DNA of 64,000 nucleotides from Acidobacteriota bacterium. GTDB taxonomy: Bacteria > Acidobacteriota > UBA890 > WLXD01. Below the pieces are notes generated by a model. That model searched no databases and was not told the origin of the DNA. It was given only the letters and a program-made list of their open reading frames with translations. Within the stretch, counting starts at the first letter, position 1; each line of letters opens with the position of its first letter. The stretch spans positions 384,001 to 448,000 of the forward strand of contig CAXWPL010000002.1 in assembly GCA_963666215.2 (NCBI GenBank), in the 5' to 3' direction. A program made the translations under genes and the position numbers. Shown here in pieces: positions 1-64,000 of this stretch.

Positions 1-1026
1 AGGTTCGAGGTGGGCGAGGACACGCTTCTGTTCCTGGCACCCGGCACGGCCGGGACTCCGGGCGCCTGGCAGGTGAATCACTTCGCGCTCGGCGCCTTCC
101 GTGTGCATGAGCTCGGTGGTGTCTCGATGGCGCTGCGTTCCCTCGGCGAGATCGACGAGGTCGATAAGCCGGGCGGCGGTGAGCGCGTTGTCAGCGTGCA
201 GCGCGCCCACCACCCTCGTGATCTGGACCGTTTCATGACCTGGGTCAAGGCGCGGAACGCCGGTGTGGACCTGCCGCAGGACTACTTCCTGGATCCGGCC
301 GACGGAACGATGCGCAACGCCCACGACGGGTACGCTTTGCTTCTTGCCCCGTCGGGCACCCGTATCCGGTGGCCGAACTTCGACTTTGCCGCGGGAGCAC
401 GGGTGGTGCGCTGGTTCATCGCGCGCACCCAAGCTGGCTTCCCTGGCGGTGGCCGCATCGACTTCAACCAGTCGATCAAGAAATGGGACAAGCTGAAGAA
501 GGGCGCCATCATCGAGTATCGCGCTCCAGCGAAGCGGCGTAACGCCTTCACCTCGGGCTTCACTGCCTTCGATGGCAACAATACGATTCTGATGAACGAC
601 CCGAACGGCGAGATTGCCAATCTGGTTGGCTGCACGGGCACGCTGGCGATTGGCGGGCCGTGGTTCATCGACGCTATCGAGCCGGAGGCCGCGAGCGGTG
701 AGTTCCAAGCCGCGTCTGTCGGCAACTCACATCGCAAGCGGGGCAAGATCTTCCGCAACACCGTTAGTGCCGACATCATCAGCAACAATGGCCTCAAATG
801 TTTCTACAACGCCAGTCCCAACAAGCGTAAGCATGCTCGGCAGCTCTACATGCACGAGCTCGGCCACACGTTGGGCCTGGGGCATTCGCTGGTCACGGTC
901 GCCCTGATGTTCCCCAGCATCAGCCCGATCCCGAAAGACGTCATCAAGCCAGACGACTCGAAGGGCATCCGAATCAACGGCGGGATGCGCTACACGGAGG
1001 CCGGCGTGGCCTACAAAGCCCTGTAG
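1..1026 (+). CDS. Secreted matrixin-like (metzincin) zinc metalloprotease, paralog 1; 5'-truncated by the window edge
   Basis: HELGHTLGLGH zinc motif and Met-turn (ALMFP). Frame is open from base 1. Collinear with the two downstream paralogs. Confidence 0.85.
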   Translation, partial: RFEVGEDTLLFLAPGTAGTPGAWQVNHFALGAFRVHELGGVSMALRSLGEIDEVDKPGGGERVVSVQRAHHPRDLDRFMTWVKARNAGVDLPQDYFLDPADGTMRNAHDGYALLLAPSGTRIRWPNFDFAAGARVVRWFIARTQAGFPGGGRIDFNQSIKKWDKLKKGAIIEYRAPAKRRNAFTSGFTAFDGNNTILMNDPNGEIANLVGCTGTLAIGGPWFIDAIEPEAASGEFQAASVGNSHRKRGKIFRNTVSADIISNNGLKCFYNASPNKRKHARQLYMHELGHTLGLGHSLVTVALMFPSISPIPKDVIKPDDSKGIRINGGMRYTEAGVAYKAL

Positions 1027-1050
1027 CCGCTAGCCTGCATCCGAGACGTA

Positions 1051-1092
1051 GCACCACGGCCCCGGGCTGCACGCGGCTCGGGGCCGTGGTGC
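1051..1092. terminator. Long GC-rich hairpin downstream of protease 1 (possible terminator or mRNA stabiliser)
   Basis: GCACCACGGCCCC (1051-1063) is the exact reverse complement of GGGGCCGTGGTGC (1080-1092). The inner segment also pairs. No U-tract. Confidence 0.4.
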
Positions 1093-1418
1093 GTCAAGGC
1101 CGGCCTCGCGCGCCGCGCGCATCTCAACCCGGGTCGTGACGCGGGCAAGTTGAACCGCTCTGCAGGCGGGCGCTGCGCTCGCGGTGCGCACTGCCCCGCG
1201 GTGCGCACTGCGCCACAGGCGCCGCTCGGTGCGGCTCGGGGCCTCTCGAGGCCCCCGAAGCCTCTTCTCGTTGGCGATTGTCGTGGGCGGTCCACCGATG
1301 TCCGTGCGTGGCTTAGCAAATCCATCCACAGCAGATCAGAAGTGACTTTAAACAAGCAATACTGTTCCATAGTGGCCCACGAACGCCGTCAATACCTGTT
1401 GCGGATCTGGGGGGCATC

Positions 1419-2771
1419 ATGGATCGAAGACGAACATCACGCGCCGCCACTTCTCTGCGAGCGCTGGCGACAATCGCCGGCCTGTCTCTGATCGTGGGAA
1501 ACCTGGCAGTGGGCGCGACGACGTACGTGATGGTGTCGGACGAGGATCTGGTCGACAGCTCTTCGGTTGTTGTGCGCGCCCGCGTGCTCGACAAACAACC
1601 GGCGCCCGACGGGAGTCCCTACACCGACTATCGGATGCAGGTGGATCGCGTGGCGAAGGGCAGGATCGCTTCCAGCGCACGTATCGTGATCAGCGTTCTC
1701 GGTGGCGGGACTGCTGGACGACCGCAGTTGGCCCTGTGGGGTGTGCCGGAGTTCGACGTTGGCGAGGAGACGTTGCTGTTCCTCTCGGGGAGGTCGGGCA
1801 GCTCTTCGGGGTCTCGAGGCGCATGGCAGGTGAATCACCTGGCCCTGGGCGCGTTCCAGGTGCACGACATCGGTGGCTCGAAGGTCGCGCTCCGCGCTCT
1901 CGCCGAGATCGACGAGATCGAGAACTCCGATGCGCGAGAGCGGCCGATGAGTGTGCAGCGGGCTCACCACCCACGGGACGCCGATCTCTTCATGGGCTGG
2001 ATCAGGGCTCGCGAGGCTGGCGTGGACTTGCCGCAGACGTATTTTCTCGAGCCTTCGGACGGTCTGCTGCGGAACATCCACGACGGGTTCACGACTTCGC
2101 GTAGCGCGTCTAACTATCGCCTCCGCTGGCCAGACTTCGATCTTCAGCGAACCGTGCCGTGGAACGTTGCGGGCTATCAGGCCGGGTTGCCTGCCGGCGG
2201 GCGGTCCGACTTCAACCAGGCGCTTCGCAAGTGGGATCAGCTCGCCAAGGCGATCATCGACTACCGCGGCCCTGCCGTACGAAACAACGCGTTGGCGAGC
2301 GGATTCACCCGCTCGGACGGCAGGAACACGCTCCTGTTCAACGATCCGAACGGCAGGATCCCTGACCTGGTGAACTGCACAGGAGCTGTGGCCGTCGGCG
2401 GTCCGTGGTACGCGGATACGTCCGCGTCGGGGTGGTCCCATACCAAGCGCCGGATGATGTTCCGCAGTATCGTCGAGGCCGACATCATCAGCAACAACGG
2501 GCTGGGTTGCTGGCTCAAGAACAGCCCGAACACGCGGAAGCACGCCCGCCAGGTCTACATGCACGAGCTTGGCCACACCCTGGGCTTGGGTCATTCGTGT
2601 GGCGATTCCAAAAGTGGCTCGTGCAACACGAAGGCAAAGGACAACGCGTTGATGCGCGCCTACCTCTCCAAAGTGCCTGCCGACGTGATCCGACCCGACG
2701 ATTCGAGAGGTGCGCGACTCAACGGTGGGCTGCGCTACAACCGGCGCGGTGTGGGCTTCGTGAGCTTGTAG
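1419..2771 (+). CDS. Secreted matrixin-like zinc metalloprotease, paralog 2 (intact)
   Basis: Signal peptide ending AVGA|TTY, N-terminal pro-like domain, HELGHTLGLGH, ALMRA Met-turn. Confidence 0.85.
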   Translation: MDRRRTSRAATSLRALATIAGLSLIVGNLAVGATTYVMVSDEDLVDSSSVVVRARVLDKQPAPDGSPYTDYRMQVDRVAKGRIASSARIVISVLGGGTAGRPQLALWGVPEFDVGEETLLFLSGRSGSSSGSRGAWQVNHLALGAFQVHDIGGSKVALRALAEIDEIENSDARERPMSVQRAHHPRDADLFMGWIRAREAGVDLPQTYFLEPSDGLLRNIHDGFTTSRSASNYRLRWPDFDLQRTVPWNVAGYQAGLPAGGRSDFNQALRKWDQLAKAIIDYRGPAVRNNALASGFTRSDGRNTLLFNDPNGRIPDLVNCTGAVAVGGPWYADTSASGWSHTKRRMMFRSIVEADIISNNGLGCWLKNSPNTRKHARQVYMHELGHTLGLGHSCGDSKSGSCNTKAKDNALMRAYLSKVPADVIRPDDSRGARLNGGLRYNRRGVGFVSL

Positions 2772-2962
2772 GTGGCGACGTAGGTCCGCGGGTGTCCGTC
2801 GTTGTCAAGCAGCTTCGCCAGGGGTACGTCGCTTGGCTTCGAGCCGGTGCCACGATCGCCGCTCGTGCGAGACGTTGCCTGGTTGCCGTCGGGCTCCCCG
2901 AGGACCTGAGCGGGTGACGGACTCGATCCATCTCCGGGTGCCGAAGGTGGCCGTGGTCTGCA

Positions 2963-4298
2963 ATGAGTCAGCGATCCTCTCTTGTTGTCCTGGGCGTTTT
3001 GACCGCTTGTATCGTGCTCGCCGTCCTGACGGGGGGAATGCCGGCGGCGGCCACGACGTACGTCATGATGTCGGACGAAGACCTGGCGGACAGCTCGCCG
3101 GTTGTGGTCCGTGCGCGCGTCCTGGACAAGCAGCCGGCGCCAGATGGGCGTCCGTACACCGACTACCGCCTGCAGGTTGAGCGCGTTGCCAAGGGTCGGA
3201 TCGCCGTCGACACGCAGATCGTAGTCAGCGTCCTCGGCGCGGGGGTGCCGGGTCGGCCGCAGCTCTCGTTGTGGGGCGTGCCGGAGTTCGAGCCAGGCGA
3301 GGAGACGTTGCTGTTTCTCGACGGCTCCTCGGCTGGTACGCCAGGCTCATGGCAGGTGAACCACCTGGCCCTCGGGGCGTTCCGTGTTCTCGACATCGGT
3401 GGAGTGCAACTCGCCCTACGCGCCCTGGGAGAGATCAACGAGGTGGAACATCCCGATGCGGGCGACAGGCCCATGAGCGTTCGGCGCGCCCACCATCCGC
3501 GCGATCTCGATCGGGTCATGGGTTGGATCAAGGCGCGAGATGCAGGCGTTGATCTGCCACAGGACTACTTTCTCGAACCGGCGGAAGGTCTCGCGCGAAA
3601 CGCCCACGACGGGTACACCACCTTGAGCACGGCCTCCAGCTATCGCGTCCGGTGGCCGGACTTCGATCGCGGCAGCATTCTCGTTTGGTTTATCGCTCGC
3701 AACCAACCTGGCCTGCCGGACGGCGGACACAGAGCCTTCAACCAGGCACTGAACAGGTGGGACGATCTTGCCAATGCGATCATCGACGTGTGGACGCCGG
3801 CCCCAAGGAACGACTCGCTGGTGTCGGGTTTCTCGGCCAGCGACGGAAACAACACGCTCCTGATGAACGATCCCAACCACAGGATCCCCGATCTGGTGAA
3901 CTGTACTGGAGCGCTGGCCGTCGGCGGCCCCCTGGCACGTTGACTCGGAGGCGGCAGGGTGGTCGCACATCAAGCGCGGCATGATGTTCCGCAATATCGT
4001 AGAGGCCGACATCGTCAGCAACAACGGAATCGCCTGCTGGTTCAGGCAGAGTTCGAAGAAGTGGATGCATGCGCGGCAGCTCTACATGCACGAGCTCGGC
4101 CACACGTTGGGGCTCGGGCACTCGTGTGGTGATTCGGCTAGCGGGCCGTGTGACACGAGGTCGGAGAGCAACGCGCTGATGCGGGCGTCGACCTCGAAGA
4201 CTCCCTCCGACGTGATCCGAGCGGACGACTCGAGAGGGGTGCGATTCAACGACGGGCTGCGCTATACCCGTCGCGGCGTCGGATTCATCGATCGCTAG
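2963..4298 (+). pseudogene. Matrixin-like metalloprotease, paralog 3, with a +1 frameshift (real or sequencing error)
   Basis: ORFs 2963-3943 and 3981-4298 together match paralog 2. Removing one C from the C5 run at 3928-3932 restores GGPWHVDSEAAGWSHIKRGMMF. Confidence 0.8.
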
Positions 4299-5119
4299 AT
4301 CGTGACGCCGAACCGGCCCTTGAGCGCGAAGGCGATGACGATCGTCAGAATGAAGAAGACGATCAGCCAGTGCGTCTCGAAGCCGAACAGGCCGACCTCT
4401 CGGTCGGGGTAGTCGACGCTGATCGAGGTCACCGACGAGTCGGCGGGTAGTGACGGCTCGGCCGGATAGAGCAGCTGATCGACGAACCGCGGTGCCAGCC
4501 GATCGGGCGAACGTCGAACGACGTTGTTGCCGACATCGATGGTCTTGGTCACCGTCTCACCGCCGATGCGTATCGGGAGCTCGTAGCTGCCCGGCTGGCT
4601 GGCCACGATACGGAAGGCGAGCTCACGTACGGCGGGAAACCAGGAGATGCTGCTGTCGGCGCCGAGCCCCTCCGGGAAGTCGACCTCCACGTCGGGACGC
4701 GTGCTGCCGGCCGACTCCGCCACGGTGATCTTCATCAGCACCGGCTCGCCAACCTTCAATCCCTCGTAGCCGTAGTGGAACTGCAGCTGCGCAATCACCA
4801 GCACAAACGGCAGCATCATCCAGAACATCGGGATGAGGTTGAGACGCATGTAGTTGAGGTTGTGCCTCAGGATGTCCCACTGGGCCCGGAAGATGGCGCG
4901 GATGTCATCGTTGAACAGGCGGATCTCGAACAACCCCGCGGCGATCTTGGCCTTTACGGCGGTGACCGCGTCCTGATTCGACGTTGCCTTGTAGCCCAGC
5001 AGCATGCCGATCGAGGCGATCACCGACACCACGCCGAGGCCGACCATTGGATGCAGCCCCCGGAAAGGCAGCAGTAGCAGGTCAAAGAGCGTGCGTAGGA
5101 GGCTGTTCAAGAGAGACAT
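4295..5119 (-). CDS. Membrane protein, DUF106/EMC3/TMCO1-like topology with an inserted soluble domain
   Basis: TM1, charged helical segment (SNQDAVTAVKAKI...), TM2 (LIPMFWMMLPFVLV), ~130-aa beta-rich loop, C-terminal TM (WLIVFFILTIVIAFALK). Family call is by pattern only. Confidence 0.55.
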   Translation of the reverse strand: MSLLNSLLRTLFDLLLLPFRGLHPMVGLGVVSVIASIGMLLGYKATSNQDAVTAVKAKIAAGLFEIRLFNDDIRAIFRAQWDILRHNLNYMRLNLIPMFWMMLPFVLVIAQLQFHYGYEGLKVGEPVLMKITVAESAGSTRPDVEVDFPEGLGADSSISWFPAVRELAFRIVASQPGSYELPIRIGGETVTKTIDVGNNVVRRSPDRLAPRFVDQLLYPAEPSLPADSSVTSISVDYPDREVGLFGFETHWLIVFFILTIVIAFALKGRFGVTI

Positions 5120-5155
5120 TCGTTCAGATACCGTGGATACCGTTCGGATGGGTGA

Positions 5156-5419
5156 GATCTCCCTTATTACTTGAGATCGAAGCGACGGGCGGCTCTGAGG
5201 AGCTAGGAAATGTAGCCCAGGCCCTGAAGCTTCTTGCGGATGTCGTCCTCTGAGTCGGCCTCCTCGAGAACCGCGAGCTCCTTTTCGAGCGCGTGCGTGA
5301 TGAACTCTTCGACCGACGAGTAGCCGGCGATGTTGGCGTACTTCTTCACCTTCGCGATGAGGTCCTTGTCGAGCTTGACCCTGCCGCCTCCGAACATGAT
5401 GTGATCTCCCTTATTACTT
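5156..5419. repeat. 17-bp exact direct repeat GATCTCCCTTATTACTT flanking the small RHH-like gene
   Basis: Copies at 5156-5172 and 5403-5419. Confidence 0.9.
5203..5397 (-). CDS. Small CopG/ribbon-helix-helix-like protein with C-terminal LQGLGYIS tail
   Basis: RVKLDKDLIAKVKKYA...GYSSVEEFITHALEKEL fits the RHH pattern. GGGAG RBS upstream of the ATG. Confidence 0.75.
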   Translation of the reverse strand: MFGGGRVKLDKDLIAKVKKYANIAGYSSVEEFITHALEKELAVLEEADSEDDIRKKLQGLGYIS

Positions 5420-5432
5420 TCGCGCTAGTCAA

Positions 5433-7512
5433 CTATTCTGCGGGTTCGGGCTCGAGCGTGACCGGCGTGCTGCCGTCGGGGAACCCCTCGATACCAAACT
5501 CGGCGAGGAGGGTCGCGGCCAGATTCTGCAACGACGTCGCCTGACGGCCGAGCCGCTTGTTGGTGAACAGAACGCCCGGCACCGTCTCGTTCCTGATCCA
5601 TGATGTGGTCGCCTGACCAGTCGTCGAGGTTGTCGCCGATCCACTCCACAGGCATGCCGCCGAGCGCCGACGACCCCGAGCATGCCGCCGAGCGCCGACG
5701 ACCCCCGCGTGTGCCTTTCGCGAAGCCGACGATAATGTCGGGTCCGATCTCGAGGTGGCCACGGTCCTTGAAGTCGCGCTCCCGCACGTAGACGCGGGTG
5801 ACGGCCGGTTGGCCGGTCACGGGGTCGATTGCCGCAAGCAGGTCTCGCTCGAGCTGCTCGATCAACTCCTGGCGGTCGCCGGGCGCTACCACGCCTCGCG
5901 GCTCGCGGCCTCGTAGGTTCAGGTACAGCCCGCTGATGCCGAGCCCATAGGCCTGCGTGCGCCGCCAGTTGACGCCGGTCCAGAAGTCGGCCACCGGCAG
6001 CTTCGTACGGCGCTCGAGCTCCATGTATCCGCTGTCGACGAGCCAGGTGTTCAGATGGAACGAGCGTCGCCAGCTCGTGAAGCCGTGATCCGACATGACG
6101 ACGAGAGTGATGTCGTCGCCGGTTTCGTCGATGTAGTCGAGTGTACGGCCGACCATCTCGTCGAGGCGCTCGTACGCCTGGGGAATGGTGTCGGCGTAGG
6201 GCTCGTGCAGCTCGGGAACGTGCGCCGGATGGCCGGGGTCGAGCGTGACGCCCCAGAGGACGTGCGAGAGCTGGTCGAGGTTGCCGACGTAGTAGAAGAG
6301 GAACTCGCCCGTCCAGTTGTCGAGCATCCAGTCGTACTGCAGCCGATTCTCGCGGCCGATGATGCTCGCCTGGTGGACGAACTCGCCCGTGTCGAACAAA
6401 TCCCACTGGATCGCCTTGGTGTCCTCGGGCATCTCCTGGGTGTAGAAGCGCCCCGTGGCCTCGGCCATCTCCGCCGCGAAGCCCTCGGGGCTCGAGATCG
6501 GCATCGCGGGCGCCATCGGATCCATCTGGATCGGGCTCACGTAGAGCTCGAACTCGGGCTCCACCGACTTGAGGTAGAAGCGCACGATGCCGCTGATTGA
6601 TTGCAGGTAGGGGATGAGCTCGAACTCGACCTCGACCCAGTCGCTCCACTCGCCGGCCTCGAGCAGCAGCTCCTCATCGCCAACCACGAGCTTGGTGCCG
6701 CCGACGTCCGCGTCGATGTAGGCCGTGAATTCGCTCACGAGCTCTTCGGGCTCGATCAGCAGCGGGTGCGGTGGGCCGTACAGGGCACCCTCGAAGACAC
6801 CGTCGACGACGTCGGCCGGGTAGATCTTGCCGCCCGAGATGTTGCGGTTGAACTGGGTACGATCGGTGGTGAAGAAGTGGAACTCACCAGAGGTGCCGCG
6901 GAGGTCGGGCGTGCCCATACCGGAAAGCTCGTAGGTGCCGACTCCGACCGGCGGGAAGTTGGCCGGCATACGAATCATCGTGCTCTCGAAGCCGTTTTCT
7001 TCGAGCTGCTGCCAGAACGTGTCGCCGTATCGGGCGAGCTCGATGCCGCCGCCCGACAGGGGCAGCCGCCACTTGCCGATGTCGATCGTGCGGCCGACCG
7101 GGATCTCCTTGCTCGTGGCTTGATACGGCGTTCCGAACGGGAAGGGTGAGTCTTCGACCTCTCGGTGCAAGAAATCGAATATGCCGTGGCCGCCGCTATC
7201 GAGGCCGGTGATGAAGTTCGACCAGGCAACTGGACTCTGCGGCGAGTACGCGGTTTCGAGCGGCGAGAAGCCGCCTTGCTGGGCGACACGCGCCAGGTTC
7301 GGGAGGCGGCCCTGCTCGATGAGCTCGGTTGTGAACTCGTGGTCCATGCCGTCGAAGCCGAGGACGATCATGCGCTGACGTGGCGATTGGGCGCCCGCCG
7401 ACGCTGCTACCAGCGAGCTGGCGACAACCGCGACCGCAGGTGCCGTAAGTGCCGTAAGTGCCAGCAGGCCGATGGAACCGAGCAGAGTCCGAGTACGCGT
7501 TCGGAGGGTCAT
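5433..7512 (-). CDS. Alkaline phosphatase superfamily (type I phosphodiesterase/NPP-like) enzyme with signal peptide; C-terminal frameshift
   Basis: GFDG, QSPVAW, DQLSH, SDHGF and WSGDH motifs. The homologous ending ETVPGVLFTN...(stop 5433) lies in another frame after ~5595. Confidence 0.8.
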
Positions 7513-9746
7513 GGCGCGTTGTCTCCGGCATTCGAAAGCGTCAAGGCCTTCCCGTCCATATGAGGTGGCGGCTGCAGGCCGAACTGCTCGAGCGCGGTGG
7601 GGGCGATGTCGATGAGCGACGGCTCGTCTTCTTGCATATCACGGTTGCAGAAGATCACGCCCGGCACCAGCCGTGGATCGACGCAATGGTCACCGCTCCA
7701 CGCCTTGACGTTGTCCTCGAACAGCGGTGCCGAAACAACGCCGGTGGCGCAGTCCCACGAGGTTCGGTAGCCGCGGTTGTAACCGATGATGAACTCGGGG
7801 GCGTTCTCGAGATAGGGGCCCTGGTACAGCTTGGCGGTATCGAACGCTTCGATGATCGCCACCTCGCCGGTTTCAAGGTCGATGAGGCCCTCGAGCTTGG
7901 CGGCGATCTCTTCCTTGAGCGCCGCGACCTCGGTCTTGTGGACGATACCCTGACCCTCGCGGTCCTTGATGTTGAAGAACATGCCCGACAGGCCGAGGCA
8001 ATAGGCCTTGGTCTGTGACCAGTCAACATCGAGCAACCACTCGGCTTTTCCTGCCTCGGCGCCCGACTCGGTCGCGGTCGGCTTCAGCGTGAGGTAGCCG
8101 TTGTCGAGTAGCCATCGATTGAGGTTCACACCGCGGCGGAAGGAGGCGAAGCCGTGGTCCGAGAGCACCATCAGTAGGTCGCCGTCGCGCAGCTTGTCGA
8201 TGACCTCGCCGACCAGCTCGTCGTTGCGGATGTAGAGCTCTTCGATCGTGTCGTGGCAATCGCTTCTGTCGCCATTGCCGTTGGTTGCAGCGCCATTCCG
8301 GCTGTTCCCACCGGCCGCCAGCGCAGCCGGATGATCGTTCTCCAGATACCGCCAGAACATGTGCTGGATGCGGTCGGTGGCGTCGAACACGCACACCAGG
8401 CAGCCCTTGTGCAGGCGGTCCCAGGCCGCCCAGAACATCTCCTTGCGCTCGTCGTCGATGTCGAACGTCAGCTGCTTGAAGTGGCGGTCCTCAATGACCT
8501 TCTCGTTGAGCGCCCAGGTGTCTTCGGCGAGGCCGAGCGTCGAGTACTTACCCTGTAGCTTCGACAGATAGATCGCGTAGTAGTCGGGATGCGAGATGGG
8601 CATCGCCGGCTTTTCCGGATCCAGAGCGATGGGTGTCATGTAGAGCGAGAAATGAGGTTCGAGCTCGGTGATCATGATCCGGACAATACCCCTGACCTTG
8701 ACGCCCGGGACGGCGGGGAATGCCAGCTCGGTCCAGTCAGACAGCTCGTTGACCTTCAGCGATAGGTCCTTGTCGCCGACCTTGAGCTCGACGGTCCCAG
8801 TGGTCACATCGAAGGAGCCCGAGAGCGGCAGCTCGAGGGGCGGCGTTCCCACCCGCATGGAGTTCTCGGGGCCGGTGAGCGTGCCCTCGAACGCGTTGCC
8901 GTTGACTGTCACCGGCATGCGCATGCCGCCCTCCTTGAACTTGCCCTCTTCGGGCTTGTTCGTGAAGAGCAAGAACGTGCCCTGTGTCCCGAGTAGGTCC
9001 GGCACACACATCGCTGAAAGCTGGGCTCCATAGAACCGGTCGGGAGGGAAGGTAATCGGCACCCGCAGCACAGTGCTCCAGATGTTGTGCTCGCCGAGTA
9101 TCGTCCAGAAGGGCTTCGATTTGCGCAGTAGCCGCAGCTCAGGCTTGTCTCGCGGAATCTGGAACGGCCCGAGCTTGAGGTACCTGTCGACCGAGCCGAT
9201 CTTGGTGGACGACAGCACGGGCAGGTAGGTCCGTCGGTCGCGGTCGAGAAAGTCGTAGATGTTGTGGCGCGCCGGGTGGCTGCCGGTGGAGAACGACGAC
9301 CAGGCCACCGGAGAGATCGACGGGAACGTGGTCTTGAGCGGCTTGTAGGAGCCCATCTCGCCGAGCCGCTTGAAGTTGGGCAGCTTGCCCTCGGCCATGA
9401 AACGGTCGGTGAGCTGCGGGTCTTGCCCGTCGAAGCCCACGACGATCATCCGCTTGATCTTCGGGGTCGCCCTCGTTCGCCTCGTGAGCGCCCGCCACAG
9501 CATGCGGAACGGCCAGATCAACAGCGACAGGAACGCCACCAGCATCGTTGTGAACAGCACCATGAAGCTGGTCACGAAGGCGAAACCCGCTCCCGGGCCA
9601 ACGTAGGCCTCGGCTACCGTTGGCGTTAGCGTAGCGGCCGCCATTAGCGCGAGCGTTACGGCGATCGCAACGCGGCGAGCGCTTGCGCTGCCGTCTTCGA
9701 TTCGGATTCGACTAGATCGCCCTGTCACAGCGTTCGCACCGGCCAT
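7509..9746 (-). CDS. Alkaline phosphatase superfamily (NPP-like) enzyme with N-terminal AYVGPGAG membrane module
   Basis: Start placed at ATG 9746, just after the upstream stop. Signal-like segment ending AEA|YVGPGAG plus a TM helix. GFDG, ISPVAW, DRIQHMFW, SDHGF, WSGDH. Confidence 0.85.
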   Translation of the reverse strand: MAGANAVTGRSSRIRIEDGSASARRVAIAVTLALMAAATLTPTVAEAYVGPGAGFAFVTSFMVLFTTMLVAFLSLLIWPFRMLWRALTRRTRATPKIKRMIVVGFDGQDPQLTDRFMAEGKLPNFKRLGEMGSYKPLKTTFPSISPVAWSSFSTGSHPARHNIYDFLDRDRRTYLPVLSSTKIGSVDRYLKLGPFQIPRDKPELRLLRKSKPFWTILGEHNIWSTVLRVPITFPPDRFYGAQLSAMCVPDLLGTQGTFLLFTNKPEEGKFKEGGMRMPVTVNGNAFEGTLTGPENSMRVGTPPLELPLSGSFDVTTGTVELKVGDKDLSLKVNELSDWTELAFPAVPGVKVRGIVRIMITELEPHFSLYMTPIALDPEKPAMPISHPDYYAIYLSKLQGKYSTLGLAEDTWALNEKVIEDRHFKQLTFDIDDERKEMFWAAWDRLHKGCLVCVFDATDRIQHMFWRYLENDHPAALAAGGNSRNGAATNGNGDRSDCHDTIEELYIRNDELVGEVIDKLRDGDLLMVLSDHGFASFRRGVNLNRWLLDNGYLTLKPTATESGAEAGKAEWLLDVDWSQTKAYCLGLSGMFFNIKDREGQGIVHKTEVAALKEEIAAKLEGLIDLETGEVAIIEAFDTAKLYQGPYLENAPEFIIGYNRGYRTSWDCATGVVSAPLFEDNVKAWSGDHCVDPRLVPGVIFCNRDMQEDEPSLIDIAPTALEQFGLQPPPHMDGKALTLSNAGDNAP

Positions 9747-9750
9747 CCGT

Positions 9751-11085
9751 TCAGCTCGCTTTTGGTTCGTTCTGGTCGTCGCTCTCGTTTCTCTCGTGGT
9801 CTCTCTCACATTCTCTCTCCAGCAGACCGGCCAGCTCGCCGATCCATAAGTCGCCGTCGATGGGCTGCGGCGAGAGCAAGAACGCGTCGTCGTAGGTATG
9901 CATTCCGACGAGGTCGGTACGATCGAAGGTGCGCGTCGCCCTGGGCGACGCCTTGAGATCGAATCCCGGCTCGGCCAGAACGACCAGATCCGGACCTTTC
10001 GGAACCCGCGGGCCCGCGTAGATCGCGCTAGCGTCGTAGACTTCGCGAATCGCAGCCGCGCCATCATACCGCAGCTCGCGCAGCCGGTTTTGTAGCTCGA
10101 ACATCAGTGATTTCGCCTCTCCCGGCGCCACGCTGCCGCGCGCGAAGCGGCCGCGACGGTGGATGTAGATGCGGCCGGGATCGAGGGCGAAGGCGCGCGA
10201 ACGCCCGGAGATGGTCTCGAGTCCCAACTGCGGCTCCGAGTCGAACTCCAGGTAGCCGTTCTCCTGCAGCCAGTGGTTGAGCTGGACCTCCTGGCGGATG
10301 GCGCAGAACCCATGGTCGGACAGCAGCCAGGTGCGCTCGCGACAATTCAGCCGATCGAGGATCTCGCCGATCAGCGCGTCGACGGCGCGATGGTAGTCAA
10401 GCGCTTGTTCATGCCGTGGGTGCGAAGGGTCGACGAGGGAGTCCCAAAGGTAGTGATACAGGCGGTCGGTTCCGGTCACGACGATCTGCAGAAAGTCCCA
10501 GTCGACCGACTCCGAGAGGTGGATGAGGGCTTCGCGCCGCGTACGCAGCGACTCGTCCAGCTGTTCGAACAACAGGTCGTGGTCGGTTCGGCAGCGCCCG
10601 GTGTCGATGTCGATGCGGTAGCCCATGCGCCGTAATGGCGCCAGGTGCGTGAGGGGCTTGATTGACTTGGCGAGATCGATCGCCACGAACCCCGAAACGA
10701 TCGCGCCGGGGATGGAGCGTGCCGGGTAGGTTGCCGGTTGGTTGAGCACGACGGATGTGAGACCGCGAGCGCCGAGTCGGTCCCACAAGGTGTCAACCTG
10801 AAGGTCACGGAAGCTCGGAAACCGTAGCTCGTAGGTGTCGACATCGATGTCGGTAAAGCCGAAGATGCCGTGCGTGCCGGGGTCGACGCCGGTCATGAAG
10901 CTCGACCAGCTCACCGACGAGATCTCGGGCAACGACGCGCGGATCTTGCGTAACGAGCCTGATGGGCGAGACTCGATCAGCTCCGCGAGCCGGGGCATGA
11001 CCCCGGAGCCGGTGAGTTGCAGAATCAACCCGTGCGGCACTCCGTCGAGCCCGATGACGCAGGTCCGTCGTCTACCTCCGTTCAT
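9751..11085 (-). CDS. Alkaline phosphatase superfamily (NPP-like) enzyme, cytoplasmic
   Basis: Start MNGGRRR at 11085. GLDG, ISSVSW, DRLYHYLW, SDHGF, VGMH. No signal peptide. Confidence 0.85.
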   Translation of the reverse strand: MNGGRRRTCVIGLDGVPHGLILQLTGSGVMPRLAELIESRPSGSLRKIRASLPEISSVSWSSFMTGVDPGTHGIFGFTDIDVDTYELRFPSFRDLQVDTLWDRLGARGLTSVVLNQPATYPARSIPGAIVSGFVAIDLAKSIKPLTHLAPLRRMGYRIDIDTGRCRTDHDLLFEQLDESLRTRREALIHLSESVDWDFLQIVVTGTDRLYHYLWDSLVDPSHPRHEQALDYHRAVDALIGEILDRLNCRERTWLLSDHGFCAIRQEVQLNHWLQENGYLEFDSEPQLGLETISGRSRAFALDPGRIYIHRRGRFARGSVAPGEAKSLMFELQNRLRELRYDGAAAIREVYDASAIYAGPRVPKGPDLVVLAEPGFDLKASPRATRTFDRTDLVGMHTYDDAFLLSPQPIDGDLWIGELAGLLERECERDHERNESDDQNEPKAS

Positions 11086-11095
11086 GGGCCCGACT

Positions 11096-11695
11096 CTACA
11101 GGTAGCCCAGCGCTTGCAGTCGCTGCTTGATCGCCTCTTCCTCTTCGGGCGTTGTGTCGTCGTCCTCGCCGGGCGGGACGTAGCCGAGCAACTCGAGCGA
11201 GGTGAGGATCTTGTCGAGGCTCTGTTGCAGCGTCTCGGCCTCGGTATCGCACACAATCTCGGGCTTCAGCGGTTCTTCGTACGGGTCCGAGATCCCTGTG
11301 AAGTTCTTGATCTCGCCGGCAAGCGCCTTCTTGTACAGGCCCTTGGGGTCGCGCTCCGACAGGTGCTCGATTGAGCAAGTCGCGTAGACCTCGACGAAGT
11401 TGTCCATGCTCTCGCGCACCTCGTCACGCACCGATCGGTACGGCGAGATGGCCGCCGAGATCGCCACCACACCGTTGCGCGACAGCAAGTTGCAGACGTA
11501 GCCGATGCGTCGAATGTTGATGTCGCGGTCTTCCTTCGAGAACGTGAGGCCCTTGCTGAGGTTGGTGCGGACCTCGTCGCCGTCGAGGATCTCAACCCGG
11601 TGGCCGCGCTCGCGGAGTAGGGGAGCGAGCGCGTTCGAGATCGTCGACTTTCCGGCTCCTGAGAGACCGGTGAACCAGAGGGTGAAGCCTTGCAT
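11096..11695 (-). CDS. cysC: Adenylyl-sulfate (APS) kinase with an extra acidic linker and LQALGYL tail
   Basis: WFTGLSGAGKST P-loop, LDGDEVR, RDPKGLY, FTGISDPYEEP. Confidence 0.95.
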   Translation of the reverse strand: MQGFTLWFTGLSGAGKSTISNALAPLLRERGHRVEILDGDEVRTNLSKGLTFSKEDRDINIRRIGYVCNLLSRNGVVAISAAISPYRSVRDEVRESMDNFVEVYATCSIEHLSERDPKGLYKKALAGEIKNFTGISDPYEEPLKPEIVCDTEAETLQQSLDKILTSLELLGYVPPGEDDDTTPEEEEAIKQRLQALGYL

Positions 11696-11771
11696 GACGT
11701 ACTCCGAAAAGGGTGCGGGGTTGAGCCTGTGGCGGGAATCTTGCGGCTTGCGAAGCCGAACCGGCAGCTGG

Positions 11772-12947
11772 CTAGGCCTTGACGGCGGCCGGCTGCTCGA
11801 TGCCCTGAAAATGCTGCTTGAGGATCGCGGCTATTTCCGGCCGGGTGAACTCGGCCGGTAGGTCCTCGCCGTTTCCGAGCATCTCGCGGATGTTGGTGCC
11901 GCTCAGGAACACGTGGTCTTCCTTGCCGTGCGGGCAGGTTTTTGTCGATCCCATGTTGCCGCAGGCGTTGCAGAAGAACGCATGGTCGAAGAAGAGCGGC
12001 GTGATGCCGATCTCCAACCGATCAAACTCCTGGAAAATCACGTGAGCATCGTAGGTGCCGTAGTAGCCGCCAACCCCAGCGTGATCGCGACCCACGATGA
12101 AGTGTGTGCACCCATAGTTCTTGCGCACGATGGCGTGGAATACGGCCTCACGCGGGCCGGCGTAGCGCATCGCCGCCGGCAGAATCGACATCGCCACGCG
12201 ATCTGGCGGGTAGTAATTGTCGAGCAGAGCGAGGTAGCACTTGAGGCGCACGTCGGCTGGAATGTCGTCCGACTTGGTCTCGCCCATGATCGGGTGGATC
12301 AGCAGCGCATCGACCATCTCGAGGGCGCACTTCTGTAGGTACTCATGTGCCCGGTGGATCGGGTTACGCGTCTGGAATGCGGCCACGCTGTTCCAGCCCT
12401 TGGCCTTGAACAGCACACGCGTCTCGCGCGGGTCAAGCCGGTAGCGTTCCAGCTCGTCGTCTTGCGGCCGCTCGATCACCGTGACCTGGCCGCCGAGGTA
12501 AACATCGCGGGAACGGCGCAGGTAGCCAACTCCGGGGTGCGCGTCGTCGGTTGTACGGAGAACCTTGAGCGCTTCGCGCTCTTTGTCGGGGGTGTAGATG
12601 TTGGAGATCTCGATCATGCCGAACACGGTGCCAGCCTCGTCGACGAGCGCGGCCTCGGTATCGGGCGCCAACCTCTGCGCTTCCTCGGGGCTGCAGCTGA
12701 GCGTGATCGGGATCGTCCAGGGCAGGCCGTTGGCCAGCCGGCCGTTCTCACAGACGCTGTCGTAGTCCGACCGACCCAGGAAGCCGGTGAGTGGGCTCAG
12801 CGCTCCGGTCGCGATCATCTCGAGGTCGCTTGCCTCGCGGCGGTTCATTACGATCTCGGGTAATCCGCCGAGTCGAGCGCGGAGCGCCGTAGTTTCGTCG
12901 TCGGTTGCGAAGCGGCTTACCAGGCGGCCGCCGTGGGCTTTGATCAT
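11772..12947 (-). CDS. sat: Sulfate adenylyltransferase (ATP sulfurylase)
   Basis: [34 protein letters not shown]. Confidence 0.97.
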
Positions 12948-13162
12948 CAGAGGTACCCCAGGTTTTCGAGTTTCTTACGAATCGCACTGAGCTCGTCGGG
13001 TGGCAGATCGTTGTTCCCCGGCTCTGGGCTCAGGGTGCCGACGAGGTCGCGCAGGACGAACACGATGAAGTCTGTCGGCGAGCTGAAACCGGATCCGTCG
13101 ATGACCTCGACGAGCCGGTTGTACAGCGGCCGCGGAATCTTGATGCTGACGCGATCGCTCAT
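12947..13162 (-). CDS. Small CopG/ribbon-helix-helix protein with C-terminal LENLGYL tail
   Basis: [13 protein letters not shown]...[15 protein letters not shown] fits the RHH pattern. Its stop codon overlaps the sat start (TGATG). Confidence 0.8.
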
Positions 13163-13206
13163 GTTTGGACAGCGGATTTGCCCGCGTCGGGCGGGCTTGG
13201 CGGACC

Positions 13207-13269
13207 GATTGGGTCCTGATTGGGTCCTGATTGTACCCCAATTAGAGCCGGGCGCTAGTCAGCTAGTCA
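13207..13269. repeat. Tandem repeats upstream of the RHH-sat-cysC operon
   Basis: GATTGGGTCCT x2 plus GATTG (13207-13233); GCTAGTCA x2 (13254-13269); minus-strand TACAAT (-10-like) at 13230-13235. Confidence 0.6.
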
Positions 13270-13378
13270 CCCCTCGCAAGAAATTTAATCGCCGGCGCGC
13301 TGTCCAGAAGCCACGCGAGCGTCGCCCCAGTTGCGACCCTACGGATCGGATCGCCCTATTGCGCCAGCTGCAGCCCAG

Positions 13379-14236
13379 CTAGAAGTACTTCGACGCGTGT
13401 CGCAGCAGGTCGTCGTGGACCACGCTGTTCGTCGCCAGCAAACCGCGCATGTTCTCCAGCGCGTTGGCGTCGGTCGCGTCGTAGCGGATCGGCGAGCCGT
13501 CGAAGTCGGTCATGCGGCCGCCGGCCGCGGCGAGGATCGCTTCGGGGGCGCAAGCGTCCCATAGCTTGGTTCCGCGGCTCGGGTGAAGGTACAAGTCGCA
13601 GTCTCGAGTCGAGATCCGTCCGATCTTGAGGCCGACGCTGCCCGACTTGACCATCTGGGTGATCCCCACCTCGTCGGCCATGCGCCGGACGGTCTCGGGG
13701 GTATGGGAGCGGCTGACGATCAGCTTGAGGGCGCTGAGCTCCGACGTGCCGCTCACTGCGAGCGGCGAGACCTCGGTGGCACCGTCGGCTGCCGAAATTG
13801 ATCCGCGGCGAACCACCTCGGCTCCCTCGCCAACGACGCCGCGATAGAGGGTGTCGGTGGCAGGCTGGTAGACAACGCCCATCGTGGGCCGACCGTCGAC
13901 GCACAGACCGATCATGGCGGCGAACTCGTCGGTGTGGTTGATGAACTCCTTGGTGCCGTCCATGGGATCGACCATCCAAACGCGGTGCTTGCCGACGAGC
14001 GCGTCCGTGTCGATCGATTCCTCTGAGAGGACGCCGTCTGAGGGGAACGCGGCGTTCAGGCGCGAGACGATGAGGCGGCTGGATGCGTGATCGGCCTCGG
14101 TAACCGGATCGGCCTCGCCCTTGAGCTCGACGGTGTAGTCGCCGCGGTAGTAGCTCATCAGGACGGCGCCTGCGTCGCGCACGATCTCCTCGATCGTGGT
14201 GAGCTGCTGGCGCTGTAGGCTGGCAAGCGTGGACAT
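13379..14236 (-). CDS. cysQ: 3'(2'),5'-bisphosphate nucleotidase (PAP phosphatase)
   Basis: PVTEAD, LSEE, WMVDPMDGTKEF, SRSH, WDACAP inositol-monophosphatase-family motifs. Adjacent to sat/cysC. Confidence 0.9.
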   Translation of the reverse strand: MSTLASLQRQQLTTIEEIVRDAGAVLMSYYRGDYTVELKGEADPVTEADHASSRLIVSRLNAAFPSDGVLSEESIDTDALVGKHRVWMVDPMDGTKEFINHTDEFAAMIGLCVDGRPTMGVVYQPATDTLYRGVVGEGAEVVRRGSISAADGATEVSPLAVSGTSELSALKLIVSRSHTPETVRRMADEVGITQMVKSGSVGLKIGRISTRDCDLYLHPSRGTKLWDACAPEAILAAAGGRMTDFDGSPIRYDATDANALENMRGLLATNSVVHDDLLRHASKYF

Positions 14237-14481
14237 GCGCGCGGTCGGATGTTCGGGCGGCGGGACAGGAGTGAGTACGCGGGCGTTGGCCCTGCTGCGG
14301 CCAGCGGCGGCAGCTTACCAACGCGATCGCAGGCGAGTGTGCGCGGGCCGCGATAAAGCGCTGGCCGAAGCGAATCGGTGTCGTTCGCTTGACGCGCGTC
14401 GACGGCGCTCGCAGCATCTAGCAGTTCTCCGCCATCGACTGCGGCTGCTTCCGCCACCACCGCCAACTCGAGGAGTCGAAG

Positions 14482-14886
14482 ATGTCCGTCGAAAGACAAT
14501 TGACCGTGGCCTGGCAGAACCAACCGGGCGAGCTAGCCAATTGCTGCGAACAGCTCTCCGCGGCCGGCCTCAACATCGTCGCTCTGGCCACGGCTGAGGC
14601 CGGTGAGTACGGCGCCATGCGGATCCTGGTGGACGACGTGTCGCGCGCTCGCGAGGTGTTCCGCAACGCCGGAGTTGCTCACACGACCATCGAGGTCCTG
14701 GTTGTCCACATGAACAACCACTCCGGCAGCCTCGCGACTCTCGCGCGCCTGCTGTCGGACAACAAGATCAACATCGAGTACTTCTACGCTTCGGCGTCAC
14801 CAAGCTCGGAATCGGCAGTGGGTGTGTTCAAGGTCTCGGATGCCTACCGCGCCGACGAGATCCTGGCAGAGGCAGAAACCGCCTGA
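14482..14886 (+). CDS. Tandem ACT-domain protein
   Basis: NQPGEL...GLNI and NHSGSLA...KINIEY repeats. AGGAG RBS. Confidence 0.85.
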   Translation: MSVERQLTVAWQNQPGELANCCEQLSAAGLNIVALATAEAGEYGAMRILVDDVSRAREVFRNAGVAHTTIEVLVVHMNNHSGSLATLARLLSDNKINIEYFYASASPSSESAVGVFKVSDAYRADEILAEAETA

Positions 14887-15004
14887 GTGGCGCGGGCCGA
14901 GCATGGTTTTGCTCGGCTCCCATTCCCACTCAAAGTCCCGGTCCCCTCCGATTACACCGTTCACCGCGGCTCGCGCGAGAACGCCGCTCTTTCCGGACAA
15001 CGAT

Positions 15005-15952
15005 ATGGACGTACTGCTCGAAACCGACCTGCCCGGCGTGGACCTTCTGCATCGCGGCAAGGTCCGCGACGTTTACGGACTCGATGATCACCTGTTGATT
15101 GTCACCACCGACCGAGTCTCGGCTTTCGACTGCGTGTTGCCGAACGGGATCCCGCACAAGGGACATGTGTTGACGGCGCTGTCGACGTTCTGGTTCGATC
15201 GGCTCGCCGAGCACGTGCGCAACCACTTGGCCGCGCGGTCCGTCGACGAGTACCCGGCACACCTTCGGCGCTTCGCCGACCAGTTAGTGGGTCGCAGCAT
15301 GTTCGTTCGGCGGGCCGAGCGGTTCGACGTCGAGTGCGTTGTGCGCGGATACCTCATCGGTTCGGGCTGGAAGGACTATCAGGCCAGCGGAGCTGTTTGC
15401 GACATTCCCTTGCCGCGGGGATTGCAGCTCGCCGAGCAGTTGCCCGAGCCGATCTTTACGCCTGCCACCAAGGCCGACAGCGGACACGACGAGAACATCG
15501 GCTTCGAGCGCATGGCGACGATCGTAGGCAGCGACTGGGCTGAGCGCCTACGCGAAGTGTCGCTGTCGCTGTACGCGCAGGCGTCGGCCTACGCTCGTGA
15601 GCGAGGCATCATCATCGCCGACACGAAGTTCGAATTCGGCCTGATCGACGGCGAGTTGACGCTGATCGACGAGGCCCTGACGCCCGACTCGTCGCGCTTT
15701 TGGCCGGCCGAAAGCTACCGCGTAGGGGAGAGTCCACCTTCGTTCGACAAGCAGTTCGTGCGCGACTACCTGAGCACTCTCGACTGGGATCGTACGCCGC
15801 CGGCGCCGGGGCTGCCCGAAGAGGTCGTGTGGGGCACCAGCGACAGGTACCTCGAGGCGCACGAGTTGCTCACCGGGAAGGCGCTGGCGATCGCGCCGAA
15901 GGCAGTGGACACCACGGTCCCGACGGACACCCCGGGAGAACCAACGGCGTGA
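15005..15952 (+). CDS. purC: SAICAR synthetase
   Basis: GKVRDVY, DRVSAFD, ECVVRGY, TPATKA, ADTKFEFG, TPDSSRFW. Confidence 0.95.
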   Translation: MDVLLETDLPGVDLLHRGKVRDVYGLDDHLLIVTTDRVSAFDCVLPNGIPHKGHVLTALSTFWFDRLAEHVRNHLAARSVDEYPAHLRRFADQLVGRSMFVRRAERFDVECVVRGYLIGSGWKDYQASGAVCDIPLPRGLQLAEQLPEPIFTPATKADSGHDENIGFERMATIVGSDWAERLREVSLSLYAQASAYARERGIIIADTKFEFGLIDGELTLIDEALTPDSSRFWPAESYRVGESPPSFDKQFVRDYLSTLDWDRTPPAPGLPEEVVWGTSDRYLEAHELLTGKALAIAPKAVDTTVPTDTPGEPTA

Positions 15953-16167
15953 GCTCCTCCGGGGACCTGGGCCAGCAGATGCGGTCGCTCGTCGAGAGCC
16001 TGATCGAGCGCGGCATACGGTTGGACGAGGCGCACGAGCAACTCGAGCGACACTTCCTTTCGAGCGTCATGTCGATCTGTTCTGGCAATCAGTCTCGCGC
16101 CGCCGCGCAGCTGCAGTTGCACCGCAACACGCTCCGACGGAAGCTCGAGCGTCACGGCCTTCTGTAG
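15949..16167 (+). CDS. Small Fis-type helix-turn-helix protein
   Basis: GNQSRAAAQLQLHRNTLRRKL. GTG start overlaps the purC stop. Confidence 0.75.
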   Translation: MSSSGDLGQQMRSLVESLIERGIRLDEAHEQLERHFLSSVMSICSGNQSRAAAQLQLHRNTLRRKLERHGLL

Positions 16168-16208
16168 CGGACCATCTGGGCTGGAGCGAACGATCCACGG
16201 AGGGTTGT

Positions 16209-16237
16209 TTGACGTCTTCGAGGGTCGCTGCTAGTGT
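16209..16237 (+). promoter_or_regulatory. Sigma70-type promoter for groESL
   Basis: TTGACG (16209-16214), 17-nt spacer, TG-extended TAGTGT (16232-16237). Confidence 0.7.
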
Positions 16238-16263
16238 TGGCACTCGAACCATGAGAGTGCTAG
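16237..16263 (+). promoter_or_regulatory. CIRCE operator (HrcA binding site)
   Basis: TTGGCACTC-N9-GAGTGCTAG versus consensus TTAGCACTC-N9-GAGTGCTAA, upstream of groES. Confidence 0.92.
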
Positions 16264-16375
16264 CGAACCCGCTCTGAGAGCGCCAAATTCCGCGCGCCAC
16301 GCGGGCTTCGCCGCGCCACCATTTTTCACCCCAAACGCACCTACTGTGCGTCTCGCGTAACGAAAGGAGTCATTC

Positions 16376-16687
16376 ATGGCCAAGGCTGCGAGTGCGGTTC
16401 GCGTTCGGCCGCTCTACGACAGGGTCGTGGTTCGTCGCATCGAGAGCGACGACGAAGAGGTTAGTGGAGGGATCATCATTCCCGACACCGCCAAAGAGAA
16501 GCCGCTCGAGGCAATGGTTGTTGCCGTTGGCGAAGGCAAGCGCCTCGATGATGGCTCGCACGCTGCGATGGCCGTCAAGCCTGGTGACACCGTGCTGATC
16601 GGCAAGTACAGCGGCACCGATCTGAAGCTCGACGGTGTGGAATACGTCATCGTCCGTGAGGACGACATTCTCGGAATCGTCAACTAG
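16376..16687 (+). CDS. groES: Co-chaperonin GroES
   Basis: [28 protein letters not shown]. Confidence 0.98.
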
Positions 16688-16758
16688 GCACCGTACCGCG
16701 GCACTGCGTGCCCCGGCACTCCCGACACTCATCACGACAACTGAAACAAGAGAGGTGA

Positions 16759-18396
<1,638 letters not shown>

Positions 18397-18425
18397 CCCG
18401 TTCTCGCCGGCTCGAAAGCCAATGG

Positions 18426-18466
18426 AGAGGGCCTGGGGCGGTATTGCCTCGGGCCCTTTCTATTTT
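18426..18466 (+). terminator. Rho-independent terminator after groEL
   Basis: AGGGCCTGGGGC / GCCTCGGGCCCT stem followed by TTCTATTTT. Confidence 0.8.
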
Positions 18467-18598
18467 GTGCAAGCCTCTGCCGTCGCAGCCACGACGTCCT
18501 TTGCCCGGCCCTAACCAGCTTGCTACGATAGGCGCTACGCTACGCGGCCTTCTGCCGGTCCCGTTCCCGAAGCGATCTCGGACCTAGGAGTGCGTGAG

Positions 18599-19144
18599 AT
18601 GAGAACTGGAACTTCTTTACTGTTGGGCGCGGCCCTTGTGGGCTCGACCTGGATGGCCACAACGCCTGCATCGCAGACCGGCGGAATTGGCCTGGTCAAT
18701 GGGGCGCGGATCCTCGAGGGATCGAACATCGGCCGTCAGGCCCGTGAGCAGCTCGAGACCGCGGCCGGAAGCTGGGAGCAGCGCATCGCCACCGCGGGTA
18801 GCGAGCTCGAGACGCTGACACGTCAGCGGCAGGAGCAGTCGCTCACGCTGAACGTCCAGGCGCTGGCTCGCCTCAACCAGGACATCGAAGAGAAGCAGGT
18901 AATGGTTACGCGAATGCAGGACGATGCGCGGCGCGAGCTGCAGCGCTTCGAGCTGGAGGTGACCGGCCAGGTCAACAGCCAGCTCGGCCCGCTGGTGGAG
19001 CAGTTTGCCCAGCAGCAGGGGCTCGACATGATTTTCGACACGTCGCAGACGCAGGGCCTGCTCTACTTTGGCGCAGCTCGCGATATGACCGATAGCTTCC
19101 TGGCTCTCGTCAACAGCACGCCGGCTCCGACGTCGGCGCAGTAG
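18599..19144 (+). CDS. skp: OmpH/Skp periplasmic chaperone
   Basis: Signal peptide, IGLVNGARIL, coiled coil, GLDMIFD...DMT. Confidence 0.75.
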   Translation: MRTGTSLLLGAALVGSTWMATTPASQTGGIGLVNGARILEGSNIGRQAREQLETAAGSWEQRIATAGSELETLTRQRQEQSLTLNVQALARLNQDIEEKQVMVTRMQDDARRELQRFELEVTGQVNSQLGPLVEQFAQQQGLDMIFDTSQTQGLLYFGAARDMTDSFLALVNSTPAPTSAQ

Positions 19145-19157
19145 CAAGACCTCTTCC

Positions 19158-19535
19158 GCGAGGCAGGGGAACCGCTGTCGTGCTCGCGAGAGCCCGGCAG
19201 AGGAAAGTCCGGACTCCATAGGGCCGTGTGCTGGGTAACGCCCAGCGGGGGCAACCCCGGGAAAGTGCCACAGAGAACAGACCGCCTCCGGGCGCGCCGC
19301 GAGGCCGCACGGCGGTAAGGGTGAAACGGTGGGGTAAGAGCCCACCAGTGCTCGCGGTGACGTGGGTAGCTAGGTAAACCCCACACGGAGCAAGGCCAAA
19401 TAGAGGGGCGACGGGTTGGGCCCGGCTCATGCCCCCGGGTAGGCTGCATCAGGCGGCGGGGAACCGTCGTCGCAGATTCATGGTTCCCAGCTCGGCGTCA
19501 GCCGGGTGAACAGAATCCGGCTTACTCGCCTCGCG
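19158..19535 (+). ncRNA. rnpB: RNase P RNA (class A)
   Basis: GAGGAAAGTCCGGACT, AAGTGCCACAGAGAACAGACCGC, GGGTGAAACGG, GAGCAAGGCCAAATAG, ACAGAATCCGGCTTA. Ends pair to form P1. Confidence 0.96.
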
Positions 19536-19733
19536 GAAGTTCTTTTCTCGCTGCCGCCCGCTGCCCTGATTGACGGGGCAGCGGGCAAGCGCGCGCGACA
19601 GTCCTGGGGCCTACCTATCTGATTACGGTTCGATTTCTCGGACTCTCCCAGCGCCGCCAAATTGCGGCCCTTCGATTCGCCATTTGGCCCCAACCCCCAC
19701 CGGTCTGAGAGAAGTCCGATTCTCGGACTTCTC

Positions 19734-20198
19734 TCAGAAGGGGATGTCGTCGTCGGTGACGGGTGGGGTTGCAGATCCGCCGCCGCCACCCGGGTCGCCG
19801 CCGCCGCCACCCGGGTCGCCGCCGCCGCCACCCGGGCCGCCGTAGCTCTGGCCACCGCCGCCGCCACCATCGCTTGCTCGGCCGAGCATCTGGATGTTGT
19901 CGGCCACGACCTCGGTGGTGTACCGGGTGTTGCCGTCGCGGTCTTCCCACTGTCGGGTTTCCAAGCGTCCCTCGATGTAGACCTGTTTTCCCTTGCCCAT
20001 GTACTGGCCGACGATCTCGGCGAGGCGCCTCCAGGCGACGATACGGTGCCACTCAGTTTTTTCCTGGCGCTGCCCGTCCTTGTCGTTCCAGCGGCGGGTC
20101 GTGGCGAGGCTGAAGTTGGCGACCGCCGTGCCACTCTGCGTGTACTTCACCTCGGGGTCGCGTCCGAGGTTGCCAACCAGAATGACTTTGTTGACCAT
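19734..20198 (-). CDS. ssb: Single-stranded DNA-binding protein
   Basis: [23 protein letters not shown]-terminal DDDIPF. Confidence 0.97.
19777..19836. repeat. 21-bp tandem repeat (~2.9 copies) encoding DPGGGGG in the Ssb linker
   Basis: CCGCCGCCGCCACCCGGGTCG units. Confidence 0.85.
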
Positions 20199-20496
20199 CG
20201 ATTTTCCTCTCGTCCAGTGTGTTGCGGTCGGGCTCGGGTCCGGGAGTCGTTCGCGTTCAGGTGGATGTAGATATCAGACGATCACGCGGCCGGAAGTTCC
20301 CGCCATCCGTCAGCGTCCCAGGCACTGCGGCCCGGCGCACTGTCGAGCCGAGGCCGAAACAGATGGCAGCGGCGGCGTGCGTGAAGGTGCCGTAGCCTAC
20401 GCTCTCAGCTCCCCGAGCGAAACCAGGGACGCTCCTGAGAGCATGGCCGTCATCCCTGAAAAGCTGAGCCGCGGCCGCCGCGTGGTCGGTCGCGCC

Positions 20497-21372
20497 CTAG
20501 CTGTCGTCGCACGCCGCCGGCTGGGCGACGTTGAGGCGGCCGAGCTCACGGCAGGCCAACCAGGCGGCGTCGCTCGAGGCGTCGACTCTGACGACGCGCA
20601 GGAGCCCCTCGATGCCGCCGGGGCGATCGCCGAGGTTGATCCGGATGACGGCATCTTTGAAGAGCGCGTCGGGCACCTTCTCGCTATCGGGGTAATCGAC
20701 TAGAAGTGAGCTGAAGGCCTGCAGCGCGGCCTGTGAGTTGCCCTGCGCGTCTTCGCACTCGCCAATCCAATACTGCGCGTCGTCGGCGCGATCGGAGCTG
20801 GAGTAGCGGTTGATGTACTCGCGGAAGCTGTTCACGCAGAGCTGGTAGTCCTCGCGCAAGTAGTCGTTGAAGGCGCTCATGTAGAGCGTCGAGGCGGCGT
20901 TCTCGTCCTGCGGCACCGACGGCCCGGGACTTGGGGCGGCGCTGCCACCCTGGCGCCTCGATGGCGGTAACGCCGTTCCGAGGTCCGGTCGACGTTGGCC
21001 TCCGCCGCCGCTGCTGGCGAGGCGTTCGCTGAGGTCGGCGATACGGTTTTCCAGCATCGCGATCTGTTCCTGCTGTACGGTGATGCGGCTTTGCAGCCCG
21101 CGGAAGTCCTCGCCGCGGTCGGCCTGCTGCGTTCGCAGAGGTTGCAGCGAATTGTCGAGCTCCTGCCGCGCGGCGACGAGCTGCGAGTTCATGCGCGCGA
21201 GCTCGGTCTGCGCATCGGCGTTCTGTGCTTCAAGCGTTGCCGTTCGCGCTTCGAGCGCCTGTACACGCTCGTCGAACGACGAGCAGCCAGCCATGCCCAG
21301 TACGAGCACAGGTACGAGAATCGAAAGAGTCGGGGCATTCGACGTTGCCGCCCCGTGTTGCCGCTTGATCAT
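20497..21372 (-). CDS. cpoB: Tol-Pal system lipoprotein CpoB/YbgF
   Basis: Lipobox MAGC, coiled coil, TPR (ADDAQYWIGE, YPDSEKVPDAL). Directly downstream of pal. Confidence 0.88.
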   Translation of the reverse strand: MIKRQHGAATSNAPTLSILVPVLVLGMAGCSSFDERVQALEARTATLEAQNADAQTELARMNSQLVAARQELDNSLQPLRTQQADRGEDFRGLQSRITVQQEQIAMLENRIADLSERLASSGGGGQRRPDLGTALPPSRRQGGSAAPSPGPSVPQDENAASTLYMSAFNDYLREDYQLCVNSFREYINRYSSSDRADDAQYWIGECEDAQGNSQAALQAFSSLLVDYPDSEKVPDALFKDAVIRINLGDRPGGIEGLLRVVRVDASSDAAWLACRELGRLNVAQPAACDDS

Positions 21373-21515
21373 GTGCCACCCCCACCTGTTGGCTGTCTGG
21401 TCGCCCGATGTCCCCGCCCAGGGGCCCCGACTACGTGCCCTGATACGCAAAGGGCGGCGACCGGTGTCGGCCGCCGCCCTTCAAACGTGAACTCGTCTCT
21501 TGCGCCGTGGGCGCG

Positions 21516-22097
21516 CTAGTTGTTCGACGTCACCGCTGTCGCCACGAACTCTCCGCGACGGTTCTGCGACCACACGCGCTCGTTGGCGCCCGGCGAGGCC
21601 GGACGTTCTTCGCCGTACGAAATGGTCGCGACGCGGGCGGCGGGGATGCCGAGCGAGACCAGGTAGTCGCGTACGGCATTTGCACGCCGGTCGCCGAGCG
21701 CGAGGTTGTACTCGCGCGTGCCACGCTCGTCACAATGACCGGCGATCTGGACGCGGACTCCCGCGTTGTCACGTAGCCAGGCCGCGTTGGCTTGCAGCGT
21801 TGGCCGCTGATCGGCGCGGATCTCGTCCTGGTCGTAGTCGAAGAACACCGACTTGAGGAACCCACCGGTGTTGATGATGTCGATCGTCAGCTCCGACTCG
21901 CCGGAGTCGATCGGTGTTTCCCACGCCGTGAGCTCAGGCGCCTCGGCCGGTGGTTGCTCGGGGGTCGCCGGCGCCATCACTGGTGCCGCCCCGGGCGTGG
22001 GCGCCGGCGGCTGCTGCTTCCTGCAGGCGGGGAGCACAACAACCAGGGCAGCCAGTGCCAACAGATTGCCTCGGGACAGTGGAGTGTTGAATCTCAT
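21516..22097 (-). CDS. pal: Peptidoglycan-associated lipoprotein
   Basis: Lipobox LPAC, GHCDERGTREYNLALGDRRA, SYGEERP, NRR. Confidence 0.96.
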   Translation of the reverse strand: MRFNTPLSRGNLLALAALVVVLPACRKQQPPAPTPGAAPVMAPATPEQPPAEAPELTAWETPIDSGESELTIDIINTGGFLKSVFFDYDQDEIRADQRPTLQANAAWLRDNAGVRVQIAGHCDERGTREYNLALGDRRANAVRDYLVSLGIPAARVATISYGEERPASPGANERVWSQNRRGEFVATAVTSNN

Positions 22098-22130
22098 AGA
22101 GCATCTCCTCGGTGGGTTCCGATAGCCGGG

Positions 22131-23495
22131 TCAGGGGCGGATGCCCCAGCTCGGAGTTTCGTTGTTGCCTATACTCGTTAGCACACGTTGCCGGGTGCCA
22201 TCAAGGCCCATGGCCCAGATTTGGGTTCTCTCGCCGCGTTTCCACTCGAACACGAGCTGACGACCGTCGGGTGACCAGGCGGGTCCTTCTTTCTTCCCAG
22301 AGCCGCGGGTGATCTGAGATGTGCTGTTGGTCCGGAGATCGTACAGGAAAATATCGAAATTCCCACCGCCTGTCGAGGCGGTGTACGAAATGTAGTTTCC
22401 CTCCACTGGTTGCCACACCGGATCGGCCTTCTGTCCGCCGGGCACGCTGAGGCGTCGGACGTTGAGTCCGGTGGCATCCATGACGTAGAGCTGCTGCGAC
22501 CCTGCTCGATCGCTCATGAACACAATTTGGCGGCTGTTGGGCGACCAATCCGGCGACATGTCACCGGCAGAATTGTTGGTGATGCGCGTCTGTTCTGACC
22601 CGTCGGGACGCACCAGGTAGACGTCGGCGTTGCCGGCGCAACTCGATGCGTAGGCGATCTGCGTGCCATCGGGCGAGAACGCGGGGCCGGTCGTCGTGCC
22701 GTTGCAGCCCACAACCTGGCGCGGTTGTCCACCGCTCTGGAACACCAGGAAGAGCTCGGTCCGAGGGAAACCGTCGCGGCGGCGGTAGGTCTGATACACA
22801 AGGCGGTCGCCCTGCGGCGAGAAGCTCGGCGATAGCGCCAGCGACCTGTCTCCTGTAATGCGGCCCTGGTGCTCGCCGTCGGACTCCATGATAAAGAGCT
22901 CCTTCTCGGGGAAGGCCGACTCGCGGTCCGACACGAAGGCGATGAGCGTGTCGGCTGCCCCGCGCGTACCGGTGTAGTGAAGCACCGCTTCGTCGTTGAA
23001 CTTATGGGCGATCCGTCGCGCGCTTTCCAGCGGTTGGCGGTAACGCCTACCCGTGACCTGCCGGCCGTTCTCCACAGCGAAGAGTCGGAAGTCAGCGATC
23101 AGCGCGTCGGCGTCGCGCCGCACGACGCCGCTGATCACGACGTCTGTCGGCGTTTGTTGCCAGGCCTCCCACGGGATCTCGCCGTTGGGGCGCAGCGGCG
23201 GATAGCTCGAGGAATCCGCGACGTCGAACACCATCGAGTTCCGCAGGTCCTCGAGGAGCACGTCATAGAGCATGCGCGCCTCGGCCGACGCGTCGCCTTC
23301 GACGTCGAGCGGCAGAACGGCGATTGGGATCAGACTGCGATCGGTGCGTGAGAGCTCGACGCCCACCTCCTGGTCCTGCTGGAGGGCGCCGCCGGTCGAT
23401 GCCGGCGCCCCGGCGGCAGCCATCAATGCCGCGCTCGCCACGATCGCGCTCGTTGTCAGCCGTGCCGATGTGCGCAGCCGCCGCGACGCTCTCAA
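22131..23495 (-). CDS. tolB: Tol-Pal beta-propeller protein (start uncertain)
   Basis: IPIAV N-domain, RRIAH, repeated PxWSPDG (PD40) motifs. Confidence 0.9.
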   Translation of the reverse strand: MRASRRLRTSARLTTSAIVASAALMAAAGAPASTGGALQQDQEVGVELSRTDRSLIPIAVLPLDVEGDASAEARMLYDVLLEDLRNSMVFDVADSSSYPPLRPNGEIPWEAWQQTPTDVVISGVVRRDADALIADFRLFAVENGRQVTGRRYRQPLESARRIAHKFNDEAVLHYTGTRGAADTLIAFVSDRESAFPEKELFIMESDGEHQGRITGDRSLALSPSFSPQGDRLVYQTYRRRDGFPRTELFLVFQSGGQPRQVVGCNGTTTGPAFSPDGTQIAYASSCAGNADVYLVRPDGSEQTRITNNSAGDMSPDWSPNSRQIVFMSDRAGSQQLYVMDATGLNVRRLSVPGGQKADPVWQPVEGNYISYTASTGGGNFDIFLYDLRTNSTSQITRGSGKKEGPAWSPDGRQLVFEWKRGERTQIWAMGLDGTRQRVLTSIGNNETPSWGIRP

Positions 23496-23544
23496 GGCCT
23501 TCGCTTGTCTAGCTACTGTCGACGACCCCGAGGGGGGCGCGGGC

Positions 23545-24459
23545 TCACTCCTGACGGAACGCAAAGCGGACTCCCAGCGATTGGCCGCGGTACTCCGCGG
23601 GTAGGGGTGGAAATGGAGCTGCCGCCAACACGGCGCGCAACGCCGCCTGATCGAAGACGTTGTCGCGCGATCCCTGGACCACCTGCGGCCGCACCGCGAG
23701 TTGTCCGGAGCGGCCGATGCGGAAGAACACCGCTGCTTCGCGCTTGCCGATGGTTGCTTCCCAGCGCAGCCCGACCATGTCGCGAATCCGATGGACGTAG
23801 TCGCTGAAGGGGAAGTCCTCAACGGTGAAGCCCGACTGGTTGGCCTCGGTACCCGTGAAATCGATGCCGCTGCGACGGGCTGTTTGCCTCTCCGGAGTCG
23901 GGTCCGGCGTCTTGCGGCGGCTGGCGACCTGAGGTGCTTGGCGCTCCTCTTCCTCGCGCCGCTGACGTTCTTCTTCTTCTCGGCGCTGGCGGGCTTCCTC
24001 CTCGCGTCGCCTGCGCTCAGCTTCGTCGCGGCGGCGTTTTTCGGCTTCCTCCGCGCGGACGCGCTCCGCTTCCAACTCGCGCTCGCGCTCGCGTTGCTGT
24101 TCGAGGCGAACCTCCTCGATACTGCGCGAGATCGGCTCGGGTTCAGTCTCGACGCTCTGCGCCGGCTCTGGTTCTGGGAGAGGGTCCTCCGCCGGCGGGT
24201 CGGCTTCGGGCTGGGGCACGGGCGGCTGTGGCCGCAGCGGCAAGGGCTCGGGTGCTCTCGACTCCGCCGACAGCAGCTGCACCTGCATGATCTGCGGGAC
24301 AACGATGTCGGTAGGTAGGAGCGCCGGGCCCAGCACCACAAGAACCAGCACACTCGCGTGGAATACACACGAGAGGATCAGCGACGATCGAAGGCGCTGA
24401 TCGTCGGCTTCGGCGACGGCGGCCTGGCGAGAGGCGACGGTGGGGCGCAAACGTGGCAT
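23545..24459 (-). CDS. tolA: TolA/TonB-like energy transducer
   Basis: TM with SxxxH, Pro-rich and charged helical region, C-terminal FDQAALRAV..PFPPLP. Lies between tolR and tolB. Confidence 0.8.
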   Translation of the reverse strand: MPRLRPTVASRQAAVAEADDQRLRSSLILSCVFHASVLVLVVLGPALLPTDIVVPQIMQVQLLSAESRAPEPLPLRPQPPVPQPEADPPAEDPLPEPEPAQSVETEPEPISRSIEEVRLEQQRERERELEAERVRAEEAEKRRRDEAERRRREEEARQRREEEERQRREEEERQAPQVASRRKTPDPTPERQTARRSGIDFTGTEANQSGFTVEDFPFSDYVHRIRDMVGLRWEATIGKREAAVFFRIGRSGQLAVRPQVVQGSRDNVFDQAALRAVLAAAPFPPLPAEYRGQSLGVRFAFRQE

Positions 24460-24558
24460 CGAACTAACCTAGCAGCCCGCCGGTACCGATATACAGTTCG
24501 GCGGGCTCACATAGCCCATGCGCGCGGCGTCGCTCACCTCCAACGGACCGCGGGGTCA

Positions 24559-24975
24559 TCAGCGCCTCAGCTGCTCGAGACTCGGATCGATCACCAGCCC
24601 AACCGAGCCACCGAGGTTGCGAATGACCGCCATCACCTGCATCACGGTCTGATAGTCAACGGCACCGTCGCCGCGGAACTGCACGCTGCGCCCGGGCGTG
24701 ATGAGCGGCGAAAGTCGGGCTTCGAGCTCGGCATAGGTGACCGGCTCGTTGTTGATGCGGATCTCGCGGTCCGATTGCACAGATACGGTCAGCGATGACT
24801 CGGGCAGCATGTCCATCTGCTGCGTCTGAGGCAGCCGCACGTCGGCGCCTTGAACCATCATCGGCGCGGTGATCATGAAGATGATCAAGAGTACGAGCGC
24901 AACGTCGACGAGTGGTGTGATGTTGATATCCGAGAGGATGCGATCCTCCGATTCGAACCAGCCACTTCCGTTCAT
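24559..24975 (-). CDS. tolR: TolR/ExbD
   Basis: INITPLVDVALVLLIIFMITAP. Confidence 0.9.
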   Translation of the reverse strand: MNGSGWFESEDRILSDINITPLVDVALVLLIIFMITAPMMVQGADVRLPQTQQMDMLPESSLTVSVQSDREIRINNEPVTYAELEARLSPLITPGRSVQFRGDGAVDYQTVMQVMAVIRNLGGSVGLVIDPSLEQLRR

Positions 24976-25051
24976 TGTCGTGCTCTGCTCCGGTTCATCG
25001 TGATCCGCGGGCGCTCTTCGAGGGTTTCCCGGTTCCCTTCCGTGCTCGGCC

Positions 25052-25741
25052 TCAGGACTCGGTCGGCCATGTTTTTTGCACGACGTTGAGGAACTCGAGA
25101 CCGAAGTCTTCCATGTCGCCCGTGAGCCGCCGAATCCGGCCATTCAGATGGTTGTAGGCGACCACTGCGGGGATCGCCGCAATCAGCCCGGCGGCGGTGG
25201 TGATGAGCGCCGCGCTGATGCCCGGGGCGACGGTTGTCAGGTTGGCGTTGCCGAACGCCGCGATGCTCTGGAACGAGGTCATGATGCCCCACACCGTGCC
25301 GAACAGCCCAATGAACGGAGTGACTGCGCCGGTTGTCGCAAGAAACAGCATGAGGCGCTCGAGCCGGCGGCGTTCGCGGTGCGCGGTGCGTTGCAGCGAG
25401 CGCTCGAGCGTGGGCAGGTGGATCCGCGTGCGCATCGGCGCATCGCGTGTGGCCTTGCTGGCGTGCTCGAGCTGCCCTGAGATCTCGTTGAACCCGGACA
25501 GAAAGATCGGGCTGAGCGGCGTGTGTCGTAGCTGGTCGCAGGCGCCGCGCACCTGCGAGAACTTGCTACTGTTGCGGAACGACTCGAGGAACTTCACGCC
25601 CTCGCGATTGGCCTTGCGGAAGGCCAGAACGCGGTCGACGATCACAGCCCACGAAAAGACCGAGAAGAGGGCCAGCACAACGAGGACGCCAATGGCCAGC
25701 GGCCCGAGGGTGCCAACCAGGCTCAGCACGCTATCCGACAT
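25052..25741 (-). CDS. tolQ: TolQ/ExbB proton channel
   Basis: PFIGLFGTVWGIM, VAPGI..ALITTAAGL..AIPAV. Confidence 0.92.
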   Translation of the reverse strand: MSDSVLSLVGTLGPLAIGVLVVLALFSVFSWAVIVDRVLAFRKANREGVKFLESFRNSSKFSQVRGACDQLRHTPLSPIFLSGFNEISGQLEHASKATRDAPMRTRIHLPTLERSLQRTAHRERRRLERLMLFLATTGAVTPFIGLFGTVWGIMTSFQSIAAFGNANLTTVAPGISAALITTAAGLIAAIPAVVAYNHLNGRIRRLTGDMEDFGLEFLNVVQKTWPTES

Positions 25742-26041
25742 GAGACCAGGCTGGTTGAGCACGCCGCACACCCCGAAAGCTGTCGGAACCGGAGGAGGGT
25801 TCCGTGCGCGTCCGAACGAGAATCCACCCGGGCTCAGCTCGAACGCGATAAAAGTACCACGGGCTCATATGGCTGTATATGTGCAGCTTGGTCCCCTGGC
25901 GTGCACAACCGGGTGGACGTGTGCAGCTGAGATCAGGCTGGAGCCTGCGACGGCGAAAGCCTTCGCCCGTGGCCATCTCACATGGACAACGGCGATCTCG
26001 ATCGACATGACCCGCGATCAGCTCTCGAGTTCTAGTCGAAC

Positions 26042-27895
26042 ATGCTGACCTACCTACGTATTCGCGATTTGGCGCTCATCGACGACCTGACACTCGAGTG
26101 GGGGCCCGGTCTGACAGTGCTCACCGGCGAGACCGGGGCCGGCAAGTCGATCCTGCTCGACGCCCTGGCGCTCGCAGCAGGTCAGCGGGCAGCTCTCGAG
26201 AAGGTCCGCGCTGGCGCCGACGAGGCCGTTGTCGAAGCGGCGTTCGAGCTCCCTCCCCACAGCGCCACGCTGGCCGCGCTGGCGGCTCCGGCAGACGATT
26301 CGGATTCGAGAGCCGCGTCGAGATCGGCTGGCGACCGGCCGCCGGCCGACGCGACGGGGGGAGACGAAGAAGAAGGCACGCTCGTCGTTCGCCGGGTTAT
26401 TGGCCTCGGTTCGAGAGGCGCGCGGGCCTTCGTTAACGATCGGCTGACAACGGTCTCGCGCCTTCGAGAGATCGGCCGACAGCTGGTCGACTTCGCCGGC
26501 CAGCACGAGAGTCAACGCCTGTTGCGGCCAGCGGCTCAGAGGACGCTGCTCGATCGATTCGCGTCGCTGCTCGAATTGGTCGACGACGTGGCCGATGCTT
26601 TCAACGCCGTCAGTGGGGCGCAGGCGAGGCTGGACCGGCTGCAGCTCGACGACAGGGAACGGGCCCAGCGTGCCGACTACTTGCGATTCAGGATCGGCGA
26701 GATCGTCGCGGCCGAATTGCGGCCCGGTGAGTACGAGGAGCTTGCCGCCGACCGGCGCCGGTTGCGGCACGCCGACGAACTTCGCGAGCTGTCCGGAGAG
26801 GCGTTGAGTGTGCTTTACGAGCAGGAGGGAGCCGCCGTCGAGTTACTAGGAAGGGCGCAGGCTTTGCTGGAGAGGCTCGAGACTTTGGATCCAGAGGCCG
26901 TGATCGGAGACGGTGGTCCCTCGGGGGCGCTCGCAGCTCTCGCCGAGAGTCGGATCGCCGTCGAAGAGTTGTCGCGCGGGTTGCAGGCATACGCCGCCAG
27001 GGTGAGCGCCGAACCGGCACGCCTCGAAGAGATCGAGCAGCGACTGATGGTGATCGAAGGGCTGCGCCGCAAGTACGCCGATGGGGTGGACGAGATCCTT
27101 GTGCTGCTGACCGAGTCAAAGGCGGAGCTGGCGGGGCTCGATAACCGCGACGAGGAAATCGAGCGGACTCGAACGGAGCTCGTCGTTGCGATCGAGCGCT
27201 ACGACCGGCTCGCGCGAGAGCTGAGCGCGGCGCGCCGCGCTGGTGCCGCGGAGCTGGCGCCGCGCATCACCGCCGAGCTGCAGGAGCTCGGCATGGCGGG
27301 CGCCGCGCTGCACGTGGAGGTGTCGGCGGGCGCGAAGCGCGAGGATCGGTCGACTGACGAAGCTGAATCAGCTGGCTCGAGCCAGTCGGGCGGCCTGGGA
27401 CAGACGGCTGCGGCTCCGGTCCCCGGAGCTCGGCGCAGCGGCTACGACACCGTTGAGCTCCTGCTCGCTGCCAATCCCGGCGAGCCGCCACGGCCGCTGA
27501 CACGCGTGGCTTCGGGCGGAGAGCTGTCGCGGGTGTTGCTGGCGCTGAAACTGGCGGTTGCGCACAACGACGCCGCTGCGGCTTCGACGCTCGTTTTCGA
27601 CGAGATCGATGCGGGCATTGGAGGTGGTGGGGTTGCAGAGTGCCTGGCGGCCCGGCTCGCCGAATTGGCAACCAGCCGTCAGGTGCTGTTGGTGACCCAT
27701 CTGCCGCAAATCGCCGCGGCAGGCGCACGTCACCTGCGCGTTACGAAGGGTGAGAAGGACGGTAGAACAGCCGTGCAGATCGAGTCGCTCGAAGGTGCGG
27801 CACGCGTCGAGGAGCTGGCGCGTATGCTCGGCGGCGTGCAGGGTACCGACAGCGTGCGGCAGCATGCTCGTGACCTGCTTGGCCGCCGAGAGTAG
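26042..27895 (+). CDS. recN: DNA repair protein RecN
   Basis: TGETGAGKS, ASGGELSR, FDEIDAG, VTHLPQ, ELARML. Confidence 0.95.
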   Translation: MLTYLRIRDLALIDDLTLEWGPGLTVLTGETGAGKSILLDALALAAGQRAALEKVRAGADEAVVEAAFELPPHSATLAALAAPADDSDSRAASRSAGDRPPADATGGDEEEGTLVVRRVIGLGSRGARAFVNDRLTTVSRLREIGRQLVDFAGQHESQRLLRPAAQRTLLDRFASLLELVDDVADAFNAVSGAQARLDRLQLDDRERAQRADYLRFRIGEIVAAELRPGEYEELAADRRRLRHADELRELSGEALSVLYEQEGAAVELLGRAQALLERLETLDPEAVIGDGGPSGALAALAESRIAVEELSRGLQAYAARVSAEPARLEEIEQRLMVIEGLRRKYADGVDEILVLLTESKAELAGLDNRDEEIERTRTELVVAIERYDRLARELSAARRAGAAELAPRITAELQELGMAGAALHVEVSAGAKREDRSTDEAESAGSSQSGGLGQTAAAPVPGARRSGYDTVELLLAANPGEPPRPLTRVASGGELSRVLLALKLAVAHNDAAAASTLVFDEIDAGIGGGGVAECLAARLAELATSRQVLLVTHLPQIAAAGARHLRVTKGEKDGRTAVQIESLEGAARVEELARMLGGVQGTDSVRQHARDLLGRRE

Positions 27896-28034
27896 TCGAT
27901 CCACTTTTCGAGCGGGCAGGGCGTGCGCGAGGTCAGAAATTCGACCACCCAAAGGTCATCCTGCAGTCAAGATCGAGATCGTCCGTCATGGAACAGTGGC
28001 GGTGTGATTCATTCAAGCTCGCAAGAGGAAAGCG

Positions 28035-28931
28035 ATGCAGCAGCTCAATCGAATCGGAGTGGTCGGAGGAAGCGGCCTTTACGAGATCGAGGGCCTCACC
28101 AGCATCGAGGAGGTCAGGGTAAGCACGCCGTTCGGCGAGCCTTCCGACGCCTACATCCTCGGCGAGCTCGACGGCAGGCCGGTAGCTTTTCTGTCGCGTC
28201 ACGGCCGCGGCCATCGCTTCAACCCGTCCGAAGTGCCGTACCGGGCCAACATCCACGGGTTCAGGAGTCTCGGTGTCTCGAATGTGCTCTCCGTGAGTGC
28301 CGTCGGCAGCCTACGTGAGGACATGCAGCCCGAGCATTTCGTGGTGCCCGATCAGTTCGTTGACCGCACACGAGGTCGCGACGCGACGTTCTTCGAGAAC
28401 GGCGTCGTAGCACACGTCACGTTCGCCGATCCTGTTTGTCCCGAGCTCTCGCGTGTGCTCGTGGCGGCCACCGAACAGGCAGGCTGCACCGTCCACTCTG
28501 GTGGCACCTATGTCTGTATCGAGGGCCCGCAGTTTTCGACCCGCGCCGAGAGCAACCTGTACCGCTCCTGGGGCATGGACATCGTTGGCATGACCAATCT
28601 CACCGAGGCCAAGCTGGCGCGTGAGGCCGAGATCGGGTACGCCACTCTGGCGATGGTGTGCGACTACGACTGCTGGCATGAGGGGCACGAAGACGTCACC
28701 GCCGAGATTGTGATCGACGTCCTGATTCGCAGCGTAGCCAACGCCAAGCGCATCGTGCGCGGGGCGGTCGCCATGATTCCACCTGCCGCGGTCTCCAGCT
28801 GCGTCGACGCGCTGCGCAACTCGGTGTTGACGAGTCCCGAATGCCGGCCAGCCGAGACCGAACAGCGGCTCTCGCTGCTGCTCGACAAGTACCGCGTGGC
28901 CGGCGGCCACGCCGATCGTGAGGCCGGTTGA
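28035..28931 (+). CDS. mtnP: S-methyl-5'-thioadenosine phosphorylase
   Basis: GGSGLY, TPFGEPS, RHG, EGPQFSTRAES, GMT, DYDCW. Confidence 0.93.
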   Translation: MQQLNRIGVVGGSGLYEIEGLTSIEEVRVSTPFGEPSDAYILGELDGRPVAFLSRHGRGHRFNPSEVPYRANIHGFRSLGVSNVLSVSAVGSLREDMQPEHFVVPDQFVDRTRGRDATFFENGVVAHVTFADPVCPELSRVLVAATEQAGCTVHSGGTYVCIEGPQFSTRAESNLYRSWGMDIVGMTNLTEAKLAREAEIGYATLAMVCDYDCWHEGHEDVTAEIVIDVLIRSVANAKRIVRGAVAMIPPAAVSSCVDALRNSVLTSPECRPAETEQRLSLLLDKYRVAGGHADREAG

Positions 28932-29842
28932 TGAGCATTGTGGTTGTGGGTTCCGTGGCCTTTGACACCGTTGTGACGCCATTCGGGCGGGTCGATGACG
29001 CACTTGGTGGAGCGGCCACGTTCTTCTCGGTGGCGGCCTCGTACTTCAGCCCAGTCAAGGTGGTAGCCGTGGTGGGCGACGATTTCGGTGCCGAGGAAGA
29101 AGAGGTCTTCTCGCGCCACAGCATCGACACCGCTGGCATCGAGCGTGCCGAGGGTCGGACGTTTCGCTGGGGAGGGGAGTATTCGCGAAATCTCAACGAG
29201 CGGCAGACGTTGTTTACAGAGCTCAATGTCTTCGAAGGCTTCGCGCCACAACTTCCCGAGGCCTACCGCAGCGCCCCCTACGTTTTTCTGGCCAACATCG
29301 CTCCGGCGCTCCAGCTCTCGGTGCTCGAGCAGGTCGAGGCTCCGCGGCTGGTGGCACTCGACACGATGAACTACTGGATCGAGAGCGACCTCGACGGGTT
29401 GCGCCGAGTGCTCGGCCGCATCGGCGTGTTGATCATCAACGACGAGGAGGCACGTCAGCTTTCCGGTTGCTTCAATTTGGTCGAGGCCGGGATGACGATT
29501 CTCGAGCTTGGGCCCTCCGCCCTGGTCATCAAGCGCGGCGAGCACGGAGCGCTTGCCTTCCTACAAGGCGGCGAGCGCTTCGCGTTGCCCGCCTTGCCTC
29601 TGCGCGAGCTCGCCGACCCGACGGGCGCTGGCGACACCTTCGCCGGCGGGTTCATGGGTTACCTGGCGCAATCACAAGACCATGGCCCCGACGTCATGCG
29701 CCGGGCGATCGTAGCTGGCAGCGCTATGGCCTCGTTCGCGGTGGAACGCTTCAGCCTCGACGGAATCGTCGGACTCGACCAGGCCGCGATCGCGGAGCGC
29801 TACCGCATCTTCCAGCGACTGACCCGGTTCGGTGATGCCTAG
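28931..29842 (+). CDS. PfkB family carbohydrate kinase
   Basis: GSVAFD, LGGAATF, DPTGAGDTFAGG. Confidence 0.9.
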   Translation: MSIVVVGSVAFDTVVTPFGRVDDALGGAATFFSVAASYFSPVKVVAVVGDDFGAEEEEVFSRHSIDTAGIERAEGRTFRWGGEYSRNLNERQTLFTELNVFEGFAPQLPEAYRSAPYVFLANIAPALQLSVLEQVEAPRLVALDTMNYWIESDLDGLRRVLGRIGVLIINDEEARQLSGCFNLVEAGMTILELGPSALVIKRGEHGALAFLQGGERFALPALPLRELADPTGAGDTFAGGFMGYLAQSQDHGPDVMRRAIVAGSAMASFAVERFSLDGIVGLDQAAIAERYRIFQRLTRFGDA

Positions 29843-29928
29843 CACGACGTGGCCGAATCCGGCCCGCCTTCTGACCGGTCGGCTGCGCTACAACGTGCCG
29901 CTGCTCGACGGCACCGAGGAGCAGTTTG

Positions 29929-30792
29929 ATGGCTGATCCCGCGTCCTTGCAGCCCGCACTGCTTGCCATCGACGTGGGAAACACACAAACTCAGGTCGGG
30001 GTTTTCTCATCCGCCGGCGAGCTGCTGGCCGAGTGGCGGCTGTCGACCGCGCGGAACCGCACCGTCGACGAGCTCGGACTGCTGATCCGGTCGCTTTTCG
30101 ATGCTCGTTGCCTGTCCACCGAATCCTTGCGTGGGTTCGTCTGTGCCAGTGTCGTGCCGCCGCTGACTGGTGTGCTCGAGGGTGTTGCCTCCGAGTACTT
30201 CGGCCTTCGAGCCACCGTCGTGACCGCAGCCTTGGTCTCCGACCTTCCGGTGCTCTACGAGCCGCCCACGGACGTCGGCGCCGATCGGCTGGTGAATGCC
30301 GTAGCGGCGCGTGAGCTGTATGGGGTGCCGGCTGTTGTCGTCGACTTCGGCACCGCGACCACTTTCGACGTCATCGATGCGAAGGGCGCCTATCTGGGTG
30401 GCGTAATCGCCACAGGGATTGGCGTGTCGGCCGACGCTCTGTTCGCCCACGCCGCGCGCCTGCCGAGGGTTGACGTTGCGCGACCCGAGTCTGTGATCGG
30501 ACGCTCGACCGTTGCCAGCCTGCAGGCCGGCCTCTTCTTCGGCTACGTCGAGCTTGTCGACGGCCTGTTGCAGCGGATTCGCGCCGAGCTTGCCGAGGGT
30601 TTGGGCGACAGCGCCGGGAGCGAGCTGGAGCCGAAGGTGATCGCCACCGGCGGCTGGGCGCAGCGTATCGGCTCCGAGTGCCGCGGCATCGAGATTGTCG
30701 ACGCGCTGCTCACGTTGCAGGGCCTGCGGATTATCTACGAACGTCACGGAGACCGAGCGGGTGGCGCCGATCCCGCGTCAGAGTCGACATGA
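29929..30792 (+). CDS. coaX: Type III pantothenate kinase
   Basis: IDVGNT, SVVP, GADR, VDFGTATTFD, ATGG. Confidence 0.95.
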   Translation: MADPASLQPALLAIDVGNTQTQVGVFSSAGELLAEWRLSTARNRTVDELGLLIRSLFDARCLSTESLRGFVCASVVPPLTGVLEGVASEYFGLRATVVTAALVSDLPVLYEPPTDVGADRLVNAVAARELYGVPAVVVDFGTATTFDVIDAKGAYLGGVIATGIGVSADALFAHAARLPRVDVARPESVIGRSTVASLQAGLFFGYVELVDGLLQRIRAELAEGLGDSAGSELEPKVIATGGWAQRIGSECRGIEIVDALLTLQGLRIIYERHGDRAGGADPASEST

Positions 30793-32507
30793 GCAAGCGC
30801 AGCAAGCAGAAGCGGGGCCATCGGCGGGGAGACTCGGAACAGGCGGGAAAAGCCGGACAACGTCCGGCGCCCGATCCGCGTCACGTCGCATTGCGAGCCG
30901 TCGATCGTATTCGGCGCTTTGGAATCGACGGACCGCGACCGGTTGATGACCTGGGGCTGCTTTTCGACGCCGGCGACGCGGCCGTGGACGCGGTCCGCGA
31001 GGCGTTGCGCAGCGTTGGCGGCAACCACGTGGTGGCGGCGGTTCATCTGGTGCGGTTGCTGCGTTTTCGTGATCTGTCCGCGGACGTAGTGGAGGTGGCA
31101 CTCGCGAGCGATGCGTCCCTCGAGGCCAAGCGTGAGGCGCTGGCGACGCTCGCCGTGCTGGCGGACGGCGGTCGCGGGTTTGAGGCCGATACGGGCACAG
31201 CCAGTGGCATCGACAGCGACGGGGTGCTCGCGGTGCACAACGAGCGGCTGCGGGTCGCCGACCGCTTCCTGAACGCTCCGGAGGTGGAATCACTGCGAGC
31301 GGTTCTGCAGCTACCGGACGGCTGGTGGGTGCCGACCGTCGGCGCCTGGCTGGCGGCTTCCAGAGGACTTTCTGGAGAGCTGCTCGAGCTCGTCCTCGGC
31401 AAGCGGTCGTCCATCGATGTGTTGGTGCTCGACCGTCTCGGCCGTAGCGACAGCCCGGACGCCGCCACCGTGGTTCGGCGCTCTATCGGCAGCGACGACC
31501 GCGACGTGCGCAAGGCGGCGAAGCGGGCGCTGCACCAGCTCCGAGCGCGCGGTCTCGACGCTGATAGCACAGACGACGGCGACGGCTTTTCTCTGAAGAT
31601 CCGTGCCGATGTCAGCCACGACGTGCAAACACACGCCACCAGCATCGATGGGGCCGGCGCCCGAGTCATCTGGGTGCTGACGCCGTCGGGGGCGGGCGGT
31701 CAGCGTTTGCTGGAGGCGGTGATCGACGACCACGTCGGCCTGCGCGGAGCGGAGGTCATGGCGGTGACTCGCAAGGGGTTCCGCGAGCACATGTCGCAGC
31801 TTGGCGACAACCCGGCGATCCTGGTTCATCGTCTGCCCGAAACAAAAGTGCTCGGATGGCTGGCTGCGGCGGAACGGGCCACCCAGGACGCCGGGGCGGA
31901 GTGGCCTTCGAACTACGGCGACTGGCGGGCCGAATACGGCGCCTCGTTGCTGGAGGGACTGCAGCCCACGGAATCGAATCACGTGAGTGCGAATCCGGCG
32001 ACGCTGTTCGGGGCGACGTCCGATTCGCAGCTCTATCGCGAGATCCCGCCCGCAGGGTTGAGTGATCGCCGCGATCTTCTCGACGCGTCAGTCGCCCTCT
32101 TGGGAAAGCCCTACCTGGCCTCGTGGGCTGTCCTCGACGAGGCCGTCGACGCCGCCGCCCGTCAGGTTGCGGAGCTCGAGCGCAGCCAGCTGCTGGTTGA
32201 CGAAGAGCAGCGCAAACAGCAGATCGACGCCGCGGTTGCCAAGGTTGCGGACGTGTTCGACGGGGCGACTCGCGATCGCTGGCGCCGCCGGTTGGAGGAC
32301 ACCGCGGAGCTGCTGCTGCTCGATGGCGAGCGTGATGATGCCACCGCCGCGTTCGCCGCCGCCGTGGCGTTTTCAGAACCGGGAGATCTCTACTCACGCC
32401 ACCCGTTCGTGCGCGCGCTGGTGCAGCGCAGTGTTTGGATTTCTTATCAACGGTCTGAACGCGAGGAGTCCCGCCAATCGCGAGGCAGCCGTGTGGTGAT
32501 GCCGTGA
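30789..32507 (+). CDS. Hypothetical helical (HEAT-like) protein
   Basis: Long ORF overlapping both neighbours by 4 nt. DRDVRKAAKRALHQL HEAT-like segment. Confidence 0.65.
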   Translation: MSKRSKQKRGHRRGDSEQAGKAGQRPAPDPRHVALRAVDRIRRFGIDGPRPVDDLGLLFDAGDAAVDAVREALRSVGGNHVVAAVHLVRLLRFRDLSADVVEVALASDASLEAKREALATLAVLADGGRGFEADTGTASGIDSDGVLAVHNERLRVADRFLNAPEVESLRAVLQLPDGWWVPTVGAWLAASRGLSGELLELVLGKRSSIDVLVLDRLGRSDSPDAATVVRRSIGSDDRDVRKAAKRALHQLRARGLDADSTDDGDGFSLKIRADVSHDVQTHATSIDGAGARVIWVLTPSGAGGQRLLEAVIDDHVGLRGAEVMAVTRKGFREHMSQLGDNPAILVHRLPETKVLGWLAAAERATQDAGAEWPSNYGDWRAEYGASLLEGLQPTESNHVSANPATLFGATSDSQLYREIPPAGLSDRRDLLDASVALLGKPYLASWAVLDEAVDAAARQVAELERSQLLVDEEQRKQQIDAAVAKVADVFDGATRDRWRRRLEDTAELLLLDGERDDATAAFAAAVAFSEPGDLYSRHPFVRALVQRSVWISYQRSEREESRQSRGSRVVMP

Positions 32508-33790
32508 GCGTGCTCGACGCCAGGCGTCGAAAGCGCTCGACGCGGGCGGCCGGGGTGGTACCTGGTCCGCTGGTGGATCGTCGCAGCTTGCTGCGGGCGG
32601 GGGGCCTCGGGGCCCTTGGGCTGGGTCTCGGCTGCCGCTCGACGCCCAACGCTCCGAGCGGTCCCGCCACGGCGCCGGCTAGTTCCACCGCGCCGGCAGT
32701 GGGAGGAGCGGCGGGCGCGGGCTGGCGCGCGTGCAGGTGGCACCAGAACGTGAGATCCGCACCGTGGTCGGTCTGCGCCCGTTCCGTCGCAGCGGCTTCA
32801 GGGTAGAGGCGGAGAGGCTCGACGAGCTGTTGGTTGTGTACAACTACGGGCACGGTGGCGCCGGCGTGACTCTGTCGTGGGGAACCTCGCACCTGGCCAT
32901 GGAGCTGGCGCTTCAGGGTGACGCCGGAGGTTCTCGTAGCTGCGCCGTGCTGGGCTGTGGAGCCGTTGGGCTGGCGACCGCGCGGCTGATGCAGCGCCGC
33001 GGCTGGCGCGTCACCATCTACGCTCGTGAGCTGCCGCCCGACACGACATCGAACATCGCCGGAGCGCAGTGGCAGCCGCACGCGGTCTCCGATCCCGGCC
33101 AAACCGGGTCGGAGTACGAATTTTCCTTCGTACGCGCCGCGCGCCTGGCACATCGCTACTTCCAGACGATGCTCGGCTCGTACTACGGCGTTCGTTGTGT
33201 CGACAACTACATCGTCAGCACCACACCCATGCCGGCGCCTTGGTTCCCGGCTGGCACCGATGTCCTGCTATCCGTCGGCGCGCGCACTAAGCAGAGCGGA
33301 GCATCCGTTCGATGCGCCCTACGCGCGCGTGTTCACCACGATGCTTATCGAGCCTCAGATCTACCTGGACGCCCTCGTACGCGATTTCCTGCTGCATGGC
33401 GGGCACGTCGTTGTGCGCGAGATGCATGACCGCACGGAGCTCAAGAGCCTGGGCGAGCCCGTGGTCTTCAATTGCACGGGCTTGGGTGCGCGCGAGCTGT
33501 TCGATGATGGCGACATGGTTCCAATCAAGGGGCAGCTGACGTTTCTTCTGCCACAGCCCGAGGTCGACTACATCGTTCTCGCGCCGGGCGGCTTGTACAT
33601 GTTCCCACGCAGCGACGGCGTGCTACTCGGCGGTACCCATGAGCGCGGCGTGGAGACTCTCGACCCCGACCCCGACGCCAAGCGCCGCATCCTGGCCGGG
33701 CACGAGCGGCTCTTCGCCGGGCGCCAGCAGCAGCCACCTAGCCAGGGAGGGGAAGGGCTATACTCGATCCTCCCGCCGCAGCCTCGATGA
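32504..33790 (+). pseudogene. Tat-exported FAD-dependent D-amino acid oxidase-like protein, circularly permuted; two frameshifts
   Basis: DRRSLL Tat motif plus Cys; GLRPFR, NYGHGGAG, GCGAVG, NCTGLG and KGQ lie across three frames. Shifts at about 32705-32725 and 33262-33272. Confidence 0.75.
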
Positions 33791-34647
33791 TAGGAAGGTC
33801 ACCGATGGCGCGCTTCTGGTCGCCACAGAGGTCGTACGGCTCGCTGCTTGCCGAGTCCGTCAGATCGTCACTCGAAGCACCATCCCGGCCCCGGAACACG
33901 ACTCGAGGGTCGAGACGCCGGCTTTGGGCCGGGTCGGCTTTGGTGACGCTTGTGGCGCTGGCGGGGTGCGAGGCCACGGATACGCTCGAGCTGGCCCGAA
34001 TCGCGGTCGACGAGAGGGATCGCGTCCGCGCCCTGGCTCTATATCAGCGCCATCTCGACACCAACAGCAACGACTTCGACGCGCGGCTCGAGTACACCCT
34101 GTTGCTGGGTGAGCACTGGGCCTTCAAGGGCGGCGACCGCGGGCCGATTCTGGAGAACCTCGAACTGCTGTACGAAGACCAGCCGGACAACGAGAAGATT
34201 CGCGGCTTTTACTCCACGATGCTCATCCGTGAGGGCCAGGCCGACGTCGAGGCGCAGCGTTACGAGGACGCCGAGCGGACCTACGACCTGGCAATCGACG
34301 TCCATCCGGACGTCGGCACGGCGCACTACTGGCAGGCGGTTCTCAACGCTGACAATCTGCGGCGACCCGACGTCGCGTTCGAGCATCTGGTTGCCGCCGC
34401 GGCCAAGCGGCCACCGATTCCGGACCTCTACTTACGGCTTGGCGACGCGTATCTGGAGCGCGGCGACGTGGATCGGTCGATCAACACGCTCGAGCTGGTC
34501 GAGCGGCTCAGCGGCACGTCGACCTACCTGATTCCTCGCATGCACTGCTCGCTGGCGCGCGCATTTCGCCGACGCGGCGACCCGTCGGCCGCTCGCATGC
34601 ACGCTGAGCTGGCCTCGGATGACTGCGCTGAGCAGACCGCTAGCTAG
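33787..34647 (+). CDS. TPR-repeat lipoprotein (start uncertain)
   Basis: LAGC lipobox. TPR-like repeats (YLRLGDAYLERGD). Confidence 0.7.
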   Translation: MIGRSPMARFWSPQRSYGSLLAESVRSSLEAPSRPRNTTRGSRRRLWAGSALVTLVALAGCEATDTLELARIAVDERDRVRALALYQRHLDTNSNDFDARLEYTLLLGEHWAFKGGDRGPILENLELLYEDQPDNEKIRGFYSTMLIREGQADVEAQRYEDAERTYDLAIDVHPDVGTAHYWQAVLNADNLRRPDVAFEHLVAAAAKRPPIPDLYLRLGDAYLERGDVDRSINTLELVERLSGTSTYLIPRMHCSLARAFRRRGDPSAARMHAELASDDCAEQTAS

Positions 34648-34680
34648 CAACCGCGCCAGATCGACGACCGGTCTGGCCGA

Positions 34681-34956
34681 TCAGGCGAAGGTGAGGGTGC
34701 CGGTCTCTTCGAACGGGGAGCGCTTGATCATGTCGATCGACTCCCACGGGCAGTAGCGGGCACAGAGAGTGCAGCCGATGCAGGTTTCCTTGTCGATCAG
34801 CACGTACTTTTCAGCCGGGTTGTCTTCCGGTTTCATGAGGTCGATGCAGTCGACAGGGCAGAAAACGATGCAGGCCTCGCAACCGGTGCAGTCGTCGCGC
34901 CTGACGATGGCCAGGATGTTCGAGCGCTTCTTGGGTCGCTTTGTTGTCTTGGCCAT
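34681..34956 (-). CDS. 2[4Fe-4S] ferredoxin
   Basis: Two CxxCxxCxxxCP motifs. Confidence 0.9.
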   Translation of the reverse strand: MAKTTKRPKKRSNILAIVRRDDCTGCEACIVFCPVDCIDLMKPEDNPAEKYVLIDKETCIGCTLCARYCPWESIDMIKRSPFEETGTLTFA

Positions 34957-35239
34957 CGAGGGGTTTTCCCAGAGAGAGCAGAACAAGCAAGAAACCGCGA
35001 CAAGAGCGGAAACCGCGAGAGGCGCGGCGCAAAGAAGGATATAACCACGGGGTTGACGCTACAAACCTCCGACCTTGCTCGGGGCAGAAGCGTCATAGAC
35101 CCGTGAGCAAGCGCTACCTATAATTCCCTTGGTAACGCAGCGAAACTCGAAGGCGGGTGCGTCGGTGAACCTACGGCCGGAAGGCTCCAGATACAGGAAG
35201 ATCAGTCTGCGCGACGAGCGCAGTCGTCGTTGGGCCAAG

Positions 35240-35959
35240 ATGCGCCGCGAGCACGCGGACGACGCGTACCCGACCCCGCCGGGCACCGCGGCTGCAGTCG
35301 TTGCCGAATATCTGAACACGAACGAAGAACAGATCGAGCTCAAGTGGGCGGGTATAGCGGCTTTGGTCGTCCACTTCATCGTCTTCCTTCTCGTGGTGCC
35401 GAAGTCCTCGCTCGAGGCCTTCACGCCCGACCGCGCCGCGGCCATCATCGTCAAGAAGTTCAGCCCGCCGGCGCCGCCGGCCAAGTCGAAGAAGACCGCC
35501 AAAAAGAAGAAGACCAAGCCAATACCGATTCCTGATCCAACCCCCGACGATCCTGAGCCGGTTGAGCCCGAGGAGTCGGAGATCGACCTCGGCGAGATGT
35601 CGATGGAGTTCGTGCTTGGAGCGCCAGATGGCTCTCCGCAGGTCACGGGCGGGGCCCGTCGCGACGCTTTCAATGCCGGGGAGGGAGGCGTGATGCCTCC
35701 CACGATCGTGCGCAAGATCGATCCCGAATACACGCCCGACGCTACGCGGCGAGGCATCCAAGGCGAGGTTTGGATTGAAGCCGTGGTGAATATCGACGGA
35801 CGAGTCGTCGAGCCGAAGCTCCTGCGCGGGCTACCCGACGACGAGCTCAATCGACGGGCGATGGAGGCGATCCAGCGTTGGATCTTCAAGCCCGGCATGA
35901 AGGACGGTCGGCCTGTGGCGGTGATTGCCGTGTTCACCGTCACCTACCGCCTTCACTAG
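35240..35959 (+). CDS. TonB family energy transducer
   Basis: TM with His, Pro/Lys linker, PEYT..A...GIQGEV...WIFKPG TonB C-domain. Start uncertain. Confidence 0.85.
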   Translation: MRREHADDAYPTPPGTAAAVVAEYLNTNEEQIELKWAGIAALVVHFIVFLLVVPKSSLEAFTPDRAAAIIVKKFSPPAPPAKSKKTAKKKKTKPIPIPDPTPDDPEPVEPEESEIDLGEMSMEFVLGAPDGSPQVTGGARRDAFNAGEGGVMPPTIVRKIDPEYTPDATRRGIQGEVWIEAVVNIDGRVVEPKLLRGLPDDELNRRAMEAIQRWIFKPGMKDGRPVAVIAVFTVTYRLH

Positions 35960-36842
35960 GTCGTTTGCCAAGCATCCCCGGTCATCGCGTGAGCCCAGAC
36001 CGCTGAGCGCCTCATTGTCAGCGTCGCTGTCGCGCCCGACGGCGCTCGAAGCGGCACGAACGCTGGCGACCGTGCTCGTGCTCTTGCTGATCCTGGTTAC
36101 GGCGGCACCGGCGGGCATTCTGCTTTCTATTCTCTTTTCCAGCGCACGGCCGCTGTTTGCCACGGCGTTCCCGTCGCTCCGGCTGCTGATTGGCGCCGCC
36201 GGCGTACGGCTCCGGGTGTCGGGGCGCGACCGTCTCGAGCCCGATCAGGCGTACGTTTTCGTGTGCAATCACCAGAGCAACGCCGATCCACCGATCGCGT
36301 TCCTGGTGATCCACCGGACTCTCGCGGTGCTGGCGAAGGCCTCGCTGTTCAAGCTTCCGGTCCTCGGCACGGTTTTCACCCGCGCCGGCTTCGTTCCCGT
36401 ACACCGCCGCGATCGCGAGCGCGCTATCGGGGCGGTTGAGCGCGCTGCCGCTGGGCTGCGGGGCGGAACTGACTTCCTGGTGTTTCCCGAGGGGACTCGC
36501 AGCCCCGATGGGCGGCTGCTGCCGTTCAAGAAGGGGCCCTTCGTGATGGCGATCGAGGCCGGCGTGCCGGTGGCGCCCATCGTGATAGCAGGTACGCGCG
36601 AGATTCAGCCCAAGGGCAGTTGGGTCATCCGCCCAGGGCGTGTTGACGTCACATTCCTCGACCCGATTCCCACTGCGGGGTTACAGTACGAAGACCGAGA
36701 TCAGCTGCTGCGGAGGGTGCGTGCAGCGATGTCGGCGGTCGTCGACAAGACTCTCGAAACCGCGATCGCGACGGCCGGCAAGACCGCTTCCGAACCAGGT
36801 CATGAAACCGCGAGTCCGGATCGCCGGCCGGACAATGCCTAG
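35925..36842 (+). CDS. plsC: 1-acyl-sn-glycerol-3-phosphate acyltransferase (start probably further downstream)
   Basis: NHQSNAD, FPEGTRS, PFKKG. Confidence 0.88.
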   Translation: MPCSPSPTAFTRSFAKHPRSSREPRPLSASLSASLSRPTALEAARTLATVLVLLLILVTAAPAGILLSILFSSARPLFATAFPSLRLLIGAAGVRLRVSGRDRLEPDQAYVFVCNHQSNADPPIAFLVIHRTLAVLAKASLFKLPVLGTVFTRAGFVPVHRRDRERAIGAVERAAAGLRGGTDFLVFPEGTRSPDGRLLPFKKGPFVMAIEAGVPVAPIVIAGTREIQPKGSWVIRPGRVDVTFLDPIPTAGLQYEDRDQLLRRVRAAMSAVVDKTLETAIATAGKTASEPGHETASPDRRPDNA

Positions 36843-36902
36843 CTCCAGGAATCGACGGCGGAACCTCGAACCGGCACTCGCCGTGGCTGTTACAGTCCAG
36901 CC

Positions 36903-37547
36903 GTGAGCGACTCGCGAACCCACGAAACTGCACCCGAAGACGACGTGCCGCTGTCTGCACCCACGGTGGATCACGACGCCATGACCATCGCACTTGCCGA
37001 CTTTCTCAGCGCTGCCGGTCATCCCGAGCTCGCCGCGGGTCAGGCGCCGCGGCTTGCGGCCACGGCCTGGGCCGACGAGTTGCTGACCGGCTACACAACC
37101 GACCCGGTCTCGACTCTACTGCCGGCCTGGGATGACCACGCCGGCGAGCTCGTTTGTGTCACCGAAATCGCCTTCGTCTCGGTGTGTGCCCATCACATGC
37201 TGCCGTTCTTCGGCCGGGCTCACGTGGGTTATCTTCCCGGAACGCAGCTCACGGGCTTATCGAGGATCGAGGAGCTGGTGCGGTGCTTGTCGCGTCGCTG
37301 GCAGCTCCAGGAGAGGCTCGGAGAGGAGATCGTCGAGACGATCATGGCGGCGATCGATGCTCGTGGCGCGGCTTGCGTGATCGAGGCGGAGCACCTGTGC
37401 GCCTTCGCTCGGGGGAATCGACAACGCGGTGCGGTGACCCGCACGTTTGCCTTCCGCGGCGCCTTGCACGAGGATCGGCAGCTGCAGGAGCGCTGCCTGC
37501 GCTGGTTCGAGCGCGGAAACCAGGGCCCAACGCTCGCACAAGACTGA
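36903..37547 (+). CDS. folE: GTP cyclohydrolase I
   Basis: CAHHMLPFFG, GLSR, LQERL, EAEHLC. Confidence 0.85.
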   Translation: MSDSRTHETAPEDDVPLSAPTVDHDAMTIALADFLSAAGHPELAAGQAPRLAATAWADELLTGYTTDPVSTLLPAWDDHAGELVCVTEIAFVSVCAHHMLPFFGRAHVGYLPGTQLTGLSRIEELVRCLSRRWQLQERLGEEIVETIMAAIDARGAACVIEAEHLCAFARGNRQRGAVTRTFAFRGALHEDRQLQERCLRWFERGNQGPTLAQD

Positions 37548-37591
37548 ACAAGACGCACACGAAAAACCCAGCTCATGAGAGGTGACGACCC

Positions 37592-37780
37592 ATGCAAACG
37601 CCCACCGGAGTGGGAGTTAACGGAGAGCCCGACGATTTTGCCGCGCGCTACGACCGCTACGTCGTAGGTGGCGGCACCGGTTGGGTGATCGCAACGATCG
37701 CGGTTCTTCTGGCCTTGCTTGTCGTCGCCGCGGCCACCCGCGCGGGCCTCGGCATACTGATCGCGCAGCTTGGTGGTTAG
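37592..37780 (+). CDS. Small hypothetical membrane protein
   Basis: 62 aa with one hydrophobic helix. GAGGT RBS. Fills the folE-lon gap. Confidence 0.45.
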   Translation: MQTPTGVGVNGEPDDFAARYDRYVVGGGTGWVIATIAVLLALLVVAAATRAGLGILIAQLGG

Positions 37781-37795
37781 GAGCGCGCGACGCCG

Positions 37796-40312
37796 ATGAG
37801 TGCTGACGACTTGCGACTGGGCGTTGCGCAGCTTAGGCGAGTGTGCGACCCCGCCTCGTTCCCGTTTGAAGACACGTCGTCTACGGTTCCGCTCGAGGAC
37901 ATCATTGGTCAGGACCGCGCGGTCAAGGCGCTGGAATTTGGTCTCGACATTTCCAGCTCGGGCTTCAACCTCTTCTTGGCGGGTCAGCCAGGGGTCGGAA
38001 AGACCACCATCCTCAAGCGTGTCCTGGAGCGCGTCGTCAAGGACCGGCCGGTCCCCGACGATATCGCCTACGTCCAGAACTTCGATGACCCCGACTCGCC
38101 CTGCGTGCTGACGCTGCCGGCGGGACGTGGCTCCAGCCTGCGCACGCATGTGGAGGAGTTCGTCGAAGATCTCAAAGAGCGCGTTCCCAAGGCCTTCGAG
38201 GGCAAGCAGTACGAGGAGCAGAAGCGGACGAACTCGGAGGCGCACCAGAAGAAGCGTCAGAAACTCATCGAGGGACTCGAGGGCGAGGCACGCGACCAAG
38301 GCTTCGAGATCAAGAACACTCCGATGGGGCTGCGCACAATCGCCGTGCAAGAGGACAAGCCGATCACGCCCGACGAATACCAGGCGATGGAAGACGATGC
38401 GCGTGGCGAGCTCGACGCCAAGATGGAGGAGCTCCAGAAACGCATCCGCGACGTGATGGCCGAGGTGAAGGAGGTCGAGCAGGCCCTCAAAGCGGACCTC
38501 AAAGACCTCAACCAGCAGGTCGCGATGAACGTCATCGGCGGCATGATGCACGACCTGCACCGGGAATACCGCGACCTCCCGGATGTGATCTCGCACCTCG
38601 ACCTCATGCAGGCCGACATTCTCAGCAACATCGACGACTTTCGCACTTCAGAAGAGCAGCAGTTGCCGATTCCCGGACTCAGGATGCAGTCCAGTGAGCC
38701 CGACCTGGCGCGCTATCAGGTCAATCTCATCGTCGACAACAGTGATCTGAAGGGCGCTCCCGTTGTTGTGGAGCGCAACCCGACATACCCGAATCTGATC
38801 GGCCGCATCGAGCGCCGCGCGCAGTTCGGCGCGCTGATCACCGACTTCACGATGATTCGCGCCGGCTCGCTGCTGAAGGCCAACGGCGGCTACCTCGTGC
38901 TCGACGTTGAAGACGTCCTGCGCAACCAGTTCGTGTACGACGCGCTCAAGCGCTCGCTGATGAACAAGGAGGCACGCATCGAGGACATCGCGGAGCGCTT
39001 TGGGATGTTCTCCGTGGCGACCTTGCGGCCCCGTCCGGTGCCCCTGCGCGTCAAGGTCTGTCTGACTGGCAACCCCCACTACTACCACATGCTGTTTGCC
39101 TACGATGAGGTCTTCCGCGAGATCTTCAAGGTGAAGGCCGACTTCGACTCGCAGGCCGATCGCACCGACGATGCCGAGGGCAAGTTCGGCGCCTTCATCG
39201 CCAGGCTCGTCGTGCGAGAAGATCTGCCGCACTTCCACCGCGGGGCGGTGGCGGCGGTCGTTGAGGAGTCCTCGCGCCTGGTCGAGGATCAGGAAAAGCT
39301 GTCGTTGCGGTTTGGGCAGGTGAACGATCTGATTCGCGAGGCCGCATATTGGGCTCAGAATCGCGGCGCCGAGAACGTCGAGGCCGCGGATGTGGAGCGC
39401 GCTGTCGAGGAGGCCGAGTACCGCTCGAGTCTCAGCAGGGAGCGCGTCCAGGACCTGATCCAGCGCAACGTTCTGAGGGTCGATACCGACGGCTGCAAGG
39501 TAGGGGAGATCAACGGCTTGGCGGTTCATATGCTCGGCGACTACCTCTTCGGCCGCCCGAGCAAGATCAGCGCTACGGTGCATCTGGGCCGCGAAGGCGT
39601 CATGAACATCGAGCGACGCGTCCAGCTCTCCCACAGCACACACGACAAGGGCGTGCTCATTTTCGGGGGCTTCCTTGGCGAGCGCTTCGCGCAGGATCAG
39701 CCGTTGACGCTATCGGCGGCTATCGCCTTCGAGCAGTCCTACGGCGAGATTTCCGGCGATTCCGCCTCCTCAACCGAGCTCTACGTCCTCCTCTCGGCTC
39801 TTTCGGGGATTCCGATCAAACAAGGGATCGCGGTCACCGGATCGGTGAATCAAAAGGGCGACGTGCAGGCGATCGGTGGGGTGAATCACAAGATCGAAGG
39901 CTTCTTCGATATCTGCGATGAGCGTGGCCTCACCGGCGACCAGGGCGTCATGATTCCGCAGGCGAATGTCCAGAATCTGATGCTGCGACAGCGCGTCATC
40001 GACGCTGTGGAGGCCGGCAAGTTCCACATCTGGTCGGTCGAGCACGTCGATCAGGGCATCGAGATCCTCACTGGCGTGCCGGCGGGAACCCTCGAGCCTT
40101 GTGAAGCCGGGGGCGACGGCGACGCCAACCGTAAGAGTTGGGCACCCGACTCCATCAACGGGCTCGTCGCTGCTCGTCTGCGCAAGCTCGGCAAGCAGCT
40201 CACGAGCTGGAGCCGGGAGGCGAAACAGCCGAGCGCTGAGATCGTGTCGCCAAGCGAGGGAGCGACCGAGCAACCGCCGCCGCCTATGCCGCCGCGGGGG
40301 CCTTGCGAGTAG
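37796..40312 (+). CDS. Lon-like (LonC/LonB-type) ATP-dependent protease
   Basis: GQDRA, GQPGVGKT, KANGGYL, coiled-coil insert, FEQSY..GDSAS (catalytic Ser), KIEGF (catalytic Lys). Confidence 0.92.
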   Translation: MSADDLRLGVAQLRRVCDPASFPFEDTSSTVPLEDIIGQDRAVKALEFGLDISSSGFNLFLAGQPGVGKTTILKRVLERVVKDRPVPDDIAYVQNFDDPDSPCVLTLPAGRGSSLRTHVEEFVEDLKERVPKAFEGKQYEEQKRTNSEAHQKKRQKLIEGLEGEARDQGFEIKNTPMGLRTIAVQEDKPITPDEYQAMEDDARGELDAKMEELQKRIRDVMAEVKEVEQALKADLKDLNQQVAMNVIGGMMHDLHREYRDLPDVISHLDLMQADILSNIDDFRTSEEQQLPIPGLRMQSSEPDLARYQVNLIVDNSDLKGAPVVVERNPTYPNLIGRIERRAQFGALITDFTMIRAGSLLKANGGYLVLDVEDVLRNQFVYDALKRSLMNKEARIEDIAERFGMFSVATLRPRPVPLRVKVCLTGNPHYYHMLFAYDEVFREIFKVKADFDSQADRTDDAEGKFGAFIARLVVREDLPHFHRGAVAAVVEESSRLVEDQEKLSLRFGQVNDLIREAAYWAQNRGAENVEAADVERAVEEAEYRSSLSRERVQDLIQRNVLRVDTDGCKVGEINGLAVHMLGDYLFGRPSKISATVHLGREGVMNIERRVQLSHSTHDKGVLIFGGFLGERFAQDQPLTLSAAIAFEQSYGEISGDSASSTELYVLLSALSGIPIKQGIAVTGSVNQKGDVQAIGGVNHKIEGFFDICDERGLTGDQGVMIPQANVQNLMLRQRVIDAVEAGKFHIWSVEHVDQGIEILTGVPAGTLEPCEAGGDGDANRKSWAPDSINGLVAARLRKLGKQLTSWSREAKQPSAEIVSPSEGATEQPPPPMPPRGPCE

Positions 40313-40401
40313 GGCGGTAGTCCGTCCGCGAGCTTTCAGATACGAGCAGAGGCCCCGGTGCTGTGGTCCAGTCGCTCGCTCGGCGTCGGGGTCGGTCGAA
40401 G

Positions 40402-40806
40402 CTAGTCGACGCGCAGCTTGCCGCTGGGCGCAACGCCGACGCCGCGTTCCATCTCGCCCTCCGAAGACTCCGCTCCGGATAGAGCCGCTTCTTCTTCGGT
40501 ACGGGCAGCGATGTCGAGGATTGACGGCCGCCCGCCGCCCGCTTGGTCTGTTTGGTGTGCCCGATCGAGGTGCTCCTTGAGCGCCTTGAGCTCGCGGAAA
40601 GGCAGATGGCGCTTGGGCCCCTTGTCAGGAACACGGCCGAGGGCAATATCGAGAGCGCAGGTGGCGGCGTGGACGGCGTCGTCGAGTTGCTGCAGCGCCT
40701 GGTGCAGTACGACCAATGTTTCGCCGGGAGCGGCGACAGGTTGGTGGTCGCCGGCTCTGAAGACGGGTTCGAGAGTTTCGACAAGGTCCGACTTGCTCGA
40801 CGGCAT
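40402..40806 (-). CDS. Hypothetical protein
   Basis: ORF fills the gap downstream of the transporter. No motif recognised. Confidence 0.35.
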   Translation of the reverse strand: MPSSKSDLVETLEPVFRAGDHQPVAAPGETLVVLHQALQQLDDAVHAATCALDIALGRVPDKGPKRHLPFRELKALKEHLDRAHQTDQAGGGRPSILDIAARTEEEAALSGAESSEGEMERGVGVAPSGKLRVD

Positions 40807-40944
40807 GGGAGGCTTCCTCGAGAGCACGCGACGTGGGCCGATCGGTGGCGGTCAGAGTCTCAGCGCCGATTCTAGAGAGATGGCCGGTCTCGGCACGAAG
40901 CCCTTTCTGGCGGGCAGCCACCAGATGCGTCCTCGATGACGGGC

Positions 40945-42216
40945 CTACTGTCCCCGTTCCGCCGCCTTCGGCTCGGCCTTCCATAGCTGCCCTTCGCTGG
41001 AGGCCACGATCACAGCGGCCGACGCGTCGCCGGTGATGTTGGTGGCTGTGCGCAGCATGTCGAGAATGCGATCGACGCCGAGGATGAGCGCAATGCCCTC
41101 CAGCGGCAGGCCCAGCTGCTCCAGAACCAGCGCCAACGTGATGATCCCGGCTCCGGGAACACCCGCGGCACCAATCGAGGCCAGCGTCGCCATCAGAACG
41201 ATTGTGAGCTGGCCGCCGAGGCCGAGCTCGAGCCCGTAGACCTGGGCGATGAAGACCGTGGCCACACCCTGGTAGAGCGCAGTGCCGTCGAGGTTGATGG
41301 TCGCGCCGAGCGGCAGCACAAACGCCGAGATCTGCTCCGACACACCGAGATCATGCGTTGTGTGGTGCATCGTCACGGGCAGCGTTGCGCTGCTCGAAGA
41401 AGTCGAGAACCCGATGAGTTGCGCCGGGCGGATGCCGCGAAAGAAGCGGCGCAGCGACATGCCGGCGAACAGTCGCACGGCGGTGGCGTAGACGAGCATG
41501 ACGTGCAGGAAAAGCCCGGCGGCCACGCACAGCGCGTAGGCGAGCAGCACACGCAGGATGTCCACCCCGAACTGCCCGATGGCCGAAGCGATCAGCGCCA
41601 TGACCCCGATCGGCGCAAGCTTCATGACGATGTGCATGATCTGGATCATCGCCTCGTTGACTCCATCAAAGAACACCAGCACCTGCTCGCTGTGTTCCTT
41701 CTTCGGAATCAGGGTCAGCGCGACGCCGAACAGCAGGGCGAAGAAGATGATCTGCAGAAAAACGCCGTCGGCCATGGCGGCGGCGGGATTCGTGGGCACC
41801 ACCTGAAGGAGCGTGTCGGTGACACTGGGAGCCTGCTCACTCAGCCGGTCGATGGCTCCACCGCTCTGCGCCCCGGCGTCGGCCAGCAGCCGTTGCTGGG
41901 TGGCCTCATCGATGCCCTTGCCGGGCTCCACGACGTTGGCGATGACCAACCCGATGGTGATCGCGATCGCTGTGGTGCACAGGTAGTACGCCATCGTCTT
42001 GCCGCCGATGCGCCCGAGCTTCTTGGGGTCGCCGAGCATCGCCGTGCCAACCAGCAGCGACGAGAAGATCAGCGGCACGACAACCATGCGGATCAGCCGC
42101 AGGAATAGATCTCCGATCGGTCGGATTGCCGCGGCCGACTCACCGAAGATAACGCCGACGGCGATCCCCACCGCCATGCCGATGGCGATCCAGGTGGGCA
42201 AGGAGAGCTTCTTCAC
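40945..42216 (-). CDS. Dicarboxylate/amino acid:cation symporter (DAACS, GltP-like)
   Basis: FLRLIRMVVVPL, FSTSSSSATLP, PLGATINLDG, GVDRILDMLRT. Confidence 0.93.
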   Translation of the reverse strand: MKKLSLPTWIAIGMAVGIAVGVIFGESAAAIRPIGDLFLRLIRMVVVPLIFSSLLVGTAMLGDPKKLGRIGGKTMAYYLCTTAIAITIGLVIANVVEPGKGIDEATQQRLLADAGAQSGGAIDRLSEQAPSVTDTLLQVVPTNPAAAMADGVFLQIIFFALLFGVALTLIPKKEHSEQVLVFFDGVNEAMIQIMHIVMKLAPIGVMALIASAIGQFGVDILRVLLAYALCVAAGLFLHVMLVYATAVRLFAGMSLRRFFRGIRPAQLIGFSTSSSSATLPVTMHHTTHDLGVSEQISAFVLPLGATINLDGTALYQGVATVFIAQVYGLELGLGGQLTIVLMATLASIGAAGVPGAGIITLALVLEQLGLPLEGIALILGVDRILDMLRTATNITGDASAAVIVASSEGQLWKAEPKAAERGQ

Positions 42217-42722
42217 CGACGGCTCCGATCAGATGGGCCCGCGCACACGCAAGGGTTGGAAGAACGGGTCGCGCAGCATAACGAACGCTCGAGGTCCTCG
42301 CCAGCACCGCACCGCGTGCGGGTCGCCGAGAATGAGCCCCGGCCCTCTTCGTCCCAGAAAAGCTGCTTGATCCTGCCCCGAGAGATACCGGCACCCGTTG
42401 TGGTGTCGATCTCGATGAGGTTGTAATCGCCGGCGTTGTCGTAGCCGATACCGAACAGAGTGCCGTCGGGTGCAAAGTCGATCGCCGACACCCCGTTGAA
42501 GCCGATATCACCCATCTCATCGACCGTTCCGGCCGCGGGATCGACTGCGAGGAGCTGCGACGGGTTGATCCCGGGCACTCGCCGGCCCACGTCTGCATGC
42601 GCGCTGACGCAGAACAGGGGCCCGGCGTCGCTGGCGCCGGCGAATCCCGTCGCGCCGGTTGAGACGAAGATCAATGCGACGCTTGCCAAGGCTAGGCGAT
42701 TCGCTACGAGTCGTGACGACAT
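42213..42722 (-). CDS. Secreted hypothetical protein with beta-propeller-like repeats
   Basis: Signal-like N-terminus. LLAVDPAAG / IDFAPDGTLFG / LIEIDTTTG repeats. C-terminus looks degenerate. Confidence 0.45.
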   Translation of the reverse strand: MSSRLVANRLALASVALIFVSTGATGFAGASDAGPLFCVSAHADVGRRVPGINPSQLLAVDPAAGTVDEMGDIGFNGVSAIDFAPDGTLFGIGYDNAGDYNLIEIDTTTGAGISRGRIKQLFWDEEGRGSFSATRTRCGAGEDLERSLCCATRSSNPCVCAGPSDRSRR

Positions 42723-42803
42723 GGTCGCGCTCCTTCCGATTGTCGAGTGGAGTGTTGTCACTCTCGATAACCGAAAACGCGGCCCGAGCGGCTCACGCCG
42801 AGA

Positions 42804-43328
42804 TCAGGAAAAGGTAGCCCCAACGTCCTCGTCTTCAAACACGCTGCCGAGGCCGCAGATATCGTCCAGCTGCTGGCTCGGATCGCCTAGTGAGCGGCTT
42901 TGGAGGTCTACAGGAGGCTCTTGCAACGCCTTCCGGGCGCTCGGCGACCCTTCGGGTCGTACCGCGCACGAGGATTCAAACACACCCCTTTCGACCGAAC
43001 GGTTGCAGCGGTCGGCCCGTGCCCGCTTCTCGCGTGCGGTCAGCCTTCGAGCCCCCTCAGCAACTCGGCTGCCGCCTCCGCTGCGGGTGACGATCACGCC
43101 GTCCTCTCTCAGCACGCCGTACGCCCGGGCCACCGTGTTGCGGTTGATTCCGAGGTCAGCCTCCAGTTGTCGCAACGTCGGCAGGCGGTCGCCCGGCCTG
43201 AGCACACCGCCGGCCGCCATCATTCGGGTCTGGTCTACGAGCTGATCGGAGAGCGGTGTGCGAGCGTCTCGATCGACGCGGACAAGTAGCCTTGGCGGCT
43301 TGGCGTCTATGATCACTTGACGGTCCAT
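42804..43328 (-). CDS. GntR (YtrA-like) regulator; C-terminus probably degenerate and reads across the att repeat
   Basis: PLSDQL..LRPGDRLPTLRQL..LGINRNTVARAY..L..DG winged HTH. Confidence 0.65.
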   Translation of the reverse strand: MDRQVIIDAKPPRLLVRVDRDARTPLSDQLVDQTRMMAAGGVLRPGDRLPTLRQLEADLGINRNTVARAYGVLREDGVIVTRSGGGSRVAEGARRLTAREKRARADRCNRSVERGVFESSCAVRPEGSPSARKALQEPPVDLQSRSLGDPSQQLDDICGLGSVFEDEDVGATFS

Positions 43329-43480
43329 CCTCTTGCGACTTCGTACGTTCAGAGGCTGCCCGGCAATTCAGCTCATCTACTCGGCCTGGACACCTCCAGC
43401 CGACCGAGAGATATTGCCGCCCACCTGACCTCCTGGTGACCTTAGATCAACCGATGCCTCAGCGACCATTGGAGAGAAAC

Positions 43481-43930
43481 ATGCGAAGACTACCTGCAGC
43501 ATCTCTGATCTTGACGGTGCTACTCGCAGGCTGCGGAGGAGGAGACCAGGCTGCACCGGAAGTCGACTTGTTCGCTCCCGACATGCCACGACACCACATC
43601 ACCGGATGCAATGAAGCCGGCGAGTTGGAAGTCGCGACCGTCAACGTTTGGCTTGAGCCTGGCGGCGTCAGCAACACAAACCGACCAGTCGGCAAGCTGT
43701 CCGGAGACGGTAGAGAGGACCTCGGGTTGAAGTGCCAGGGCTCCGTCGTCGTAGTCGTGCAGTCGCAGCAGGCTGAAGGACGGACCTTCTATCGCGTCGC
43801 CAGCGTCGTCCGTGGTGACGACGGCTGGGTATCCGAGTCCTTCATCGGGCGGCAGATGGAGGTTTCGCGATGCGCTGAGCATTTCTCAGACAGGGCGCAG
43901 TTGGCGCGTTGCGAAGGAAGGGTCCCGTGA
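43481..43930 (+). CDS. Hypothetical lipoprotein
   Basis: GGAG RBS, LAGC lipobox, SH3-like ending (YRV...DGWVSE). Confidence 0.6.
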   Translation: MRRLPAASLILTVLLAGCGGGDQAAPEVDLFAPDMPRHHITGCNEAGELEVATVNVWLEPGGVSNTNRPVGKLSGDGREDLGLKCQGSVVVVVQSQQAEGRTFYRVASVVRGDDGWVSESFIGRQMEVSRCAEHFSDRAQLARCEGRVP

Positions 43931-43988
43931 AGTCGTCCTCAGAAGGAGCAGCAAAGCCTGACGCGCTGGACAACGCATGCGGCGATCT

Positions 43989-44348
43989 GTGAGCAGAAAA
44001 AGGGGACCCAAACCCAGCTTCCAGCGCGACGCCTACCTTGAAGCGCTACGCAACGGGCACACGCATAGCGCCGCTGCCGCTGTGGCCGGTGTGACCTACG
44101 AGACCGCCCGGAAGCACCGCGCCGACGATGCGGCCTTCGCTGACCTGGTCGAGGTCGCCTACCAGCAAGGCACGGTTTCCCTCGAGGCCGTCGCACTCGA
44201 GCGTGCCAAGCGTCCCAACGGCTCCGACACGATGCTGATCTTCGCGCTCAAGCAGCGCGGCTGGAGCGACCGGCAGGACCTTAGGCTCCAGCCCGCCATG
44301 AGCGTCACTATCCTCGACGGCGCTGCCGCAGATCACGAGCCCATCTAG
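43989..44348 (+). CDS. Phage terminase small subunit-like HTH protein
   Basis: AYLEAL..G...AAAAVAGV......HR..D..FA and SDTMLIFALK pattern, recognised by eye. Confidence 0.55.
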   Translation: MSRKRGPKPSFQRDAYLEALRNGHTHSAAAAVAGVTYETARKHRADDAAFADLVEVAYQQGTVSLEAVALERAKRPNGSDTMLIFALKQRGWSDRQDLRLQPAMSVTILDGAAADHEPI

Positions 44349-44490
44349 CGACGCGACAGTCTCCCGGCCTGCTCCTCAGATTGGCTCTGTGGTAAGCGGG
44401 CTCGCTGCTCGCGGAACGCGAGCTCACCCTGATTTCACCGGGTGAGCGCCTGTTGCCCGGGTGGAACGGCGAGTTCGCGAGCGGCCTAGT

Positions 44491-45533
44491 TGTGTTTTCT
44501 AAGTAGGTTGTTCACATCGGGGCTCACTTCTGAGATCAATGGGGTTGTTCAAAAGACTCCACGACCTCAGAAGGAGCGCCCGATGCAGCTGCATGGTAAC
44601 GCCCGCACGACGCCGTATATACGCCGAGAGATGGTCCGCCGAGTCCGGGAGCGGGCGGAGCCCGTGACGGAAACGGCGGCGGCGCTCGGCGTGTCGGCTC
44701 GAACGGTTTACAAGTGGCTGGATAGATACGAGCGAGAAGGTGAGGCCGGGCTGCTCGATCGATCAAGCCGGCCGACGTGCTGTCCGCACGCAACAAGCGC
44801 TGGAGTTGTGAGGCAGATCGACAAGCTACGTCGGCGGCGACTGACGGCCTGGCAGATCAGCCGAAGGTTGGCTGTGCCGCGCTCGACCGTCTCGGCGTGG
44901 CTGAAGCGGCTCGGACTCGCCAAGCTTGATGCGCTCGAGCCCAAGCCCGAGATCGTTCGCTACGAGTACGAGCACCCCGGTGACCTACTGCACCTGGATA
45001 CGAAGAAACTGGCCCGTATCCGGCGACCTGGACACCGCATCCACGGCGACCGCTCCAAGCGGGCCTACGGCGTCGGCTGGGAGAACGCCCACGTCGCTAT
45101 CGACGATCACTCTCGGGTGGCGTACGTCGAAGTGCTGCCCGCCGAAGACCAACACACCTGCACAGCGTTCCTGCAGCGAGCCGTCGAGCACTTCGCTTCG
45201 ATGGGAGTAGCGGTGCGCCGAGTGATGACAGACAACGGGCCTGGCTACGTCTCGAAGCGCTTCAATCGCCTATGCCATCAACTCGAGATCCGGCACATTT
45301 ACACCCGGCCCTACACCCCCAGAACCAACGGCAAAGCCGAACGCTTCATCCGCACACTCAAGGAGCAGTGGGCCTACGGCACCTGCTACCAGACCTCAGC
45401 TCGACGTACTCGAGCTCTACGGCCCTGGCTCAACCACTACAATCGTCACCGTCCCCACGCCGGCATCGGCATGACACCGCCGATCGCTCGGCTCTCAGGG
45501 GTGAGTTCGTGAACAACCTACCTAGAACTCACA
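44491..45533 (+). mobile_element. Complete IS481-family insertion sequence (1043 bp)
   Basis: 25-bp terminal inverted repeats TGT...ACA (22/25 match). 6-bp target duplication CCTAGT at 44485-44490 and 45534-45539, fitting the IS481 NCTAGN target. Confidence 0.96.
44583..45512 (+). CDS. IS481 DDE transposase
   Basis: HGNART, HLDTKKL, IDDHSR, TDNG, TNGKAERF, YN.HRPH. Confidence 0.96.
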   Translation: MQLHGNARTTPYIRREMVRRVRERAEPVTETAAALGVSARTVYKWLDRYEREGEAGLLDRSSRPTCCPHATSAGVVRQIDKLRRRRLTAWQISRRLAVPRSTVSAWLKRLGLAKLDALEPKPEIVRYEYEHPGDLLHLDTKKLARIRRPGHRIHGDRSKRAYGVGWENAHVAIDDHSRVAYVEVLPAEDQHTCTAFLQRAVEHFASMGVAVRRVMTDNGPGYVSKRFNRLCHQLEIRHIYTRPYTPRTNGKAERFIRTLKEQWAYGTCYQTSARRTRALRPWLNHYNRHRPHAGIGMTPPIARLSGVSS

Positions 45534-45633
45534 CCTAGTCGACTGCAGGGAAAACGGGGGCGGACGGAACCGGTGTTGGTCATCGCCGCACTCTGCCAGC
45601 AGCGCCGTCTGCTTGCGTGGCGTGTGGCGAAGA

Positions 45634-45671
45634 TTTAGTCTTGGCTAACTATTTTGTTAGCGACAACTAAA
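45634..45671 (+). promoter_or_regulatory. Double TTAG-N6-CTAA palindrome (DtxR/MntR-like operator)
   Basis: TTAGtcttggCTAA (45635-45648) and TTAGcgacaaCTAA (45657-45670). AT-rich, just upstream of the 45694 start. Confidence 0.55.
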
Positions 45672-45693
45672 GACCTTCTGAGGAGCCCTGACC

Positions 45694-46848
45694 ATGCAAC
45701 TGCAACGTAGTTTGCTCGGCGGCCTTGGTGTGATGCTGGCGCTCGGGTCTCTGGCACTGGCGCTGCCCGGACCAGCGGACGCCATTCCGTACTTTACGCG
45801 CAAGTTCGACACGGGTTGCGCAACCTGCCACACGGTGGTGCCGAAGCTCAACCAAACCGGGCTCGACTTCCGGGAGCGCGGCTATCGCCTGCCGGGGCGC
45901 GAGATGCATTCCACGATTCCGCTCTCGGCCTGGGTGAGCGGACGCTACGAGAACCGGCCCGACGCCGATGTCGACAGTGTGTTCCTCGACAAAGTCGAGA
46001 TCATCAGCGGCGGCGCGCTCAGCGATCGCGCCAGCTACTTCGCCGAGTGGCGACCGGTGAGCCTGGGGTTGCAGGACAACGGCGAGCTCAGCGATCGGAG
46101 CGGGCGTTTCGAGGACCTTTTCGTCGCCTACGATCTGACCGACGCCCTGAGCCTGACCGCTGGGCAGTTCCGTCTGTTCAACCAGTTCGACAGCTCGCTG
46201 AGCGAGTCGACACCCTTGGCGCTGAATGCTGGGATCCCTGGCGTGCCAGAGGCCGGCGACAGCCTTCGCGAAGCGAGCTTGCGCGGCTTCTCTCCAGCCG
46301 GACGTTCCCCCGCGCTGATGCTGACCTACCACGCCCCGCCGCGGGACGCGACGCAGCGCGCAGCAGACGGCTGGTACGTGCACGCCACCGTGCCCTTCCC
46401 TGGCGAGCTGTCGATACCGCTCACCGACGAGGCGCGAGATCGCGCCAGCTTCGAGCTCGATTTCGACCCCAAGGGCGTCTATCTCGAGAGCTACTACCGC
46501 AAAGGGTTGTCGTCCATCGGCGGGGCCGTCTTCGTTGGCGACGACCGGCAGCTATACACGGGACTGGCGAGCTACGACCCGGGCACCTGGAACACGACGC
46601 TGGCTGTCAGTGCGGGCGTGATCGATGGCGACTCCGACCGACGCCTGAGCTGGTGGACCGAGCTGCAGCCAGCAGCCGGTGTCAACGTGGGCTTCCGGCT
46701 CGACGAACGGAGCTCGGGACCGACGGCATACCACCTCTATACCGATCTACAGCTTCCTTCGAAGCGCGGGATCCTGTGGTTGCTGGTGGAGCAACGGTTC
46801 CGATCGGGAAGTGATCAGACGGTCGTCCAACTCAACGCTGTGTTCTGA
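45694..46848 (+). CDS. Cyc2-like monoheme cytochrome c / outer-membrane beta-barrel fusion
   Basis: Signal peptide, then IPYFTRKFDTG-CATCH-TVVPKLNQTGLDFRERGY. Amphipathic beta-strands and terminal Phe. Confidence 0.75.
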   Translation: MQLQRSLLGGLGVMLALGSLALALPGPADAIPYFTRKFDTGCATCHTVVPKLNQTGLDFRERGYRLPGREMHSTIPLSAWVSGRYENRPDADVDSVFLDKVEIISGGALSDRASYFAEWRPVSLGLQDNGELSDRSGRFEDLFVAYDLTDALSLTAGQFRLFNQFDSSLSESTPLALNAGIPGVPEAGDSLREASLRGFSPAGRSPALMLTYHAPPRDATQRAADGWYVHATVPFPGELSIPLTDEARDRASFELDFDPKGVYLESYYRKGLSSIGGAVFVGDDRQLYTGLASYDPGTWNTTLAVSAGVIDGDSDRRLSWWTELQPAAGVNVGFRLDERSSGPTAYHLYTDLQLPSKRGILWLLVEQRFRSGSDQTVVQLNAVF

Positions 46849-46889
46849 AGGACGCCTCAGAGATCCCGCTCGATCCGTACAATGTCCTC

Positions 46890-47243
46890 GGCCACAGGAG
46901 TGAGCTCGTGGGTTCTCCGAGGACTTCGTACGAGAGTCGCACGACGAGCCTCGTGGCGATGCCGTGCGGAACCGGAAGTGTGAACGAGAGCTTGCGGCTC
47001 TAGCGTGGACGCAAACGGGTGTCGCGGACAATCCGTGCGCCGCGCGACATCATGGCGGCTACGGAAGTCAGAGTCCGGCCGTCGGCGTCGACGACCTCAC
47101 GCCCGGACACCGATCGTTGCGAATGCACCTCATCAGCCCAGCGCGTGGAAACGTCGAGCACCATCCGGCGCGATGGCATGCCGGTTGGCAACCAGTGGCC
47201 GGCAGCCTGATTCTGGATCGCGACCTCGACCTCCACGCTGCAA
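46890..47243 (-). pseudogene. Fragment resembling the C-terminal domain of a multiheme cytochrome c
   Basis: VEVAIQNQAAGHWLPTG..RRMVL and DTRLRPR*SRKLSF, with an in-frame TAG at 47000-47002. No start and no CxxCH left. Confidence 0.5.
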
Positions 47244-47429
47244 CGGATGAAGCGTTCGGCTTTGCCGTTGGTTCCAATGTTGATGATTCTGGTCAGTGCG
47301 CCGAGCCCTCGCGGCCCCGTCGCTTGCACTCGGAGCGGAGCAATCGCAGCGACTCAGTCAGGTTGCGCTGCAACAGCTCCTCGCCCGCAGGTCGAGGCCA
47401 CGCACCGAAGCGCGATCACTCGACTCGCC

Positions 47430-47726
<297 letters not shown>

Positions 47727-47810
47727 ACCAGGAGCGCGTGAGCGCCGCTCGGAGGCGGAGTCGGGGAGCCAAGCCAGGTGAGCTCGCCCGCACAAACCGG
47801 GATGTCGATA

Positions 47811-47883
47811 TGGGCCGTCAGGGGGTCGAACCCTGGACACCCGGCTTAAAAGGCCGGTGCTCTGCCAACTGAGCTAACGGCCC
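47811..47883 (-). tRNA. tRNA-Lys (TTT)
   Basis: GGGCCGT/ACGGCCC acceptor stem, CCGGC-CTTTTAA-GCCGG anticodon arm, GTTCGAC T-loop. Confidence 0.96.
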
Positions 47884-47943
47884 CTGGCGAAGGGTAGCGT
47901 GGGCACGCGAGGGGGGCAATGCGTTTGCTGCTCGGTTTCAGCG

Positions 47944-49380
<1,437 letters not shown>

Positions 49381-49482
49381 TCAGGTTAGCTGCCCGCGAG
49401 GCAGGCCAGCGTGTCCCGCGGAGTTCGGATGGAGCGCTCGGGTCGGACGTTCTCGCGGGCCTACGAATGTGCGGAGCCGAGG

Positions 49483-49680
49483 ATGGATTGGGATCTGCTG
49501 CTGATGGTGATGGGCTTCGTTTTGATCGTCGAAGGGCTGCCGTACGTTCTGTTCCCGGAGCGGATCACGCGCCTCCTCGAGCAGCTCGAGAGGCTCGGCC
49601 CCGGTGCTCTGCGCGCCTTCGGCCTGGTGTCATTGCTGGCCGGGGTGCTGCTTCTGTCGATCGGCCGATGGCTTCTCTAG
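49483..49680 (+). CDS. DUF2065 small membrane protein
   Basis: GFVLIVEGLPYVLFP...LRAFGL. Confidence 0.8.
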   Translation: MDWDLLLMVMGFVLIVEGLPYVLFPERITRLLEQLERLGPGALRAFGLVSLLAGVLLLSIGRWLL

Positions 49681-49787
49681 CTGTGTCTTCAACCAGCTCG
49701 GTCTCGCTCGCGATGCCAGCGCCTGATTTGATCGCGATCGCCTGAGCGGGACGCCTCGCCTGATTCTCGAGCTGTTCGCCTGTAGGC

Positions 49788-50810
49788 CTAGTTCACAACG
49801 CTGTCGGCGTCGCCTGCCTTGAACGGGGGAGGCACATGCGCGGCAATCGCCGCCACGGCCGCCGTGGCGACGGCGTGGTGATTGTCGAGCAGGGACCAAA
49901 GCCAACTCCCGCCCGCGCCGTCCGATCGCAATCCGCCGATGTACAGCTCCCGATTACCGGCCGCCGTCGCCGGGCTATCAATGGCCTGCCCGTGTTGGTT
50001 CTGGCTCGGCAGCGACATCGTGCTCAGCAGCTCTGCCAGCGCGTTGTGGTCGCAGCCAGGCATGTGGACGGAGGCGGCGACGGAATGAAAGATTGACGCC
50101 TGGACGGCCACGGCGGCGACACCTTCGATTCCCATGGCGACGAGCTCCCCCATGAGGTCGCTGCGACCTTCGGGCGCGAGCCAGGCGTCGAACGCCAACC
50201 GGCGACCGAACGGTCCCGATTCGTCGACCGCAGAGTCGTCGGTGTCTTCCATGAAGTTGAGGATACTGGCCGTCTGCCTGGCGAGCTCTTCGGCTGCGGC
50301 ATCGCTGTGCTCCGACGCCGGTAGCAAGACGGTTGCTGAAGCACCCGCCAGGCGCTCGCCGAGCATGCCGTGAAGCTCGGCGAGCAGCAGCGCGCCGCCC
50401 GACGGGGTCGCGATGAGCGTCGGCTTTGCGGCTTCGGTGGCGAGGCCGCCAAGGTGAAACGTGGCCGGGTGGCTGTTCCCACGCATGCGCAGTGCCCCCG
50501 TGCAGTCGATGGCCACGCCGCCCTCGGCGGCCACCTCCTCGGCGTAGGTAGCTGCTGCCTCTGGAGCGCCGCAAAAACACACGACTGCGCGCTCTCGGAT
50601 GTCCTGTTCGGCGATCTCCATCACGACCCGCGCCTCGTCGCCGTACTCTGTGAACACGCCGATGCCATCCTCGAGCGCGAGTAGATCGACGAGGCTGCCG
50701 TAGCCGTCCGCCGCGAGCCGTTCCTTGATTTCGATCCCGACCATCGTGGTGGCGCCGACGAGACCGATGCCCCGCCTTGCGGGCGCGTTCGGGGTTGCGG
50801 CTTTCGTCAT
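49788..50810 (-). CDS. Aspartate-semialdehyde dehydrogenase-like (Usg-like) protein, catalytically degenerate
   Basis: VGATTMVG, IDC, EELARQT, LAFD, W...DN. The NPNC catalytic motif is absent. Confidence 0.7.
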   Translation of the reverse strand: MTKAATPNAPARRGIGLVGATTMVGIEIKERLAADGYGSLVDLLALEDGIGVFTEYGDEARVVMEIAEQDIRERAVVCFCGAPEAAATYAEEVAAEGGVAIDCTGALRMRGNSHPATFHLGGLATEAAKPTLIATPSGGALLLAELHGMLGERLAGASATVLLPASEHSDAAAEELARQTASILNFMEDTDDSAVDESGPFGRRLAFDAWLAPEGRSDLMGELVAMGIEGVAAVAVQASIFHSVAASVHMPGCDHNALAELLSTMSLPSQNQHGQAIDSPATAAGNRELYIGGLRSDGAGGSWLWSLLDNHHAVATAAVAAIAAHVPPPFKAGDADSVVN

Positions 50811-50820
50811 GCGGCCGTGC

Positions 50821-51624
50821 TCACGTAGGCGGGTCGTCGGTGCTAGACGAAGGGGACGGTTTCAGCGCCGTGGTTGCGGCGTCGCTGCTTCCAGCTGAGG
50901 GTCGCTCCCCACGGGTCACCAGCACCGCGAGCCGCGCGACGAGTCCCGAGAGCGTGTACAGCGTCGCCGCAAGCAGCAACACATTTTCCGGGTCGAGCGC
51001 AATCAGCGCGATCGCCATCGCCACCAGCAGCACGAGCATCGAGGGCTGACGCTCCCGCAGGTCGATATCCTTGAACGAGCGGTAGCGCAACTTGGAGACC
51101 ATGAGTACCGAGAGGAGCGCCACCAGCGCCAGCAGAACCTTCGCCAGCAGCAGGCTTTCGACACGCGCCGGCCAATAAAAGGCGAGGGCGGCGATCTGGC
51201 AGCTGGCGAGCGGCGTAGGTAGACCGATGAAGTAGCGGCGATCGGCCGAGCTGTCGACGTTGAATCGTGCAAGTCGGGTGGCGGCGCAGGTGGCGTAGAA
51301 GAAGCTGAACAGCCAGCCTGCACGCCCGAGATCCCACAGGCCCCACGAAAAAACGAGCACCGCGGGCGCTAGCCCGAATGCAACAACATCGGCAAGTGAG
51401 TCGTAGGCGCTGCCGAATTCGGTTTGGCTGTCGGTCATGCGCGCTATGCGGCCGTCGAGTCCGTCGAGGACCAGCGCGATGCCGATGGTGAGCGCGGCGG
51501 CACGATAATCGCCGTGCAGCGTGGCGATCAGGCTGTAGTAGCCACAGAACAGGCTGCCGGTGGTGAACAGCGACGGCAGCAGAAAGATGCCCCGACGAAA
51601 TTGCCTTCGTCGCCGTCGCGACAT
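50821..51624 (-). CDS. pssA: CDP-diacylglycerol--serine O-phosphatidyltransferase
   Basis: LDGLDGRIAR...FG..YDSLAD, RLARFN, FIGLP. Confidence 0.93.
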   Translation of the reverse strand: MSRRRRRQFRRGIFLLPSLFTTGSLFCGYYSLIATLHGDYRAAALTIGIALVLDGLDGRIARMTDSQTEFGSAYDSLADVVAFGLAPAVLVFSWGLWDLGRAGWLFSFFYATCAATRLARFNVDSSADRRYFIGLPTPLASCQIAALAFYWPARVESLLLAKVLLALVALLSVLMVSKLRYRSFKDIDLRERQPSMLVLLVAMAIALIALDPENVLLLAATLYTLSGLVARLAVLVTRGERPSAGSSDAATTALKPSPSSSTDDPPT

Positions 51625-51690
51625 CGGTCGCCCGATCCTCGGCGGCTTCAAAGTTGCTGCTCAGCTCGTGGTGACCACATGTGCCGCTCG

Positions 51691-52488
51691 CTAGCCAGCA
51701 TTGCCGGTGGGTCGCTGGGTTGGGTGGGTTGGGTGGGTTGGGGCGCATCGCGCAACAACGGTGGATCCGGCTCGCACTCGGTCGCCCACTGCTACCTGGA
51801 TCTCACAATCCTGTGGCAACGTGAGCTCAGCGCGCGAGCCGAATCGGATGATGGCGATCCGCTCGCCAGCGCGCAAGGTGGCCGGCGGATGTTTCCAGGG
51901 GATGATACGGCGCGCCACAGCCCCCGCCATCAGCGCCAGCACGGTGTCGCCCTCCGTCGCTATCGGCGACAGTGGCTGGCGGCCGCCGTGCTCGTTGCCG
52001 GCAGATTCTCCGTTGTCGATTGCACTCGACGACACATCGGTGTCGACCGCTGCCGGGCGCAATTGCATGATCACGCGTGCGTTGCGGCTGGCCTCTTCGC
52101 GAAAGGCCATGGCGTAGCCGCCGGGTTCTCGCCGCATCGCGATGATATCGCCGGCGTGCGGCGCTCGCGCCACGTGCACGTTGAACAGCGACAGGAAGAT
52201 GGCGATTCGGCCGCCGCGGTCGTCGGTAGCCGGCAGTACCTCGACCACGCGGCCGTCAGCCGGAGCCAGGAACTCGTCGGGCGTCGCCTGACAGGGACGC
52301 TCCGGGTCGCGAAAAAAAGCGGCGATGCTGGCCGTCACCAGCGCCAGCACTGCAGCCGTGGCCGGGGCGCCGAGCGCCACCGCGACGCTGGCCACCAGAG
52401 CTGGTGGCAGGACAAACGGGAGCGCTTCCGGACAGATACGCATCGGAGGCGCGGTTGCTCCTCGTCCGTTGATCTTTGTGGCCGTCAC
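51691..52488 (-). CDS. psd: Phosphatidylserine decarboxylase
   Basis: FFRDPER, APADG, IFLSLFNVH, FGSR self-cleavage site. Confidence 0.92.
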   Translation of the reverse strand: MTATKINGRGATAPPMRICPEALPFVLPPALVASVAVALGAPATAAVLALVTASIAAFFRDPERPCQATPDEFLAPADGRVVEVLPATDDRGGRIAIFLSLFNVHVARAPHAGDIIAMRREPGGYAMAFREEASRNARVIMQLRPAAVDTDVSSSAIDNGESAGNEHGGRQPLSPIATEGDTVLALMAGAVARRIIPWKHPPATLRAGERIAIIRFGSRAELTLPQDCEIQVAVGDRVRAGSTVVARCAPTHPTHPTQRPTGNAG

Positions 52489-52541
52489 GGCCTTGGCGCC
52501 CGGGAGCAGCCCCGTCGTGCGCTGACTACTCGCCCTCGGGA

Positions 52542-52784
52542 CTAGTGCTCGACCAGGACCTCCAACTCGTTGGCCTCGCGCGCAAGCGTTGCCATGCGGT
52601 CCTTGATCAGAAGCTTACGCTTCTTCGCGGCCGATTCTTCGAACCAGTCGCGCTGCGTAAAAGGACGTCGAGTTGAGAGAAGTTCGAGTTTTTCTTTCAA
52701 ACGTTCGTGTTGCTCAAAGAGCCGTTGATATTCCTCGTTCTCCACCATAAGGCGGCTTCGGAAATTGGTCTCGAGCAGCTCCAT
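52542..52784 (-). CDS. DUF465/YdcH-like small coiled-coil protein
   Basis: YQRLFEQHERL...KKRKLLIKDRM. GGAGG RBS. Confidence 0.7.
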   Translation of the reverse strand: MELLETNFRSRLMVENEEYQRLFEQHERLKEKLELLSTRRPFTQRDWFEESAAKKRKLLIKDRMATLAREANELEVLVEH

Positions 52785-52855
52785 ATCTGTCCTCCGCGTT
52801 TGAGATTGTCAACGCTCGGTGGGGCGACCTCATGCTAGCAAAATCGGCTCCCGGG

Positions 52856-53647
52856 TCAAACCGGAGGCCGCACGTACGTCGGCAAGACGGGCGGCAGGTT
52901 CGGCCCACGGCTCGCAGGTTGGTCGACGAGCAGCCGCCACAGAAGGCGCGCGTTGGCTGCGGCCAGTGTCGTGCGTGTCGCCAGGTGGCGAGTGACCTCG
53001 AGCAGCTCGGGGCAGGCGCACGGCCCGGTGCCACAGCTGAGCCACCCGCCGGACGGTCGAGCCGTCTCGATTCGCTTCAGCAGGTCGCCCGGCGGAAGCA
53101 CGCATGGTCCCCAAATTGTCGTACGCCAAGGTCGGCTGCGAGGCAGCAAGGATTGGGGAGGCGAGCCTGGCGGTCCCAGCAGAGCGGCATAGAGCTCGCC
53201 GCGGCGGGCGTCGATTGTTACCAGGATTGGCTCCGGTGTGTTGGTGGAGGCTTCGAGACCAGCGCAACCGGGGAGGCTTGGCAGCGCGGCTTCGGCGAGC
53301 CCGTCGCAACTGCTTACGCCCGCCACCGGCAGATCGCTGCCGCCGCCCAGTCCGATCGCGGTGGCCAGCGCAACGCGAATTCCCGTGAAGGCTCCGGGCC
53401 CGGAGCCGGCGGCGATGGCCTCGAGATCCTCGAATCTCATGCTGGAACGCTCGAAGAGTCGGTCGATGGCGGGAAGAATCCAGCCGTCCGTGCCGCGTCC
53501 AAACGGCCCCTCTTCTTCGGCGAGCAGCTCGCCATTGCTGGCCACAAGCGCAACGCTCGCCGGCGGGACCGCGGCATCGAGCCCGAGTACTACAGGTCCC
53601 CGGCCGCTACGTGTCGACGCGTGATAGTGTCTGCCGCTCTCGCTCAC
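52856..53647 (-). CDS. tsaB: tRNA threonylcarbamoyladenosine biosynthesis protein
   Basis: VLGLDA, GPGAFTGIR, IDARRGELY, PTYVR. Confidence 0.9.
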   Translation of the reverse strand: MSESGRHYHASTRSGRGPVVLGLDAAVPPASVALVASNGELLAEEEGPFGRGTDGWILPAIDRLFERSSMRFEDLEAIAAGSGPGAFTGIRVALATAIGLGGGSDLPVAGVSSCDGLAEAALPSLPGCAGLEASTNTPEPILVTIDARRGELYAALLGPPGSPPQSLLPRSRPWRTTIWGPCVLPPGDLLKRIETARPSGGWLSCGTGPCACPELLEVTRHLATRTTLAAANARLLWRLLVDQPASRGPNLPPVLPTYVRPPV

Positions 53648-53794
53648 AGGCCCTCTCAGCCCAGATCCCGGCCCGGATCCCGATCCAGGTCTTCTTCAAC
53701 GGATCTCAACCCAGATCCGAGGCGTTCGCAGAGGTCACCGCCGATCGGCCGCGGAGCCTCGCGCGCGGCTCGATCGCGCCGCAGCTCACACGCC

Positions 53795-56629
53795 ATGCCG
53801 GCATCGTCCTCTTCGTCGCCGATGATGCGGCAATACCACCGCCTGCGGGCGGAGAATCCAGGCGCCATCCTCTTCTTTCGTCTCGGTGACTTCTACGAGA
53901 TGTTCTTCGAGGATGCCAAGCTCGCGGCGCCGATTCTCGATATTACTCTCACGGCGCGCGGCCGGGGCACGGCGAACGAAGCTCCGATGTGCGGGGTTCC
54001 GTACCACAGCGCCGATACGTATCTAGCGCGCCTGCTGCGCGCCGGCCACAAGGTGGCCATTGCCGAGCAGGTCGAGGGTTCGGCCGAGTCGACGGACTCG
54101 ACTGGCTCCAGGGCGACCAAGGCAGCCAGATCCGGCAAAGGAATGGTGCGCCGCGAGGTCGTGCGCGTTCTCAGCCCCGGGACACTCACCGACGATGAGC
54201 TGTTGCCCGGGCGCGACAACAACTACCTCGTTGCCGTGATGCGCCGGGGCGAAGCGGGCCACCGAGATGAGCGCATCGGCGCCGCGGCGCTCGATCTTTC
54301 CACGGGCGAGTTCACGGCAGCCCAGTTCGAGGGCCGCGAAGCGATGTTGTCGGCGCGCGAGGAGATTGCCCGGTGGGCGCCGCTCGAGGTCTGCTTTCCG
54401 AACGGCCAGGATGCTGAAGCTTGGATCGCTGACCGTCCGCAGGCGTTGCGAGGTGTCGATTCGTCGACTCCCGATCCAGCGACAGTTGCTGGCGGCGGCA
54501 CCACCGACGCGGCAGCAAGCGTCGCCACCTGGAGCCCACTCGAGCCCTGGACGTTCGATCCGGGCCGCGCGCGTGCACGGCTGTGCGAGCACTTCGGAGT
54601 CAGTAGTCTCGACGGCTTTGACCTCGCCGAGCAGGATGCCGCGGTTGGCGCCGCCGGCGCCCTGCTTCAATACGCGATCGACAACAGTCACACTGCCGCC
54701 TTGCGTCATGTGCGCTCGATCCGGCGGCAGCACGACCGTTCGTTCCTCGAGCTCGATGCCGTCACACGGCGCTCGCTCGAGCTCGTCGAGAGCTGGCAGG
54801 ACGGACAACGTGCCGGGTCGCTGCTGTCGGTGATCGATCGCACGGCGACGCCGATGGGAGCCCGGCGAATCAAGCAATGGTTGCTGCGGCCGTTGAGGTT
54901 GGCGAGCGCGATCGAGCGTCGTCAGAGCGTGGTGGCGGGGCTGGTCGAGGACCTGCGCACGCGCGACCGGATGCGAGAAGCTCTGCGTCGAGTGGCTGAC
55001 ATCGAGCGTCTGACCACACGAGTTTCACTCGGTACCGCCAGCCCACGCGACCTTGGCGCGCTGCGGGACTCGCTGCAGGCTCTTCCCGAAGTTCGAGAAT
55101 CACTGCTCGAGCTCGGCCAGTTGCCGATGTGCAATGAGCTGTACGAGGCAATGGACCCGTGCGTCGACGTCATGGAGTTGATCTCGCGACAGCTGGTCGA
55201 CGAACCGCCTGCCGTGCTCGGCTCGAGTGGTGCAATCCGCGGTGGTTTCGATGCCGCTCTCGACCGTTTGCGCCAGGCATCGAGGAGCGGCAAGGAGTTC
55301 ATCGCCGGCCTCGAATCGACGGAGCGCGCAGCCACCGGTATCAGTTCGCTCAAGGTTGGCTTCAACAAGGTCTTTGGCTACTACCTCGAGGCCTCGAAGG
55401 CCAACCTCGACAAGGTGCCCGGCAGCTACATCCGCAAGCAGACGTTGTCGAACGCCGAGCGCTACATCACCCCGGAGTTGAAGGAGTTCGAGCAGACGGT
55501 TCTGGGCGCGGAGGAGAAGATCGCCGCGCTCGAACGAGAGATCTTCGCTCGACTGCGCGACGAGATCGCCGAGAACGGAGCGCGGTTGCTTGCTACCGCC
55601 GCGGCGGTTGCCTCTCTGGACGCGCTGGCGTCGCTAGCGGAGGTGGGAGCGCTTGGCGGCTACCGCCGTCCGCTGGTGGACGACGGCGTGATGATCGAGA
55701 TTCGCGGCGGACGCCACCCTACCGTCGAAGCGTTGCAACCGGGCCTGCCGTTCGTCCCCAACGACACGTATCTCGACGGCGACGCTCACCGCATCAAGCT
55801 GGTGACCGGACCGAACATGGGCGGTAAGTCGACCTACCTGCGGCAGCTCGCCCTGATCGTCGTGCTCGCCCAGATGGGCGGCTTCGTGCCCGCGGAGGCA
55901 GCGCGCATCGGCGTCGCCGATCGGATCTTCACGCGCGTCGGTGCGTCTGACAATCTGGCTCGCGGCATCTCGACCTTCCTTGCCGAGATGCAGGAAACAG
56001 CAAGCATCCTCAACAACGCTACCGAGCGCAGCCTCGTGCTGCTCGACGAAGTGGGGCGCGGCACCAGCACCTACGACGGCCTGGCGATCGCCTGGGCGGT
56101 TGTCGAGTATCTGCGAGACGACGCCGACGTGCGTCCGCGCACGCTGTTCGCTACGCACTACCACGAGCTCACGGAGTTGGCCGTACAGGGTGGCAGCGTT
56201 GGCAACCTGCGCGTTGCCGTGCAGGAGTCGGGCGCCGACGTCGTTTTCCTGCACCGAGTCGAGCCCGGCGCGGCTGACCGCTCGTACGGCATCCATGTTG
56301 CCCGCCTCGCCGGCCTGCCGGCAGCCGTCGTGGCGCGTGCCGAGGAGGTTCTCAATGGCTTCGAGGGACCTGACGGCGGGCTTCCGAGCGCGAGAGGCCC
56401 GATCTCGGGAGTAGGGGCGCGGGGCAATGCCCCCATTGACGGTCAGATCCCACTCTTCGTGGTCCAACGGCCAGGCCAGCGGACCAGCGGGGAAGACGAG
56501 CAGATGGAACCAACCGAGCATGCGGTGATCGGCCGGCTCCGGCAGCTAGATCTCGACGACCTGACGCCGCTCGAGGCGCTCAATCTGTTGGCCGAGCTGC
56601 GCGCCGCGGCCGACGAGGAGAACGACTAG
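53795..56629 (+). CDS. mutS: DNA mismatch repair protein MutS
   Basis: PMMRQY, GDFYEMF, TGPNMGGKSTY, DEVGRGTST, ATHYHEL. Confidence 0.97.
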   Translation: MPASSSSSPMMRQYHRLRAENPGAILFFRLGDFYEMFFEDAKLAAPILDITLTARGRGTANEAPMCGVPYHSADTYLARLLRAGHKVAIAEQVEGSAESTDSTGSRATKAARSGKGMVRREVVRVLSPGTLTDDELLPGRDNNYLVAVMRRGEAGHRDERIGAAALDLSTGEFTAAQFEGREAMLSAREEIARWAPLEVCFPNGQDAEAWIADRPQALRGVDSSTPDPATVAGGGTTDAAASVATWSPLEPWTFDPGRARARLCEHFGVSSLDGFDLAEQDAAVGAAGALLQYAIDNSHTAALRHVRSIRRQHDRSFLELDAVTRRSLELVESWQDGQRAGSLLSVIDRTATPMGARRIKQWLLRPLRLASAIERRQSVVAGLVEDLRTRDRMREALRRVADIERLTTRVSLGTASPRDLGALRDSLQALPEVRESLLELGQLPMCNELYEAMDPCVDVMELISRQLVDEPPAVLGSSGAIRGGFDAALDRLRQASRSGKEFIAGLESTERAATGISSLKVGFNKVFGYYLEASKANLDKVPGSYIRKQTLSNAERYITPELKEFEQTVLGAEEKIAALEREIFARLRDEIAENGARLLATAAAVASLDALASLAEVGALGGYRRPLVDDGVMIEIRGGRHPTVEALQPGLPFVPNDTYLDGDAHRIKLVTGPNMGGKSTYLRQLALIVVLAQMGGFVPAEAARIGVADRIFTRVGASDNLARGISTFLAEMQETASILNNATERSLVLLDEVGRGTSTYDGLAIAWAVVEYLRDDADVRPRTLFATHYHELTELAVQGGSVGNLRVAVQESGADVVFLHRVEPGAADRSYGIHVARLAGLPAAVVARAEEVLNGFEGPDGGLPSARGPISGVGARGNAPIDGQIPLFVVQRPGQRTSGEDEQMEPTEHAVIGRLRQLDLDDLTPLEALNLLAELRAAADEEND

Positions 56630-56710
56630 CTGCGCGGACGCGTTCGGTCTCACGCAACTCGTGGTCAGAAGCGCGCCTCGTGGGCCAGACCCGCGCGCGG
56701 CTTTGGTGAC

Positions 56711-57355
56711 CTAGTCGCGCGAGGTCGGGGGTTCGGCCGGCGTCGGCGACGTGCTGCTGCCGTCGGGTACGCCCCAGCGGCGCTGTATGACGCGAACGGC
56801 AACCACGATCGCCACGAGCAGAACCAGCAGCGCGAGCGTGGCGGGCAGGGCGTAGCGCGTGAACAGATCGATGATGGCCTCGCCGTAGACCACCGCAATC
56901 AACGCCTGGACACCGAAGCGGATCGCTCTGCCCACGAGCACCGCGAGAACGAAACCGCCGAGCTTCTGCCGCAAGAACCCCGCCGCGATGACGACGTACT
57001 TGAAGGGGAACGGCGCCGGGATGGTGGCGGCGCTGAGCACCGCCAGCACCCCGTGCCGTTCGATCAGCCCTTCGGCCCAAGCGAGCTTCGCTCCGGCCCC
57101 TGGGCGGCGCATCACACGATCCCGGCCAGCGCTGGCCACCAGGAAAACAGCCAGGGTTCCGACGGTCGAACCGAGGGTGACGGCCAGGGCGTAGGGAATG
57201 GCGTTGTGAGGTTCCACGGCAACGGACAGCATCACCACGAGGTCGAACAGCTGCGGCATGGGCAGCACGCTCGAGTCGAGCAGCGCCAGGGCGAATAGTC
57301 CGGTGGCGCCGTAGAGTAGGAGCGTGCTCTGCAACCAGGAGACCAGGGCTTCCAC
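56711..57355 (-). CDS. VTT/DedA (YqaA-like) membrane protein
   Basis: LDSSVLPMP, GSTVG, PAPFPFK, GRAIRF. Confidence 0.8.
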   Translation of the reverse strand: MEALVSWLQSTLLLYGATGLFALALLDSSVLPMPQLFDLVVMLSVAVEPHNAIPYALAVTLGSTVGTLAVFLVASAGRDRVMRRPGAGAKLAWAEGLIERHGVLAVLSAATIPAPFPFKYVVIAAGFLRQKLGGFVLAVLVGRAIRFGVQALIAVVYGEAIIDLFTRYALPATLALLVLLVAIVVAVRVIQRRWGVPDGSSTSPTPAEPPTSRD

Positions 57356-57474
57356 GGCGGTCCGTCGCTCGGCGAGTGGCAGCACTCGGCCAGTTTGACG
57401 CGCGAGGCGACTTCAGAAACGCTTCGCGGCGGGAGCGCACGCTAGCACCTGTTCGGAGAGAGGCGCAAACGGCC

Positions 57475-58776
57475 ATGTGGATGGCGCTGGGACTGATCTC
57501 GGGCACCTCGATGGATGGCGTCGACGCTGTTCTCGTTGATGCCGCACGCAGCCCGGCCGGGGCCTGCCTTGTTCAGGTGCGACTTTTCCGGTCGTACCCG
57601 TACACAGAGGAGATGCGCCAGGCGCTGCGAGACTGCGCCGCGTCGGGGAGTGTTGCCGATGTTGCCCGGCTGAACGTCGCCGTGGGGGAGGTGTTCGCCG
57701 AGTCGGCTCTGTCGCTGCTTGCCGACGCGGGTGTGGAGGCTGGCCAGGTGCGGTGCATCGGATCGCATGGCCAGACACTGATGCATCTGCCCGAGCCGAC
57801 GCTCATCGCCGGGCGGACCGTGCGGGCAACGCTGCAGATTGGCGAGCCTGCCGTGATCGCCGCGCGAACCGGCATCACGACGGTCGCCGATTTTCGCCCG
57901 TCCGACATGGCTCACGGGGGTGAGGGAGCGCCGTTGGTGCCGTTGCTCGACGCTGCGCTTTTCGGCGGATCTGGAATTGGCGGCCGCGTGCTGGTGAATA
58001 TTGGTGGAATTGCCAACATCACGGTGCTGCCGCCGGCCGACGGCTCCGCCCGGCATGCCCCCCGGTCGTTGGAGGGACAGGGGTCGGCGTTTGCGAAACC
58101 GGGTCAATCCACAGCATCGGCCTCGATCATCGCCTTCGACACCGGCCCCGGCAACGTCCTCATCGACGCGGCGGCGCGTCGCATGGAGCTCGACGGCGAC
58201 ATCGATCGTGACGGTGCGCTGGCGAGCGGCGGATGTGTTGATCCCGACCTGCTGGCCGAGTTGATGCAGCACCCATTCTTCGCGCGCAGCCCGCCGAAGT
58301 CGGCTGACAGCGCGGACTTTCTTGGCGACTATGCCGAGCGCTGCTGGAAGCGAGCGGAGGAGCTCGCCGACGCCGACCTGATGGCCACCCTGGCAGAGCT
58401 CACCGCCTCCACCGTGGCGGCGAGCATTCGCGACCATGTGGATTGGTTGCGCCCGGACGCGGACCGAGCGGATGGCGCTCAGGTGGTGGTGTCGGGCGGC
58501 GGTGTGCACAACCGCGCGCTAATGAGCCGTCTGCGGCACCATGTGTCTCCCGTTCAGGTGGCAGAGCTTGGCGCGGGAGCGCTCGGCAGCGCCAGGGAGC
58601 GTCCGGCTGCCGACATGATTTCTGCCGACGCCAAGGAGGCGGCGGCCTTCGCTTTGATTGCTTTGAGGACGCTCGATGGCGCGCCGGGAAACGTTCCGTC
58701 GGCCACCGGCGCGACATGCCCCGCCGTACTCGGCAAGGTGGTATTCGCAGGCGGAGAGCGGCTCTCGAGGCGGTGA
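57475..58776 (+). CDS. anmK: Anhydro-N-acetylmuramic acid kinase
   Basis: SGTSMDG, GSHGQT, GGEGAPL, NIGGIAN, FDTGPGN, KEA. Confidence 0.95.
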   Translation: MWMALGLISGTSMDGVDAVLVDAARSPAGACLVQVRLFRSYPYTEEMRQALRDCAASGSVADVARLNVAVGEVFAESALSLLADAGVEAGQVRCIGSHGQTLMHLPEPTLIAGRTVRATLQIGEPAVIAARTGITTVADFRPSDMAHGGEGAPLVPLLDAALFGGSGIGGRVLVNIGGIANITVLPPADGSARHAPRSLEGQGSAFAKPGQSTASASIIAFDTGPGNVLIDAAARRMELDGDIDRDGALASGGCVDPDLLAELMQHPFFARSPPKSADSADFLGDYAERCWKRAEELADADLMATLAELTASTVAASIRDHVDWLRPDADRADGAQVVVSGGGVHNRALMSRLRHHVSPVQVAELGAGALGSARERPAADMISADAKEAAAFALIALRTLDGAPGNVPSATGATCPAVLGKVVFAGGERLSRR

Positions 58777-58813
58777 TATAGTCCAACTTGGCCAAACTTT
58801 CAGGAGGCAGACG

Positions 58814-59791
58814 ATGCCCAAGCTCGCGCCCACGAAGTCCATCTGGCACAACGGCAGCCTGATCCCCTGGGAAGATGCCACCGTCCACGTCGGCACCCAC
58901 GTGCTGCACTACGGCTCTTCCGTTTTCGAGGGGATCCGCTGCTACAAGACAGAGCGCGGCTCGGCCGTGTTTCGTCTGCCCGAGCACTGTCGCCGGCTCG
59001 TGGAGTCGGCTCGCATCTACAACATGCCGCTGAAGTTCGACGCTGCTGCGCTTGCGGAAGGCTGCCTCGAGACGATTCGCGCCAACGAGATGGAGCATTG
59101 CTACATCAGGCCCATCGTGTTCCGCGGCTACCATTCGCTCGGTGTCAACCCGATGCCGTGTCCTACCGAGACGTACGTCATGGTGTGGGAGTGGGGCGCG
59201 TACTTGGGCGAGGAGGCCCTGAAGAGCGGCGTCGACGTCAAGATCTCCACCTGGAACCGACTCGCGCCGAACACCCTGCCGTCGCTTGCCAAGTGCGGCG
59301 CCAACTACATGGCGGCGCAGCTGGTGAAGATGGAGGCGCTCCAAGAGGGATACGCCGAGGCGATCTCGCTCGATACGCGTGGCTTCGTGGCTGAGGGCAG
59401 CGGCGAGAACCTGTTTGTGGTGCGCGACAACGTGATTTATACGACGCCGCTGACGGCATCTATTCTCTCGGGAATCACCCGCGACAGCATCATGAAGCTC
59501 GCCCGCGACCTCGGCTACCAGATCGTCGAGGGCGATATGCCGCGCGAATTCCTCTACATCGCCGACGAGGCTTTCTTCACGGGCACAGCCGCCGAGGTCA
59601 CACCGATCCGCTCGGTCGACCGCCGCACAGTCGGTGAGGGAAGCCGTGGGCCGATTACGGAGCAACTCCAGCGCCATTTCTTCGACATCGTTAGCGGTCG
59701 TGGCGAGGATCCGTATGGCTGGCTGACGCCGGTGTACGAGAGCGCCGAGACCGAAGAGGCGATCGCCGAGACCGAAGAGGCGATCGCCTAG
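58814..59791 (+). CDS. ilvE: Branched-chain amino acid aminotransferase
   Basis: LHYGSSVFEG, YIRP, AK..ANY, EGSGEN, GITR, GTAAEV. Confidence 0.96.
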   Translation: MPKLAPTKSIWHNGSLIPWEDATVHVGTHVLHYGSSVFEGIRCYKTERGSAVFRLPEHCRRLVESARIYNMPLKFDAAALAEGCLETIRANEMEHCYIRPIVFRGYHSLGVNPMPCPTETYVMVWEWGAYLGEEALKSGVDVKISTWNRLAPNTLPSLAKCGANYMAAQLVKMEALQEGYAEAISLDTRGFVAEGSGENLFVVRDNVIYTTPLTASILSGITRDSIMKLARDLGYQIVEGDMPREFLYIADEAFFTGTAAEVTPIRSVDRRTVGEGSRGPITEQLQRHFFDIVSGRGEDPYGWLTPVYESAETEEAIAETEEAIA

Positions 59792-59827
59792 AAGGCTCGA
59801 TCGGAAGGCTCGATCCGAAGCTCGATC
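59743..59827. repeat. Adjacent tandem repeats at the ilvE 3' end
   Basis: 21-bp CGCCGAGACCGAAGAGGCGAT x2 (59743-59784), then GAAG(G)CTCGATC x3 (59791-59827). Confidence 0.85.
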
Positions 59828-60160
59828 GCGGGAATTTTTGATCAATCGGCATGGGCGTGCCACGGCGCAGGAGGGCTCTCGTCCGTTAGCTTGCCTCGTG
59901 GAGACCGATTCAACGAGCGCTCCGACACCCTCGGTGGTCACGGTCTGAGTCCGCGCGCGACCACCAGCGGCCACTCCTGCCTGCAACGGTGGGGCCGCTA
60001 ACCGCCGCCCGCGACTATCGCAGCCCCGCGAACGCTCCGGAGGCGCACCCGCCGCAGATAGGTTTTCGTAAGTCATTCAAGATCATGGATAACGTTTTCT
60101 GGTCGTCGATGATCAATAAGGGCTAGGAATAACTATCATGGGTCATTTAATCTTCTGCCC

Positions 60161-61276
60161 ATGGACCTAGACGAGTTTCTCGAGGAGGCCGTGAGCCTCG
60201 GTGCATCCGATCTGCACCTGCGTGCTGGCGCGCCGCCGATGATGCGGATCGACCGGCAGATGATGCCGTTGGAAGGCCATACGAAGCTCACCGCAGCCGA
60301 CACCAATGCGATCGCGCAGCAGATTCTGGCCGACCACAAGATCAGGATACGGCCCGCAAGCGAGCTCGACGTGGGTTATGCAAAGGCTGGGCTCGGCCGC
60401 TTCCGCGTGAATATCTTCACGAACGGGGGACAGGTGGGCGTGGTGCTCAGGATCATGCCGCCGGAGCCGATGACGCTCGAGGAGCTCCACCTGCCACCCA
60501 TACTGAGCGAGATCGTGCAGGAGGAGCGCGGCCTGGTACTCATTACCGGCGTCACAGGCAGCGGTAAGTCGACTTCGCTGGCGGCGATGATCAACCACAT
60601 CAACCTCACCCGACAGCTGCACGTGGTGACCGTCGAGGATCCGATCGAGTACCTCCACACCGACAAGAAGAGTCTGATTACCCAGCGCCAGCTCGGACTC
60701 GACACCAATACCTTCGCTACGGCGTTGCGCGCCGCGCTCCGTCAGGATCCGGACGTGATCCTGATTGGCAAGATGCGCGACAAGGAGACCATCGATTCCG
60801 CGATTCTTGCCGCCGAAACCGGGCACCTGGTTTTCTCGACACTGCACACCGCCGACGCCACCGAAACGATCAACCGGATCCTGGCGGTGTACCCGCCGCA
60901 TCAGCAGGAGCAGGTGCGCATTCAGCTGTCTGAGGTGCTCAAGGCCGTGGTCTCGATGCGTCTGCTACCCAGGCTTGACGGCGAGGGGCTCGTCCCCGCT
61001 GTCGAGGTGTTGGTCAACACGCTCTTCATCTCCGAGTGCGTCCGCGACTTGAAGTTCGGACGCATCCGCGAGGCGATGGCCGATGGCGCGATACAGTACG
61101 GCATGCAGACATTCGATCAGTCGTTGCTGGCGTTGTGCCGCGATGGCCTGAGCAGCGAGGAGACTGCGGTCAGCGCCGCGACCAGCTCGAACGACCTGCA
61201 GCTGCAGCTACGTGGCATCGTCTCGGCCTCCGACATGGACGACGCCAAGGCCTTCCGGCCCGCCGTCAACCAGTAG
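60161..61276 (+). CDS. pilT: PilT/PilU family retraction ATPase with Walker B Glu->Lys
   Basis: ASDLHL, RFRVN, GVTGSGKST, EDPIE, LRQDPD, STLHT, GMQTFDQ. Confidence 0.92.
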   Translation: MDLDEFLEEAVSLGASDLHLRAGAPPMMRIDRQMMPLEGHTKLTAADTNAIAQQILADHKIRIRPASELDVGYAKAGLGRFRVNIFTNGGQVGVVLRIMPPEPMTLEELHLPPILSEIVQEERGLVLITGVTGSGKSTSLAAMINHINLTRQLHVVTVEDPIEYLHTDKKSLITQRQLGLDTNTFATALRAALRQDPDVILIGKMRDKETIDSAILAAETGHLVFSTLHTADATETINRILAVYPPHQQEQVRIQLSEVLKAVVSMRLLPRLDGEGLVPAVEVLVNTLFISECVRDLKFGRIREAMADGAIQYGMQTFDQSLLALCRDGLSSEETAVSAATSSNDLQLQLRGIVSASDMDDAKAFRPAVNQ

Positions 61277-61315
61277 CCGCCAGTCAGCAGTCGCACGGAT
61301 CGAGCGATCTGGAGC

Positions 61316-61858
61316 CTGACCGCGAGGCCGGCCCAGGGGGCTTCTACGATCGGTCACGGCTCGAAGGACGAATCAGGCACCAAAGGAAACCGTGCCGCGC
61401 TCCCGACCGCGCTGGCTTGGCTTGCGCGTCGCGACTTCAGCGTGGCGCAACTGCGACAACGGCTCGCTCGCAAAGAATTCGATGGCGCCGAAATCGACGA
61501 CGCGGTGGAACGCTGCGTGGGGTACGGCTACCTCGACGACCACGCCTACGGCCTCGCGCGATCACGCGCCGTGCTGCTTCGCAAGCCGTGCGGGCGCCGC
61601 GCCTTGCTCGATGACTTGCGACGTCAGGGATTGACCTCGACAATGGGCGAACGCGTCGCGGGCGACATCTACGACGAGGTCGGCGGCGAGGAAAGCGTAC
61701 TCGCCGACGCTCTCCGCCGCTGGATCGCCAAGCACGGTGAGCCATCCGATTGGCCCGCGGTGCGACGCTGCTCGCAACACCTGATTCGTCGCGGTTTCGT
61801 ATCGTCGGCCGTCCAGCTGGCGATGTCGCCGTGGCTCGATCGCGCGGCCAACCGCTAG
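61316..61858 (+). CDS. recX: Regulatory protein RecX (start uncertain)
   Basis: ALAWLARRDFSVAQLRQRL, GYLDD, G...L...L..QG, LIRRGF. Homology extends upstream of the first GTG. Confidence 0.8.
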   Translation: MTARPAQGASTIGHGSKDESGTKGNRAALPTALAWLARRDFSVAQLRQRLARKEFDGAEIDDAVERCVGYGYLDDHAYGLARSRAVLLRKPCGRRALLDDLRRQGLTSTMGERVAGDIYDEVGGEESVLADALRRWIAKHGEPSDWPAVRRCSQHLIRRGFVSSAVQLAMSPWLDRAANR

Positions 61859-61903
61859 GCCACGAAACCACCGACACGTTCTCGACCCTACGAGCTGACG
61901 CCC

Positions 61904-64000
61904 TTGGCACCCACCGCCGACGAGATCCGAAGCGCCTTTGTCGACTATTTCGTGTCGCGTGGACACAAGCACCTGCCCAGCGGCAGCTTGATCCCCGGCG
62001 ACGATCCGACGCTGCTGTTCACCAACGCCGGGATGAATCAGTTCAAGGACATCTTCGTTGGCGAGGTGGAGCGCTCGGTGCCGCGCGCGGTGACCTCGCA
62101 GAAGTGCATGCGCGTCTCTGGCAAGCACAACGACCTCGACAACGTAGGCCCTTCGCTGACGCATCACACGTTCTTCGAGATGCTGGGCAACTTTTCCTTC
62201 GGAGACTATTTCAAAGCGGAAGCGATCCGCATGGCCTGGGAGCTTTGTGTCGAAGGGTTCGGGCTGCCGCCGGAGCGCCTGTGGGCGAGTGTCTACGAGC
62301 AGGACGACGAGGCGGGCGAGCTGTGGCTGCAGGAAAGCGACGTGCCCGCCAGCCGCATCGTACGCCTCGGCAAAGAGGACAACTACTGGTCGATGGGGGA
62401 CACCGGTCCTTGCGGTCCGTGCTCCGAGATCTACTTCGATTGGGAGCCGCCCGCCGATGGAGTTGCCGGCGACGGCGATCAACCGGGCTCCGACTCGGGT
62501 CGCTTCGTCGAGCTGTGGAATCTCGTCTTCATGCAGTTCAACACCGATAGCAGCGGCGTGGTGTCGCCCCTGCCATCGCCGAACATCGACACCGGCGCTG
62601 GCCTGGAGCGCGTGACCGCCGTCCTCCAAGGGACCCGCAGCAGCTACGACACCGACCTTTTCGCGCCCATCATCGCCGGCGTCGCCGCACAGGCCGGCAT
62701 CACGTATGGCGAGGCTGACGAGAGCGATGTTGCGTTGCGTGTCATCGCCGATCACAGCCGCGCGCTCGCCTTTTTGCTGGCCGACGGGGTGATGCCGGCC
62801 AACGAGGGGCGCGGCTACGTGCTGCGGCGTGTTTTGCGCCGCGCCATGCGCTTCGGTATGAAGCTCGGCTTCGATCGTCCGTTCTTGCATGCCAGCGCCG
62901 CGGCTGTCGTGGAGCGCATGGGGACGACGTTCCCGGAGCTCAGCGAACAGCGCCAACTGATCGGCCGCGTGGTGTCGGGCGAGGAGGAGCGGTTCCTGCA
63001 GACACTGGCGGGGGCGTCGAGGGTCTTCAACGAGCGCGTCGACGAGCTGCGGTCGGCGGGCGAGAGCAGTATCCCGGGAGAGGTTGCATTCGCGCTCTAC
63101 GACACCCACGGGTTGCCCCTCGAGCTGGCGAGAGAGTTCGCTGAAGCTGAAGGCATGACGATCGACGAAGCGGGCTTCGACAGCGCCATGGAGGGCCAGC
63201 GCAGCCGCGCGCGCGCGGCCTGGAAGGGCGGCGCCGGTGTCGACGAACCTTTGCGCGAGCTGCTGCGAGGCGCCGTTGCCGACGATCCGAGCTGGACCGG
63301 CGAATTCGTGGGCTACGAGCTCCTTTCGATCGACGACGCGTGCGTGGTCGGGCTGGTCGCCAACGGAGAGCTCGTCGAGCGCCTTGGAGTCGGCGACGAA
63401 GGAGGCCTTGTGACCGACCGGACCCCCTTCTACGCCGAGTCGGGAGGTCAGGTGGGTGATCGCGGCGTCGTGACCACCAGCGAGGGCGATGGCGTCAGGG
63501 CGGAGGTGGAAGACACGACTCGACCGGTGGCCGGCGTCATTCTGCATCGCGTCAGAGTTCTCGATGGAGAGCTCGCGCTCGGCGATCGCGTGACTCTGAG
63601 CGTAGACGCCGACCGACGCCTGGATACCCGGAGCAATCACACGTCAACGCATTTGCTGCATGCGGTTCTGCGCGAGCGTCTCGGTGAGCACGTGCGGCAG
63701 GCCGGGTCGCTCGTTGAGCCGGAGCGACTGCGCTTCGATTTCGCGCACTACGAGGCGATTCCGTCGAGCATGCTGGAGCAGCTCGAAGCCGACATCAACA
63801 CGGCGATCCGCGCCGACATCGAGGTGGAGACCGTGGAGACCGATCACGCCGCTGCCATCGCCAAGGGGGCGCTGGCATTCTTCGGCGAGAAATACGGCGA
63901 TCGCGTGCGGGTGGTGAACGTGCCCGGGATCTCGATGGAACTGTGCGGTGGCACCCATGTGTCGCGAACCGGAGAGATCGGTGGGCTCGTGATCCAGCGC
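61904..64000 (+). CDS. alaS: Alanine--tRNA ligase, 3'-truncated by the window edge (absent from the ORF track)
   Basis: TTG-APTADEIRSAF, DPTLLFTNAGMNQFK, HHTFFEMLGNFSFGDYFK, ELCGGTH, all in one frame. Confidence 0.97.
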   Translation, partial: MAPTADEIRSAFVDYFVSRGHKHLPSGSLIPGDDPTLLFTNAGMNQFKDIFVGEVERSVPRAVTSQKCMRVSGKHNDLDNVGPSLTHHTFFEMLGNFSFGDYFKAEAIRMAWELCVEGFGLPPERLWASVYEQDDEAGELWLQESDVPASRIVRLGKEDNYWSMGDTGPCGPCSEIYFDWEPPADGVAGDGDQPGSDSGRFVELWNLVFMQFNTDSSGVVSPLPSPNIDTGAGLERVTAVLQGTRSSYDTDLFAPIIAGVAAQAGITYGEADESDVALRVIADHSRALAFLLADGVMPANEGRGYVLRRVLRRAMRFGMKLGFDRPFLHASAAAVVERMGTTFPELSEQRQLIGRVVSGEEERFLQTLAGASRVFNERVDELRSAGESSIPGEVAFALYDTHGLPLELAREFAEAEGMTIDEAGFDSAMEGQRSRARAAWKGGAGVDEPLRELLRGAVADDPSWTGEFVGYELLSIDDACVVGLVANGELVERLGVGDEGGLVTDRTPFYAESGGQVGDRGVVTTSEGDGVRAEVEDTTRPVAGVILHRVRVLDGELALGDRVTLSVDADRRLDTRSNHTSTHLLHAVLRERLGEHVRQAGSLVEPERLRFDFAHYEAIPSSMLEQLEADINTAIRADIEVETVETDHAAAIAKGALAFFGEKYGDRVRVVNVPGISMELCGGTHVSRTGEIGGLVIQR

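Follow-up and report, generated by a model that had tools for sequence, protein, structure and literature searches.

The 64,000-nucleotide stretch of DNA analysed here (the window) contains a nine-gene cluster that we read, with a probability of roughly 0.4, as a PAPS supply-and-recycling unit tied to an NPP/PhnA-like family of AlkP-superfamily enzymes, in which the sulfuryl group of PAPS would pass to Ser56 of the first enzyme, AlkP1. The link of AlkP1 to PAPS genes holds up across genomes, and the PAPS unit (Sat, CysC and CysQ) is probably joined to the AlkP enzymes both functionally and physically. Together with a predicted plug formed by the CysC tail, the cluster points to an undescribed handling of activated sulfate, and no description of such a PAPS-AlkP system was found in the literature searched.

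All nine open reading frames were found on the minus strand in the order given by an earlier note on this DNA, and the tight packing that it described from the first ribbon-helix-helix-like (RHH) gene onward corresponds to intergenic spacing of -1 to 83 nt. The first gene (13379..14236) encodes a 285-aa cysQ-like 3'(2'),5'-bisphosphate nucleotidase for pAp removal (PF00459, 183 bits; 181.5 bits with the CysQ model TIGR01331, under its cut-off of 228.8) and has the same position in 14 surveyed loci (L001-L004, L006, L007, L103-L108, L110 and L111). A gap of 216 nt separates it from RHH1 (12947..13162; 71 aa), whose stop overlaps the start of sat (11772..12947). The 391-aa ATP sulfurylase encoded by sat matches PF01747 (327 bits) plus PUA_2 and, at 535 bits, exceeds the NF003166 cut-off of 387; the 199-aa APS kinase encoded by cysC (11096..11695) matches PF01583 (202 bits) and exceeds the NF002059 cut-off of 244 with 270 bits over residues 2-173, leaving a 25-aa C-terminal extension. 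The genome has one copy each of sat and cysC, both here. This arrangement is not due to chance, because its synteny is kept in dozens of genomes.

The three AlkP enzymes that follow all match PF01663 above its cut-off. AlkP1 (9751..11085; 444 aa; 124 bits) is cytoplasmic, NPP/PhnA-like and COG3379-type, AlkP2 (7509..9746; 745 aa; 92 bits) is a membrane-anchored paralogue and AlkP3 (5433..7512; 99 bits) an exported one, in agreement with the topological trio proposed before. Equally sound were the readings that each has Ser at the predicted nucleophile (PEISSVSW, PSISPVAW and SPQSPVAW, respectively) and that the sulfatase motif C/SxPxR is absent from all three. AlkP1 orthologues share 50-65% identity across Acidobacteriota and Aminicenantes, with D14, S56, D207, H211, D257, H258 and H396 invariant or almost so in the alignment. 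The AF2 model of AlkP1 (pLDDT 91) has PhnA and NPP as its top folds at a TM score of ~0.6 (1ei6 and 3t02, 0.60-0.65; ENPP1/3/6 and Xac NPP, ~0.5-0.6), and identity to any solved structural match is just 14-18%. In a PDB profile search PhnA was the sole match (E ~7e-4 over ~100 residues), and with the PhnA equivalog model the score was 24 bits, where the cut-off is 407. AlkP1 shares with the NPP/PhnA clade its fold and two-metal ligand set, and in the alignment S56 falls on the PSFT position, the site of the Thr nucleophile in PhnA; the nucleophile here differs in being Ser. The literature searched describes no cysC linkage and no cleft-bound protein tail for either NPP or PhnA.

The neighbourhood survey that the earlier note had proposed gave a positive result for AlkP1. 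In a sample spread evenly over the phylum, 39 of 59 genomes have cysC just upstream of, and on the same strand as, the AlkP1 orthologue; when the count is limited to loci that offer 1.6 kb or more of upstream sequence, it is 39 of 53. These counts treat related genomes as if they were independent. The other 14 informative loci have no cysC upstream of AlkP1 (within ~8 kb where the contig permits). The adjacency occurs in 9 of the 19 GTDB families sampled and in at least four gene orders, among them cysQ-RHH1-sat-cysC-AlkP1, sat-AlkP4-cysC-AlkP1, RHH1-AlkP4-cysC-PHP-AlkP1 and cysC-sat-AlkP1. AlkP4 is another COG3379-type paralogue, found between sat and cysC elsewhere, and it adjoins cysC in loci where AlkP1 is placed apart (L087, L088 and L090); ten more genomes have a COG3379-type gene within ~1 kb of cysC. 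Clusters hold two to five AlkP paralogues. By our own tally, 58 of 60 AlkP1-bearing genomes have CysC (G239 and G248 have AlkP1 and no CysC match), compared with 129 of 241 others.

We then asked what consumes the PAPS. The earlier note had seen no cysH or sulfite reductase gene in the window, and this absence extends to the whole genome (91.7% complete), where PF01507 (PAPS reductase) and PF01077 (sulfite reductase) are both unmatched, suggesting that the PAPS of this genome serves sulfation. Its statement that sulfotransferases are lacking stands inside the window, where PF00685 and PF13469 have no match, but fails for the genome, which carries canonical sulfotransferases elsewhere (PF13469, 113 bits; PF00685, 83 bits; four matches each, two loci in common). 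The nearest match lies ~9 kb left of the window (C2:374512-375120). Since the only sat and cysC of the genome sit here, the cluster must also feed these enzymes. The canonical sulfotransferases of this genome would by themselves justify a sat-cysC-cysQ operon. One genus (g46) even has a canonical sulfotransferase, with PKSGT and RDPRD motifs, inside the cluster.

Among the 59 AlkP1 genomes, searched as six-frame translations of MAGs, PF01507 was matched in just 8 and PF13469 in 28, and 24 gave no match to PF13469 or PF00685. The same 24 also gave no match to PF03567 or PF17784 and no relative of the g46 sulfotransferase; the PF03567 and PF17784 negatives are weak, because control genomes gave no signal. 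CysC is present in 23 of these 24 genomes without a match to the four sulfotransferase families, and Sat was found in all five tested of those without a detected sulfotransferase. These 23 CysC genomes, together with the predicted tail docking described below, strengthen the idea of sulfate transfer by AlkP enzymes.

The presence of canonical sulfotransferases raises the question of whether there is any functional tie at all. The sat-cysC-cysQ genes might feed canonical or divergent sulfotransferases elsewhere, the AlkP module being a stable neighbour that targets envelope molecules with phosphate groups, perhaps in the role of a phosphodiesterase or a head-group transferase. This would fit the phosphoryl transfer that is the known chemistry of the family, the many Aminicenantes loci with AlkP1-AlkP2-AlkP3-RHH2-Memb and without PAPS genes, and the 68 of 80 loci in our first survey in which cysC was not seen. 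We nevertheless consider it quite unlikely, given the recurrence of the adjacency across gene orders and families, the near-constant presence of CysC in AlkP1 genomes, the tail on every CysC read beside AlkP1 and the strong docking prediction; furthermore, Aminicenantes genomes too retain AlkP4 inside a sat-cysC operon.

A C-terminal ...L-x-x-L-G-Y tail is common to CysC, RHH1, RHH2 and many AlkP-superfamily enzymes, and this shared pattern, as read from the sequences, is a new observation of the present analysis. In CysC it takes the form of an acidic linker followed by ...L-x-x-L-G-Y-L (here residues 168-199, 11099..11194, minus strand, ending in ...EEEEAIKQRLQALGYL), with L193, L196, G197 and Y198 invariant. 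The tail is present on all 38 CysC C-termini read beside AlkP1 orthologues and on all 13 listed in the first locus set; CysC proteins elsewhere have native ends without an extension. When the excised 32-residue peptide was docked on AlkP1, with unpaired alignments that we built ourselves, the tail was placed in the catalytic cleft with ipSAE values, the model's own confidence, of 0.91, 0.92 and 0.92, compared with 0.02 for the best of three controls; the mark used is one that 58 of 80 solved complexes attained, as did 2 of 110 mismatched pairs. Between runs at least 87% of contacts agree, and partner pLDDT is at least 68. The predicted interface takes in I55 (adjacent to S56), D207, R208, H211 and K378, and in the predicted pose G197 and Y198 sit at the metal centre.

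If the CysC tail rests in the AlkP1 cleft, PAPS would be made beside AlkP1. A tail in this place might just as well inhibit or regulate the enzyme or simply serve as a tether, and by occupying the cleft it would compete with any substrate. The AlkP enzymes might also target the tail in a phosphate-based regulatory cycle, for instance by removing a phosphate or nucleotide from the tail tyrosine or by holding RHH repressors by their tails until substrate displaces them. PAPS synthesis would then be under feedback control, and sulfate transfer would not be involved. The placement of G197 and Y198, the almost invariant tails and the cleavage of phosphodiesters by NPP-type enzymes would suit such control, as would the position of RHH1, which carries an acidic linker and the C-terminal tail: it is the first operon gene in many lineages, as is often the case with autoregulators, and its orthologues lead sat/AlkP4/cysC operons in distant lineages, with the tail in all. 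We regard this as very doubtful, as the clusters have no apparent tail kinase or nucleotidyl transferase, and exported AlkP enzymes bear the same tail, beyond the reach of a cytoplasmic cycle. DNA binding by the RHH-like proteins is itself putative, and they match no Pfam RHH family; the label derives from a sequence pattern and an Atlas lead in which the clusters nearest to RHH2 are named CopG family.

Under the reading that we prefer, AlkP1 would use activated sulfate: Ser56, at a two-metal site, would accept the sulfuryl group of PAPS and free pAp, which CysQ would clear. Ser56 would then hand the group to an acceptor, and of the candidates for this role the invariant tail tyrosine lies nearest. 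That the chemistry of AlkP1 is sulfuryl transfer from PAPS is what we infer from this setting. The cluster also encodes a pAp phosphatase: here this is CysQ, whereas family f20 has a PHP-type enzyme that in NCBIfam best matches 3',5'-nucleoside bisphosphate phosphatase (227 bits, under the cut-off of 400); a PHP-type pAp phosphatase, Cv1693, is mentioned in PMC8268124.

The same contact would serve a hydrolase. AlkP1 and AlkP4 may instead hydrolyse nucleotides of the PAPS pathway, as a PAPS/APS sulfohydrolase or pyrophosphatase, a pAp phosphatase or a pyrophosphatase, and thereby control PAPS levels or pull the Sat reaction, with the CysC tail as a tether or product-sensitive plug. By fold and by sequence the closest matches are phosphodiesterases, nucleotide pyrophosphatases and PhnA, the metal ligands and nucleophile are all intact, and the cysC linkage and docking suit any partner enzyme of CysC equally. 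Still, we think this possibility unlikely: a dedicated pAp phosphatase (CysQ or PHP) is already in the clusters, a PAPS hydrolase beside PAPS synthesis would make a futile cycle, 23 genomes would be left without a detected PAPS consumer, and the two to five paralogues with membrane-anchored and exported members would go unexplained. AlkP-superfamily enzymes can also hydrolyse sulfate esters, and the three enzymes could be Ser-type sulfatases acting outside, at the membrane and inside the cell, with Sat and CysC re-activating the salvaged sulfate. Sulfatase-like genes are abundant in this organism, and in f20 AlkP1 is followed by a PF00884 sulfatase-like gene and a radical-SAM gene. However, the AlkP enzymes are without a formylglycine motif, and to our knowledge Ser-nucleophile NPP-type enzymes are only poor, promiscuous sulfatases; salvage, moreover, needs neither a pAp phosphatase nor CysC-AlkP1 contact. 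We consider it highly improbable, and it would still end in sulfation, because these organisms are without sulfate reduction.

Sulfuryl transfer by AlkP1 would have partial parallels in known systems. EptA/MCR-type phosphoethanolamine transferases, LtaS and OpgB, of the PF00884 branch, work outside the cytoplasm with phospholipid donors through a covalent Ser/Thr intermediate. Here too a nucleophile would take a group from an activated donor and pass it to an envelope acceptor, and both sets have membrane-anchored and periplasmic members; the present enzymes differ in belonging to the PF01663 branch, in having one soluble cytoplasmic member and in their implied donor, PAPS. Canonical PAPS-dependent sulfotransferases (PF00685 and PF13469) transfer the group directly, with no covalent intermediate and no metal ions; their genes, too, accompany sat, cysC and a pAp phosphatase gene, but the enzymes have no sequence or fold relation to the AlkP proteins, which match PF01663 only. 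Sat-CysC fusions likewise keep successive pathway enzymes together (the bifunctional model NF004040 partially matches both window proteins), whereas the coupling predicted here would be non-covalent, a C-terminal peptide connecting CysC with the enzyme after it instead of Sat with CysC. In the caprazamycin relay, PAPS-dependent Cpz8, a canonical sulfotransferase, and then the arylsulfate sulfotransferase Cpz4, an ASST beta-propeller, act via an aryl sulfate intermediate on a small polyketide carrier. Were the tail tyrosine sulfated, it would resemble this relay in offering a phenolic sulfate as secondary donor, with the differences that the hypothetical carrier would be a protein tyrosine and the enzymes AlkP-fold.

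More tentatively, AlkP2 (at the inner membrane face), AlkP3 (in the periplasm), RHH2 and Memb may make up a second module, separable from the first, for using the group at the envelope or relaying it there. The N-terminus of AlkP2 has a signal-like helix, A-x-A|Y[VI]GPGAGFAF, a second TM helix, WPFR and a K/R-rich stretch, a motif kept from its own family out to Aminicenantes; its catalytic domain is probably cytoplasmic behind this conserved hairpin, because the basic stretch follows TM2 (positive-inside rule). Export of AlkP3 is indicated by lipoprotein or Sec signals in close relatives and Tat (RREF) in Aminicenantes. In this assembly AlkP3 has a frameshift directly after GDHIMD (~5590-5597), where tblastn with three orthologues changes frame, and an 8-codon in-frame insertion that stems from a 24-nt direct repeat (~5660-5715). 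RHH2 (5203..5397, minus strand; 64 aa), RHH-like by sequence pattern, ends in ...SEDDIRKKLQGLGYIS; it follows AlkP3 in 52 of 80 loci of the first survey and 22 of 59 of the phylum sample, and its tail ...SDSEEEIKKKLKGLGYIS is almost invariant. RHH1, RHH2 and Memb have no family match in Pfam or NCBIfam. Memb (4295..5119, minus strand; 274 aa) is a membrane protein in which the AF2 model (pLDDT 88) has a bundle of helices at the N-terminus, then an Ig-like beta-sandwich (~127-250), and a TM helix at the C-terminus. Foldseek matched only filamin/SbsC Ig-like domains to it (E at least 1.7e-3), and the leads to EMC3/TMCO1 are weak: an Atlas match (0.86) and an alignment to chain 7tut_8 (Z 8.2 over 136 residues, rmsd 4.5) that is level with generic helical hairpins.

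PAPS synthesis, pAp removal and COG3379-type enzymes of the AlkP superfamily occur together in a conserved gene neighbourhood, whose proteins have intact catalytic residues, a shared C-terminal tail and topology signals. In the window, this neighbourhood consists of nine minus-strand genes at 4295-14236, present in the order given by the earlier note: cysQ, RHH1, sat, cysC, AlkP1, AlkP2, AlkP3, RHH2 and Memb, with intergenic distances from RHH1 to Memb of -1 to 83 nt. Pfam and NCBIfam assign six of the nine proteins. Sat exceeds the cut-offs of NF003166 (535 bits, cut-off 387) and TIGR00339 (420.7 bits, cut-off 322.95), as does CysC those of NF002059 (270.1 bits, cut-off 244) and TIGR00455 (222.8 bits, cut-off 138.7), with a profile match that stops at residue 173 of 199. 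The best model for the CysQ-like protein, TIGR01331, scores 181.5 bits and thus lies under its cut-off of 228.8; the match to the Inositol_P superfamily (PF00459, 183 bits) is clear. RHH1, RHH2 and Memb match no Pfam or NCBIfam family at E <= 0.01. RHH1 and RHH2 are putative ribbon-helix-helix proteins, judging by their sequence pattern and by their nearest Atlas clusters, which are automatically named CopG family, share no common Pfam family and carry PF01402 only at a score of 0.86.

The membrane protein Memb was modelled (pLDDT 88) with four helices at the N-terminus, followed by an Ig-like sandwich and, at the C-terminus, a transmembrane helix. A Foldseek search of the PDB returned only Ig-like domains (E >= 1.7e-3), Atlas placed the protein in a cluster with PF01956 on 17% of its members (score 0.86), and a wide VIA-align search gave the TMCO1-region chain 7tut_8 (Z 8.2, rmsd 4.5, 136 residues), tied with unrelated helical hairpins. 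Memb itself has no match in Pfam, PF01956 and PF02096 included, and kinship to EMC3/TMCO1 of the Oxa1/YidC/EMC3/TMCO1 superfamily is only weakly indicated. The flanking genes have no relation to the cluster: metalloproteases lie to its left, and genes for an ACT-domain protein, SAICAR synthetase and GroEL to its right. The cluster is therefore bounded as previously proposed. The left flank (10-4298, plus strand) is a series of met-zincin-like metalloprotease genes or fragments, among them a 105-aa ORF that contains the motif HELGHxxGLGH and directly adjoins the stop codon of Memb.

The linkage to PAPS genes was surveyed twice. In the first survey, which covered the best 80 of the 556 AlkP1 loci that were confirmed, the core module was AlkP1-AlkP2-AlkP3-RHH2-Memb, with RHH2 in 52 of the 80 and cysC in 12 only. 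As a single Aminicenantes clade supplied most of these loci, an even sample of the phylum (301 genomes) was used in their place, and the weak cysC linkage suggested by the first survey is superseded. We also dropped a functional lead from the recurrent Aminicenantes flanks (HEAT-repeat and HD-domain proteins, rhamnosidase, rhamnose isomerase, FGGY kinase, aminotransferases and OmpH), which reflect lineage synteny. In the even sample, 60 of 301 genomes have an AlkP1 orthologue (E <= 1e-80), and CysC is found in 58 of these 60 versus 129 of the 241 others, a tally in which related genomes are not independent. The neighbourhood survey proposed in the earlier note bore out the linkage: in AlkP1 neighbourhoods from 59 genomes other than the source genome, cysC lies upstream of AlkP1 on the same strand in 39; of the 20 loci lacking it there, six are preceded by under 1.6 kb of sequence.

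These neighbourhoods take several forms. The source genome's own family has cysQ-RHH1-sat-cysC-AlkP1-AlkP2-AlkP3-RHH2-Memb (arrangement A). Arrangement B, sat-AlkP4-cysC-AlkP1-AlkP2-AlkP3-RHH2-Memb, includes AlkP4, a further COG3379-type paralogue with 27-29% identity to AlkP1; in arrangement C, RHH1-AlkP4-cysC-PHP-AlkP1 is followed by more AlkP paralogues; arrangement D is cysC-sat-AlkP1; and in arrangement E, AlkP1-AlkP2-AlkP3-RHH2-Memb stand by themselves. Such solitary loci would be expected if the AlkP genes formed a module without functional link to PAPS metabolism. The type E genomes that we checked carry RHH1-sat-AlkP4-cysC (loci L087 and L088) or AlkP4-cysC (L090) at a separate site, and the coordinates in ten more genomes put cysC and a COG3379-type gene no more than about 1 kb apart; we regard an unlinked module as improbable. 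The PHP protein of arrangement C has as its best NCBIfam match the 3',5'-nucleoside bisphosphate phosphatase family (227 bits, under the cut-off of 400), to which the pAp phosphatase Cv1693, cited in PMC8268124, belongs. Together, the arrangements and this match indicate that COG3379 AlkP enzymes have repeatedly been clustered with genes for PAPS synthesis and pAp removal. The genes AlkP2-AlkP3-RHH2-Memb, seen in 22 of 59 loci, make up a second module that is separable. The cluster occurs in Acidobacteriota, including Aminicenantes, and in Eisenbacteria, candidate division B38 and Desulfobacterota-labelled MAGs.

Two variants stand apart. In family f20 (locus L136:9486-12103, plus strand), AlkP1 is followed by a radical-SAM gene whose best NCBIfam match is the STM4011 family, and downstream also lie a PF00884 sulfatase-like gene with a weak STM4013-family match, genes for two further proteins of 517 and 573 aa and a tail-bearing PF01663 paralogue. 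In two other genomes, a PAPS_reduct-family gene lies 1.5-2 kb from AlkP1 (G239:C15:18117-18707, 155 bits; G034:C54:28745-29332, 143 bits) and may represent a CysD/CysH-type variant of the cluster; G239 gave no CysC match.

We then asked what consumes the PAPS. The source genome (4.65 Mb in 5 contigs, C1-C5; 91.7% complete; Acidobacteriota-like affinity) has a single sat and a single cysC, both within the cluster. The whole genome, at that completeness, yields no match to PAPS_reduct, which covers CysH and CysD, and none to the sulfite reductase profile NIR_SIR, so its PAPS serves sulfation. The earlier claim that a sulfotransferase is absent holds for the window, where none of the nine proteins matches PF00685 or PF13469 (E <= 0.01), and a canonical PAPS sulfotransferase is thereby rejected as an identity for any of them; the 5'-PSB (PKSGT-like) and 3'-PB motifs of such enzymes appear only in the unrelated gene of genus g46 described below. 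The claim does not extend to the cell: PF13469 matches C5:890268 at 113 bits and three weaker sites, and PF00685 matches C4:694779 (83 bits), C2:374512 (34 bits), some 9 kb to the left of the window, and two further sites at lower scores. These canonical sulfotransferases weaken the argument for this organism.

Among the other AlkP1 genomes, PF01507 was found in 8 of 59 and PF13469 in 28 of 59, and PF00685 in 7 of the 31 lacking PF13469. Four of these seven belong to one genus, g46, in which a sulfotransferase gene with PKSGT and RDPRD motifs lies between AlkP4 and cysC; at locus L129:5012-5806 (plus strand) it encodes a canonical 264-aa enzyme with a weak PF00685 match, and G042, G072 and G133 have it likewise. 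In the 24 AlkP1 genomes lacking both PF13469 and PF00685, relatives of the g46 enzyme were found in none, and neither were PF03567 and PF17784, a result of little weight as no control genome gave a match either. CysC is present in 23 of the 24, 21 of which have no PF01507 match at all (G035 and G065 reach 26-27 bits), and Sat was found in all five tested. These genomes make PAPS and remove pAp without a recognised consumer among the profiles searched. A divergent sulfotransferase missed by the profiles possibly takes this role; the obvious candidates are the AlkP enzymes adjoining cysC. Even if the AlkP enzymes were hydrolases or regulators, a set of at least 21 genomes that make PAPS without a recognised consumer would be new and would pose a metabolic question.

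All three enzymes match PF01663 (cut-off 23) with 123.8 bits for AlkP1, 91.5 for AlkP2 and 99.4 for AlkP3, and contain the nucleophile strings reported before (PEISSVSW, PSISPVAW and SPQSPVAW). They lack the C/S-x-P-x-R motif and any PF00884 match, which rejects a class I formylglycine sulfatase; a part for these AlkP enzymes in sulfate salvage, next to genes of PAPS synthesis, seems highly unlikely to us. AlkP1 has 444 aa and no signal, is 50-65% identical across its own family, Aminicenantes and Armatimonadota-labelled MAGs, and its relatives are named in databases only as 'AlkP superfamily phosphohydrolase/phosphomutase'. In 20 orthologues, D14, S56, D207, H211, D257, H258 and H396 show no variation or a conservation of at least 90%, a two-metal ligand pattern (Asp; Asp+His; Asp-His; His) with a Ser nucleophile after the first strand-helix. 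A profile of these orthologues matched only PhnA in the PDB (E about 7e-4), with Ser56 aligned on the PSFT position, which we take to be the Thr nucleophile of PhnA. The AF2 model (pLDDT 91) has the AlkP alpha/beta core fold, and the nearest folds are PhnA (1ei6_A, Foldseek E 1.1e-15, TM 0.60/0.65) and the NPPs (ENPP and Xac NPP, E about 1e-13), at TM about 0.6 and 14-18% identity. The PhnA equivalog TIGR02335 is rejected: AlkP1 and AlkP2 score 24.3 and 21.1 bits against a cut-off of 407.55, over the N-terminal 100 residues only.

The other two enzymes carry signals that place them at the membrane or outside the cytoplasm. The AlkP2 N-terminus has a conserved succession of a signal-like helix, A-x-A|Y[VI]GPGAGFAF, a second helix, WPFR and a K/R-rich stretch, from which the positive-inside rule predicts that the catalytic domain lies on the cytoplasmic side of the membrane. 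In this N-terminal region (9480-9746 in the window; orthologues in L102-L124), A-x-A|Y[VI]GPGAGFAF is strictly conserved between the two hydrophobic helices. It may be cleaved by signal peptidase, so that a new N-terminus stays outside, or else form a tight hairpin in the membrane. AlkP3 is exported, as its leaders are of lipoprotein or Sec type in close relatives and twin-arginine in Aminicenantes. Relative to three orthologues, the AlkP3 frame changes right after GDHIMD (5590-5720, minus strand), the last ~50 residues running in the next frame to a stop at 5433, and a 24-nt direct repeat (period 28) inserts eight in-frame codons (GRRRSAAC). An assembly error or an early pseudogene could account for both.

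We propose, with a probability of about 0.4, that AlkP1, and AlkP4 elsewhere, uses PAPS as sulfuryl donor through a covalent Ser56 intermediate. EptA and LtaS perform covalent group transfer and provide the analogy for such an intermediate. The second module, AlkP2-AlkP3-RHH2-Memb, would act next, at the envelope. The proximity of PhnA and the NPPs would suit hydrolases of the PAPS pathway; we rate that possibility as rather unlikely. AlkP-superfamily enzymes and PAPS sulfation clusters are of known kinds, and there is a real chance that a new enzyme class is present here. The literature searches made here found no description of an AlkP-fold PAPS-dependent sulfotransferase, of COG3379 function or of NPP-type genes in PAPS clusters; PMC12421950 concerns a classical formylglycine sulfatase and is irrelevant to the AlkP cluster.

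A C-terminal tail connects the cluster to other AlkP-superfamily enzymes. At the C-termini of CysC, RHH1 and RHH2, an acidic linker leads into ...[IV]-x-x-[KR]-L-x-x-L-G-Y-[IL]. In the source genome, 25 stop-to-stop frames (>=50 aa) carry L..LGY[LIVM] plus 0-3 residues at the C-terminus, a few of them fragments or doubtful ORFs. Three are these cluster proteins, and at least 13 others have a sulfatase-like N-terminal core with Thr for the sulfatase Cys and His/Gln for Arg, several with signal or lipoprotein leaders. Among ten tailed proteins compared with Pfam, nine match PF00884 Sulfatase, eight of these together with SGSH_C, and the tenth matches SGSH_C alone. In family f20, additional PF01663 paralogues are also tailed; AlkP1 to AlkP4 all lack the tail. 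This distribution shows that the tail is found almost only in AlkP-superfamily enzymes and PAPS-cluster proteins. The RHH2 tail (...SDSEEEIKKKLKGLGYIS) is almost invariant across loci, and CysC beside an AlkP1 orthologue carries the extension in 38 of 38 cases read; elsewhere, CysC has its native end ...L-x-x-x-G-[YF]-[LI] and no extension. In the window (11099-11260), the native end ...SLELLGYV resembles the tail ...LQALGYL 20 residues on, as though the C-terminal helix of the kinase itself had been duplicated to give the extension. We rejected an encapsulin-type cargo peptide by reasoning only, as the tail occurs on exported lipoproteins and cytoplasmic proteins alike.

Structure prediction suggests where the tail binds. 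AlkP1 and CysC residues 168-199 were co-folded with our own alignments (A1 and A2, respectively), giving ipSAE values of 0.91, 0.92 and 0.92, with 0.02 for the best of three controls; 58 of 80 solved complexes attain the mark, compared with 2 of 110 mismatched pairs, counts that are rough here as own alignments were used. The runs share at least 87% of contacts, with partner pLDDT of at least 68. The tail is predicted to bind in the AlkP1 active site, filling a conserved cleft formed by I55 (adjoining Ser56), F77, F89, F133/V134, D159, R166, D207, R208, H211, D302/P303, K378, 390 and 392. In the model, L196 contacts D207/R208/H211, G197 contacts H211/K378/390/392 and Y198 contacts F77, which places the invariant Gly-Tyr on the metal centre; the scores express the model's confidence and are no measurement. 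We know of no similar complex. The prediction lowers the favour of reading the tail as an amphipathic membrane-targeting helix or a tail-to-tail zipper, which we now favour less. A substrate, an inhibitor and a tether would fit a cleft-filling tail equally well, and AlkP enzymes devoted to tail-directed regulation or de-modification are in our view quite improbable.

In the boldest version of the sulfotransferase proposal, which we consider doubtful, the ...L-G-Y tail would, as part of a protein, both accept activated sulfate and carry it. AlkP1 or AlkP4 would shift the sulfuryl group from PAPS through Ser56 to the tail tyrosine of CysC, RHH1, RHH2 and the exported Thr-type sulfatase-like and PF01663 enzymes. 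The sulfotyrosine tails would then be read by other AlkP-fold sites, AlkP2 at the inner membrane face and AlkP3 with the tailed enzymes outside, and activated sulfate would be delivered to the envelope with no need for PAPS to cross the membrane. If true, this would mean both a new enzyme class, AlkP-fold sulfotransferases, and a new carrier principle. To our knowledge, all well-studied PAPS-dependent sulfation uses one enzyme fold, and little is known of how bacteria attach sulfate to molecules beyond the cytoplasm. The cluster is a concrete, widespread candidate for a second sulfation route with alkaline-phosphatase-type chemistry, with a testable handle in the 12-residue tail and its invariant Gly-Tyr, predicted on the metal centre. 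Should the enzymes prove to be hydrolases or regulators, a peptide predicted to target AlkP-fold active sites would still be new, as one genome has it on a kinase, on two small RHH-like proteins and on some 20 exported enzymes.

The Thr-type PF00884 paralogues of the source genome, a large set mostly with SGSH_C, have T-x-P-S-H/Q and end in ...LRALGY[ILV]Q; examples of tailed PF00884 proteins lie at C2:381915-383567 (just left of the window), C1:557692-559125, C3:11020-12354 and C5:1556772-1558223. Some tail-bearing proteins in this genome are identical (C1:7906-11132 and C3:413971-417195; C1:759699-760058 and C4:1062110-1062469), representing repeated segments or assembly duplicates.
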